A stretch of 64,000 bases of DNA, taken from Squalus acanthias (taxonomy: Eukaryota). The translations under genes were made by a program, and so were the position numbers. How positions within the stretch are numbered: the stretch's first letter is position 1; the number at the start of each line of letters is the position of its first letter. Of this stretch, positions 1 through 64,000 are shown piece after piece. Where the stretch lies: NCBI GenBank assembly GCA_030390025.1, contig CM059432.1, forward strand, positions 64,730,001 to 64,794,000, read 5' to 3'. Below the pieces are notes generated by a model, which was not told the DNA's origin, ran no database searches, and saw only the letters and a list, made by a program, of their open reading frames with translations.

Positions 1-49
1 TTCGGTTCAGTGTCAATTTTTGTCTGATTCCTCGTAAAAGAAACACAAA

Positions 50-736
50 AAGTTAGCATGCTGGTACAGCAACTTATTAGGAAGGCAAATGGCATGTTGG
101 CCTTTATTGCAAGGGGGTTGGAATACAAGAGTAAGGAGGTTTTACTACAATTGTACAGGGCTTTGGTGGGACCACACCTGGAGTACTGTGCACAGTTTTG
201 GTCTCTTTATCTGAGGATATACTTGCCTTGGAGGCAGTGCAACAAAGGTTCACTAGATTGATTCCTGGGATGAGAGGGCTGTCCTCTGATGAGAAATTGT
301 GTAGAATGGGCCTATACTCTCTGGAGTTTAGAAGACTAAGAGGTGATCTCATTGAAACATACAAGATTCTGAAGGGGATTGACAGAGTAGATGCTGAGAG
401 GTTGTTTCCCCTGGCTGGAGTGTCTAGAACTAGGGGGCATAGTCTCAGGATAAGTGGTAGGCCATTTAAGGCTCAGATGAGGAGGAATTTCTTCACTCAG
501 AGGGTTGTGAATCTTTGGAATTCTCTACCCCAGAGGGCTGTGGATGCTGAGTTGTTGAGTATGTTCAAGGCTGAGATAGATAGATTTTTGGCCTCTAGGG
601 GAATCAAGGGATATGGGGATCGGGCGGGAAAGTGGAGTTGAGGTCGATGATCAGCCTTGATCTTATTGAATGGCGGAGCAGGCTCGAAGGGCTGTATGGC
701 CTACTCCTGGTCCTAATTCTTATGTTCTTATGTTCC
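50..736 (+). mobile_element. CR1 LINE, 5'-truncated 3' fragment
   Basis: ORFs 58-261 and 198-641 give the CR1 ORF2 C-terminus ([45 protein letters not shown]), followed by the TCTTATGTTCTTATGTT tail. Confidence 0.93.
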
Positions 737-814
737 TGTGAAGTCTCTTGGAATGTTTTGCTACACTGTATAAATGCAAGTTGTTGTTATTGTTGAATAC
801 AAAAGAAAAAAACA

Positions 815-2064
815 GAAAGACTTGCATTTTTATAGCGCCTTTCATGACCACCGGACATCCCAAAGCGCTTTACAGCCAATGAAGTACTTTTTGAAGTGGA
901 ATCACAGGGGGTGATTTTCTCAATGGGGGCGCATTGGGGGTGGGACTGCTGCTTGTCGGGTTTCAGTGCCACCTTCATCGACTTGTGGCCAACCCACGCT
1001 ATTTTCACTTGATTGACCTTGTTAAGCCTGCCCAGCGGGCTTAGCAGGCCAATTAAGGGGAAGCCGGTTACAGAGAACGTCAGTGTATGACGTTTCATCT
1101 GTCAAAGATGAATTGTCATCGTTTGACAGCTCTGTGAAGCTGTCAAATACTGACATTCTATGTTGTTTGATGAGTCCTTGTATTAAAGACTCATCAAACC
1201 TCTTTTGTGAGCAGAAATCAGATGGCTGTTGCACGGAGAATGCAGCAGCCATCTGTCATCTCTGCTGGTGAGATGCGAGACTCTCCGCATCCTCAACTGT
1301 TGAAGCCTGCAGGAAGAAACAAAGGTAAGTAAACATTTTCTATAACTTTCCACTCACCTCACATACTCACCTCTCCACACTTGCACCCATCACTCACCTC
1401 CACAGCACACTTTTGCACCCCGCAGACCCCCGCAGACCCACTGCTCATCTCGGTGACCCTGGCGGGGTTTCCCGACGTCGGGAAGCCCGCGCCTTTGCTG
1501 GAAAAATAGGGATAATCCTCTTAACTGCCTGTTAACAGACAGTTAAGTGGCTATAATCCCCTTCCTGCCTCCAGGAGACGGGACCCGGCGTGGGTCAGGT
1601 ACCCGCCTCCTGGGAAGATGGCACGGAGACGGGTTGGGGGGGCGGGATGGGTACCCGCCCCCAGAATCTGCCATTTTCCCGGCAAAATCCAGCCCACTGT
1701 TGTAATGTAGGAAATGTGGCAGCCAATTTGCGCACAGCAAGCTCCCACAAATAGCAACGTGATAATGACCAGATAATCAGCTTTTGTTTTGTGATGTTGA
1801 TTGAGGGATAAATATTGGCTAGGATACCGGGGATAACTCCCCTGTTCTTCTTCAAAATAGCATCATAGGATCTTTTACATCCACCTGCGAACGTAGACGG
1901 GGCCTTGGTTTAACATTTCATCTGAAATACAACACCTCCGACAGTGCAGCACTCCCTCTGGAGTGTCAGCCTAGTTTTTGTGCGCAAGTCTCTGGAGTTG
2001 GACCTGAACCCACAACCTTATGACTCAGAGGTAAGAGTGCTACCAACTGAGCCACAGCTGACAC
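815..2064 (-). mobile_element. tRNA-derived SINE (SacSINE1/DeuSINE-like), split by an insertion at 907-1695
   Basis: tRNA-like head at ~1990-2064 (minus strand GTGGCTCAGTTGG...GGTTCAGGTCC). The body reads through across the insertion (GAAGTGGAATCAC | ACTGTTGTAATGTAGG). 3' tail TATAAAAATGCAAGTCTTT at ~815-835. Family name from recall. Confidence 0.75.
907..1695. mobile_element. Non-autonomous PIF/Harbinger-type element
   Basis: Ends GGGGGTGATTTTC / GCAAAATCCAGCCC (imperfect TIRs), 3-bp flanks ACA/ACT, cleanly interrupts the SINE. Confidence 0.7.
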
Positions 2065-2508
2065 TCTGAAATGCTGTGCGACATCCCCCCACCATCTTAA
2101 CCCCTCGTCTGAACTGTTGACACTGGGCTTGCAGGGAAAAAAATCAACCCTCTGGTTTCCATGTGACTTTATATCAAATATGGTGCAATAGTTTAACATA
2201 ACCAATATTTCTTTCAAAAGTGGCCCATATTTTAAATTAAAAAACTCCTCATTGTATTTGCTACAACTTACCTTGAATTAATTATTAAGCATTCTTTAAA
2301 TAATCTTTACATAAATTTAGCTAAACAGGAACAAAAGAAATAAAATTTAGGAATCAATCACTATTTTATTTTCAGGTCAATCATTATTGTGAACAAATGA
2401 AACAATTGAAGAGAATATTCACAGAAATGTTGGAGATGGTGGGAAATTTGATTTCAAGGAAAGGTAGGCCAAGAAACACATTTGCTGTCTTTTCTATCAT
2501 GTTCTTAC

Positions 2509-2661
2509 CTTCATATTTCTCTGTATTTGGCCCTGCAATGTCTCTGTAGCCATATCAAAGGCAAAAGATGAACGAATACTCATCCGTGATTGCCCTCGAA
2601 CAGTCAAGTCTGTCCAGCAAGGCAAACCATTAGCCTCTAAATAGTTCTTCATCTTTTGCAC
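2509..2661 (-). CDS. Internal coding exon (phase 0-0) of a host gene encoding a TIR_2-like domain: VQKMKNYLEANGLPCWTDLTVRGQSRMSIRSSFAFDMATETLQGQIQRNMK
   Basis: Acceptor TTTAACAG, donor AAG|GTAAGA, 153 nt with no stop, in unique AT-rich DNA. Joins in frame to exon 43978-44057. Confidence 0.85.
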
Positions 2662-3390
2662 CTGTTAAATTGTAATTTAAATATTATTAATTTATACACT
2701 CATTTTAACCTAAAACAGAGCAAAATAAACAACAATAAAAAGTATTAAGATTTCTGAAAGCAATTCAGTCTTGCAAAAAAATGAAAAGATAAATAATTCA
2801 TTGTCATTAATAATGTGCCTTTTATTGTATGCAAAATGGAGCAGTTCTGATTATTTATAACAAGATTAACTTACATCCCAATGCACACCTATAAATTCTT
2901 ACTATAATTTATTTATACAAATTGGTATTTATTCTGTGTTGATCCATTTTATTTATGTTAATCTGACATACTGTTGTTCCTATGTGGTGTATTTGTCTTT
3001 CAAGTTGAATGTGGTCCGTGTGTATCATGCAGCAGGCAAACTGAGCTTTATCGGATTCTCTTGTTTTATATTGAACTATGTAATTAAAGGCTGAACTGAA
3101 AAAACTGCTTCAGTAGAATAAACTTTAATTTTGTTGTATTATAGTACTGAATTGCTATAGGCTATTTTCAAGAGAAGATCTTCTGCACAAACTGAACAAA
3201 AGGAACAACAGTAATTTAATTAGACTTCTTTTCATCAGCAACACAACTGATCAAAATCCAGATTCAAGCAAAATTGTAATAACATTGTTATAGTTTTGAT
3301 ATTGAAACACAAGTATGTCTACAAGGAACACAAATCTATTTCTAGAAACTGTTTGACCTATAAAAATTAAATAATGACTGTCACAAAGCG

Positions 3391-3957
3391 CAATGTTCCC
3401 AAATCTAACCACAGATCACCAAACCAGTAAATTTCAATGCATGGGCCTGTTATGCATACGTTTGAAAATTTGTTTCAACAGAGCTTAAGTACTGGAAAAG
3501 TAGGTAGGACACTGAAATTGTGACACACAAAATTAATGGAAATAAGAAAAAAAGAAACGGGCGGGTTCTAGAACAGACGGGTGATTGGCTTTGCCAGTTT
3601 ACCATCCCAGCGGGGAAAGTGAAAATTATCCCCATTATGAAATGGATCACATCAAAGCACAAATACAGTTGGAAATCCGGTTGCTTAACCAAATGCCCTT
3701 TGCTATACTTAATGATGTTTGGTGAACGAAAATCCCAGGGAGCATTGTCGCTTTCTCACAGGAACATTCTGGGACAGGCAAATTTCTTTTGTTCGTCAGC
3801 AGTGTTTGCCCCTAATTTTTTGTTTTGGGTGTGCGGCCCCTTTAACGGGCTGTGTGGCCCATTCACAGTTTCATGTATGGGTGAAATTTCACGTTGGAAA
3901 AGCCGGTCCCGGGCTGCGCAGGACCGGTAGACAGCTGCGCAGCTTAGAGGGATGTTG
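3391..3957. mobile_element. Possible decayed hAT-type non-autonomous element
   Basis: CAATGTTCCC at the left and GCGCAGCTTAGAGGGATGTTG at the right resemble imperfect TIRs; no clean TSD. Confidence 0.35.
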
Positions 3958-3965
3958 TTCACAAG

Positions 3966-5970
3966 TCATAGAAACATAGAACATAGAAAAATAGGAGCAG
4001 GAGTAGGCCATTCTGCCCTTCGAGCCTGCTCCGCCATTCAATATGATCATGGCTGATCCTCTATCTCAATACCATATTCCTGCTCTCTCCCCATACCCCT
4101 TGATGCCTTTTGCATCTAGAAATCTCTATCTCCTTCTTAAATATATTCAGTGACTTGGCCTCCACAGCCTTCTGTGGTAGAGAATTCCACAGGTTCACCA
4201 CCCTCTGAGTGAAGAAATTACTCCTCATCTCAGTCCTATATATCCTACCCCGTATCCTGAGACTGTGACCCCTCGTTCTAGACCCGCCAGCCAGGGGAAA
4301 CATTCTCTCTGCATCCAGTCTGTCTAGCCCTGTCAGAATTTTATACGTTTCAATGAGATCCCCTCTCATTCTTCTAAACTCTACTGAATACAGGCCTAGT
4401 TGACCCAATCTCTCCTCATACGACAGGAATCAGTCTGGTGAACCTTCGCTGCACTCCCTCTATGGCAAGTATATCCTTTCTTAGGTAAGGAGACCAAAAC
4501 TGCACACAATACTCCAGGTGTGGTCTCCAAGGCCCTGTATAACTGCAGTAAGACATCCTTGCTCCTGTACTCAAATCCTCTTGCAATGAAGGCCAACATA
4601 CCATTTGCCTTCCTAACTGCTTGCTGCACCTGCATATTTGCTTTCAGTGACTGGTGTACAAGGACACCCAGGTCCCATTCTACATCAACATTTCCCAATC
4701 TGTCACCATTTAAATTATACTATGCCTTTCTGTTTTTCCTACCAAAGTGGACAACTTCACATTTATCCATGTTATATTGCATCTGCCATGTATTTGCCCA
4801 CTCACTCAACTTGTCTAAATCGCTTTGAAGCCTCTTTGCACCCTCCTCACAGCTCACAATCCCACCTAGTTTCGTGTCGTCAGCAAACTTGAAAATATTA
4901 CATTTGGTTCCCTCATCCAAATCATTGATATATATTGTGAATAGCTGGGGCCCAAGCACTGATCCCTGCGGTATCCCACTAGTCACCACCTGCCACCCTG
5001 AAAAACACCCATTTATTCCTTCTCTCTGTTGCCTGTCTGTTAACCAATTTTCAATCCATGCCAGTATATTACCCCCATTCCCATGTACTTTAATTTTGCA
5101 CACTAACCTCTTATGTGGGACTTTATCAAAGGCCTTCTGAAAATCCAAATACACCACATCTACTGGTTCTCCCTTATCTATTCTACCAGTTACATCCTCA
5201 GAAAACTCCAGTAGGTTTGTCAAACACAATTTCCCTTTCATAAATCCATGTTGACTTTGTCTAATCCCGTTGATATTTTCCAAGTGTCCTGTTATCACAT
5301 CCTTTATAATAGACTCTAGCATTTTCCCTACTACTGATGTTAGGCTAACCAGTCTGTAGTTCCCTGTTTTCTCTCTCCCTCCTTTTTTAAATAGTGGGGT
5401 TACATTTGCCACCCTCCAATCTGCAGGAACTGTTCCATAATCTATAGAATTTTGGAAGATGACAACCAATGCATCCACTATTACCTCTTTTAGTACTCTG
5501 GGATGCAGATTATCAGGCCCTGGGGATTTATCAGCTTTCAGTCCCATTAATTTCTCCAGCACTATTTTTTTACTAATACTAATTTCCTTTAATTCCTCCT
5601 TCTCACTAGACCCTTGGTTCCCTAGCATTTCTGGGAAGTTATTTGTGTCCTCTTCCGTGAAGACGGAACCAAAGTATTTGTTTAATTGCTATGCCATTTC
5701 CTTTTACCCCATTATAAATTCTCCCGTTTCTGACTGTAAGGGACCTACATTTGTCTTCACTAATCTTTTTCTTTTTACATACTTGTAGAAGCTTTTACAG
5801 TCTGCTTTTATGTTCCTTGCAAGTTTACTCTCACACTCTATTTTTCCCCTCTTAATCAATCTCTTGGTCCTTTTTTGCTGAACTCTAAACTGCTCCCAAT
5901 CCTCAGGCTTGCTACTTTTACTGGCAGCTTCATATGACTCCTCTTTGGATCTAATACTATCCTTAATTTC
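3966..5970 (-). mobile_element. CR1 LINE, 5'-truncated, frameshifted RT
   Basis: ORFs 4720-5628 (QGSVLGPQLF, KFADDTKL), 4396-4698 and 4061-4408; CATAGAAA-type tail at the left end. Confidence 0.95.
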
Positions 5971-6084
5971 AGTCAGCTGCCATAAAGAAGGGTGGCTGTC
6001 TGTACTTGATGTGTCGTCAATGTGGTTTCCATCATCTTCAGTCTAGGATTTGTTCTTCAATACGCAGTCACCTTGGTTCAAGGT

Positions 6085-7056
6085 GATCGCGAGGGGAGCT
6101 CGGGGCCAGGAATCGTGAGTGAATCTCGGGGCCAGGAATCGTGAGTGAAGCTCGGGGCCAGAGATCGTGAGGGAAACTCGGGGCCAGGAATCGAGAGGGG
6201 AGCTCAGGGCCAGAGATCTCGAGCGGAGCTCGGGGCCAGAGATCGCGAGGGCAGCTCCGGGTCAGAGATCGCGAGGGGAGCTCGGGGCCAGAGATCGCGA
6301 GCGGAGCTCTGGGCCAGAGATCGCAAGGGGAGCTCGGGGCCAGAGATCGCGACGGGAGCTCGGGGCCAGGGATCGTGAGTGAAGCTCGGGGCCAGAGATC
6401 GCGAGGGGAGCTCGGGGCCAGAGATCGCGAGGGGAGCTCGGGGCCAGAGATCGCGAGGGGTGCTCGGGGCCAGAGATCGCGAGGGGAGCTCGGGGCCAGA
6501 GATCGCGAGGGGAGCTCAGGGCCAGAGATGGCGAGGGGAGCTCAGGGCCAGAGATGTCGAGGGGAGCTCGGGGCCAGGGATCACGAGCGGAGCTCGGGGC
6601 CACAGATCGCGAGGGGAGCTCGGGGCCAGGAATCACGAGGGGAGCTCGGGGCCAGAGATCGCGAGGGGTGCTCGGGGCCAGAGATCGCGAGTGGAGCTCG
6701 GGGCCAGCGATCGCGAGGGGAGCTCGGGGCCAGAGATCGCGAGGGGTGCTCGGGGCCAGAGATCGCGAGGGGAGCTCGGGGCCAGCGATCACGAGGGGTG
6801 CTCGGGGCCAGAGATCGCGAGGGGAGCTCGGGGCCAGCGATCATGAGGGGTGCTCGGGGCCAGAGATCGCGAGGGGAGCTCGGGGCCAGAGATCGCGAGG
6901 GGAGCTCTGGGCCAGAGAGTGCGAGGAGAGCTCGGGGCCAGAGATCGCGAGCGGAGCTCGGGGCCAGCGATCGCGAGGAGAGCTCGGGGCCAGAGATCGC
7001 GAGTGGAGCTCGGGGCCAGAGATCGCGAGGGGAGCTCCGGGCCAGCGATCGCGAGG
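6085..7056. repeat. GC-rich minisatellite, 26-bp unit GAGATCGCGAGGGGAGCTCGGGGCCA, about 37 copies
   Basis: Direct reading; the ORF translations repeat with a 26-aa period (three units). Confidence 0.97.
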
Positions 7057-7156
7057 CTCACAGGTACAAATACAAAAAAACGATGGGTTCCACTAACCTC
7101 TCCCCCGGTTAACCTTCACCAGAATATTAGTGCTACTTTGATCTTGTGAAAGACAA

Positions 7157-10100
7157 CATCATTCATGTCCGAGGCCGGGATCCAGGAGCGAGGACGAGGC
7201 CCAGGAGTGGGATCGAGGCCCAGGAGCAGCGGCGGGAGGAGCAGCGAGGTTGGGACCCCGGAGCGCGGATGAACCCAGGAGCGAGGGCAGGGCCCAGGAG
7301 CGAAGACGAGCCCAGCAGCATAGTCAAAGCCCAGGAGTGATGCAGCGTGGACCAGCAGCGGGTTTGGGAGGAACACACCGCATCCTATGAAACCCAGGCA
7401 GAGAGGTCCTATGGGAAGGAGGGAGGAGGACAGTCAGTGTATGTTTGTGTGTGTGTGCTCGGCCGATGTAACAGAGCCTGGTCTCCAATCGTCTTGGACC
7501 CCCTTGCCATTGGACCAAGTGCTTGCTCTGTCAAGCCCATGTGGTAGCTGGTGTGCAACGGCCACCCCACGTTAAAAGACTTCACGCACAGGCATCTTCC
7601 ACCCTTTAAAATGAAGTTCAGGACATGGAACGTCAGGACTCTCATGGACAGCCCCAACAACGACAGACTGGAACGCCGTACTGATATAGTTGCCCAGGAG
7701 CTCAGATGTTTCGACATAGACATCGCCGCCGTAAGCGAGACCCAGCGGGCAGGGGAAGGCCAGCTCAAGGAACAAGGTGGTGGTTACACCTTCTTCTGGA
7801 AAGGCAAACCTGAAGAAGAATGCCGCCTCCATGGGGTAGGCTTCGCCATAAAAAATGAGCTAGTTGGACGTCTCAGAGACTCCCCTTGCGGAATAAACGA
7901 ACGCCTCATGACTCTTCAGCTCACCCTAACCCGGAACCAGTGCGCTACGGTCATCAGTGCGTATGCCCCAACACTGAAGCCACAGACGAGACCAAAGAGG
8001 AATTCTACTCTAGCCTCGAACAATCCCTGTCCCGAGTCCCAAAGGGCAACAAGCTGATCCTCCTTGGCGACTTTAACGCCAGAGTTGGAAAGGACACAGG
8101 CCTCTGGGGAGGTGAGATCGGCAGAGAGGGGATAGGGAAAACCAACTCCAACGGTACCCTCTGCCTGACAAAATGCTTAGAACATGGCCTTGTCATAACC
8201 AAAACATTGTTCCGTCAGAGAGACAAGTACAAGGCTTCATGGCAACACCTCGCTCCAACCACTGGCATCTGCTGGACTACGTCATCGTCCGAGCGAGGGA
8301 CCGCAAGGACGTCCGCATCACCCGCGCCAGGAGCTGACAACTGCTGGACAGACCACCGCCTAATTCACTCTGTCATCTCCATCAATGTAGCCCCAAAACA
8401 GCAGCGGCAACAGAAACAATGCCACAGGAAAATCAACGCTGGAGCACTCAAAGACCCTGCTAAGAAAACTCTATTCAGCCTGTGCCTCACAACCAGCCTG
8501 ACAACTCCCAGTGATTCAGAGACACAGAGTGTCCACAGTGCCTGGTCTGCACTCAAGGCCTCCATAATCAGCACCTGTGAAGAGACGCTCGGTCACTCGA
8601 CCAGGTTCGATGAGAACGACCAGGAGATCCAGGAGCTAATAAGCCACAAGTGCAAGGCATTCCTGATCTGGAAACAGCAACACAACTCGAGAGTAAGAAA
8701 GCAGCCGAGGTCCAACAAAAAACTCGCGACCTAAAGAACAGATGGTGGGTGGAGAAAGCGCAGGAGATCCAGCAGCTAGCCGACAAACATGACGTGTGTG
8801 GATTCTTTAGCGTAGTCAAGACCATCTATGGCCCAAGCACCCGAGGTCCTACCCCACTGCGGGCCAAGAACAGAGAGGTACTCATCAAGAACAGAGAGGC
8901 AGTCAGTGCCCACTGGAAGGAACACTTTGAAGATCTCCTTAACCGAGACTCTGTCTTCGACGCGAGTGTCCTCAACTCCTTCCCACAGCATGCTACCCGC
9001 CACCACCGCAGCACAACCCCAGCCCGGCATGAGGTTGAAAAGGCAATCTGACAACTGAAGAACAACAAGGCCTCAGGAGCAGATGGAATCCCTGCCGAAG
9101 CACTAAAGCATAGCGGAGAAGCACTATTGGCGCGAATACATTAACTCATTTCTCTTATATGGAAGGAGGAAAGCATGCCAGGGGATCTCAGAGATGCCAT
9201 AATCGTGACGATCTTCAAGAAAGGTGACAAGTCAGATTGCGGTAATTACAGAGGAGTTTCCCTGCTGTCTGCCACAGGGAAAGTCATCGCAAGAATCCTC
9301 CTCAATCGCCTTCTCCCAGTGGCTGAAGAGCACCTCCCAGAGTCGCAATAGGGATTCCGCCCACTAAGGGGCACAATGGTCATGATCTTCACCATGCGTC
9401 AAATACAAGAGAAATGCAGGGAACAGCACCAACTGCTGTACATGGCCTTCTTTGACCTCACAAAGACCTTCGACACTGTCAACCGTGAGGGATTATGGAG
9501 TGTCCTCCTCAAATTCGGCTGCCCTCAAAAATTTGTCACCATCCTCCGCCTGCTTCACGATGACATGCAAGCCTTGATCCTGACCAACGGATCCACCACA
9601 GACCCAATTCACGTACGGACCGCGGTCAAGCAAAGCTACGTCATCGCACCAACGTTCTTCTCGATCTTCCTTGCTGCAATGCTCCATCTCACCCTCAGTA
9701 AGCTCCCGATGGAGTGGAGCTAATCTACAGAACAAACGGGAAACTGTTCAACCTCCGTCGCCTCTAGTCCAGATCCAAGGTCGTCCCATCCTCTGTCATC
9801 GAATTACAGTATGCAGACGACGCTTGCGTCTGCGCACACTCGGAGGTTGAACTCCAAACCATCGTCAACACCTTCACCGAAGTGTACGAGAGCATGGGCC
9901 TTACACTAAACATCCATAAGACAAAGGTCCTCTACCAACCTGCTCCCGCCACACAGTACTGCCCCCCGATTATCAAAATCCAGGACGAAGCCTTGGATAA
10001 CCTGGACCACTTTCCATAACTCGCGAGCCTACTGTCAACAAGAGCAGACGTCGATGATGAAGTCCAACACCACCTTCAGTGTGCCAGTGCAGCCTTTGGT

Positions 10101-10609
10101 CACCTGATGAAGAAAGTGTTTGAAGACCAGGACCTCAAACCCGGCACTAAGATCATGGTCTACAGAGCAGTAGTGATACCCGCCCTCCTGTATGCTTCAG
10201 AGACATGGACCATGTACAGCAGGCACCTCAAAGCACTGAAGAGGTACCATCAATGCTGCCTCCGCAAGATCCTGCAAATCCATTGGCAGGATAGGCGCAC
10301 CAACGTCAGTGTTCTCGCTCAGGCCAACATCCCCAGCATCGAAGCTCTGACCACGCTCGATCAGCTCCGATGGATGGGCCACATCGTCCGCATGCCTTAT
10401 ACGAGACTCCCAAAACAAGCACTCTATTCGGAGCTCCGACACGGCAAGAGTGCCCCAGGTGGGCAGAGGAAATGCTTCAAGGACACCCTCAAAGCCTCCT
10501 TGAAAAAATGCAACATCCCCACCGACACCTGGGAATCCCTGGCCCAAGACCGCACAAAGTGGAGGAGAAGCATCCGGGAAGGCGCCGAACACCTCGAGTC
10601 TCTTTACAG
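7157..10609 (+). mobile_element. RTE-clade LINE, near full length, decayed and 3'-truncated
   Basis: APE endonuclease (TWNVRTLMD, SETQ, GVGFAIK, LLGDFNARVG) and RT pieces (FFDLTKTFDTVNRE; QYADD at ~9806; LLYASETWT; QLRWMGH) spread over several frames. 5' boundary approximate. Confidence 0.92.
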
Positions 10610-10679
10610 GGTATACAATACCAGAAGTCAAGGTTCAGGGCCTTGAGAAGGTGCTAAATAAAAAGCACCCAGTGTTGTA

Positions 10680-11230
10680 GTCACTGGAGGTGCAAAATTT
10701 GTAGATGGAGCCGATAGAGAAGTTTGCCTGAGTGTTATGCCAAGCACTTTCAACCAAGGGCAGGATTGAGGGCCAGGGGTGGGGGTGGGTGGGGGGCGGG
10801 AACGAAGAGGATCAGGGGTCAGGGGAGGGAACCGGGACTGACGGCAAGGTTTCATTAAATGTGGGTCAGTAGGAGAACTCCTGCTCCTCCAGGTTCCACA
10901 TTCAGGTAAGTAAATGTGAAAAACTTCCCTTGTAGGTTACAGGTGATCAAGGTCTGGTATTCCTGAGTGTGGCTGGTGATGATGCGGGCTGCTTCAGGGC
11001 AAACCAATTTTGAAGTGAAGGCCTCAAACAGCCATTATGCCCCTAATTTGTATATGCAAAGGGTCTAACGGCTGCTTCAGGCATGGGTAAAGGATGCCTT
11101 TTATTTGTTTCCCTTATATGGCGGGTGGAGCATCTCCAAAAAGAAACGTGCGAGTGCTTCCTGACCACCATATTTGGGGGCTTATTAGGCAAGTTAGCGC
11201 CTCAAAAGTGCTTGGCCTATCAATTCGGAT
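10680..11230. repeat. Decayed interspersed repeat, probably a non-autonomous DNA transposon remnant
   Basis: CTCCTGCTCCTCC and ATTTGTATATGCA motifs resemble inverted motifs at ~43015-43200. Confidence 0.3.
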
Positions 11231-12144
11231 GTGCAGCAGATAAGTTGTTTCATTAATGAAGAAAATAATAAAATCTGGGAAAATAGTATATTTAAGTTTT
11301 CATGGGTACACCACAATACAGCAAACTGCTATTGATAGAAATAGAACTGAGTAGGTTTGCAACTGAAGAAGGGTTGAAAGTATAATGAAGGAGGAAGCTA
11401 GAGCAAAATATCACTAAATAGCCATCAAGTAACACTTACACAAGAGTAGCCCAGGGTACTCAATGCCCATAATGTTATGGCAGGGATTGGTAAATCCCTG
11501 TTTGAGTTAATAAGTACAAGCCTGTGTCTGACCATCTAAGTAGGTGAGGGTTAAACAAATTATAGTTGGAGCTCTTGTGCAGATAAATGCATTATTTATA
11601 ATGTTTTTTAATGATAACCTGCCAAAGTAACACATGACAAAACCAAAAAGCGCTGTAATTTCTTTCTCTTCACAACCACCACACATTTGTAACCAGCTTC
11701 AGCTCATCTAATCCTTCATTCAACTGTGTGAAGTATCAACTCATTAAAGGGCATAAGCAGCTCTCAGGTGGCGAGCTTGCTTATTAGTGTCATTGCAAAC
11801 ACATCTCCGCGGGCCGTTCTGGTTGTTGTAGCTCCTTAGAAAATTTGTAACTGCCAACATTTCTAATTTCAATTACCTCTATTGTAGACCTAGAGCTCAT
11901 GACAACACCATGCATCACGTGTACACATCAATCACACTGCCAAATGCCAACTTATTCTAGCAGCAATGAATCACTGGGTGAGTCAAGTGGCTTTAATCAA
12001 TGCGCATACAATGTCACCTCACTACATTTGAATTACTGGAGCTATTTTTTCATCTTTCAAGATTTTTTTGAAGGGCGTGTTCAAAATAAACTTGCTAAAC
12101 ATGACAACAGCTGTATTAGCATTCATAATGCCTCTGGTTAAATT

Positions 12145-14360
12145 ACATAGGATTACATTGGATATACGGCACAGAAACAGGCCATTCAGCCCAATCAGTC
12201 CATGCCGGCGTTTATGCTCCACTCAAGCTTCCTCCCATCTTTCCTCATCTAACTCTATCAGCATAACCCTCTATTCCCTTCTGCCTCATATGCTTGTCTA
12301 ACCACCCTTTAAATGCATCTATACTATTCGCTTCTACCACTCCCTGTGGTAGCGAGTTTCACATTCACACCACTCTCTGGGTGAATAAGTTTCTTCTGAA
12401 TTCCCTATTTGATTTCTTGGTGACTATCTTATATTGATAACCTCTAGTTTTGCTCTTCCCCACAAGTGGAAACACTCTCTCTGTATCTACTCTATTAAAC
12501 CTTTCATGATTTTAAAGACCTATATTAGGTCACCCCTCAGCCTTCTCTTTTCAAGAGAAAGGAGACCCAGCCTGTTCATCCTTTCCTGATAGGTATACTC
12601 TCGTATTTCTGGTATCATCCTTGTAAATCTTCTCTGCACCCTCTCCAGTGCCTCTATATCCTTTTTATAATATGGTGACCAGAATTGTACGCAGTACTTC
12701 AAGTGTGGTCTAACCAAGGTTCGATACAAGTTTAGCATAACTTCACTACTTCTCATTCTATCCCTCTAGAAATACACCCTAGTGCTTGGTTTGCTTTGTT
12801 AATCTGTGTCGATACTTTGTGATTTGTGTTATTTGTACTCCGAGATCCCTTTGCTCCCATTTAGATTCTTATTTTCCAAGTAATATGTGACCTCCCTATT
12901 TTTCTTACCAAAATGTAATACCTCACATTTATCTGTGTTGAATTTCATTTGCCAATTATATGCCCATTCTGTAAGTTTATTAATGTCTTCTTGTAATTTG
13001 TTGCAGTATTGACTATTCCCCCTAATTTGGTGTTGTCCGCAAATTTAGAAATTGTGTTTTTGATTCCAAAGTCTAAATCGTTAATATAAATTATGAACAA
13101 CAGTGGTCCCAGCACTGATCCTTGTGGAACACCACTACCCACCTTCTGCCACTCTGAATAGCTACCCTTTACCCTTACTCTCTGCTTTTTCTTCTTGAAG
13201 CCAGCTAGCTATCTATTCTGCTACTTGTCCCCTGGCTTCGCATTCCCGAACCTTATTCATTATTCTATTATGTGGTACCTTATCGAAGGCCTTTTGAAAA
13301 TCTAGATAAATTACATCTACTGCATTAACCTTGCCTACTCTTTCTGTTACCTCTTCAAAAAATTCAATTAGTTTGGTCAAGCAAGACTTTCTCTTTTGAA
13401 ATCCATGCTGACTATTTGTTATTATATTTTTGGTTTCTAGATGTTCTTCCATTTTCTCCTTTAGTAGGGATTCCATTATTTTTCCTACCACCGATGTTAA
13501 GCTGACTGGTCTATAGTTCCCTGGACATGTTCTATCACCCTGCTTAAATCTAGGTACAGGAAACTCTTTGGTATCCGGCACCTACGGGACCGGGATGGTG
13601 CCAGTTGATTAAAAATTCCGGATAACGGAGAGGGTTATCTACCGAGGCTATTTTTAACAAACAAAGAGTCAGACTCCTGTTATTGAGGTGTTCGGACTTC
13701 CGACGGCGCCAAGAAGCCGAGTAGTGGCAGTTTGGAGAACTACCCCCACTGACTGACTCGGCCACCGCGGGAGACTCGGACTCGGACTCGGCAACATTTC
13801 CGGTTATTGAGGTGTTGTTTTCGGAGTATGAATTTTGCCGGTTAATAGAGAATTCCGGATATTTACGTGCCGTTTAAACGAGAGTTTCCTGTATTACGTT
13901 AGCTATCTGCCAGTCCTCTGGCACTACACGTTTTTCTAACGAATTATTAAATGTGTAGTAATGCCTCTGCTATCTTTTCCCTAGATTCTTTTAAAATGCA
14001 CGGATGTAATCCGTCCAGACCAGGTTTTTTATCCTCTTTGAATTTCATTAGTTTATTTAATATATCTGAGTGTTTTATTTTAAATGCAGTTAACCCATTA
14101 CTAGTCCCATCATCCAATGTCATCTCCACCTGTTCTATCTCCCTGGTAAATACTGAAGCAAAGTAATTATTTAATATCTCTGCCATCTCTCTATCGCTGC
14201 CTGTGGTATTATCCTGTCCATCCCTTAGTAGCCCTATTCTCATCCCGACCTTCCTTTTTTAATTTATGTGCTGTAAAATATTTTACTATTTTGCTTTATG
14301 TTCCTTGATAATTTAATTTCCTAGTTCCTCTTTGCCTTCCTAATAGTTTTTTTGACTTCT
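12145..14360 (-). mobile_element. CR1 LINE fragment, interrupted by a MITE at 13557-13891
   Basis: ORFs 13947-14243, 13213-13581 (YLDFQKAFDKVPH), 12945-13142 (PQGSVLGP) and 12520-12756. Confidence 0.93.
13557..13891. mobile_element. Tc1/mariner-pogo (Tigger-like) MITE
   Basis: Perfect 11-bp TIR CAGGAAACTCT / AGAGTTTCCTG with TA on both sides; removing it restores the CR1 sequence. Confidence 0.88.
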
Positions 14361-15187
14361 CTCCAAATCACCTTCCCCAGATGTTATAATGGATTCTCTA
14401 TATTACAGCTTGTAGTAGACGCTCTCACATATCCCCCAAAAACCCTGGTCACAAATGTTGATGCACAGAATAAATATCCTTACTCCAATCCTGTCCTTCA
14501 CTAACTCAGGCACAGATACAAACAAACTTGTTCACATCAGCTTTGATTATATGAGATCATGCAACATTTATTACTAGGTCAAATTAAAGCTTGAACTGAA
14601 AATAAGAATCAAATAATGCATATTTGAGTATGAAAGTAAACATTACTGTTAACTGGTAACATACTACTGTACATTCATCAACTTGCAAGTCAAAGGAGTC
14701 AGAACCAAAAACCTCAAAGAAGTACTGTATAATAGAATTATATTCTGATTAACTGGGGCACTGTATCCATGTCTCCTATTTAACAAGGACATATGCTCAG
14801 CAGCGAACCATTTCATGGCTGGACAGAAGCATTACTTTTTATATTGACAGTTATAGACCATTTCTTTTAACAAGAGTATCAATTATTTGTCATTTATTAT
14901 CTCCTGAACCCAGGTCTATAGCAGTCACTCAAAGTTACACAATAATTTGTTTCATCAGATAATGTAGATTATTGTTAAAGGAACAATAGACAGTTATTGC
15001 AAGATAAAAGTACATTCCTATATCAAACATAGCTGTATAACAGTAGAGCTGAGGCTTTGGCTATTGCTTCCCACTTGCTTTGGATTTGTGTATAACCATG
15101 TAATAATAAAAGTATTTTAATTAAAAACTTGCTAGTGTAGCTTCTCAGTTTAAAAAGAAGTTATAAATAAATATTAGATTTTGCAAG

Positions 15188-15290
15188 TGTTACGAGTCCT
15201 ACTGTCTCAGAGCCTCCTTTTCTTTACAAACAGTCGTCTTTGAACAATCCAAATACCTTCTTTTAATGCACATAACATGAAGTATGGAAC
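15188..15290 (-). repeat. LTR fragment, putative 3' LTR of the Gmr1-like element
   Basis: TGTTACGAGTCCTACTGTCTCAGAGCCTCC...TACAAACAGTCGTCTTTGAACAATCCAA...CTTTTAATGCACATAACA aligns by eye to 41541-41637. Confidence 0.7.
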
Positions 15291-15636
15291 ATGAAAGAAT
15301 TACAAATCCCCAGTACAAGATGCTTTCCATCCCAAAAAGGGGCAGGGATACATAGGGCTCGATTTTGCCATTGGTGGCCGGTTGGGGGCGGGTCAGGTGG
15401 TCGGCGGGTCCCGCTCATGCCTCCACTGTCAGGTGGGCTTTTTTAGCTATTTTGCTGAAATTGGCCAATTGATTCCCAGCGTGTGCGCACCCAGGGCCCA
15501 ATTAGTTTTTTGGGCCTGAAACTCGCCTCTGATGATGTAATTTCTCCAGCTGCATTTAAGGGCTCCAAGCAGCCTTGTTCATTTTCAGCCTCTACACTTG
15601 TGATTGCTTCTCTTCAAAGTGTTTGGAGCTCGTGGA

Positions 15637-17611
15637 ATGTCGACTTCAAGGCCCAAGTCCTCACCACGGTTTGATGATGACTCCCTCCATGCTCTGGTGG
15701 AGGGAGCCAGAGCACAAAAGGAGGTGCTGTTTCCATCCTCTGGGAGGAGAAAACCTCCTCAGCAGACCAAAGCTGTGTGGCTGCAAGTGGCACAGGAGAT
15801 CAGTTCCAGATCAATGTGCAGCAGAACCTGGCTGCAATGCCAAAAGAGGTTCAATGACCTTGTCCGAACAGGCAAAGTGAGTATAGCATCACCTTTACCC
15901 TCATTCTGCTCCCCATCTCCTCACAGCACCATCACTCTGCATTGTTAACCTACTCCTACACATCCCACTTTACCCTTGCATCCCTTGCACCCTTAACCAT
16001 TCCCTCTCTCTCTATGTACACAATCACTTAACTAGTCGACTATGCTGCCCTCACACTCCCTATCACTGTTATGCTATGACAACAACTAACAACACACAGG
16101 GAGGGCCCTTAGTATTGGCACCTCACTCCATCTTTGTGTCCTTCTAAGCATCTATGTGATGGACTATCTACACTCACTCCATCATTCTCACTCAAACTCC
16201 ACTTGTGTCCCTCATTGCAGGAAAAGAGAGCCCACAATAAGAGGGGAAGGGCGAAGACAGGAGGAGGGCCACCCTCAATAGCCCATCTCACCAGCGTTGA
16301 GGAGGTGGCCCGAGAGATCATTGGCGCCGAGGAGGATGTGGAAGTGGGGGACGAACAGACGGACATATCAGAGCAAGCTGGTGACAGAATAGTTTTGCGT
16401 CTCTCTCATTGACATTGCATGAGTGACTGATATGGCTTCAGATGCTCAAACAGATTGACTTATGATCATCTGCACTATTCAATGTGCAAGCTACGCTTAT
16501 ATCACATGTCTAATTCATGCCTTTACTCCCCCACAGGACCATCGACAGCCCCCCTCCCACTGTCCAGGAGGAAGAGGCTGAGCTGGAAGACTCCTCAGAG
16601 GAACCTGCAACATCTGAGGGTGCAGCATCAGCAGAATTAAGTGCACCCAGCACCAGCGCAGAAAAGGACACCTTGGTGGGACCTTCGGGACATAGAATAG
16701 TGTTGTCACCTGTTGTATCACAGCTCACAAGTGAGCATCAGCAGATGGTGGAGACAGGGACAGCAGTGGAGAGTCCTCGTCGGAGGCCGCAGGGTGCTCC
16801 CAGCTCTGCTCAGCTGCATGTCGACCCTGTGCCTCCGGGTCCATCCAGAAGGAGAGCAGTGCTGGAACTCCAGGAACAGGTGCAGGAGCCTCTGGCAGGT
16901 TCTGTCTCCAGGGTCACTGCGAGTGTGGAGAGGATGGAGGAGTCCAATGCTAACATGAGAAGAGCCTTTGTGGAGGCATTGGCGCATGAACGCATCACCG
17001 CGGAAAGGATGGCAACCTGCATGGAAAGGATGGCTACATCCGTGAAAAGGATGGCTACGGTAGAGGAGAGGATAACTACGGCCATGGAGGAGCTAAGTGG
17101 CCAGAGTGTGGAAAACATGGTGAATATTCAGAATAGACTGACATCTCTGGAGGAGCGATGGGCAGCTATTGATCAGAGAAACTAGACCTTCATGGAAGTC
17201 CTCTGGAGTAGGACTGCCAGTACAGAAACGGGTCCTCATGGCCCCCCTGATGTGCAGCAAGGTGCTGTCAAGCCACTTGCTAGCACTAAAGTGGGGCCGA
17301 CCCATGAGAGTGATGTTGGTGGCAGACAACAAGGAAGTGGGGGCTCCTCTCCAAGCGCTCACACTCCCATGCCACTGCAGAGCCCTCGGTCAGAGCCCCA
17401 CCAGAGTCCTCACCGAACTGAGATGGGCATCTCAGCCCCTGCACAGCCGCAGGAGGAGCAGACTGTTGGCGAGCCCTCACAGCCTCGCAACCCCAGAGGA
17501 CGCTCGCCAAAGGTGTCGAAGCAGGAGCAGCATCAGAGTGAGCAAGGCCCTCCACATCTGCTGAAGCCACAGGGGAAGCACCACGTAGGAGAACGCGTAA
17601 GAGGAAGATAA
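15637..17611 (+). pseudogene. Harbinger Myb/SANT (trihelix) DNA-binding gene, 3 exons (15637-15876, 16221-16380, 16537-17611)
   Basis: PRFDDDSL..LVEG..W.QVA.EI..RTWLQCQKRFNDL; GT/AG sites seen at all junctions; frameshift in the C run near 16550 and in-frame TAG at 17183. Confidence 0.85.
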
Positions 17612-17784
17612 AGCACAAGTAGTCACAAGGGTAGTCACTTGGGTGTTCTGTTGTGTTTAATTGTTAAATTTCATCCTTTAGTCAATGTATTAAAATGAAG
17701 TGATGGGAAACTGTTAAAGTTCTGGACTCTGTCATTTCGGAAATGGAAGTTCCACATTGAAGGCTCAGGGTGAATTGGATTTGT

Positions 17785-20680
17785 CATAGAAACATAGAAA
17801 CATAGAAGATAGGAGCAGGAGTAGGCCATTCGGCCCCTCGAGCCTGTTCCGCCATTTAATGAGATCATGGCTGATCATCCAAATTCAGTACCCTGTCCCT
17901 GCTTTCTCCCCATATCCCTTGATCCCTTTAGCCTTAAGAAATATATATCTATCTCCTTCTTGAATATATTTAATGAATTGGCCTCAACTGCCTTGTGTGG
18001 TAGAGAATTCCACAGGTTCACCACCCTCTGGGTGAAGAAATTCCTCCTCATCTCAGTCCTAAATGGCTTACCCCTTATCCTTAGTCTGTGACCCCTGGTT
18101 CTGGACTCCCCGCCATCGGGAACATCCTTCCTGCATCTAGTCTTTCTAGTCCTGTTAGAATTTTATAAGTTTCAATGAGATCCCCTCTCATTCTTCTAAA
18201 CTCTAGCGAATATAAGCGTAATCGACCCAATCTCTCCTCATACGTCATTCCTGTCATCCCAGGTATCAGTCTGGTGAATCTTTGCTGCACTCTCTCCATG
18301 GCAAGAACATCCTTCCTCAGATAAGGTGACCAAAACTGCACACAATACTCAAGGTGTGGGCTCACCAAGGCCCTGTACAACTGCAGCAAGACATCCTTGC
18401 TCCTGTACTCGAATCCTCTCGCTATGAAGGCCAACATACCATTTGCCTTCTTAACCGTCTGCTGCACCTGCATGCTTATCTTCAGCGACTGGTGCACAAG
18501 GACACCCAGGTCTCGTTGCACTTCCCCTTTTCCCAATCTATTGCCGTTCAGATAATAATCTGTCTTCCTGTTTTTGCCACCGAAGTGGATAACCTCGCAT
18601 TTATCCACATTATACTGCATTTGCCATGCATCTGCCCAATCACCCAACCTGTCCAAATCATACTGGAGTTTCTCTGCATCCTCCTCACAGCACACACGCC
18701 CACCCAGCTTTGTGTTGTCTGCAAACTTGGAGATATTACATCTAGTTCCCTCGTCTAGATCATTTATATATATTATGAATAACTGGGGTCCTAGCACCGA
18801 TCCCTGCCGTACCCCACTAGTCACTGCCTGCCACTCAGAAAAAGACCCGTTTATTCCAACTCTTTGCTTCCTGTCTGCCAACCAGTTCTCTATCCAAGAC
18901 AATACCTTACCCCCAATCCCGTGTGCTTTAACTTTGCACGCTAATCTCTTATGCGGGACCTTATCGAAAGCCTTCTGAAAGTCCAAATACACCACATCCA
19001 CTGGCTCTCCCTTATCTATTCTACCAGTTACATCCTCAAAAAATTCCAGTAGATTAGTCAAGCATGATTTACCTTTTGTAAATCCATGTTGACTTTGTCC
19101 GATCCTGTCACTGTTTTCCAAGTGCTCTGCTATTACATCTTTTATAATGGACTCTAGCATTTTCCCCACTACCGATGTCAGACTTACTGGTCTATAATTC
19201 CCCGTTTTCTCTCTACCACCTTTTTTAAATAGTGGGGTTATATTAGCTATCCTCCAATCCATGGGAACTGTTCCAGAGTCCATAGAATTTTGGAAGATGA
19301 CCAGCAATGCATCTACTATTTCCAGGGCCACTTCCTTAAGTACCCTAGGATGTAGATTATCAGGCCCTGGGGATTTATCAGCCTTCAATCCCATCAATTT
19401 CCCTAACACCATTTCCCTACAAATACTGATTTCATTCAATTCCTCCCTTTCATTAGACCCTATGTTCCCCGACATCTCTGGGAGGTTATTTGTGTCCTCC
19501 TTTGTGAAGACAGAACCAAAGTATGTACTTAATTGGTCTGCCATTTCTTTGTTCCCCATTATAAATTCCCCTGATTCTGACTGCAAGGGACCTACGCTTG
19601 ACTTCACCATCTTTTTCTATTCACATATCTATCAAAGCTTTTACAGTCAGTTTTTATGTTCCCTGCAAGCTTACTCTCATAATCTATTTTCCCCCTCTTA
19701 ATTAATCTCTTTGTCCTCCTTTGCTGAATCCTAAACTGCTCCCAATCCTCAGGTTTGCTGCTTTTTCTGGCCAAATTATATGTCCTCTCCTTGGATCTTA
19801 TGTTATCCCTAATTTCCCTTGTTAGCCACGGTTGAGTCATTTTTTTTGTTTTTTTTATGCCAAACAGGGATGAACAAATTCTGTAGTTCATCCATGCGAT
19901 CTTTAAATGTTTGCCATTGCCTATCCACTGTCAACCCTTTAAGTAATGTTCCCCAATCCATCCTAGCCAACTCATGCCTCATACCATCATAGTTTCCTTT
20001 ATTTAAATTCAGGACCCTAGTCTCTCAGTCAACTACTTCACTCTCCATTTTAATGAAGAATTCTATCATATTATGATCGCTCCTCCCCAAGGGGCCTCAC
20101 ACAACAAGATTGCTAATTAATCCTTTCTCATTACATAATACCCAGTCTAAGATGGCCTGATCTCTAGTTGGTTCCTCGACATATTGGTCCAGGAAACCAT
20201 CCGGTATACACTCTAGGAATTCCTCCTCCACAGTATTGTTACTAATTTGGTTAGCCCAATCTATATGTAGATTAAAGTCACCCATGATAACTGTTGTGCC
20301 CTTATTGCACGTGTCTCTAATTTCCCATTTAATGCCATCCCCAACCTCAGCATTACTGTTTGGGGGTCTGTATACAACTCCCACTAATGTTTTCTGACCT
20401 TTGGTATTTCTCAGCTCTGCCCATACAGATTCCACATCATTAGAGCTAATATCCTTCCTTACTATTGTGTTAATCTCCTCTTTAACCAGCAATGCTACCC
20501 CACCTCCTTTTCCTTTTTTCCTGTCCTTCCTGAATATTGAATACCCCTGGATGTTGAATTCCCAGACTTGGTCATCCTGGAGCCATGTCTCCGTAATCCC
20601 AATTGTATAATATCCGTTTACATCTATTTGCGCAGCTAATTCATCCACCTTATTAAGAATGCTCCTCGCATTAAGATAAT
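17785..20680 (-). mobile_element. CR1 LINE with nearly complete ORF2 (endonuclease plus RT), frameshifted
   Basis: ORFs 20097-20708 (LNARSI, ITETWL, MGDFN), 19604-19891 and 18081-19610 (509 aa RT); CATAGAAA tail. Confidence 0.96.
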
Positions 20681-20681
20681 T

Positions 20682-21320
20682 TGGGGTAGAAATTAGGTCG
20701 CGCCCCATTTGGGGCGCAAATATCGTCCGGACGCAAATATTAGCGCCTGCCGCTAATTATCGGCACTGACAGGAAACTTCACTTTTACCGCCCCGGGAGG
20801 TGAGTGGAGCGCTAAAGCAGGCGCTGCACACCTCTCTTAAGGTGCAAAGGCCGAGCAGTGAGGCGCTAACTCGGAGCGCTGGCGAAGCTCATGTAATGTC
20901 AGTCAGCAATGGAACACACACACAATGGCACGGGGCAGTTCTTAAAGGGGATGGTTAATCTTGCTTTCCATCCACATCCTGTTCATTGCTGCCTTGAATC
21001 TCGGCCTGGAGAGACTTGCACATCAAATGTGCTGGAAAGAACAATGGAGAGTACCAGGCAAAGAGCTCAGAGTGCAGCTCCCATAGTCTCTGCTAAATCG
21101 ATACAAGGAATGGCAAATCAAAATGAACCTGCAAAGTGCTGCTCAGTACCCAAAACTCCTTCACACAACGTTGAATCTCTCCAGAAGTCTCTCCCTCTCT
21201 CTCTCAGAATGCGTAGTTCAAAAATGCCACCAACAATAAAAGACAGGAAGAGGCCCCCTTTAAATAGCGCCCCCCCCAGCCCCACAGCGATTGATAGCGT
21301 TCCAGTCTTCTGGTCGTTGG
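20682..21320. mobile_element. Terminal fragment of another Harbinger-type element that truncates the CR1 5' end
   Basis: GGGGTAGAAATTAGGTCGCGCCCCATTTGGGGCGC resembles the terminus of the 54433 MITE family; GGCGC motifs follow. Confidence 0.6.
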
Positions 21321-21360
21321 AAGCGCCAAGGTGCCAGGCACATGTGTTTGAATGGGCAAC

Positions 21361-22606
21361 TTAAGCAAATCTGGCCAAGATGAGTGCATCCCTTGCATCC
21401 TGGGCAGCAATGTGCTCGCGTGCTGCTGCAGCTGTTTGATGCACATCTGCAACGGCTTCGTTCTCGTTCTCCTCCTCCTCATCCTCCTCATTTTCCTCCT
21501 CCTCATCTGAGGAGGCTATGCGCTGAGCCATTGTTCCTCAGGCAGCTGCAAGCCATGATGATGTGCGATGTTGTGCAGTGCACAGCAGACCATGACAATT
21601 CTGGAGACCCTGGCTGCTGATTTCTGCAGGGCTCCACCTGATCTGTCAAGGCATCTGAATCGCATCTTCAGCAAGTTGATGGCTTGCTCGATAATGGATC
21701 TGATCGAAATGTGGCTCGAGTTGTAGTGCTCCTCAGCTTTGTTCGATGGCCTCCAATGGTGTCATTAGCCACGTCTTTAGGGGATAGCCCTTGTCTCCAA
21801 GTAGCCATCCACAAAGTTGGTTTGGCAGATTGAAGAGCGGAGGCACACTAGACTGCCGCAGGATGAACGAGTCATGGCAACTGCCAAGGTACTTGGCGCA
21901 AACATGCAAAATGTCCTTCTTGTGGTTACACACCAGCTGCACGTTGAGGGAGTGGAAGCCCTTGCGGTTGAAAAAAAGGGCTGGGCTTTGATGGGGTGCC
22001 TTAAGGGCCACATGTGTGCAGTCTACAACACCCTGCTCCCTTGGCATGCCTGCCATATTTGCAAAGCCAACCGCAGGCGCGGTTATACTTGCTTGATCTG
22101 TGGAGAAGTGGATGTAATTGTGCGCCTTTGGAAATAGGTCATCGGTAACCTGCGTGATGCAAGTGTGAGCGGATGACTGGGAGATGCCGCTGATGTCTGC
22201 TGATGATCCCTGGAAGGAGCCTGAAGCAAAAAAGTTGAGTGCGGTGGTGACTTTGAAAGCCACCGTTAAGGGGTGCCTACCCGCTCCTCTGGGCTCCAGG
22301 TGTTGGTGCAGCATTGCACAGATGTCACCGACTATCTCTCGCGAAAGTCTCAGCCTCCTTTGGCTCACTCATGTTAAGGAAGCTCATCCTCAGCCTGTAA
22401 ACCCTGTTTCGGGGGTATATCCTGCGGCAACGTGCTTCCCTGCGCTGGCGCCTTCTGCCCTGTGCACCATCAGGTGGGTGAGCAGCAGGTTGGCGCTCCT
22501 GTTGTTCCTGCTGCTGTTGCTGCTGTTGTTCCTGGTTCTGCTGCTGCCGCGGCTGCTCTTCATCTGAATCTGAGGTCCAGGTTGAACGGAAATAAATGGT
22601 TCCCAT
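21361..22606 (-). pseudogene. Harbinger DDE nuclease (HARBI1-like), frameshifted
   Basis: [39 protein letters not shown]; Gln-rich N-terminus; ends DALILARFA*. Confidence 0.92.
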
Positions 22607-22756
22607 GATGCTGGTAGATACCTCAGTTGAGGAAGCGCTCAGTCAATGTGGGGAGAGGGTTTTCCCAGGTGGTCACAGTGGAGATGGTTCTCTGCTTCAC
22701 CACATCCAAAATCAGTGGACCTGCAAAAAGTTGAATGTCAAGGGGAGGTGGTTAGA

Positions 22757-23533
22757 CCACAGAAGTGCCAGGCAATGACTATCTCCAACAAGCGAGAGTC
22801 TAGCCACCGCCCCTTGACATTCAATGGCATTACCATTGCCGAATCCCCCACCATCAACATCCTGGGGGGCACCATTGACCAGAAACTTAACTGGACCAGC
22901 CACATAAATATTGTGGCAACAAGAGCAGGTCAGAGGCTAGGTATTCTGCGACAAGTGTCTCACCTCCTGACTCCCCAAAGACTTTCTACCATCTACAAGG
23001 AACAAGTAAGGAGTGTGATGGAATACTCTCCACTTGCCTGGATGAGTGCAGCTCCAACAACACTCAAGAAGCTCAACACCATACGGGATAAAGCAGCCCG
23101 CTTGATTGGCACCCCATCTACCACCTTACACATTCACTCCCTCCACCACCGGCGTACCGTGGCTGCAGTGTATACCATCTACAAAATGCACGGCAGCAAC
23201 TTGCCAAGGCTTCTTCGGCAGCACCTCCCAAACCCACAACCTCTACCAACTAGAAGGACAAGGGCAGCAGGCGCATGGGAACACCACCACTTTCAAGTTC
23301 CCCTCCAAGTCACACACCATCCTGACTTAAAAGTATATCGCCGATCCTTCATCGTCACTGGGTCAAAATCCTGGAACTCCCTACCTAACAGCACTGTGGG
23401 AGTAGCTTCACCACACAGACTGTAGCGGTTCAAGAAGGCGGCTCACCACCACCTTCTCAAGGGCAATTAGGGATGGGCAATAAATGCTGGCCTTGCCAGC
23501 GACGCCCACATCCCATAAATGAACAAAACAAAA
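22757..23533 (+). mobile_element. 3' fragment of a second CR1-group LINE family (same family as 28519-31720)
   Basis: QKCQAMTISNK..INILG..DQKLNW..VRSVMEYS; tail GGGCAATAAATGCTGGCCTTGCCAGCGACGCCCACATCCC followed by A-rich sequence. Confidence 0.88.
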
Positions 23534-23901
23534 AGCCTGACAAACCTGATTGAATTTTTTGAGGAGGTGACTAAAGTAGTGGACAGGGGAATGTCTATGG
23601 ATGTTATTTATATGGACTTCCAGAATCCATTTGATAAAGTTCCACATAAGAGACTGTAACTAAGGTTAACATGGAATTGAGGGGAAATTATTGATCTGGT
23701 TAGGAAATTGGCTGAGCAGCAAGAGACAGGCAGTCGGGATAATGGGTAGGTGCTCAAATAGGCAGGATGTGACTAGTGGTGTCCAGAAGGAATCTGTGTT
23801 TGGGCCTCAACTAGTCACATTATTTGTTAATGTTTTAGATAATGGCATAGAAAGTCATATGTCAAAATTTGCCGATGAAACATGATAGTCATAGAGTCAT
23901 A

Positions 23902-24562
23902 GGGGGAAAACTTGAGTTGCGCCCCCTTTGGGGCGCTAACTTGGCCGGGGTGTTAACCCCAAAAAATTAGCGCCCCCACGGCCGAAATTCATCGGTAGCG
24001 CCCCAAGAGGAAAGCGGGGCACTACTGGAAGCGCCCCACCGCCCGCTTGGGGCGCTGGGCGCTGTGGCACGTCTTCTTAAAGGGGAGGGGCCTTGCGCAG
24101 TGCAACCCGGGGCCCAGCTGGGTCACCGGGATCGGAGTGCCGGCAAAAGAGCCCGGCACTCAAGAGAAGTGCCGGGCTCATGGAGCGCAGCCGACACTCC
24201 GTGGGGGTGGGGGGGGGGGCGGGTGCTCAGGAGGCCATGGACGACAACAGAGGCAAGTGCTGGCAGGCAGCCAGCAACAAAAATGGTCGCCCAGCACCTC
24301 GCCTTTAATTGGCGCAGCCCCGGCCGCGGGTAGGCCCCTTGACCCCGTCAGACATAGTGTCCGGCAGTAAGTCAGGGGGCGCTACTGAAGATCATGGCTG
24401 GGGCACGAGCGGGGCGCTGCGCACGGCGATGACGTCATCGCCAGCGGGGCAGTGCTGCGGGGCGCTAACGGTTACCGCCGCTGCTAACCTCCCGCTGAAT
24501 TTTGCAGGAGGCGTTGGTGGCGCTGCACCCGGGCGCTAGTTGCACCGCCAAATTTTTCCCCC
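23902..24562. mobile_element. Harbinger-type MITE related to the 54433 and 57167 copies
   Basis: Ends GGGGGAAAA / TTTTTCCCCC; flanks ATA/AAA; shared internal sequence (AAAAGAGCCCGGCACTCAAGAGAAGTGCCGGGCTC). Confidence 0.85.
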
Positions 24563-24712
24563 AAAGAGTCATAACGGCACAGAAGGAGGCCATTCGGCCC
24601 ATCGAGTCTGTGCCGGCTCTCTGTAGAGCAATCCATTCCCCTGCTCTATCCCCGTAGCACTGCAAGTTTATTTCCCTCAAGTGCCTATCCAGTCTTCCCT
24701 TGAAAACATTGA

Positions 24713-27311
24713 GGGGGCGATTTTCCCAATGGAGGCGGGTTGGAGGCGGGTTTCGGTTTGGGTGGGTTCCAAACTTGCCTCCACTGAGAGGTGGGAAAAA
24801 ATTGCCATTTTCCCCTAATTGGCCAGTTGATTTCAGAGGTGTGGGTTGCCCTTGGACAATTAGTGTTTTGGGACTGAAACTTGCCTCTGCTGACGTCACT
24901 TATCCAGCTTCATTTAAGGGCTGCTTGCTGCCATGGCTCATTCCACTGGGTTTTGGTCGATGCTGCACCACCTCCAACATCTTTTCTGCTTCAACAATGG
25001 CCAACTCCAAGGCAAGGGCCTCCCCGAGGTTCTCAGATGAGGTGCTGGGAATGCTGGTTGAGGGGACGTGAGCCAGCAGGGAGGTGCTCTTCCCCTCATC
25101 TGGGAGGAAGAGGCCTCCCAAAGAAACCAAGGCTGCCTGGGTACAGCTGGCAAGGGAGATCACCTCCTGATCGGTGTGCAGCAGAACATGGGTGCCGTGC
25201 CGTAAAAGGTTCAATGACCTTGTAAGATCAGGCAAAGTGAGTATACCTTCAGCTTGACCCTCCTTCTGCTCCCCTTCTCCTCTCATCACCAGCACTCTGC
25301 ATTGTCAACCTCCTCCTCCACATCCCACTTTACCCATACAACCCTTGCACCCTTCACCATCCCTCTCACTCTATGAACCCAATCACTTGACTATTCAACT
25401 ATGCTGCCCTCACACTCCCTTTCATTGTTATGCAATGACAATGACTAACAACGCACAGGGAGGGTCCTTGGACATGGAACCTCACTCCATCTTTGTCTCC
25501 TTCTAAGCATCTATGCTCTGGACTCTCTACACTCACTCCATCATTCTCACTCCAACTCCACTTGTCTCCCTCACTGCAGGAAAAGAGAACCCACAATAGA
25601 AGGGAAAGAGCCATTCTCACCCAGGCTGAAGAGGCGGCCCTGGACATTGCCGGCGCAGAGGTGGAGGTGGAAGTGGGGGACGGACAGACGGGCAAGGCAG
25701 AGCAAGCTGGTGACAGAATAGTTTTGCCTCTCTCTCATTTACACTGCTTGAGTGACTGAAATGGCTGCTGGTGTACATTATTAGAATGCCACTTGAGCAT
25801 CTGCACTATTGCATGTGCATGCCTGATCTGTCAAGGCATCGGAATTGCATCTTCAACAAGCCAATGGTTTGCTCGATGATGGACCTGGTCGAAATGTGGC
25901 TGGCGTTGTAGCGCTCTTCAGCCTCGTTAGATGCTGATCGGCGTCATGAGACACTTCTTCAGGGGGTAGCCCTTGTCACCAAGGAGCCATCCATTAAGTT
26001 GGTTTGGCAGATTGAAGAGCGGAGGAACACTAGAGTTCCGCAGGATGAAAGAGTCATGGCAACTACCACAGGACTTGGCGCAAACTTGCAAAATCTCCTT
26101 CTTGTGGTTACACACCAGCTGTACGTTGAGGGAGTGGAAGCACTTGTGGTTGACAAAAAAAGCTGGGTTGTAATGGGGTGCCCTAAGGGCCACATGTGTG
26201 CAGTCTATGACGCCCTGCACCATTGGCAAGCCTGCCATATTTGCAAAGCCAACTGAACGTGCGGTTACACTTGCTTGATCCCTTGAGAAGTGGATGTAAT
26301 TGTGGGCCTTTGCGAAAAGGGCATCGGTAACCTGCGTGATGCAACTGTAGGCGGCCGACTGTGAGATGCCACTGATGTCTGCTGATGATCCCTGGAAGGA
26401 GCCTGAGGCAAAAAAGTTGAGTGCAGTGGTGACTTTGACAGCCACTAGTAAGGGGTGTCCACCCGCTCCTCTGGGCTCCAGGTGTTGGTGCAGCAGTGCG
26501 CAGATGTCTCCGACAACCTCTTGCGAAAGTCTCAGCCTCCTTTGGCACTGCTACTCAGTCATGTTGAGGTAGCTCATCCTCTGTCTGTAAACCCTGAGGG
26601 GGGTATCTCCTGCGGCGACGTGCTTCCATGCGCTGGCGCCTTCTGCCCTGTGCAGCATCAGGTGGGTGAGCAGGAGGTTGGGGCTCCTGCTGCTGTTGCT
26701 GCTGAGCTGCCTGGTTCTGCTGCTGTTGTGGCTGCTCCTCAACTGAATCTGAGCTCCATGGTGAAAGGAAATAAATAGTTCCCATGCTGCTGGCAGATAC
26801 CTCCGTTGGGGAAGCGCTCAGTCCAAGCGGGGAGAGGGTCTTCCAAGGAAGTCCCACAGTTGAGAGATAGAAGCTGCAGCACCTCCGACTTCTGTAGGCC
26901 TGCTAAAAGTGCTGAAAGACCTGTGGAACAAAAGTTCTGCCACCTGCAAATGCTCCCTGATGAAAGCTCAGTTTTAATGGTGGAGCTGCAGCTGTGAGGA
27001 GGCCACCCACTTTCAACCCGCCAGGTTTAGCTGGCATGGTTTAGGAGGGTCGTGGAACGCGCTGATAATGTGGTAAAATAATGAGGGCCTGTCAAAATAG
27101 GATTATAGAGGCTCTTAACTACTATTTAAGGGTCTTAACTACCTCTCTGGACTGATGGAGGCGGGACCGAATCGCACCCATCAAAACCGCCACCGGCAAA
27201 ATTGCGTGGAGGTGGGTTGGAGGCGGGTTCCGAACCCGCCCTCAGTTTTTGCCATTATGCCAACTGTCCCACCTCCAAACCTGCATCCTCGGGGCTGGGA
27301 AAATCGCCCTC
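24713..27311. mobile_element. PIF/Harbinger transposon B, both ends intact, internally deleted
   Basis: TIRs GGGGGCGATTTTCCCA / TGGGAAAATCGCCCTC, TSD TGA. Myb exons on + (~24977-25710, with stops); nuclease on - (ORF 25927-26445, [16 protein letters not shown]). Confidence 0.92.
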
Positions 27312-28518
27312 TGAGTGTGTCCGCTTCCACCACTTCCGTTGGCAGCGAATTCCAGGCCATCACCACTCGCTGCGTAAAAAGTTTTTCCTCACAACCCCCC
27401 TGTATCTCTTGCCCAAAACCTTAAATCTGTGTCCCCTAATCCTTGTACCATCAACTAGTGGGAACAGCCTTTCCCCATTTAGTATATCCAAACCCGTCAT
27501 AATCACCCCATAACCTCCTTTGTTCTAATGAAAACAAATCCAGCTTCTCCAACCTCTCCTTGTAGCTAAGATCCCCAATCCCCGGAACCATTCTGGTAAA
27601 TCTCCTCTGCACGCTCTCAAGGGCCTTCACATCCTTCCTAAAGTGTGGTGACCAGAATTGGATGCAATACTCCAGTTGTGGCCTAACCAGCGCATTATAG
27701 AGGTTCAGCATAACTTCTCTAGATTTGTACTCAATACCTCTATTTATGAAGCCCAAGATCCCATATGCTGTGTTAACCACTCTCTCAATATGTCCTGCCA
27801 CTTCAGGTCCCTATGCACATTAACTCCCAGGCCCCTCTGTAGGCGGCATTGTAGGCAGTGTAGATGAAAGCATAAAATTACAAAGAGATATTGATAGATT
27901 AAGTGAATGGGCAAAACTGTGGCAAATAGATTTCAATGTAAGCAAATGTGAGGTCATCTACTTTGGACTAAAAAAGGATAGAACAGGGTACTTTCTAAAT
28001 GGTGAAAAGCTAAACACGGTGGATGTCCAAGAGACTTGGGGGTTCAGGTACATAGATCATTAAAATGTCATGAACAGGTACAGAAAATAATCAAAAAGGC
28101 TAATGGAATGCTGGCCTTTATATCTAGAAGACTAGAATACAAGGGGGTAGAAGTTATGCTGCAGCTGTACAAAGCCCTGGTTAGACCACAGCTGGAGTAC
28201 TGTGAGCAGTTCTGGGCCCCACACCTTAAGAAGGATATATTGGCCTTGGAGGGAGCGCAGCATAGGTTTACCAGAATGCTAACTGGACTTCAAGGATTAA
28301 GTTACGAGGAGAGATTACACAAATTAGGGTTGTATTCCCTAGAATTTAGATGGTTAAGGGGTGACCTGATTGAAGCTTTCAAGATATTAAGGGGAACAGA
28401 TAGGGCAGATAGAGAGAAACTATTTCCACTGGTTGGGGATTCTAGGACTAGGGGCTATAGTCTAAAAATTAGAACCAGACCTTTCAGGAGTGAGATTAGG
28501 AAACACTTCTACACACAG

Positions 28519-31500
28519 TCAATTCGTTAATTAAATAAATCTGGAATAAAAAGTTAACATTAGTAATGGTAACCATGAAACTATCGGATTGTCGTAAAAG
28601 CCCATCTGGTTCACTAATGTCCTTTAGGGAAGGAAATCTGTCGTCTTACCTGGTCTGGCCTATATGTGACTCCAGACCCACAGCAATGTGGTTGACTCTT
28701 AACTGCCCTCTGAAATGGCCTAGCAAGTCACTCAGTTGTAATTAACCGCTACGAAACATAATAAGAATGAAACCGGATGGACCACCCAGCATCGACCTCG
28801 GCACCGGCTACAGACACGGCAATGGCACACCCAGCCCAGTCAACACTGCAAAGTCATCCTCACCAACATCTGGGGACTATTGCCAAAATTGGGAGAGCTG
28901 TCGCACAGACTAGTCAACCAACAGCCTGACATAGTCATACTCACAGAATCATACCTTTCAGCCAATGTCCCAAACTCCTCCATCACCATCCCTGGTTATG
29001 TCCTTTCCCACCGGCAGGACAGACCCACCAGGGGTGGCGGCACAGTGGTATACAGTCGGGAAGGAGTGGCCCTGGGAGTCCTCAACATTGACTCCGAACC
29101 CCATGAAGTCTCATGCCTTCAGGCCAAGCATGGGCAAGGAAACCTCCTGCTGATTACCAGCTACCGCCCTCCCTCAGCTGATGAATCAGTACTCCTCCAT
29201 GTTGAACACCACTTGGAAGAAGCACTGAGAGTAGCAAGGACACAGAATGTACTCTGGGTGGGGGACTTCAATGTCCATCACCAAGAGTGGCTCGGTAGCA
29301 CCACCACTGATCGAGCTGGCCGAGTCCTGAAGGACATAACTGCCAGTCTGGGCCTGCGACAGGTGGTGAGAGAACCAACACGAGGGAAAAACCTACTTGA
29401 CCTCGTCCTCACAAATCTACCTGTCGCAGATGCACCTGTCCATGACAGCATTGGCAGCAGTGACTACCACACAGTCTTTGTGGAGACGAAGTCCCATCTT
29501 CACACTGAGGACACCCTCCATCGTGTTGTGTGGCACTACCACCGTGCTAAATAGGATAGATTCAGAACTGATCTAGCAGCTCAAACTGGGCATCCATGAG
29601 GTGCTGTGGGCCATCAGCAGCAGCAGAATTGTATTCCACCACAATCTGTAACCTCATGGCCCGGCATATCCCTCCCTCTACCATTACCACCAAGCCAGGG
29701 GACCAACCCTGGTTCAATAAGGAGTGTAGAAGAGCATGCAGGGAGCAGCACCAGGCATACCCAAAAATGAAGTGCCAACCTGGGGAAGCTACAACAAAGG
29801 ACTACATGCATGCTAAAAAGAGGAAGCAGCATGCTATAGACAGGGCTAAGCGATTCCACAATCAACGGAACAGATCAAAGCTCTGCAGTCCTGCCACATC
29901 CAGTCGTGAATGGTGGTGGACCATTAAACAACTAACGGGAGGAGGAGGCTCCATGAAGATCCCCAACCTCAATGATGGTGGAGCCCAGCACGTGAGTGCA
30001 AAAGACAAGGCTGAAGCATTTGCAACCATCTTCAGCCAGAAGTGCCGAGTGGATGATCCATATCGGCCTACTCCTGAGGTCCCCACCATCACAGAAGTCA
30101 GTCTTCAGCCAATTCTATTCACTCCACGTGATATCAAGAAATGGCTGAGCGCACTGGATACAGCAAAGGCTATGGGCCCCGACAACAACCCAGCTATCGT
30201 GCTGAAGACTTGTGCTCCAGAACTAGCCGCGCCTCTAGCCAAGCTGTTCCAGTACAGCTACAATACTGGCATCTATCCGACAATGTGGAAAACTGCCCAG
30301 GTATGTCCTGTCCACAAAAAGCAGGACAAATCCAACCCGGCCAATTCCCGCCCTATCAGTCTACTCTCAATCATCAGCAAAGTGATGGAAGGTGTCATCG
30401 ACAGTGCTATCAAGTGGCACTTACTCACCAATAACCTGCTCACTAATACCCAGTTTGGGTTCCGCCAAGACCACTCGGCTCCCGATCTCATTACAGCCTT
30501 GGTCCAAACATGGACGAAGGAGCTGAATTCCAGAGGTGAGGTGAGAGTGACTGCCCTTCACATCAAGGCAGCATTTGACCGAGTGTGGCATCAAGGAGCC
30601 CGAGTAAAACTGAAGTCAATGGGAATCAGGGGGAAAACGTTCCACTGGCTGGAGTCATACCTAGCACAAAGGAAGATGGTTGTGGTGATTGAAGGCCAAT
30701 CATCACAGCCCCAGGACATCGCTGCAGGAGTTCCTCAGGGCAGTGTCCTAGGCCCAACCATCTTCAGCTGCTTCATCAATGACCTTCCCTCCAACATAAG
30801 GTCAGAAATGGGGATGTTCGCTGATGACTGCACAGTGTTCATCGCCATTCACAACTCCTCAGATAATGAAGCAGTCCATGCCGGCATGCAAGAAGACCTG
30901 GATGATGTTCAGGCTTGGGCTGATAAGTGGCAGGAAACATTCGCGCCACAGAAGTGCCAGGCAATGACTATCTCCAACAAATGAGAGCCTAACCACCGCC
31001 CCTTGACATTCAATGGAATTACCATTGCTGAATCCCCCACCATCAACATCCTGGGGGTCACCATTGACCAGAAACTTAACTGGACCAGCCACATAAATAC
31101 TGCGGCAACAAGAGCAGGTCAGAGGCTAGGTATTCTGCGGCGAGTGTCTCACCTCCTGACTCCCCAAATCCTTTCCACCATCTACAAGGCACAAGTAAGG
31201 AGTGTGATATAATACTCTCCGCTTGCCTGGATGAGTGCAGCTCCAACAACACTCAAGAAGCTCGACACCATCCAGGAGAAAGCAGCCCGTTTGATTGGCA
31301 CCCCATCCGACCACCTTAAACATTCACTCCCTCCACCACCAGCGTACCGTGGCTGCAGTGTGTACCATCTACAAGATGCACTGCAGCAACTCGCCACCGA
31401 TTCTTCGGCAGCACCTCCGAAACCCGCGACCTCTTCCACCTAGAGGACAAGGGCAGCAGGCACATGGGAACACCACCACCTCCAAGTTCCCCTCCAAGTC

Positions 31501-31720
31501 ACACACCATCCTGACTTAGAAGTATATCGCCGATCCTTCATCGTCGCTGGGTCAAAATCCTGGAACTCCCTACCTAACAGCACTGTGGGAGTACCTTCAT
31601 CACTCAGACTGCAGCGGTTCAAGGAGGCGGCGCGCCAACACCTTCTCAAGGACAACTAGGGATGGGCAATGAATGCTGGCCTTGCCAGCGACGCCCAGAT
31701 CCCATAAGCGAATAAAAAAA
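28519..31720 (+). mobile_element. Long copy of the second CR1-group LINE family (endonuclease plus RT), few disruptions
   Basis: ORFs 28880-29554 (ILTESYL, VGDFNVHH, LLDLVLTN), 29596-30984 ([12 protein letters not shown]) and 31003-31212; A-rich tail. Confidence 0.93.
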
Positions 31721-31954
31721 CCCACAAATGGTGGTAGAATTTTGGAACTCTCTTCCACAAATGGCAATTGATGCTAGATCAATTGTTAATTTTTAAATCT
31801 GAGATTGATAGCTTTTTGTTAACCAAAGGTATTAAGACATATGGGCCAAAGGTGGGTATATGAAGTTAGATCACAGATCAGCCATGATCTCATTGAATGG
31901 AGGAACAGGCTGGAGGGCTGAATGGCCTACTCCTGTTACTCTGTTCCCATGAGC

Positions 31955-34900
31955 AACATTCTCCTTTCACATGATAGCTTTTGCAGAATCAGCACCTTCT
32001 CTCAGGACTCCTTTGGCACCACGCTCCATTCAGCACCTCCTCATCCTGCTTGCATCTTGCTTCTTCTCCCTCTCAACATATGCACTACCATCACAAGTCC
32101 CACACATCTGTACTCTCCATTTATGCCAACTAGCAGGAGGTCCTCTCCACAAGTCTCCCACACAATGTAGAGGGAGATAGCCGACCATGTCATGAGCAGC
32201 ACTGTGGTCCCCAGGACCTACACCCACAGGAAGAAGTTTAACGACCTCACATGGGTGGTCAGGGTGAGTGAAGGCTTCAACAAATGCTACGTACCACAGG
32301 CTTCACACACTGCTCAATGCACCACATCCCTAGCACTCACCCACCAACAATCTCTACCTAGCAACACTCGCACCCACATCTCACACCTTGCACACAATGA
32401 CAGCTATTCAACTATGGCAGGCACATCACCTAAACACATTGCATCACACTCACTCACACAATTTCCTTTCTGTTGTAAGCCAAGGTGGCTCACAATCGAG
32501 GGAGCAGGCAGCGGACAGGCAGGGGCCAAGCCCACATTGAACAGCTGAGCCAGCTGGAGAGTCGAGTGCTGGAGATCTTTGGGCACCACGTCTTGGGCAC
32601 CGTGGCCACCAGCGATGTTGACCCCCTTGGGGACAACAACGGTATGTTCATTCCTACTCGTTCTTCTCACATCCTACTTCCCCGTCAGCCCACAATCTTT
32701 TCTCACTTTCAAGCTACTCATGCATTTCTGCCTTCCTGCCCCCCTCCTCTCACCATAACCTGACTCTTGTGCCTTTCTGCTTTCACATAATGAGCAAGCA
32801 CCTGAGCAGCCTTTCCCTGAGGGCACTGCAGAGAGCGAGGCGGGGAGAAGAGGAGGAGGAGGAAGAAGACACCGCGTCACTGCATCCGTCACTCACAGAC
32901 ACCAGCTCAGATACTGACACTACATGTTCTTTAGAGGCTAGTGTAGTAGCGGGATCTGCACAATGTGAGGTACCGGGCACGAGCGGGCTGCAGCAAGGCC
33001 AGGGGGAAAGGGTAGCTCGGGGGCCAGCTCCCCTGAGGGCGGGTTCGCGTGCGAGTTCTGTTCCACAGGACTCAGATGAGGACCTCGATGGGGAGGCCTT
33101 CAGAAAAAGGGTGTTGGGCATGCACACAGAAATGACAGATGCAATGGCAAGGCTGCCAGAGAGCCTCTCGGCAATGAGAAGGAGCTTCGAAGAGTCTGTC
33201 TCCAACATTGCACAAGGCTCTGCGCAGAGCAGGGAGCCCATCATTTCCAGTCTGCAAATGATGGTACACTCCCAGAGAGATCGTGGCGACCCAGACGTGA
33301 TGGCGCGCATGATGAGCGATGTCGCAGCTTCCATTGCAGCACAGGCGGAAGCGACCCAACGTCTTAATGCTGTAGCGGAAGCTTTGGCTGCTCTCACGCA
33401 GTCTCTGCTTGAAGCCACCCAAGCTCAGACTGCTGCCATCATGGCCAGGTTTACCACTGTTGACTGGGGCTTTCACGGTGTCGCAGCAGGTGAGCAATCT
33501 GTGCTCCAACAGATTGCTAGGAATATTGAGGTGCCGCCCCGGGGGGGAGTGGCAGTGGGGTTGTGGAGCAGGAATCTGCTGTCTCTCTCAGGATGAGAGC
33601 ATTCCTGCTCCCACCACTGCCACTCCACTATTGCTCTTGTTGCTGCCTGTCTTACAGCCAGCTCAGACTGCTGCCGCTCAGGCCAAGGTGGTGCAGAGCT
33701 GGTCGAGGTCGTCCTGCAAGGCCATCTGAAGTCTCCCGCACGGAAACTCAGCAGCCTTCCACCAGCTGTGCTGCAGCCACTGGGGGCGCACTGCGTAGGA
33801 GCACTAGAGTAGGAAAAGGCACACAAGCGACAGGCACTAAGGGATTGCACAAGGGTGATTAGTTAATAGTATTGATGTAATATGTGTGATATGTGTATAG
33901 ATAAATTTATTAATTATGTTTGGAATCTTTTGTGGTGTCTCTCATTTCAGCTTTGCGCCCAGGAGGATGCTGTGATATGGCCTGCGACAGGGATTGTATG
34001 ATGAGAATGTGGTGAGCAACGGGGATCTGGGGTTTCATTCATTCGAATCGGAGTCTGATGAGCTGGTCACGGACCACCTGTCCGGAAGACCGATTGTCTG
34101 GCTGCCTCCTCCCTCCCACCTGTTCCTCGTCCTCCTGCTCCTCGTCCTCCTGCTCCTCATCCTCCTCCTGAGGTGGTCCCGTAATCCCTGGTGGTAAGGG
34201 CTGCGCCCTCATGATGGCCAAGTTGTGGAGCATGCAGCAGACCATCACGAAATGGGACTCCCGCTCTGGCGAGTACTGGAGGGTTCCTCCCGAGCAGTCA
34301 AGGCAGCGGAACTGTTGCTTCAGTAGGCCGATGATCTGCTCGATGATGTTCCTGGTGGCAGCATGGCTCTCATTATATGAGTGCTGGGCAGGAGTGTTGG
34401 GGTTGTGGAGGGGAGTCATGAGCCTGGTGGAGAGCGGATAGCCCTTGACTCTGAGCAGCCACCCTCGAGCTTGACGTGCTGGCTGGAAGAGTGCTGGCAC
34501 ACCGGTCTGGCGCAGGAAGAAGGCATCGTGGCTGCTGCCAGGATAGTGAGCATTAACATTAAGTGAGTGATAGCCTTTGCGGTTACGGAAGATCTCAGGA
34601 TTGTTATGCGGTGCCCGCAAAGTCACATGGGTCCAGTTGATGGCGCCCTGCACCATAGGGAAGCCCACTATTCTGGCAAAGCCACATGCACGCTCACCTT
34701 GCTTCTCTCTGTTGATCGGGAAGTCAATATAGTCCCAGTGTAGAGCGCCTCAGTGACCTCCCGGATGCAGCGATGGAAGGCGAACTGGGAGATGTTAGCT
34801 ATGTCTCCTGTTGCAGACTGAAAGGATCCGCTGGCGAAGAAATTGAGGGCCACGGTGACCTTGACTGCCACTGAGAGAGCCGTGGTCGCCCTGATCTGAA

Positions 34901-35647
34901 GCTGGAGGTCTGGTTGCAGGAGGTGGCAGAGTTCTGTGACCACCTCCTTGGTGAAGCGGAGCCTCCTAATACACTGCTCCTCGCTTCATTGAAGGTAGGA
35001 GAAGTGGTGTCGGAGCATAAGGCCTGCTTTTGAGAGCCCTGATGGCCCTCCTCCTCCCTCTGGGCACCTGGTCCAGTCTTTCTCACTGCCTCCGTTCCCT
35101 CCGCCGTAGATCCTGGTGGGCGCGGTCGACTGCCAGTACAGCCCCCATGACTTTTAACAAGTGTTTGAAGCATTTCAAAAATAATGAGGGAGTTTTGTAC
35201 TTGCCAGAACACTCACTGATACCAAATAACCTTGAAATGACAAAAGAAAACTCTTGCAGTAGCAGGAATTAGCACACAGACACTCAAACTTCAAAACCCT
35301 GTCAGGTGCGAGTGATTGGTGAGGATTCCTTTAAATAGCGTCACTGAAGCTGGCTTCCTGATGCTGCACACCACCTCAACCTGTCATTGCTTTCTCCAGC
35401 CGGTAAGTTCAATGGCCAAAACGAAGTTGGGAGATCAGGCGTCAAGTGAGTGTTGCACACTCATTGACGTCATGATCTCCATGACTGAGATGTCCCTAGT
35501 GATCGAGTTTACCGGCAGCGCTACCGGCAAGACGGATATGGCATGCGGCGCGGGAACCGGCATCAGGTGGCATTAGAGGTCTCAGCAGCGTTTTAGCGTC
35601 ATCTCATGACGCTAACGTGTGGCGCTAAACACACGAATGTCTAGCCC
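31955..35647. mobile_element. PIF/Harbinger transposon C (decayed Myb gene + at ~32170-33860; nuclease -); left end lost
   Basis: RKKFNDL at ~32230; acidic/coiled-coil ORF 32769-33596; right end AATGTCTAGCCC. Confidence 0.85.
34039..35148 (-). pseudogene. Harbinger DDE nuclease (HARBI1-like), decayed
   Basis: [35 protein letters not shown], acidic tail; catalytic Asp motifs altered (GAINWTH, LRVKGY). Confidence 0.9.
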
Positions 35648-36363
35648 TTGAGGTCCAAAGAGATTTGGTAGTCCAGGTACATAGATCATTAAAATGTCAT
35701 GAACTGGTACAGAAAGTAATCAGAAAGACTAATGGAATGCTGGCCTTTATATCTCGAGGACTAGAATACAAGGGGATAAAAGTCATGCTACAGCTATACA
35801 AAGTCCTGGTTAGACCACACCTGGAGTACTGTGTTCGATTCTGGGCACCACACTTAAGAAGGATGTATTGACCTTGGAGGGAGTGCAGCATAGATTTACC
35901 AGAATGATACCTGGACTCCAAGGGTTAAATTACGAGGAGAGATTACACAAACTAGGGTTGTATTCCCTGGAATTTAGAAGGTTAAGAGGTGATTTGATCA
36001 AAGTTTAAGATATTAAGGTGAACTGATAGGGTAGATAGAGAGAACTGTTGTCGCTGGTTGGGGAGTCTAGGACTAGGGGACATAGCTTAATAATTAGAGC
36101 CAGGCCTTTCAGGAGTGAAGTTAGGAAACACTTCCACACACAAAGGGTGGTAGAAGTTTGAAACTCTCTTCTGCAAATGCGGTTGATGCTAGGTTAATTG
36201 TCAATTTTAAATCTGAGATTGGTAGATTTTTGTTAACCAATGGCATTAAGGGATATGGGGCAAAGGACTCCATATGGAATTAGGTCACAGATCAGCCATG
36301 ATCTTATTGAATGGCAGAACAGGTTCAAGCGGCTAAATGGCCTACTCCTGTTCCTCTGTTCTG
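35648..36363 (+). mobile_element. CR1 LINE 3' fragment
   Basis: ORF 35665-35871 ([13 protein letters not shown]) and CR1 3' UTR. Confidence 0.9.
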
Positions 36364-39247
36364 ATGGTCAGATTTTCTTCTCTGAGGTTGTCTCACCTTA
36401 TAGTTCACTGGGCCCACCACCTCTATAACCTCATAAAAGGCCCCTGCCACCGCGCAAAGAGCTTGCTTTCAGTTGTGGAGACAAGGACCATAACACGGTC
36501 GCCTGGTCAGAACCTTCTGACCTCAGCCTCTATTATACTGGGCTCTCTGGTTTTCCAGCATCTTCTCTAAATGAGCTCTCACTATGGGTGTAACTGGCTC
36601 GATCTGCTCCCTCATCTTCACTGTGTGCTCAATAATATTTTTGGAGTAACAGTTTTGTTCCTCCCATTCCTCTTCAGCAATGTCAAGGATTCCACGAGGC
36701 TGTCGCCCATACAGCAGCTCAAATGCGGAAAACCCTGTAGAGGGCTGGGGCACCTCCCTAACTGCATACATGAGATACGGCAGTAGGGTATCCCAGTTTT
36801 CCCATCCTTATCCAGAACCTTTTTTAGCATACCCTTGAGAGTTCTATTGAACCTCTCCACAAGGCCACCTGTTTAAGGATGGTACACAGAGGTCCTTAGA
36901 CTCTTAATGTGGAGCAGGGTACAAAGTTCTTTCATCAGTTTGGACACAAAGGGAGTCCCCTGGTACATTGAGATCTCCTTTGGGATTCCCACCCTGGAGA
37001 ACATCTTCACTAATTCACTTGCTAAGGTTTTAGAGATTGTATTCCTTAGTGGAATCACCTTGGGATATTGCATGGCATAGTCAACGACAACTAAAATATA
37101 CTGGTGTCCTCGTGCTGACTCTCCAGCGGTCCCACTAGGTCCATAGTAATCCTTTTGAAGGGCACCACAATTTATTGGGAGAGAGACTAATGGAGTGTGA
37201 TAATGAGGCCTGGGTCCACACAGTTGACACGCTGCACAGAAGGTACAGAACCGGTGTACTTCTTTATACACCTCTGGCCAGAAGAATCGTCTCAACAGCC
37301 ACTCCAGAGTCTTCTCCGTTCCCAAGTGTCCTCCGAATAGGTGCTTGTGGGCCAAGTGAAGGAAGGTCCGCCTATGTGTCCATGGCACCAGCAATTGCTG
37401 CACTTCCTCCCAATGCCCCCAAGTCACCCTGAATAAAAAGTCATTATTTACTATGTAATACGGCCCAGGACCTTTTGTTTTACCCTCAATGGGATGCCCA
37501 TTTATCACTACTACCTCTTGCTTCACATTTCGTAGGACTGGATCAATTATCTGTTCCCATTGAAAGCCAGAAGTACATATATCTAGTCCCTTGAAATTTA
37601 TCCCAACCTCCCCTGGGTGGTCGACCAGAAGAGCTCCTCTCAACCACCCCGCTTCTACCAGGCCTGGTTCTGTCTCTGGGGCTGGAGAAGCAGAGGGAAT
37701 AGGGTTTTGGTCCCCTACTAAAACTCAAGGCACCTCCACCCTAATTCATCTTGCCTTGCCTTTCCTTCGTTCCCGTTTTGATTTTCTGGGTTTCCCGGAC
37801 CCCTGATACAACTCTAGATCTACAAATGGAAACACTTGAGAGGCTCTCAATCTGCTCCTTTTCTTGTAGGCAGTCTGGATCCCTTCCCTTCCTTTGGATA
37901 AGGGTATTAAACCCCAGTAAATCCCTCCCAGTATTACAGGCTGAGGAAGCTTGGGTACCACCCAGCCTTTACTTCCCAGGCACCTCCCTTCACTTCCACC
38001 TTGACCCGGGTGGTGGGGTAATAAAATACGTCACCATGTACGCACTTTATTAACATTTTATCCACATGGTCTAGATCTGAAGACCATACTAGAGTCAAGG
38101 AAACCAGGGTTACTGCACTCTGAGTCAGTAAGGGCCTTCACCTCCTTTCCATTAACCTTTATTGTTTCTAGGAAGGGGTGACCCCCCTCCACATGGCTCA
38201 CAAGCTACACTACCCAACCTGGGTAATCCCTGGTGGCATCCCCTGATTCCCCGAGGCTGCATTGCATGGGTTCCTTCTAGTTTGGGCAGTGTGCTGCTAC
38301 ATGCCACTCATCATACCAGTACATTTTCCCTGGTTTCCTGTTTACCCCAGGATTTGAAGTTATATGGGCCGACCCCATAAGTCCCTTCACCGCTCTTCAG
38401 CACCCCTTACATGTTTTTCAGCCCAGGATCTAGTCCCATTCTTTAGACTCGGGGGTTGTCTAGGATTGCGTGGCCTGGAGAATGTCAGGGATCTGACCAT
38501 GTCCTCTGCAGCGAGTTGTCTTTCCACCAGCGCAATCAACTTTTGAGAATTGGCCGGGGTCCCTTGACCTACTCATTTTGTATTCTGGGGTGGAAGGGCT
38601 CGTAGATAGCGGTCCATTACCAGCAGCCCCACAATCCTGGCAGGGAGTTGTCAGGTTGAAGCCACCGAATGGCCATATGTATCAGTTTAAACTTTTGAGA
38701 GCAGGGTGCCTTGCCCTCCTGATAGGTCCAGGCATTGAACCTCTGAGCCCAAACCATTAAGGTGACGCCAGCCCCCAACTGTGGGTAGTTGGCCGCCTCC
38801 TATGGCTCCAGGTCAAAGCAGGCCTTCTGAGCATAGTCCACTAAGAGTGTCACAATGCCAGCCCATTGGTCTTGTGGTCACCTCTCGCGCTCAACACATC
38901 TTTCAAAGGCCAAGAGCTATGTCTCCACATCGTCCTCTGGAGTCATTTTCTGCAGCATTAGACTGGCTCGGATAGGTTGGATGGGGAATTCCGGCCCTTC
39001 CATCCAGCTCTACTGCTGTTTCAACTCAGTGATCTCAACTGACTCTGGGCAATCTGGTATTTGGGTGATCGCCTGTGGGCCTCAAGGATCTGAGTGGTCC
39101 TCTTGTGCATGCTGGTGGGCCTCTTGTGCGGCCCCGTGGACCCCTTGCAGAGCTCATATGGCCCGCACCAGTTCTCTAAACATTTCCTCCATTGGGGTTG
39201 GTCTCTTTATTTCTCCATTAGAGACTCAGATCCTACTTCTGACATCA
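36364..39247 (-). mobile_element. Gmr1-like Gypsy retrotransposon internal region: PBS, gag, protease, integrase (RT/RNase H missing)
   Basis: Minus strand: PBS-like TGATGTCAGAAGTAGGAT; gag QKMTPEDDVET*LLAFER..QWAG; protease VNGKEVKALTDSE; integrase HLGTEKT, YILVVVDYA, VERFNRTLK, STGFSAFELLYGRQPRG. No RT between protease and integrase. Confidence 0.85.
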
Positions 39248-39248
39248 C

Positions 39249-41537
39249 GGCCTAGAAATTTGTGACCGCCACAAAAGCTGCCGGTGCCACCGTGGCCGGG
39301 TGTTATCGGCTGCCAAAAATGGTGGCGCTGTCAGGACCGAAAAATTGATGCGAGGGCCTAATTATCAATAGCCCAGCGCTTAACTCACCATGGAACTGCC
39401 CTCTGAAAAGGTCTAACAAGTCATTCAGTTGTACCAAATTGCTCATGGACTGCAGCAGTTCAAGAAGGCGGCTAACCACCACCTTCTCAAGGGCAATTAG
39501 GGATTGGCAATAAATGCAGGCCTTGCCAGCGATGTCCACATCCCATGAACAAATAAATTAAAAAATACCGTGGCCTAAGCATCATTGCTGCTAGAACAGC
39601 CTACTCTGAAAGCGAGGCTGTGATTTCAGAAAGCGTTATCGTTGTCTTAGAGAGACAATGCCTTTTGAAATGAAATAAGTAAAAATATGCAGTTTTTAAC
39701 CCTTACAGCTCAACTGCCTTCTGAAAAAAAAATTTACTTTAAAAAGATTAGAGTCTTCAGCTCTTAAAGCTGAATTACCTTCCGCACCTAAAAAAATGGG
39801 AAAAGTACTTCAGCACTAAAGTACTAACACAATGTGGCTCAGCAAGCCAGGAAAGGGGTACCCAGGGTCTTGCACGCAGCACGCCAGCTTTGTGCAGGGG
39901 GTCAACACTGCAAGAGAGGTCCTCTACCCACATTGACCAGGAGGCTCTCCAGAAAGAACGATGGGGAACACATCACAAAGGCCGTCATTGCCAGCAGTGT
40001 CGCCCCCCACCACCTGGCTCCAGTGCCCAAAGAAGTTTCATGACCTCAGATCACTGGTCAAGGTCAGCAAATGCATCTTCAAAAGTCATCTTCTACCAAC
40101 TGCACCTCTAGCCTCACACACTTCTCAATGCATGACCACCACCCCCACCCAATCACTCATCTACCAACAATCTGCACCAATGATGAGGCACATCTCCTAT
40201 TCCTAGCCTTACCTCACCCCCTTGGAGGAGACGGTGCAGGCCATTCTTGGCAGGGGCATGGCAGAGCCCTTGGCCAGTGGCGGGGCTGAAAGGATACAAG
40301 ATGCTGGTATCCTCACACGGTATCCTCCTTCTCGCATGCACCTCTTGCTTTCCCGCTCTCCCCTCACTACAACTCCACCCTTGTGCCTTCCTCAAGAAAT
40401 GCAGCCTGCCCAGCTAGAAGCAGAAGAAGAAGAAGAAGAAGAAACACTGTCACTCGATTTCACACACCCAGCCACCAGCTCCTCAAGGTCAATCAGCAAA
40501 GTCATTTGCAGTGACCCCCACTGAAATTCAGCAGCCTTCCTCCAGCCATGCTGCAGCCACTGGGGTAGCACTGCGTGACATCAGTAGGAAAGGCAAAGGC
40601 ACACACAAGACAGTCATTAAGGGAATGTCTAAGGGTGATGAGTTGATTTCTTGATGTCATATTGGATGGATAGATGTATAACGTTGGATTGGAAGGTTTA
40701 CTTTGTGGTAGCTTTTATTTCAGCATTGTGGCCAAGAGGACGCTGTGATGGTCAGTAACAGAGGGTAGGTAAGGTGTGGGACAAATGTGGAAAGGGGAAT
40801 TGGGGTTGTGGTCATTGGTACGACAGGTGGATGATTATGTCCCGGATATCCCGGCCAGAAAGGGGCTGTCTTGGTTGCATCCTTCCTTCTGCTTCCTCCT
40901 CTTCTACTTTCTCCTCTGCTGCTTCCTCCACTTCCCAATGCTGGAAATACTCAGCAGGTTAGGCAGCATCTCGACCTGAGATGTAAACTCTGTTTCTCTC
41001 TCCACGGATGCTGCCTGACTTGCTGAGTATTTCCAGCATTTTCTGTCTTCTCAGAGGCCATCCTTTACCATCCGAAGCCTTGCAAACATCCAGCAGCACT
41101 CCCCGCACTCACTGCACCCTTAAAAAGCTTTTAACATGTATTGCACCAAACCACTACTTCAATAAAATAAAAAAATCCAGTCCAAAAGCTTAAATGCAAA
41201 CTGACCTGGAAGATATGTGTGTCCCTTTAAGAGGTGCTGACAGCATTTCTGTCAGTCTGCTGAACACTGAGTTTTCATGGCGAGCTTAGGACCCAGCGCT
41301 GAACTCAACAGTAAAGTCAAATTTCGCTGAGGTGATGTTAAGTCGGCGTTGCATGCTGACTGATGTCCTCTTCATTTTCATTTCCAGGGACAGCGTGCTA
41401 TCGGCAGCGCTAAGGCCCTCACCAAAATGGCAACCACTGCGTCCCGTGCCAGAGAAGGGCGCTAGAGTGGCGGCCACCATTTTTGGACCGGATCGCAGTG
41501 GTGACTCGTGGCGGTAAGTGGCCCAATTTCTAGGCCC
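39249..41537. mobile_element. PIF/Harbinger transposon D, decayed, inserted between the PBS and the LTR
   Basis: TIRs GGCCTAGAAATT / AATTTCTAGGCC; Myb remnant WLQCPKKFHDL; contains a LINE tail fragment at ~39395-39565. Confidence 0.85.
40937..41040. repeat. Short hairpin-forming element (34-bp arms, 36-nt loop)
   Basis: AATGCTGGAAATACTCAGCAGGTTAGGCAGCATC versus GATGCTGCCTGACTTGCTGAGTATTTCCAGCATT; two mismatches. Confidence 0.85.
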
Positions 41538-41540
41538 ATG

Positions 41541-41863
41541 TGTTACATGGTCCTATCATCTCGGAGCCTCTTTTCCTTACAAACAGTCATCCTTGAACAA
41601 TCCAAGTTCCAAACACTTCCTTTTAATGCACATAACACAAAGCAAGATCACACGGTATGACTTTCATCTCTTCAACTTCCAGCCTCTTTCGGGGGCTACT
41701 TCTCTTGAACCTCCCCTTTTATGCTTAGTTGGCTTGGGAAATTTTCCTCCCACTCCAGATGCTCCCACTCCAGCTGCAATTATCGTTAAAGGGGAGGTTC
41801 TTAAAGGTGCCCTACTCTTCCTCTGGGATCAGGGCCCTCATCACCTTTAAACACCTTGCTACA
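41541..41863 (-). repeat. 5' LTR of the Gmr1-like element
   Basis: TGT...ACA ends; lies next to the PBS once Harbinger D is removed; first ~100 bp match 15188-15290. Confidence 0.75.
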
Positions 41864-42308
41864 CACGTTATAGTGATGATCTGTTATAATTCCTGTCATA
41901 TGTTTTGGAGTTATTTAACATAATTATAATAGAGATCTTGGTGCGTCTTTTACTGGAACACGGAACCGAGGACTGAGCTTAAGTGCTTTTAATTACCACA
42001 AGCTCCTCTATTACAGAGCAAACCATGCTCAAAGGTTCATTATTTATATCAGTAGAAAAGTATAAAAACAAGTAGGAAGCAATAGCCAAAACTTCAGCTC
42101 TTCCTTAACAAAAGTGTGACAAGTTTACACAGTCAGTTTCCACTATAACAGTGGACATTGCTGGAAGTGCATGCAGACATCAAGGGCAGATTTTGAGGCC
42201 TCACACCCAGCAGAAACAGAGTGGTAGTTCCCTGAAAATAGTGAGGAATGTCACCGTCGTGGTGACTGCAGCAATCTTCCCCTGCACCTACCATTGGACA
42301 GACAGAAC

Positions 42309-42979
42309 TAGGGTTCCCAAACCAACAGAATGACTGGGAGTTTCCTGTAATTGAGGGTTCCTGCCCTACAGCTACTTCCAACAACCCGGGAGATTTAGTG
42401 ATTGAAATGTTATGCTGCAGTGTGCTCCCCCACTCAGCCCGCTTCGTGATGTCACCGGCTGCTGTTCAAGAAGCCTCCGGCTCGGTAATGTCACCCACAG
42501 AGAGCCGTGACCACATGGAGGAGGCGGGAGAGTCAGGAATCGAGAGTTAGCATTCGGGGCGGACTCTGAAATTGGGGTTGTCAGCATTCAGGGGGCTCGA
42601 AAATTGTGGAGGGGGTGTCTCTGCAATGGGAGTCTTTGAAATGGGGGCGCTCCGAAATGGGGGGCTCTGAAATGGGGGTGGGGGGGTTTCCTCGGTTTCC
42701 CCTCTTTGCCTGCTCATGGGTGGCCTCCTGGTTCTTGGAACTTATTGCAAAACAGCTGCTGCGCGAAACCACAAGCAAACTATACTCAACTGTAGTGGAC
42801 CCAACCTTTATAAGGTAAATGCAATAACATTTGTAGAAGTCATGTAAACAAATGTCACATGATCGAATGTCACATGATCGGATGTCATGTGATCAGGCAT
42901 CATATGGTCAGGTGTTATGTGGTCAGAATGTCACATCTCAAACCTCCAGGAATGCCTCCAACCAGAGTTGACAACCCTA
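42309..42979. mobile_element. hAT-type MITE
   Basis: TIRs TAGGGTTCCCAA / TTGACAACCCTA; 8-bp flanks GACAGAAC/GCTAGAAC (6/8 match); internal repeats ATGTCACATGATCG and CTGAAATGGGGG. Confidence 0.7.
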
Positions 42980-43329
42980 GCTAGAACACCCACCTGAGTC
43001 AGGCAGTAAGCCCGTTGAATATGCAAATTCGGAGTGCTATGACATACATAGGCCCCCATCTTGCCATTTTAGGGCAGTACAGGGCAGAGCGTGTGCTGCA
43101 CACACCCTGCCAGCGTCAGCTGGTGATCCAGCTGCAGAGGGGCCCACAGGTAAATTTTATTGTATTTTTGTGGGGCTGGGAGGAGCAGGAGTGCATCTTT
43201 CGGTTATGCAAAACTAACCTGGACTGCTCCTGCCCCGGGAACCCCCAGCCCCTGAGATCAGAACACCAGCCCCCTGCACCCCATGGACCCACTTTCTTCC
43301 AGCCTGGCAGCCGGCCAGGCTGCCCAATA

Positions 43330-43470
43330 TTTTTTGGATATTAAGGGAATCAAGGGATAGGGGGTAGAGCAGGAAAGTGGAGTTGAGGTAGAAGATCAGC
43401 CATGATCTTATTGAATGGCGGGGCAGGCTCGAGGGGCCAAATGGCCTACTCCTGCTCCTGTTTCTTATGT
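43330..43470 (+). mobile_element. CR1 3' end fragment
   Basis: GATCAGCCATGATCTTATTGAATGGCGG...CCTACTCCTGCTCCT..TTCTTATGT. Confidence 0.85.
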
Positions 43471-43977
43471 AGGCTGTCCTGGGGCAATCGTATTCCACTG
43501 GCAACCCGCCAGACGAATGCTAATGAGGCACAGCACCGAGAGTGGACTGAGCCTCCCAGCCGGGAATATCGGCCGACGGCCGGTGCCCTCTGCTTGCTGG
43601 CTGCCCAAAGGAAAATCTACCCTGGGCGGAGGGGAAGTGAGTAAAGGCCTAGTGTAGTTTTCAGGTAAAGTGGGGTTGGAGGGCACGGGATAATTGATCC
43701 AAGAGAAAATCTCCCCCAAGATTTTTAATATATCTTGATTTAGATTCCAGATAATATGATTTTATAATGAAATACCACAAAGTTAAGGCCATTTCAGGCA
43801 TTTGTTATGCAGCAATTAAAACAAGCTTCTGTCACTTTTAAGTTCACAGATAATATGGCACCACAACATAAAATTAATTGACTTGCTTCATTATTGATCA
43901 TCATACTGTCCCTTATGGAATACATGAGGCTTTATTAAAACAAAATGATGATGTACAGATAATTATCCATTACTCAC

Positions 43978-44057
43978 CTTTGATTGCATATCCCACTGGT
44001 AGCTGATGAATACTTTGGGTTGCACCTCATCACTGTCAAAGGGCCAGCAAATTGAAG
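43978..44057 (-). CDS. Internal coding exon (phase 1-0) of the TIR-domain host gene: SICWPFDSDEVQPKVFISYQWDMQSK
   Basis: Acceptor CCTTTTCTCCCCCTGCAG, donor AAG|GTGAGT; VFISY is the TIR beta-A (box 1) motif. Confidence 0.85.
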
Positions 44058-45291
44058 CTGCAGGGGGAGAAAAGGCACAGAATCATTACCGGTATAATGT
44101 ACAATCAAATCCATACAGGCTAGAGATTCCAAGAAGGGAAACATTCCCACCAGCATCAACCTGCCGAGTGGGAACAAGAAAATAGTTTGTTAATTTGTCA
44201 GATCCCTGGACCAAAATGAGCACCAAGCAATGTCCCAGCATGCCTTTACTGCTGGCGTATGCTGTTTTTACCCATGTAGTCTTGCTGCTGCACATCTAAG
44301 AAGGAAAAAAGGAAGCGAGGTTAGAATGGGTCCCTTGGGAGTGGAGTGCCCATGCTCCTTTCAGTAGCAGTTAATGAAGGTACAATAGAAAGAGAAGCAG
44401 ATCATCTGCATGAACCCACAGCTCCCACATTCCCACCAATTTCTCTTTCTCCAACATTGTCTATAGTCTCTCTCCCCATAAAAAAACTGATTGTCGTTCC
44501 AGCAGCACAGGATGCATTATATTCTGTAGAACATTGTTCATCTATGTCATTCTTATCCTTATAACCTTTAAATCCATTCTTGTACATATTTCTCAAGCTT
44601 ATTTTAAAGGAGATAATTAAATTATCATTAACAACTTTTCCACATACTCATTACTCTGTGGGGGGGACATCTTTAGGAGTGATGGAGAATTGTTAATTTT
44701 TTCCTCTATTCCTTGAGTTTTGCAATTCCAATCGAAGTTGAATAACCTGCTTATGTTTGCTTTATTAATACCTGTTTCATTTTAAAACCCGAATCATGTT
44801 GTCTATCAAATTTACCTTTTTTATGAAAATAAATTTAGATTTGTAAGCTTATTTTCATTACGTAAAGGCCCCAGCTACGATTCACAGTAGTTACTTCTGT
44901 GAATTTTTTTAATGTACTTTTAAAAAAAGAGTATTGAAATTTGCACATATTGTTCTAAATGTCACCTTACCACTAAGTTATAAAGGATTAATATAGCTGA
45001 TTTCAAATTATAAGTAAATCCCCTTGAGACACATTCTAGATGCTGATTAAGCTTGACTACACCGACTACATGGAATGTACAGCACAGAAACAGGCCATTC
45101 AGCCCAACTGGGCCAAGCCATTGTTTATGCTTCACACAAGCCTCCTCCCACTCTACTTCATCTCACCCTATCAACATATCCTTCTATTCCTTTCTCCCTC
45201 ATGTGCTTCCCCTTAAATGCAGCTATGCTATTCGCTTCAACTACTCTTTGTGGTAGCGAGTTCCACACTCACACCACTCTCTGGGTAAAGA

Positions 45292-48025
45292 GATCATAGA
45301 GTCATAGGGGGCGATTTTCCCAGCCCCAAGGAGGCGGGTTTGGAGGCGGGACAGTTGGCAAAATGGCAAAAACTGAGGGCGGGTTTGGAACCCGCCTCCA
45401 ACCCGCCACCGCACAATTTTGCCGGAGGCGGGTTTGATGGGTGCAATTCGGTCCCGCCTCCATCAGTCGGGAGAGGTAGTTAAGGCCCTTAAATAGTAGT
45501 TAGGGGCCTCTATAATCCTATTTTGACCGGCCCTCATTATTTTACCACATTTTCAGCGTGTTGCACGACCCTCCTAAACCGCGCCAGCTAATCCTGGCGG
45601 GTTGAAAGTGGGTGGCCTCCTCACAGCTGCAGCTCCACCATTAAAACAGAGCTATCATCAGGGAGCAGTTGCAGATGGCAGAACTTTGGTTCCAAAGGTC
45701 TTTCAGCACTTTTAGCAGGCCTACCAAAGTCGGAGGTGCTGCAGCTTCTATCTCTCAACTGTGGGACCTCCTTGGAAGACCCTCTCCCAGCTTGAATTGA
45801 GCGCTTCCCCAGCGGAGGTATCTGCCAGCAACATGGGAACCATTCATTTCCTTTCACCATGGAGCTCAGATTCGGATGAGGAGCAGCCACGGCAGCAGCA
45901 GAACCAGGCAGCACAGCAGCAACAGCAGCAGGAGCCCCAACCTCCTGCTCAGCCACCTGATGGTGCACAGGGCAGAAGGCACCAGCGCATGGAAGCACGT
46001 CGTGCAAGGAATGCACTCATCCTGGCCAGATTTGCATAGGTTGCCCATTGTGGCACATGTGCTTGGCTCCTTCTTAACACATGATAGACAATGGACATGA
46101 CTCTCTGGCCTCCTTTCACTCTGACCACCAACCTGACCACGCAAGTGTCGCGGAGCCCGCAATGTGGAGCTGCCTAACCCGAAATAACAGATGCCATCAC
46201 ACCAACAGTTTGCCATCACCTAAGTTTAATACATTCCCACAGGGATGGCATTTCATCAATAAACAGAAACAATTACCCAATCTGCACACAGATCTGGAGG
46301 TTATATCCCTTGCTAGCTGGACCCACATGGCCTTGGTTTCTTTGGGAAGCCTCTTCCTCCCAGATGAGGGGAAGAGCACCTCCCTGCTAGCTCTCGCCCC
46401 CTCAACCAGCATACCCAGTGCCTCATCCGAGAACCTCGGGGAGGCCCTTGCCTTGGAGCTGGCCATTCTTCAAGGAGATAACAGTTTGGAGGTGGTGCAG
46501 CATCGACCAAAAACCAGTGGAATGAGCCAAGGCAGCCAGCAGCCCTTAAATGAAGCTGGATAAGTGACGTCAGCAGAGGCGAGTTTCAGTCCCAAAACAC
46601 TCATTGGCCAAGGGCAACCCACACCTCTGAAATCAACTGGCCAATTAGGGGAAAATCGCAAATTTTCCCAACTCTCAGTGGAGGCGCCTTCATTGTGAAA
46701 ATCGCCCCCATTGAGTGTGTCCGCTTCCACCACTTCCGTTGGCAGCGAGTTCCAGGTCCTCACCAATCGCTGCATAAAAAAGTATTTCCTCACATCCCCC
46801 CTGTATCTCTTGCCCAAAACCTTAAATCTGTGTCCCCTAGTCCTTGTACCATCAACAAGTGGGAACAGCCTTTCCCCGTCTAGCCTATCCAAACCCATCA
46901 TAATCTTGTACACCTCTATCAAATCACCCCGCAACCTCCTTTGCTCTAATGAAAACAAATCCAGCTTCTCCAACCTGTCCTTGTAGCTAAGATCCCCCAT
47001 CCCCAGAACCATTCTGGTAAATCTCCTCTGCACCCTTTCAAGTGCCTTCACATCCTTCCTAAAGTGTGGTGACCAGAACTGGATGCAATACTTCAGTTGT
47101 GGCCTAACCAGCGCTTTATAAAGGTTCAGCATAACTTCTCTACTTTTATACTCAATACCTCTATTTATGAAGCCCAAGATCCCATATGCTTTGCTAACCA
47201 CTCTCCAATATGTCCTGCCACCTTCAGGGACCTATGCACATTAACTCCCAGGTCCCTCTGTCCCTGCACACTCTTTAAAACTGTTCCATTAAGTGTATAT
47301 TACCTCTCCCTGTTCTTTCTGCCAAAATGCATCACCTCACACTTCTCTGTATTAAATTCCATCTGCCACTTGTCTGCCCATTCTGCTAGCCTTTCTATGT
47401 CCTATTGCAGTTGATTGGTATCATCATCACTGTTTGCCACACCCCTAAGTTTGCTGTCATCGGCAAATTTAGAAATTCTACTCTTTATTCCAATATCCAG
47501 GTCATTTATATATATCAAAAAAAGCAGTGCCCCAGCACTGACTCTTGGGAAACACCACTGTCTACCATCCTCCAGTCTGAAAAACAGCCATTTACCACAA
47601 CTCACAGTTTTCTGTCCTTAAGCCAATTCCTTATCAAAGCTGCCACTGACCCACCTGTTCCATGAGCCTCAATTTTGTTAACCGGCCTTCTATGTGGTAC
47701 TTTGTCAAATGCCTTCCGAAAATCCATGTAGACAACATCCATTGCATTCCCTTCATCAATCCTCCCTGTTACTTCATCAAAAAATTCAATTAGATTAGTC
47801 AAACACGATCTGCCTTTTACAAATCCGTTTAATTAGCTTAAACTTCTCCAAGTGCCTGTTAATTTTTTCCTTGATTATTGTTTCTAAAACTTTACCCACC
47901 ACAGATGTTAAACTGACCGGCCTGTAGTTACTAGGATTGTCCTTACACCCATTCTTGAACAATGGTGTCACATTTGCCACTTTCCAATCCTCAGGCACCT
48001 CCCCCGCAACTAGGGAAGATCTAGG
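45292..48025 (-). mobile_element. CR1 LINE (GAGTCATA-tail subfamily) with a Harbinger insertion
   Basis: ORFs 47795-48112, 47602-47802, 47402-47605 and 46470-47201. Confidence 0.9.
45307..46709. mobile_element. Internally deleted Harbinger of family B, inverted relative to 24713-27311
   Basis: TIRs GGGGGCGATTTTC / GAAAATCGCCCCC; Myb start on - (46466) and nuclease remnant on +. Confidence 0.92.
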
Positions 48026-48113
48026 GTTTATCCTGAATTCCCTATTGGATTTTTTAGTGGCTATCTTATATTTATGGCCCCTAGTTCTGGTGTCGCCTGC
48101 AAGTGGAAACATC

Positions 48114-49789
48114 AGGCTAAATTTTGCCGGTGCTCAGAGGGCGGGTTAGGAGGCGGGTCCGCTGTCAAAATAAAAAAGATTGAAAGTGGGTAAGGAACCC
48201 GCTGTCAACCCGCCTCCATGTGAGTCTCCCAGGTGTCGGATCTGTCAGCACTGAGCAGACCCGACACCAAGAGGCGGGGGAGGCAATTGACATAATTAAA
48301 TGGATTGTTAACATCCAATTAAGTGTTATTTTATGCCTACATTTCAATTTTACGTGCTCCCCCATGGGTTATCCGCTGCTCGGGGAACATGTCAGCTCAG
48401 CATGTCATGAGTGGATTCAGCATTGAATTATCTCATGACCTATCAGTTGCCAAAGTTGTATAAAAGATCCCATGTCAGTTGTTCACTTTCAAAGCTCAGA
48501 AACTGTTGCTTACTGCATTTGGAAGACATATTGAGCTTTCTGCAGCTTGCAAGTGTTTGGAGCCGACTCTCTATCCAGTGTCACCTTATTGGAACAACCT
48601 CTCTCATTGACAGATCGCTTCTATCATCTTAACCTCACCTGCCATCTATTCCATCAGCATTGTTGCCCTTGATAATATCTCACCTTGGTCCTCAGAATCG
48701 CACCAAGATCATCCCCAACACCAGCATCACCAGGCATACCAGCAGCAACAAAAACAACACCAGCCTTCTCCGCAATCACCTGATGCTGCACAGGACACAG
48801 GGCATCAACACCTGACAACATTGCTGCCCGAGGCGCCAGGGATGGCCTCACCATGGTCAGATTTACTTCACTTGATGCTGTACACCCTGGATGCCACATG
48901 ATGCGCCAGGTTGGCACCAGCCCACACCAACACCATAAAGCATCCCGACAATGTCCAAGCCATTCCTTTCACATTCATCACCATTGCAGGGGGTGGGGTA
49001 CCCTTATGTCTCACCATTCACTACAACTCACTAAGCCACTTCCAAAGGTGCATACAAATCTGTCCAAGAATGCAAAGTGCTGAAAATAAAGGTTTCAATG
49101 TTTGACAGCACATTACCAGAAACCTCACATGAACATTGGCTAAACCACCCTTGTGTGTTATTAGTTGGTATAATTGGACTAGGATGAGGGTGAGTGTAAG
49201 GGGTGGCTAGTGAAATGAGGAAATGATAATGTAGATAGAGAGGGATGGGTGGAGGTGCAAGGTAATAATGGTGTGAGTAAAGATGTGCAGGAGTAGGGTA
49301 GGGAAGTGATGTGGATGTGATGAGTGGCACATCAGGATGAGGTTGAGTGTGGCTTGGCAGTATCGTTTTGTGATCTACTGAGATCATTGAAAGGCTTGCA
49401 CCACTGCAGCCTGGTCCTCCTGATGACATCCCTGCTTGTGCCCTCCTGTGCAATCTGCAACCAGGCTGTGTTGATCTCCTGGGGAGGTCTCTTCTGCCCA
49501 TGGGAAGGTAAGAGAACCTCCCTGCGTGCTGCGACTCCCTCCATAATCATATGAACTGTCAAAATCAATTTGGACATGGCCCCTTTAAGGAAATCGGCTG
49601 ATGACGTGTTATCAAATGACATCACCAGATCCGCTTCCTTTTAATTGTCCAGGAACCTCGCAGGGCGGGCTTAACAAGCCCAATTAACGTAAAATCACTT
49701 GGCGAGTGCGGGCTGCAGTAGGCAGCAGGCTGGGACGCACTATTGACCTCGGCCGCCCCGTACCCGCCTCGGTCGGCAAAATCACGGCC
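48114..49789. mobile_element. Decayed Harbinger element E
   Basis: Ends AGGCTAAATTTTGCC / GGCAAAATCACGGCC; exact TSD ATC; Myb remnant on - (WLQWCKPFNDL-like, ORF 49332-49625). Confidence 0.85.
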
Positions 49790-52700
49790 ATCTTCTCTAC
49801 ATCTACCCTATCAGACTTTTCCATAAACTTAAAGACCTCTATCTAGTCACCCCTCAGCTTTCTCTTTTCTAGAGAAAAAGCCCCAGGCTGTTCAATTTTT
49901 CCTGATAGGTATAACCTCTCAGTTCTGGAATTATCCTAGTAAATTTTTATTGTACCTTCTCCATTGCCTCTATATCCTTTTTATATTATGGAGACCAGCT
50001 TTTTGATAACTAGCCTCACAATGATTCACTTTTTCACCTGTGCCAAAGGGCACTCAATACTGTGTACCTGTGTTTCATGTTCCAATCCACGTCACCTTAT
50101 ATTTATTCACATTAAAAATCCATCAGCCATTCCTTAACACTTTTCCTTAATTGGTTCAGATCCCACTGAGTGCCATCAATCGCCCTTTTATTAATAGCTG
50201 TGTCACAATTTTTATTAAATGATTTACTGAATACTCGCTATACTGTATGCTCTGACAAAAATTGCTTAATATATGTAATCTTAGGATAGAATTTTAAGGG
50301 TGGTTCACAATCTGGTGCTCCAACAGGGATCGCATCTCTTGCATATCTCATGAAATCGCAGCCAGACATTATTATTAATATTAATGTCCAGATTTAACAA
50401 ATTAAGGCTCCTGATGCGGAGCTTCCTTTGATGCAGAGCTTCCTTTGATGTGATGTATATCAGGAATTAGGGCATCATGTCAGTGCAGCCCACCCGATTT
50501 CCATGCATTAATTTTAATGGACAGAATTGTGCATAATGTGCTAAAATTCCTGATGTCCACTGCTATTACACAAAGCTCTATGATAAAATCCAACCTATAT
50601 GTTTGCTGTAGCATTGACATCTTGAAATACAGCAATGCAGGAGAGTAAAACAGCCACCAATTTTCTAAGTAGCTCTAGTGTCATAATTGGACTTAAAAAG
50701 CAATCTGGCAGCACTCTACTACTCTAATAAAAGTTTCCATTTTTTGTAATTCATGATCATTTCAGTTCCCATTTTCTGAATGCGCATCTTCCTTTTACAA
50801 GTGTCATAAACTAACTTACTATTTTTGATGGGTAAGTAAAGGTGAAATATAATCATAGTGACATTGATGTCATGGAATGTGCACCTTTTTGCATTTCCTT
50901 TGTATAAATGGGCTGATGGAGAATTCAAATCTCATTTTCACACAAATTAGTGATATTTGGGCAATAGCAGCAGTTAATAGAGTAATTCAATTGGATGATT
51001 TATTTACCTGAAGAGAAAATTAAACAGGAAGTCCTGATTAAGGTTAATTTAAAGCATTAATAAAGTTTTCTCCTTCAGATATTGTAAGATAAAAGATCAC
51101 TTCAATCCATTCCTGACCATAAAATCATTGCGTAAGGACCACTGATTACGGAAAGAGAGATAAACATGTGTTACTTTGTCAATTCAAGACTAACTTTATT
51201 AACAAAGCTGACACTGGTTATACATGGAAGGAATGACAGTACAACCTTAACTTGGAGAGTGACGCTCAAGACCTTGGGTTGATCTTCTGGAGTTTTCCAG
51301 ACGTCCCCTGACGTCACCTCTTCTTCAGCATAGCTTAGATGTCATTCCTTTTTTATGCCTCATCACTGCTTTCATGTCTACATTAAACAAGCTCCAACCA
51401 AGAAAGGGATAGATTAAAGTCTTCTGTAGTCATTGTTTTGTCCAATATATTTGAGTGGTGTTGATCTAAAGATATGACTTCCCCACACCCGTGGGTTTGT
51501 TGACAGTTCCTTCTGATAATCGTCTGGGATATTGTCCTTGTTGTATGTGGCTTCACCACCTATTTTGCTTTGAAGTCACAGCTCTCTGCTACTGATTTTG
51601 CTCTGACGTCTCAGCATTTTCTCATGACCTTGTGACAAGCAGTCCATCATGCTTTCTGATGTTACTGAAGGACCAGGATACCTTCAATATTGACTGATTG
51701 TCACTGTTTTTATTTCAGATTTCCAGCAGTTTCTTTTTTTTATCTTTTCAATGTTTTACATTACAGATCATTAGCAATATGCTAAGGAAGATATAGGCCC
51801 TGATTTTGGGGTCAGCGGCGAACGAACGGCGCTAGCTGTTTATTATACTTACACTTGCCCACAGACTTTCTGTGGGCTTTTGTATTGGAAATTGCGGTTA
51901 TAAAAAATCAAAAACAGCGTGACGCCCTCTACAGGGATCTGGGCCCTGTGTGAACAGGACAAAGAACAGCGTGTCTCCTTAACCAATCGGATTGAAGAAT
52001 CCTTACTGAGGCACGCAGAGTCTAAACCAGGAAGTGTAAGTTAGAATAGTTAATTTAATGTCAAATTATGTACAGCAAGTGAAATAGAGGGAAAGAAAGA
52101 TGGGATTAAAAGAAAGAGAGATAAAAGAGACAGAAAGAAAAAATAAGGTTTTTTATATCTCTAACAATAATTAAAATCTGAAGGAATGATACTCCACACT
52201 TGTAAACGTTAAATTTCAGTGCCAGAGAGGTTGTTTGACAATAATTAAGACTTATCATGTCATCAAAAGTTCACTTATACTTGAATGGACAAGCCCTAAC
52301 TTTTTCTGGCGTGTTTAATGGGTATCTCTCATTAAGTACCCCAACTTCATGTCGTTGCATGTATTTGAATGCTGAGTCAATTGGCAAGATACCGGGATAA
52401 CGAAGCTTTTGGAGGAGCACGGCAACTTGGACAGCAACTCCCTGATTTCCACGTTTAACTGTGCATTTTAGGTATGTGAAAAGGAAAAGACTGGCGAAGG
52501 TAAATGTAGGTCCTTTACAGTCAGAGACAGGAGAATTTATAATGGGGAATGAGGAAATGGCTAAGAAATTAAATAAATACTTTGTTTCTGTCTTCACGGA
52601 GGAAGACACAAAAAACCTCCCAGAAATACGAGAAAACCAAGGGTGTGACGAGAATGAGGAACTTAAAGAAATTATTATTAGTAAAAAAACAGTACTAGCA

Positions 52701-54432
52701 AAATTAATGGGACTAAAAGTCGATAAATCCCAAGGACCGGATGATCTACATCCTAGGGTTTTGAAAGAGGTGGCCATTGGAATAGTGGACGCATTGGTTG
52801 TCATCTTCCAAAATTCTATAGATTCTGGAACGGTTCCTGCAGATTGGAGGATAGCAAATGTAACCCCGCTATTTAAGAAAGGAGGGAGAGAGAAAGCAGG
52901 GAACTACAGACCTATTAGCCTCACATCAGTAGTTGGGAAAATGCTGGAATCTATTATAAAGGATGCAATAACTGGGCACTTAGAAACTAATAGTAAGATT
53001 GGGCAGAGTCAACATGGATTTATGAAAGGGAAATCCTGTTTGACAAACCTATTGGAGTTCTTTGAGGATGTAACTAGTGGAGTAGACAAAGGGGAACCGG
53101 TAGATGTGGTGTATCTGGATTTTCAGAAGGCCTTCGATAAGGTCCCACACAAGAGGTTGATGAACATAATTAGGGCACATGGAATTGGGGGTAATATACT
53201 AGCATAGATTGAGAATTGGTTAACAGACAGAAAACAAAGAGTAGGGATAAAGGATGGCAGGCTGTGACTAGTGGGGTACCACAAGGATCAGTGCTTGGGC
53301 CCCAGCTAGTCACAATCTATATCAATGATTTGGATGAGGGGACTGCTGATGATACAAAGCTAGGTGGCAGTGTCAGTTGCGAAGAGGATGTGAAGAGGCT
53401 TCAAGGGGATCTCGACAGGCTCAGTGAGTGGGCGAGAACATGGCAGATGGAATATAATGTGGATAAATGTGAAGTTATCCACTTTGGTAGAAAAAACAGA
53501 AAGGCAGAGTATTTCCTAAATGGTGTACGATTGGGGAATGCAGATGCTCAAAGGGACCTGGGTGTCCTTGTACATGAGTCACTGAAAGTGAATGTGCAGG
53601 TGCAGCAAGCCATTAGGAAGGCAAATGGTATGCTGGCCTTCATTACAAGAGGATTTGAGTACAGGATTAAAGAAGTCTTACTCCAATTATATAGGGCCTT
53701 TGTGGTAACACAATACAGCTTCCTGTGACTCGAACTTTATTGCATCACTTCCTGTGATTAGTCCAGGATAAATACTGGGCTGATCAGTTGGATCCTGGAG
53801 AGGCATAGAGTAAGACCTCTTTTGTATGTAGCACCTTTTTAGTTGATTAAAGCTTACTTTAAGTTCACCACGCGTAAGGCTCATTCTTACGACAATTTAA
53901 TCAACTTTGGAAAACTTCGCACTCAAACTTTTTGGACGAACTCGGAACTAAGGATCCAGGGAATCACCCATCATGGAAAACATCCTTAAACCATCGCGTC
54001 TTGACTTGGACCCAAACACCCCAGCAGCCGGTAAGGTGTGGAAACACTGGTATCGCACGTTTGACAATTTTCTTGAATATTGTAAGGCTGATGATAACTC
54101 AAAGTTGCGGATACTCATCAACTGTGTCACCCCGAATTTATTTCAGTATGTGGAGAAATGGGACAGTCACGAGGAGGCAATTCGGACGCTTAAGAGACGA
54201 TATACTAAGACACCGAATGAGGTCTATGCCAGACATCTACTAGCTACAGCCCAACAAGGGCCGGAGGAATCCATTGATAAATTCCTCCAAGAGCTTCGCA
54301 GACTTAGTATGGACTGTGACTTTCGGGTGGCCTCAGCTGAGCTGTACCGTGAAGAAATGATCCGTGATGCTTTCATCTGCGGGCTTGCCTCCCCATTTAT
54401 ACGCCAGCGTCTACTGGAAAGTAAGACACTTG

Positions 54433-55175
54433 GGGGTAAAAATTGAGTCGCGCCCCATTTGGGGCGCTAACCTCGCCGGGGTGCGACTTTTAGCGCCCCG
54501 AAAAAATTAGCGGCCCCGCGCCGGAACTTCAGTGGTTGCGCCCCAAGAGGGAAGCGGGGCGCTACTGGAAGCACCCCGCATCCCTCTTGGGGCGCTGCGA
54601 GTGAATATCCTGGCGCTACGTGCCGCAGTATTGCAGGCCTTCCTCCCCTTCTTAAAGGGGAGGGACCCTGCGCAGCGCGAACCGGGGCCCAGCTGGGCCC
54701 CCAGGGATCGGGAGTGCCGGCAAAAGAGCCCGGCACTCAAGAGAAGTGCCGGGCTCTTGGAGCGCAGCCGGCACTTCACGGTGGGGGGGCTTCACGGGGG
54801 CCGGGGACAGCAACGGGGGCAGGTGCTGGCAGGCGGCCAGCAACAAAAATGGCCGCCTGCCACCTCCCCTTTAAATATCGCCGCCCCGGCCGCACGTACG
54901 CCTCCCTGAACCCGTCGGACATAGCGTCTGGCGGTAAATCAGGGGGCGCGACTGAAGATCACGGCCGGGGCGCGAGCGGGGTGCTGCGCACGGCGATGAC
55001 GTCATCGTCGGCGGCGCAGCGCCACAGGGCGCTACCGGCTGCCGCCGCCGCTAACCTCCCACTAAATTTTTCGGGAGGCGTGGGCGGCGCTGCGCCCGGG
55101 CGTTAGCTGCTTTACGCCCCATTAGCGCCCTCTTAAGGCGCTAACGGGAGGCGCAAGCAGCTGAATTTTTCCCCC
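54433..55175. mobile_element. Harbinger-type MITE, 743 bp, inserted in gag
   Basis: Ends GGGGTAAAAATT / AATTTTTCCCCC; TSD TTG; removal restores ESKTL-ELQRAY. Confidence 0.93.
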
Positions 55176-55409
55176 TTGAGCTTCAGAGAGCTTATGACAT
55201 GGCTTGCTCTCTAGATCTGGCAAAAAGAAATGCAGACTTTTATACAGTGCCCAGACCTCGGTCTACTGCCTTAACTACAGTCAGGCAATTTAAGAGGCCA
55301 CAGGTGAACTCTATTAGGGAGGTCTTTATCCCTGACGATCAATCTGATGACTTCACTGATGAAGAGGATGATGACCCCACTGTGGCAGCCTCTTGGCAAT
55401 CTAAGAAAT

Positions 55410-55874
55410 AGAAACATAGAAACATAGAAACATAGAATCTAGGAGCAGGAGTAGGCCATTTGGCCCGTCGAGCCTGCTCCACCATTCAATACGATCATGG
55501 CTGATCATCCAAATCCAATACCCTGTCCCTGCTTTAATCCCCACAGTACACACATCCCACCCTACCCCCGTAACCCCACGTATTTAATTCCCCCTAACAT
55601 ATCCCATCCTATCCCCATAACCCCACATATTTAATCCCCCCCTAACACTAAGGGTCAATTTATCATAGCCAAATCAACCTAACCCGCACATTTTTGGACT
55701 GTGGGAGGAAACCGGAGCACCCGGAGGAAACCCACGCAGACACGGGGAGAATGTGCAAACTCCACACAGACAGTCACCCGAGGTCAGATTCGAACCCGGG
55801 TCCCTGGCGCTGTGAGGCACCAGTGCTAACCACTATGCCACCGTGTTGCCCTTTATGCCACCGTGTTGCCCTTT
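55410..55874 (-). mobile_element. HE1-like V-SINE (tRNA head, V domain, CR1-derived 3' tail) inserted in gag
   Basis: Minus-strand A box GTGGCATAGTGG and B box GGTTCGAATC; V-domain GCGTGGGTTTCCTCCGGGTGCTCCGGTTTCCTCCCACA; CR1-like tail with CATAGAAA repeats. Confidence 0.88.
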
Positions 55875-57166
55875 TGCTTCTTTTGTGGTGATGAGTTCCA
55901 CCCTCGGAAATTCTGCCCTGCTCGCAATGCGTTTTGCAGTCATTGCAACAAAAAGGGTCATTTTGCAAAGGTTTGCCTATCAAGAGCCTCTACGAGGGCT
56001 TATCAAGCTAAGTCCTACCGAACTGCCCGGTAAGGGCCTATCAAGATGTTCCGGCTAAAATCTATCGTGCTTCCTCTCGAAGAAACACACCTAGAGTTTC
56101 AGCCACTCTTTGTGCAATGACACCAATTACAGCTGCTTGTCCTCAGAACCTATTCCATGCAGCTACAAAAGCATCAATTAATGGACATACTTTAGATGCC
56201 TTAATTGACTCAGGTAGCACTGATCGTTTCATTAGGGAACAGATTGTTGCAGAGTTAAAGCTACATGTTTTCCCATCGGACCAGGCAGTTGCGATGGCTC
56301 AGTCATCACTTAATACCAGAATTTCTGGCTTTTGTATGGTTGAAATAACACTTAATGGTCGCAGGTATCCCTCCACCCGGCTTTCGGTGCTCAAGGACTT
56401 ATGTAGTGATCTTATCTTAGGGCTGGATTTTCAAAAGCAGCATAAGAAGCTCACCATTGAGTTCGGCGGATCCAAACCTGAACTCACTATTTCTAATATA
56501 CTACCTCGATTACCATTCTGTGCATTGTCAGCAGCTTCACTGGATGAACCCTCACTGTTTTCCAGTATCCTTCCTCGATGCAAACCGATTATAACAAAGT
56601 CACGACGTTTCAGTCAGGAAGACCAGTCTTTTATTACGGCTGAGATTTCTCGGCTTTTAGCAGAGGATATCATCGAGCCTTGTTCGTCGCCATGGCGCGC
56701 CCAGGTCGTTATTGTTAAGAACCCTCTACAACCTCACAAGAAACGGCTGTGAATTGACTATTCACAGACCATCAATCAATATACGGACTTGGACGCATAC
56801 CCATTGCCGCGCATCGATGATATGGTTAATAAATTGGCTGAGTACACGGTGTTCTCAACATATGATCTAAAAAGTGCCTATCATCAGGTACCCTTGAAGG
56901 TCTCAGACAAGCAGTATACGGCCTTTGAAGCCAATGGACGGCTGTATCAATTTCGTCGCCTCCCCTTTGGGGTCACTAATGGAGTGGCTGTCTTCCAGCG
57001 AGCAATGGATGACCTGGTCAAACAGGAAGACTTGAAGGATACGTTTCCTTATCTGGACAATATTACTGTCGCAGGTCGCAATCAACGGGAACATGACGCC
57101 AATCTCCAACGATTTTGGGACGCACTCCAGCACCGCAATTTGACATTAAATGCGGCTAAATCCATT

Positions 57167-57909
57167 GGGGGAAAAATTCAGCTGCTTGCGCCTCCCGTTA
57201 GCGCCTTAAGAGGGCGCTAATGGGGCGTAAAGCAGCTAACGCCCGGGCGCAGCGCCGCCCACGCCTCCCGAAAAATTTAGTGGGAGGTTAGCGGCGGCGG
57301 CAGCCGGTAGCGCCCTGTGGCGCTGCGCCGCCGGCGATGACGTCATCGCCGTGCGCAGCACCCCGCTCGCGCCCCGGCCGTGATCTTCAGTCGCGCCCCC
57401 TGATTTACCGCCAGACGCTATGTCCGACGGGTTCAGGGAGGCGTACGTGCGGCCGGGGCGGCGATATTTAAAGGGGAGGTGGCAGGCGGCCATTTTTGTT
57501 GCTGGCCGCCTGCCAGCACCTGCCCCCGTTGCTGTCCCCGGCCCCCGTGAAGCCCCCCCACCGTGAAGTGCCGGCTGCGCTCCAAGAGCCCGGCACTTCT
57601 CTTGAGTGCCGGGCTCTTTTGCCGGCACTCCCGATCCCTGGGGGCCCAGCTGGGCCCCGGTTCGCGCTGCGCAGGGTCCCTCCCCTTTAAGAAGGGGAGG
57701 AAGGCCTGCAATACCGCGGCACGTAGCGCCAGGATATTCACTCGCAGCGCCCCAAGAGGGATGCAGGGTGCTTCCAGTAGCGCCCCGCTTCCCTCTTGGG
57801 GCGCAACCACTGAAGTTCCGGCGCAGGGCCGCTAATTTTTTCGGGGCGCTAAAAGTCGCGCCCCGGCGAGGTTAGCGCCCCAAATGGGGCGCGACTCAAT
57901 TTTTACCCC
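57167..57909. mobile_element. Second copy of the 743-bp MITE, inverted, inserted in RT
   Basis: Reverse complement of 54433-55175 with about five substitutions seen; flanks ATT/AAT; removal restores AAKSI-ESQPTINIL. Confidence 0.93.
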
Positions 57910-60900
57910 AATGAGTCACAACCAACCATCAACATCCTTAGCTATTGTGTGGGCAATGGCATCATTAAACCTGACCCTGAAAGGCTTCGCCCACTCCAAG
58001 AACTCCCGCCACCTAAGAATCCGGCCTCCTTGCGCCGGGCCCTCGGCCTGTTTGCATACTATGCTAAATGGATTCCTAACTTCTCGGACCGAATCCAACC
58101 TCTACTGAAGGCCAGCACATTCCCACTAGACACAGCGGCTGTTGCAGCCTTTAACCTCCTGAAAAAACAGTTGGAGAAAGCGACTCTTCACTCCATCGAT
58201 GAGAGTCTTCCTTTTGTCGTTGAGTGTGATGCCTCAGAGGTGGCGATCTCAGCCACTCTGAATCAGGAAGGTCGTCCGGTGGCATTTTTGTCCAGGACTT
58301 TTCAAGGGGCTGAGCTACATTATCCTCCAGTCGAGAAAGAAGCTACAGCCATCATAGAGGCAGTACGGAAGTGGAGTCATCTCCTAGCTCGCCAGCACTT
58401 TACCTTAATCACGGACCAGCGATCGGTCGCCTTCATGCTCGATAATCGAAAACGGACTAAAATTAAAAATAATAAAATCCAGCTTTGGCGGCTGGAATTG
58501 GCCTCTTTTGGTTACACCATCCACTATCGACCTGGCAAGGAGAATGTGGCTCCGGATACCCTCACACGAGCATTCTGCTCCGCCATGGCACCCTCTACGC
58601 TCGTAGACATCCATGATGGGTTGTGTCATCCGGGCGTTACTCGCATGCTACACTTCGTGCGGTCCCGAAATCTCCCATTCTCTACCGGGGATGTAAAGAA
58701 GATGTGCTTGGACTGCAGAGTCTGTGCGGAATTGAAACCTCGGTTTTTCCGCCCCTCGGGTGGTATACTCATACATGCGACCCAGCCAATGCAACGGCTT
58801 AGCATCGATTTTAAGGGGCTGTTGCCCTCTTCAACTCGCAACACTTATCTATTGACCATGGTCGATGAGTATTCCCGTTTTCCGTTTGCCTTTCCCTGCC
58901 CCAATATGCTGACGACCACGGTTATCAGCTGCCTTGAGCAGGTATTTGCTTTCTGTGGCATGGCATCCTATGTTCATTCGGATCGGGGCCCTTCTTTTAT
59001 GTCAGGAGAACTCAAGGCCTATCTCTCGGAACGGGGTATTGCTGCCAGCAAAACGACGCCTTATCATCCGGTCGGGAATGGGCAAGTCGAGCGTTTTAAC
59101 ACTATCATCTGGAATGCGGTACGTCTGGCTTTGAGATCTCGGGGCCTACCCAACCAGCAATGGGAAGCAGTACTTCCAGACGCATTACACTCCACACGGT
59201 CCCTCCTTTCGACCGCCACAAATACGACGCCTCATGAACGGTTCTTCCGATTTCAGCGTCGCTCATCCTATGGGATATCTCTCCCGTCGTGGCTGACTGC
59301 ACCGGGACCAGTGCTACTCCGAAGATATGTCCGGGCGTCTAAGAATGACCCCCTGGTAGATGAGGTTGAGCTCACTGACGTCAACCCTACCTACGCCTAT
59401 ATTCGGTATCCTGACGGTCGGGAATCTACCGTGTCATTGCGGGATCTGGCTCCCTGCCCACCGAAACATAGAGGGACACCAGGGGATGATATTGTACCAG
59501 GCACATCTCTGGGCTCGCCAGGTGCCTCTCATCACGATCTGGATCTGACACCGGCTGGTACCTCACTCCAGCGTGCCAACCTGGGGCAGACTGACTACGA
59601 GCCCGTCGGGGCTCGCACGCGCAGCCACGATCCACCCTGTACCGTACGCTCGGAAACGGATCTGCCACAGCCCTGCCCGACACCCGTTCGGGCACCAGTA
59701 CACAGTCAGGATCGTCCTGACCCCTCACAGAGCGGGCTGGATCACTCGGACTCTGGTCCACGGCCCGCGACGGGTAAACGGGCTAGGGGCCCTCTACCGC
59801 TACGAGAACCCAAACGGGTGCGGCTCTCCCTCGTCCAGCGGCTACGAAATGGAGGGAGAATGTGGTAACACAATACAGCTTCCTGTGACTCGAACTTCAT
59901 CCCGGCCTCCTAAACTTTTGGGGGGGGGAGAATGTGGTAACACAATACAGCTTCCTGTGACTCGAACTTTATTGCATCACTTCCTGTGATTAGTCCAGGA
60001 TAAATACTGGGCTGATCAGTTGGATCCTGGAGAGGCATAGAGTAAGACCTCTTTTGTATGTAGCACCTTTTTAGTTGATTAAAGCTTACTTTAAGTTCAC
60101 CACGCGTAAGGCTCATTCTTACGACAGCCTTGGTGAGACCACACCTGGAGTACTGTGTACAATTTTGGTCTCCTTACCTAAGGAAGGATATACGTGCCTT
60201 AGGGAGTGCAACGAAGGTTCACGAGATTGATTCCTGGGATGGCGGGACTGTCGTATGAGAAGAGGTTGAGTAAACTAGGCCTGTATTCAGAAGAATGAGA
60301 GGGGATCTCATTGAAGCATACAAGATTATTGCAGGGCTTGATAGGATGGATGTTGGGAGAATGTTTCCCTTGGCTGGGGAGTCTAGAACCAAGGGCCACA
60401 ACCTCAAGATAAAGGGTAGGCCATTCAGGACTGAGATGAGAAGAAATTTCTTCACACAGACGGTGGTGAATATTTGGAATTCTCTACCCCAGTGGGTTGT
60501 GGAGGGTCAGTCATTGGGTATATTCAAAACAGAAGTCGATAGATTTCTGACTAGTAAGGGCATCAAGGGATATGGCGATAGGGCCAGTGAATGGAGTTGA
60601 GGCAGAAGATCAGCCATGATCTCATTGAATGGCGGAGCAGGCTCAAAGGGCCGAATGGCCTACTCCTGCTCCTATTTCTTATGTTCTTATGTACGCTGGA
60701 AGTTGCTGTCCGACTTATTCCTTAATAACGGTGAGCGCTGATAGCCTTACCATTATTTCTATCGTAAAATCTGGGCCATTATAATAACAATGAACATCTG
60801 CATGTAAATTATGCCTTGAGTACACTGTGAAATCATATCTACAGATCCATGTGTGATGGCAATGTGAGGTTTACTTCTGTTTGCTGCTCTGATAGAACAC

Positions 60901-61195
60901 AGTCTGCAGCTCTTCTTTTCTGGGTTTTAAAACTTTACACTTCTAGTTCTAGTTTGGAAGAGGGCAAACTAGTGTAAAAGAAATTAGGCTTAAAGGAGGA
61001 GACGGACTGGTGTTCACTCAATGATTTTGAATTATGTCACCATCCAATGCATTCAATGTTGTCATTAGCTTTGAGAACAAAGTGATTGTTCTGCTGATAA
61101 GGTGAATCTCATCAATATTATTACTATTAATTTGATCAGGTTTTTAACAAACATAATTGATAGTTTTTTCTTTGTGACATGTTGAAACTTGTTTC

Positions 61196-62940
61196 TACAT
61201 AGGATTACACAGGATTACATAGGATATACGGCACGAAAACAGGCCATTTGGCCCAACCAGTCCATGCCGGCATTTATGTTCCACCTGAGCCTCCTCCCGT
61301 CTTTCCTCATCTAACTCTGTCAGCATAACCCTCTATTCCTTTCTCCCTCATATACTTATCTAGCCTCCCTTAAATGCATCTATACTATTTGCCTCAACTA
61401 TTCTCTGTGGTAGCGAGTTCCACATTCTCACCACCCTCTGGGTGAAGAAGTTTCTTCTGAATTCCCTATTGGATTTCTTGGTGACTATCTTATATTGATT
61501 GCCTCTAGTTAAGCTCTTCCCCACAAGTGGAAACATTCTCTCCGTATCCACTCTATCAAAACCTCTCATAATTTTAAAGACCTCTATTAGGTCACCCTTT
61601 CTTTTTTCAAGCAAAAAGAGACCCAGCCTGTTAATCCTTTCCTGATAGGTATACCTTCGCATTTCTGGTATCATCCTTGTAAATCTTCTCTGCACCCTCT
61701 CCAGTGCCTCTATATCCTTTCTATAATATGGCAACCAGAATTGTACGCAGTACTCCAAGTGTTGTCTAACCAAAGTTCGATACAAGTTTAGCATAACTTC
61801 ACTACTTTTCAATTCTATCCCTCTAGAAATAAACCCTAGTGCTTGGCTTGCTTTTTTTGTGGCCTTGTCACTACTTTTAGCGATTTGTGTATTTGTACTC
61901 AGAGATCCCTTTGCTCCTCTACCCCACCCAGACTCACACCCTCCAAGGAATAAGTGACCTCTCTATTCTACCTGCCAAAATGTAATACCTCATATTTATC
62001 TGTGTTGAAATTCATTCGCCAATTATATGCCCATTCTGCAAGTTTATTAATGTCCTCCTGTCATTATTTTTTTATTCGTTTATGGGATCAGGACGTCGCT
62101 GGCAATGCCAGCATTTATTGCCCATCCCTAGTTGCCCTTGAGAAGGTGTTGGTGAGCCACCTTCTTTAACCGCTGCAGTCCGTGTGGTGATGGTACTCCC
62201 ACAGTGCTGTTAGGTCGGGAGTTCCAGGATTTTGACCCAACGACGATGAAGGATCGGCGATATACTTCTAAGTCAGGATGGTGTGTGACTTGGAGGGGAA
62301 CTTGGAGGTGGTGGTGTTCCCATGCGCCTGCTGCCTTTGTCCTTCTAGGTGGAAGAGGTCACGGGTTTGGGAGGTGCTGCTGAAGAAGCCTTGGCGAGTT
62401 GCTGCAGTGCATCTTGTAGATGGTACACACTGCAGCCATGGTACGCCGGTGGTGGAGGGAGTGAATGTTTAAGGTGGTGGATGGGGTGCCAATCAAGTGG
62501 GCTGCTTTGTCCTGGATTTGTTACAGTCCTCCTCAGTATTGACAATCCCCTCCAATTTGGTGTCATCCGCAAATTTAGAAATTGTGTTTTTGATTCCAAA
62601 GTCTAAATCGTTAATATAAATTGTGAACAACAGTGGTCCCAGCACTGATCCTTGTGGAACATCACTACCCACCTTCTGCCACTGTGAATAGCTACCCTTT
62701 ACCCCTACTCTCTGCTTTCTGTCCTGAAGCCAGGCAGCTATCCATTCTGCTACTTGCTGCCTGACTCCGCATTCCTTGACCTTATTCATTAGTCTATTAT
62801 GGGGTAGCTTATCGAAAGCCTGTTGAAACTCTAGATAAATTACATCTACTGCATTACCCTTGTCTATTCTCTCTGTTGCCTCTTCAAAAAATTCAATGAA
62901 GTTGGTCAAGCAAGACTTTCCCTTTTGAAATCCATGCTGT
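61196..62940 (-). mobile_element. CR1 LINE fragment, interrupted at ~62066-62516 by a 3' fragment of the second CR1-group family
   Basis: ORFs 62493-62909 and 61360-61812; the insert matches ~31280-31720 in reverse. Confidence 0.9.
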
Positions 62941-63056
62941 TTTTAAGGTTTATTGCAGTTTAAAGAATGGAATTTAAATTTCTCCATTTGATACATTTAT
63001 CCTAGATAAAGTCCTATAACTTTACTCATCGGATAAATGAAGTATCCCCTGCAATA

Positions 63057-63800
63057 CGAGTCATCGAGTCATAACGGCAGAGAAGGAGGCCATTTGGCCC
63101 ATCGAGTCCATGTCAGCTCTCTGTAGAGCAATCCAGTCAGTCCCATTCTCCCGCTCTATCCCCGTAGCCCTGCAAGTTTATTTCCCTCAAGTGCCTATTC
63201 AGTCTCCCCTTGAAAACATTGAGTGTCTCCGCTTCCACCAATTCTGTTGGCAGCGAGTTCCAGGTCCTCACCACTTGCTGCGTAAAAAGGTTTTTCCTCA
63301 CATCCCTCCTGTATCTCTTGCCCAAAACCTTAAATCTGTGTCCCCTATTTCTTGCACCATCAACTAGTGGGAACAGCCTTTCCCCATCTAGCCTATCCGA
63401 ACCCGTCATAATCTTGTACGCCTCTATCAAATCACCCTTCAACCTCCTTTGCTCTAATGAAAACAGATCAAGCTTCTCCAACCTGTCCTTGTAGCTAAGA
63501 TCCCCCATCCCCGGCACCATTCTGGTAAATCTCCTCTGCACCCTCTCAAGTGCCTTCACAGCCTTCCTAAAGCGTGGTGACCAGAACTGGACGCAATACT
63601 CCAATTGTAGCCTAAGCAGCGCTTTATAAAGGTTCAGCATAACTTCTCTACTTTTGTACTCAATACCTCTATTTATGAAGCCCAAGATCCCATATGCTTT
63701 GCTAACCACTCTCAATATGTCCTGCCACCTTCAGAGATCTATGCACCTTAACTCCCAGGTCCCTCTGTCCCTGCACACTCTTTAAAACTGTGCCATTAAG
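63057..63800 (-). mobile_element. CR1 3' fragment (GAGTCATA-tail subfamily), uninterrupted
   Basis: ORF 63137-63715. Confidence 0.92.
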
Positions 63801-64000
63801 TTTATAACTTCTTCAATGTGTTCTTTTACTTTTATATGAAAACTTAACAGCATCGTCTAATCAAGTATCTACCACTTTTGAACTTAAAAGTTAAATCTTA
63901 ATAAATAAGGGAGTAAAATCAAGTGATTATGATTTTAAAGAATTATCTTATGAGGACATTCAGCTCCCAAAACAAAGAGAAGCACAAAAAAGACAAAAGT

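Follow-up and report, generated by a model that had tools for sequence, protein, structure and literature searches.

Self-priming, in which reverse transcription starts from the RNA of the element itself and not from a tRNA, has been described for Tf1/sushi retrotransposons of hosts ranging from yeast to vertebrates, and plant Tcn1 and the TAR/Houba lineage of copia elements are predicted to use it, as set out in an excerpt of PMC6317226. In Tf1, a duplex of 11 nt is cut by RNase H between bases 11 and 12 (PMC7175516, in extract). Reference titles in PMC4600332 and PMC7175516 name an inner stem beside the duplex as a Tf1 requirement, and a reference title in PMC6317226 indicates that the Tf1 primer remains on the minus strand, from which the plus strand copies it. 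A sequence-only reading of the locus described here had stated that Tf1-like complementarity is reported among Tf1/sushi chromoviruses, which the excerpt of PMC6317226 bears out. Since self-priming is predicted there for copia TAR elements too, its occurrence outside Tf1/sushi is not new as such. In the open full-text literature, we found no report of self-priming in a non-chromodomain animal Gypsy clade; subscription papers, Repbase entries and bioRxiv supplements were outside the scope of this search. Described Gypsy elements without a chromodomain include Cigr-1 of Ciona intestinalis, which has two CCHC arrays, has lost the GPY/F module, has no env and carries its integrase after RNase H, and the Mag cluster (SURL and C-clade), also with two CCHC arrays (both from the part of PMC2774666 that treats these features).

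The window, which is the whole 64-kb stretch of DNA that was analysed, holds a Gypsy copy at 53701-60126 with 194-nt long terminal repeats (LTRs; 53701-53894 and 59933-60126) that are identical throughout. Its TG...CA LTRs, target-site duplication and polypurine tract (PPT) are those of Ty3/Gypsy elements, and the pol order by Pfam is of the Gypsy type, with gag followed by protease, reverse transcriptase (RT), RNase H and integrase. The features are as follows.

53696-53700, plus strand: left target-site duplication, 5 bp, GCCTT
53701-53894, plus strand: 5' LTR, 194 nt, TG...CA, the same as the 3' LTR
53768-53774, plus strand: TATA-like ATAAATA, putative role, 73 nt upstream of the paired stretch
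53841-53851, plus strand: predicted self-primer, its last six bases (53846-53851) reading ATTAAA, a poly(A)-type hexamer
53852-53864, plus strand: short stem-loop whose first base is the next after the predicted primer end; a stem starting with RCC in most relatives
53873-53891, plus strand: second predicted hairpin, in U5
53896-53906, plus strand: primer-binding position, complement of 53841-53851, with spacer base 53895 after the CA of the LTR
53973-54431, plus strand: gag, 5' part, a weak PF03732 match being among the basis
54432-55175, plus strand: nested insertion, MITE-like (copy 1), non-coding and ending in G/C runs
55176-55409, plus strand: gag, middle part
55410-55852, minus strand: nested insertion that we take to be LINE-tail plus SINE-like sequence, ending in a 20-nt duplication; bounds approximate
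55869-56009, plus strand: double Cys/His zinc knuckle of gag, read in translation and not scored by Pfam
56012-57166, plus strand: protease and RT with YLDN motif; frame change near 56010, in-frame stop at 56750-56752
57167-57909, minus strand: copy 2 of the nested MITE-like insertion, inverted; complementarity to copy 1 is 99%
57922-59868, plus strand: end of RT, RNase H and integrase by Pfam, with no chromodomain match
59861-59897, plus strand: additional copy of the first 37 nt of the LTR, preceded by a purine run of its own
59920-59932, plus strand: polypurine tract, before the 3' LTR
59933-60126, plus strand: 3' LTR
60127-60131, plus strand: right target-site duplication, 5 bp, GCCTT

The element is young yet dead, with a frameshift, a stop codon and three nested insertions, which split gag and RT. 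The two MITE-like copies, each of 743 nt, are 99% alike and lie in opposite orientation in this one young retrotransposon; a related piece of 207 nt is found at 24337-24543 of the window, and a DDE_Tnp_4 (Harbinger-type) frame at 34042-34749. At 59845-59932, ahead of the true PPT and 3' LTR, stand a purine run and a copy of the 37 nt with which the LTR opens, an arrangement that resembles an abortive plus-strand start or a template switch. Elsewhere in the window lie a 26-nt tandem array in about 35 overlapping registers (5981-7150) and, on the minus strand at 36876-37724, a fragment of an unrelated integrase. The repeat content of the window tentatively points to a cartilaginous fish as the host. 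The family of the element is recorded under five organism codes. In three of four sequencing runs we noticed a sister variant of the LTR (window 53743-53896) with 13 differences and one inserted base over about 154 nt, which is unchanged at 53841-53857, and in run X14 one contig closes a 4.2-kb unit without nested insertions.

LTR bases 53841-53851 (AGTTGATTAAA) recur as their exact reverse complement at 53896-53906 (TTTAATCAACT), and a single base (A, 53895) separates the CA end of the 5' LTR from the paired stretch. The sequence-only reading reported the perfect 11-nt complement and the lack of a primer-binding site (PBS) starting with TGG behind the 5' LTR, and both hold: the pairing is exact, TGG is absent after the 5' LTR of the window element, and none of the 18 families described below has TGG in the first bases after the LTR. 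In dinucleotide shuffles of the LTR, a match of at least 11 nt starting 0-4 nt past the LTR arose in 10 of 20,000. The fold of 90 nt of the window gave z = -2.4, with 4 of 200 shuffles equally good. ARAGORN found no tRNA genes in the 64-kb window. No Rfam family lay over the LTR or PBS of the element at E values up to 1; the Rfam matches within 53650-56000 were confined to a nested insertion and were far under gathering scores.

We looked for relatives in metagenome contigs, where at least 313 stretches were confirmed and at least 80 loci kept; among viral contigs, none of 32 pattern matches was confirmed. Sufficient upstream DNA was available for 29 gag starts in 28 metagenome loci, which with the window gave 30 gag-anchored sites. 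The site rule was set from the window (CA, one base, PBS, with the partner 15-100 nt upstream); a lower bound of 25 nt missed loci L009 and L048. L010, with less than 60 nt upstream, was omitted from duplex scoring. A score of at least 10 was reached at 24 of the 30 sites, window included. One common register is shared by 23 of the 30, and at these sites the score was matched in 0 of 60 shuffles (21 sites) or 1 of 60 (2 sites). They collapse to 18 families, the window and 17 relatives, from which L049 was omitted for its ambiguous top match. Six sites fail (L020, the second site of L040, L051, L054, L059 and L066); judged by eye and after the fact, these are truncated or decayed copies. That CA is the LTR end is backed by direct repeats, within one chance base, in L002, L004, L006-L008, L026, L039, L040, L048 and L059 and is inferred at the remaining loci. 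In L049 (1390-1480), where the LTR is about 85 nt long, we noted by eye that CA may be followed by 11 nt of which 10 pair with part of the LTR; that part has G at -10 and lacks a poly(A)-type hexamer. L006 (221-10888) lies within a further LTR element of opposite orientation, which has 482-nt repeats and an RT 25% identical.

The paired letters vary between families while the pairing persists. Fifteen distinct 11-mers occur among the 18 families, and over primer positions -1 to -11 the pairing is Watson-Crick in 194 of the 198 cells. When primers and PBSs were swapped between families, the mean was 147.7 and the maximum 168 pairs of 198, and none of 20,000 swaps reached 194; this test takes the families as independent, ignoring relatedness. 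Because families entered the set of 18 through their duplex score, the total of 194 is partly built in; evidence independent of that choice comes from the constant register, the flanking letters and the changes seen on both sides. In all 18 families, a single base separates the CA of the LTR from the end of the duplex. The primer end is A in 17 and AAA in 16, followed by R (18/18), C (17/18) and C (15/18), reading R-C-C-T in most, and G stands at primer position -10 in every family. Two-sided changes are seen at positions -4 to -9 and -11 to -13. Pairing at -12 to -15 holds in 49 of 72 cells, compared with 32.7 in the swap control (maximum 47), and a start fixed at -11 does not explain this excess. 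The duplex is thus 10-19 nt long with its 3' end fixed, reaching 15-19 nt in six families. A stem follows directly after the primer end: summed over families it has 75 pairs, where shuffles had a mean of 53 and 1 of 2,000 was as high; in 4 of the 18 families it has only 2-3 pairs. In L004, L005 and L046 (around 5917-6001), pairing over 19 nt with a single mismatch extends into the start codon of gag and takes in its first bases, so that the duplex could also gate translation.

Covariation is also seen within a 98%-identical family, where L006 and L026 differ at 6 of 532 columns and two of the six differences are matched, G to T in both LTRs and C to A in the PBS. L005, by comparison, has both LTRs changed at position -2 and an unmatched PBS, as would be expected of an intermediate in transfer from LTR to PBS. 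Compensatory changes across related elements, named as a check in the sequence-only reading, were therefore found, in 18 families with 15 11-mers and in the matched L006 change, and the pairing on which that reading depended is conserved in relatives at 23 of 30 sites in one register.

The duplex is probably the self-primer of the window element and of its clade, with no tRNA involved. By this reading, the 5' part of the RNA would fold onto the primer-binding site through the LTR/PBS duplex. By analogy with Tf1, the RNase H of the element would cut after the conserved AAA and before the RCC stem, reverse transcription would start from the cut 3' end without a tRNA, and the plus strand would copy the primer into a new PBS. 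Such copying would explain the matched LTR and PBS changes: a change in the LTR would pass to the PBS one cycle later, which fits L005 and L006. The geometry fits as well, because the fixed end of the duplex is where minus-strand synthesis must begin to yield an LTR end of CA plus one base. The claim that the element self-primes thus stands as to its signature (complementarity, register, covariation and lack of TGG), while priming itself is argued from the Tf1 analogy. Least certain is the transcript start, which the sequence-only reading put near 53841 and which we predict at 53841 or up to about 8 nt upstream; for and against this start we see the balance as about even. Against it, a TATA-like motif 24-31 nt upstream is seen in only 2 of the 18 families. 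Matched changes would also result if selection acted on the duplex for any function, and other readings have to be weighed.

The strongest of these, possible if less probable, keeps self-priming and departs from the Tf1 geometry, and so is a sub-case of self-priming and not a contradiction of it. Transcription would start well upstream, with the duplex inside R and a long capped primer, or the primer would be the 3' copy of R ending at AAA. A duplex spanning 10-19 nt from a fixed 3' end is in its favour, as are the TATA-like motif far upstream in the window and the AAA primer end of 16 families. It has difficulty with the invariant G at -10, which lies in a T-rich pyrimidine-to-purine context that presumably resembles an initiator motif, while its neighbours covary freely. 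It also sits poorly with L038, where 44 nt of LTR lie upstream of -11 with TATATA at -24 to -28. For the version with the 3' copy, there would be no R overlap for the first strand transfer.

It is unlikely that the duplex serves to mask a poly(A) signal and nothing else, with a start at about 53795-53800 after the TATA-like motif, the hexamer of the 5' LTR hidden and another primer in use. A canonical hexamer does end exactly at the primer 3' end in 9 of the 18 families, window included, and in 8 of those 9 it is the sole canonical one from -20 to the LTR end. The ATAAATA of the window, 73 nt upstream of the paired stretch, and the pairing that runs past -11 would suit such a role too. The other nine families have no canonical hexamer in the duplex, however, and L002 and L003 carry one downstream, outside it. 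Masking has no need for a duplex end one base after CA, as found in 18 of 18 families, and with TGG in none of them it leaves no primer. With the hexamer at the primer end in half of the families and elsewhere or absent in the others, masking is a plausible second role and a poor sole one, and it can operate alongside self-priming.

Half-tRNA primers are known in copia lineages (PMC6317226, in the excerpt cited above), and a host RNA, be it a half tRNA, an internal tRNA fragment or another small RNA, could in principle prime here, the LTR match being a by-product. A host primer would keep the PBS constant, whereas each of the 15 PBS 11-mers in the 18 families tracks its own LTR, even within the 98%-identical family, which together with the empty Rfam search over LTR and PBS makes this reading very improbable. 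Chance complementarity, which the AT-rich arm and a fold matched by 4 of 200 shuffles might suggest, is refuted by the relatives, with 23 of 30 sites in one register, besides the 10 in 20,000 shuffles for the window alone, and its probability is negligible.

Self-priming as the preferred reading raises the question of lineage. A search with the RNase H-integrase (RH-IN) region found 896 proteins among 8,000 scored candidates. The best 120 of these 896 are 55-80% identical; most are single frames some 1,200 residues long, and the named hosts are Palaemon, Clavelina, Trichuris and Caligus. Cigr-1 is likewise a single frame of about 1,200 codons. The sequence-only reading saw no evident chromodomain, and Pfam agrees, with no match to a chromodomain (PF00385) or SH3_Tf2-1 in the RH-IN frame of the window; neither is present among the precomputed domains of the best 120 of the 896 homologues. 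PF24626 was found neither in the window nor in those 120, and 0 of the 120 listed homologues has GP[YF] of the GPY/F module in the last 260 residues. Two zinc knuckles are present in 100 of the 120. The earlier description of a Mag-like double zinc knuckle is right as to the two Cys/His knuckles at 55869-56009, and the likeness to Mag is limited to them. The window and 77 of the 88 listed homologues with a recognised motif have an RT motif of the YxDN type, not YxDD; the open full-text literature returned nothing pairing 'YLDN' with a retrotransposon. The best PDB match of the relative P0002 is Ty3 Gag-Pol.

Phylogenetic analysis of RT and RNase H (RT-RH) used 56 rows, with outgroups from a second search that gave 45 long proteins; L039, whose alignment is frameshifted, and most Cordylochernes rows were left out. 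The window clusters with 15 loci and 16 proteins (100/100) on a branch of 0.73, outside the 99/95 group of algal and plant chromovirus-type rows. A long-branch row with a chromodomain, P0153, lies beside the clade in this tree. RT-RH identity of the clade to chromodomain-bearing rows is 27-36%. Forcing the clade together with four chromovirus-type rows, in a test without four long-branch rows, cost 17 log units (p-AU 0.052), so that nesting in chromoviruses is disfavoured yet not rejected. The RT phylogeny that the sequence-only reading had called for therefore sets the clade outside algal and plant chromoviruses and stops short of rejecting nesting, in a tree whose rows include no Tf1, sushi, Mag or Cigr-1. 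Among the families with the signature are those that branch deepest in the clade (L048, L078, L011 and L029) as well as a neighbour of the window (L009). The suggestion that the signature occurs outside the chromodomain-bearing group is supported by covariation in 18 families, by domain content and by the tree. A fuller proposal can be made only tentatively: self-priming may have arisen in a widespread animal Gypsy clade independently of chromoviruses, with one duplex that both makes the primer and hides the poly(A) signal of the 5' LTR, and with its own cleavage code (G at -10, AAA and the RCC stem) read by a YxDN RT.

Like Tf1 and Tf2 of Schizosaccharomyces pombe, Tj1 of S. japonicus, the Tf1/sushi group and plant Tcn1, the window clade has complementarity to the LTR of about 11 nt and no tRNA PBS, and with the Tf1/sushi group it shares the Gypsy-type pol order and an inner stem adjoining the duplex. 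Unlike that group, it has two knuckles and lacks a chromodomain, SH3_Tf2-1 and GPY/F (among the best 120 of 896 homologues), and it lies on a long separate branch in a tree without Tf1/sushi rows. Its duplex, in contrast to that of Tf1, spans 10-19 nt and often includes a poly(A)-type hexamer, self-priming here being predicted from sequence. The copia TAR lineage (Houba and Osr-1) offers a parallel in that self-priming is predicted from LTR/PBS complementarity, according to the portion of PMC6317226 devoted to it; those elements belong to the copia superfamily of plants, whereas the window element has its integrase after RNase H and the hosts are animals. With the Cigr-1 clade, the window clade shares two CCHC arrays, loss of GPY/F, absence of chromodomain and env, and relatives in an ascidian, Clavelina. 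The protease pattern of Cigr-1 is TANG, in one sequence in the extract of PMC2774666, compared with MAQS, MASS and MAST as the commonest in the window clade, the motif positions being unaligned. Identity of the two clades, compared by feature description, is a lead only. The Mag cluster shares two CCHC arrays and the lack of a chromodomain, and SURL differs from the window clade in its protease pattern NANI and its GVI module, as listed in the same extract. Saci2/lennie, also considered, was dropped, having 4-bp duplications and tRNA PBSs (PMC12471100, in the section on these features) against 5 bp and no tRNA PBS here.

The feature is real and clade-wide and likely reflects self-priming, a mechanism that is already known and has been demonstrated in fission yeast, in elements that probably belong to a different lineage. 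Elements such as those described here escape annotation tools that demand a tRNA PBS, and the conserved junction yields exact and cheap predictions for CAGE and in vitro priming. If the reading is true, tRNA-free priming reaches beyond fission-yeast-type chromoviruses and a copia lineage of plants into a large animal Gypsy clade that lacks the chromodomain and is found in crustaceans, ascidians, one nematode, one insect and a vertebrate-like genome. This would point to repeated origins of tRNA-free priming, and such elements would be beyond the reach of tRNA-fragment silencing at the PBS.
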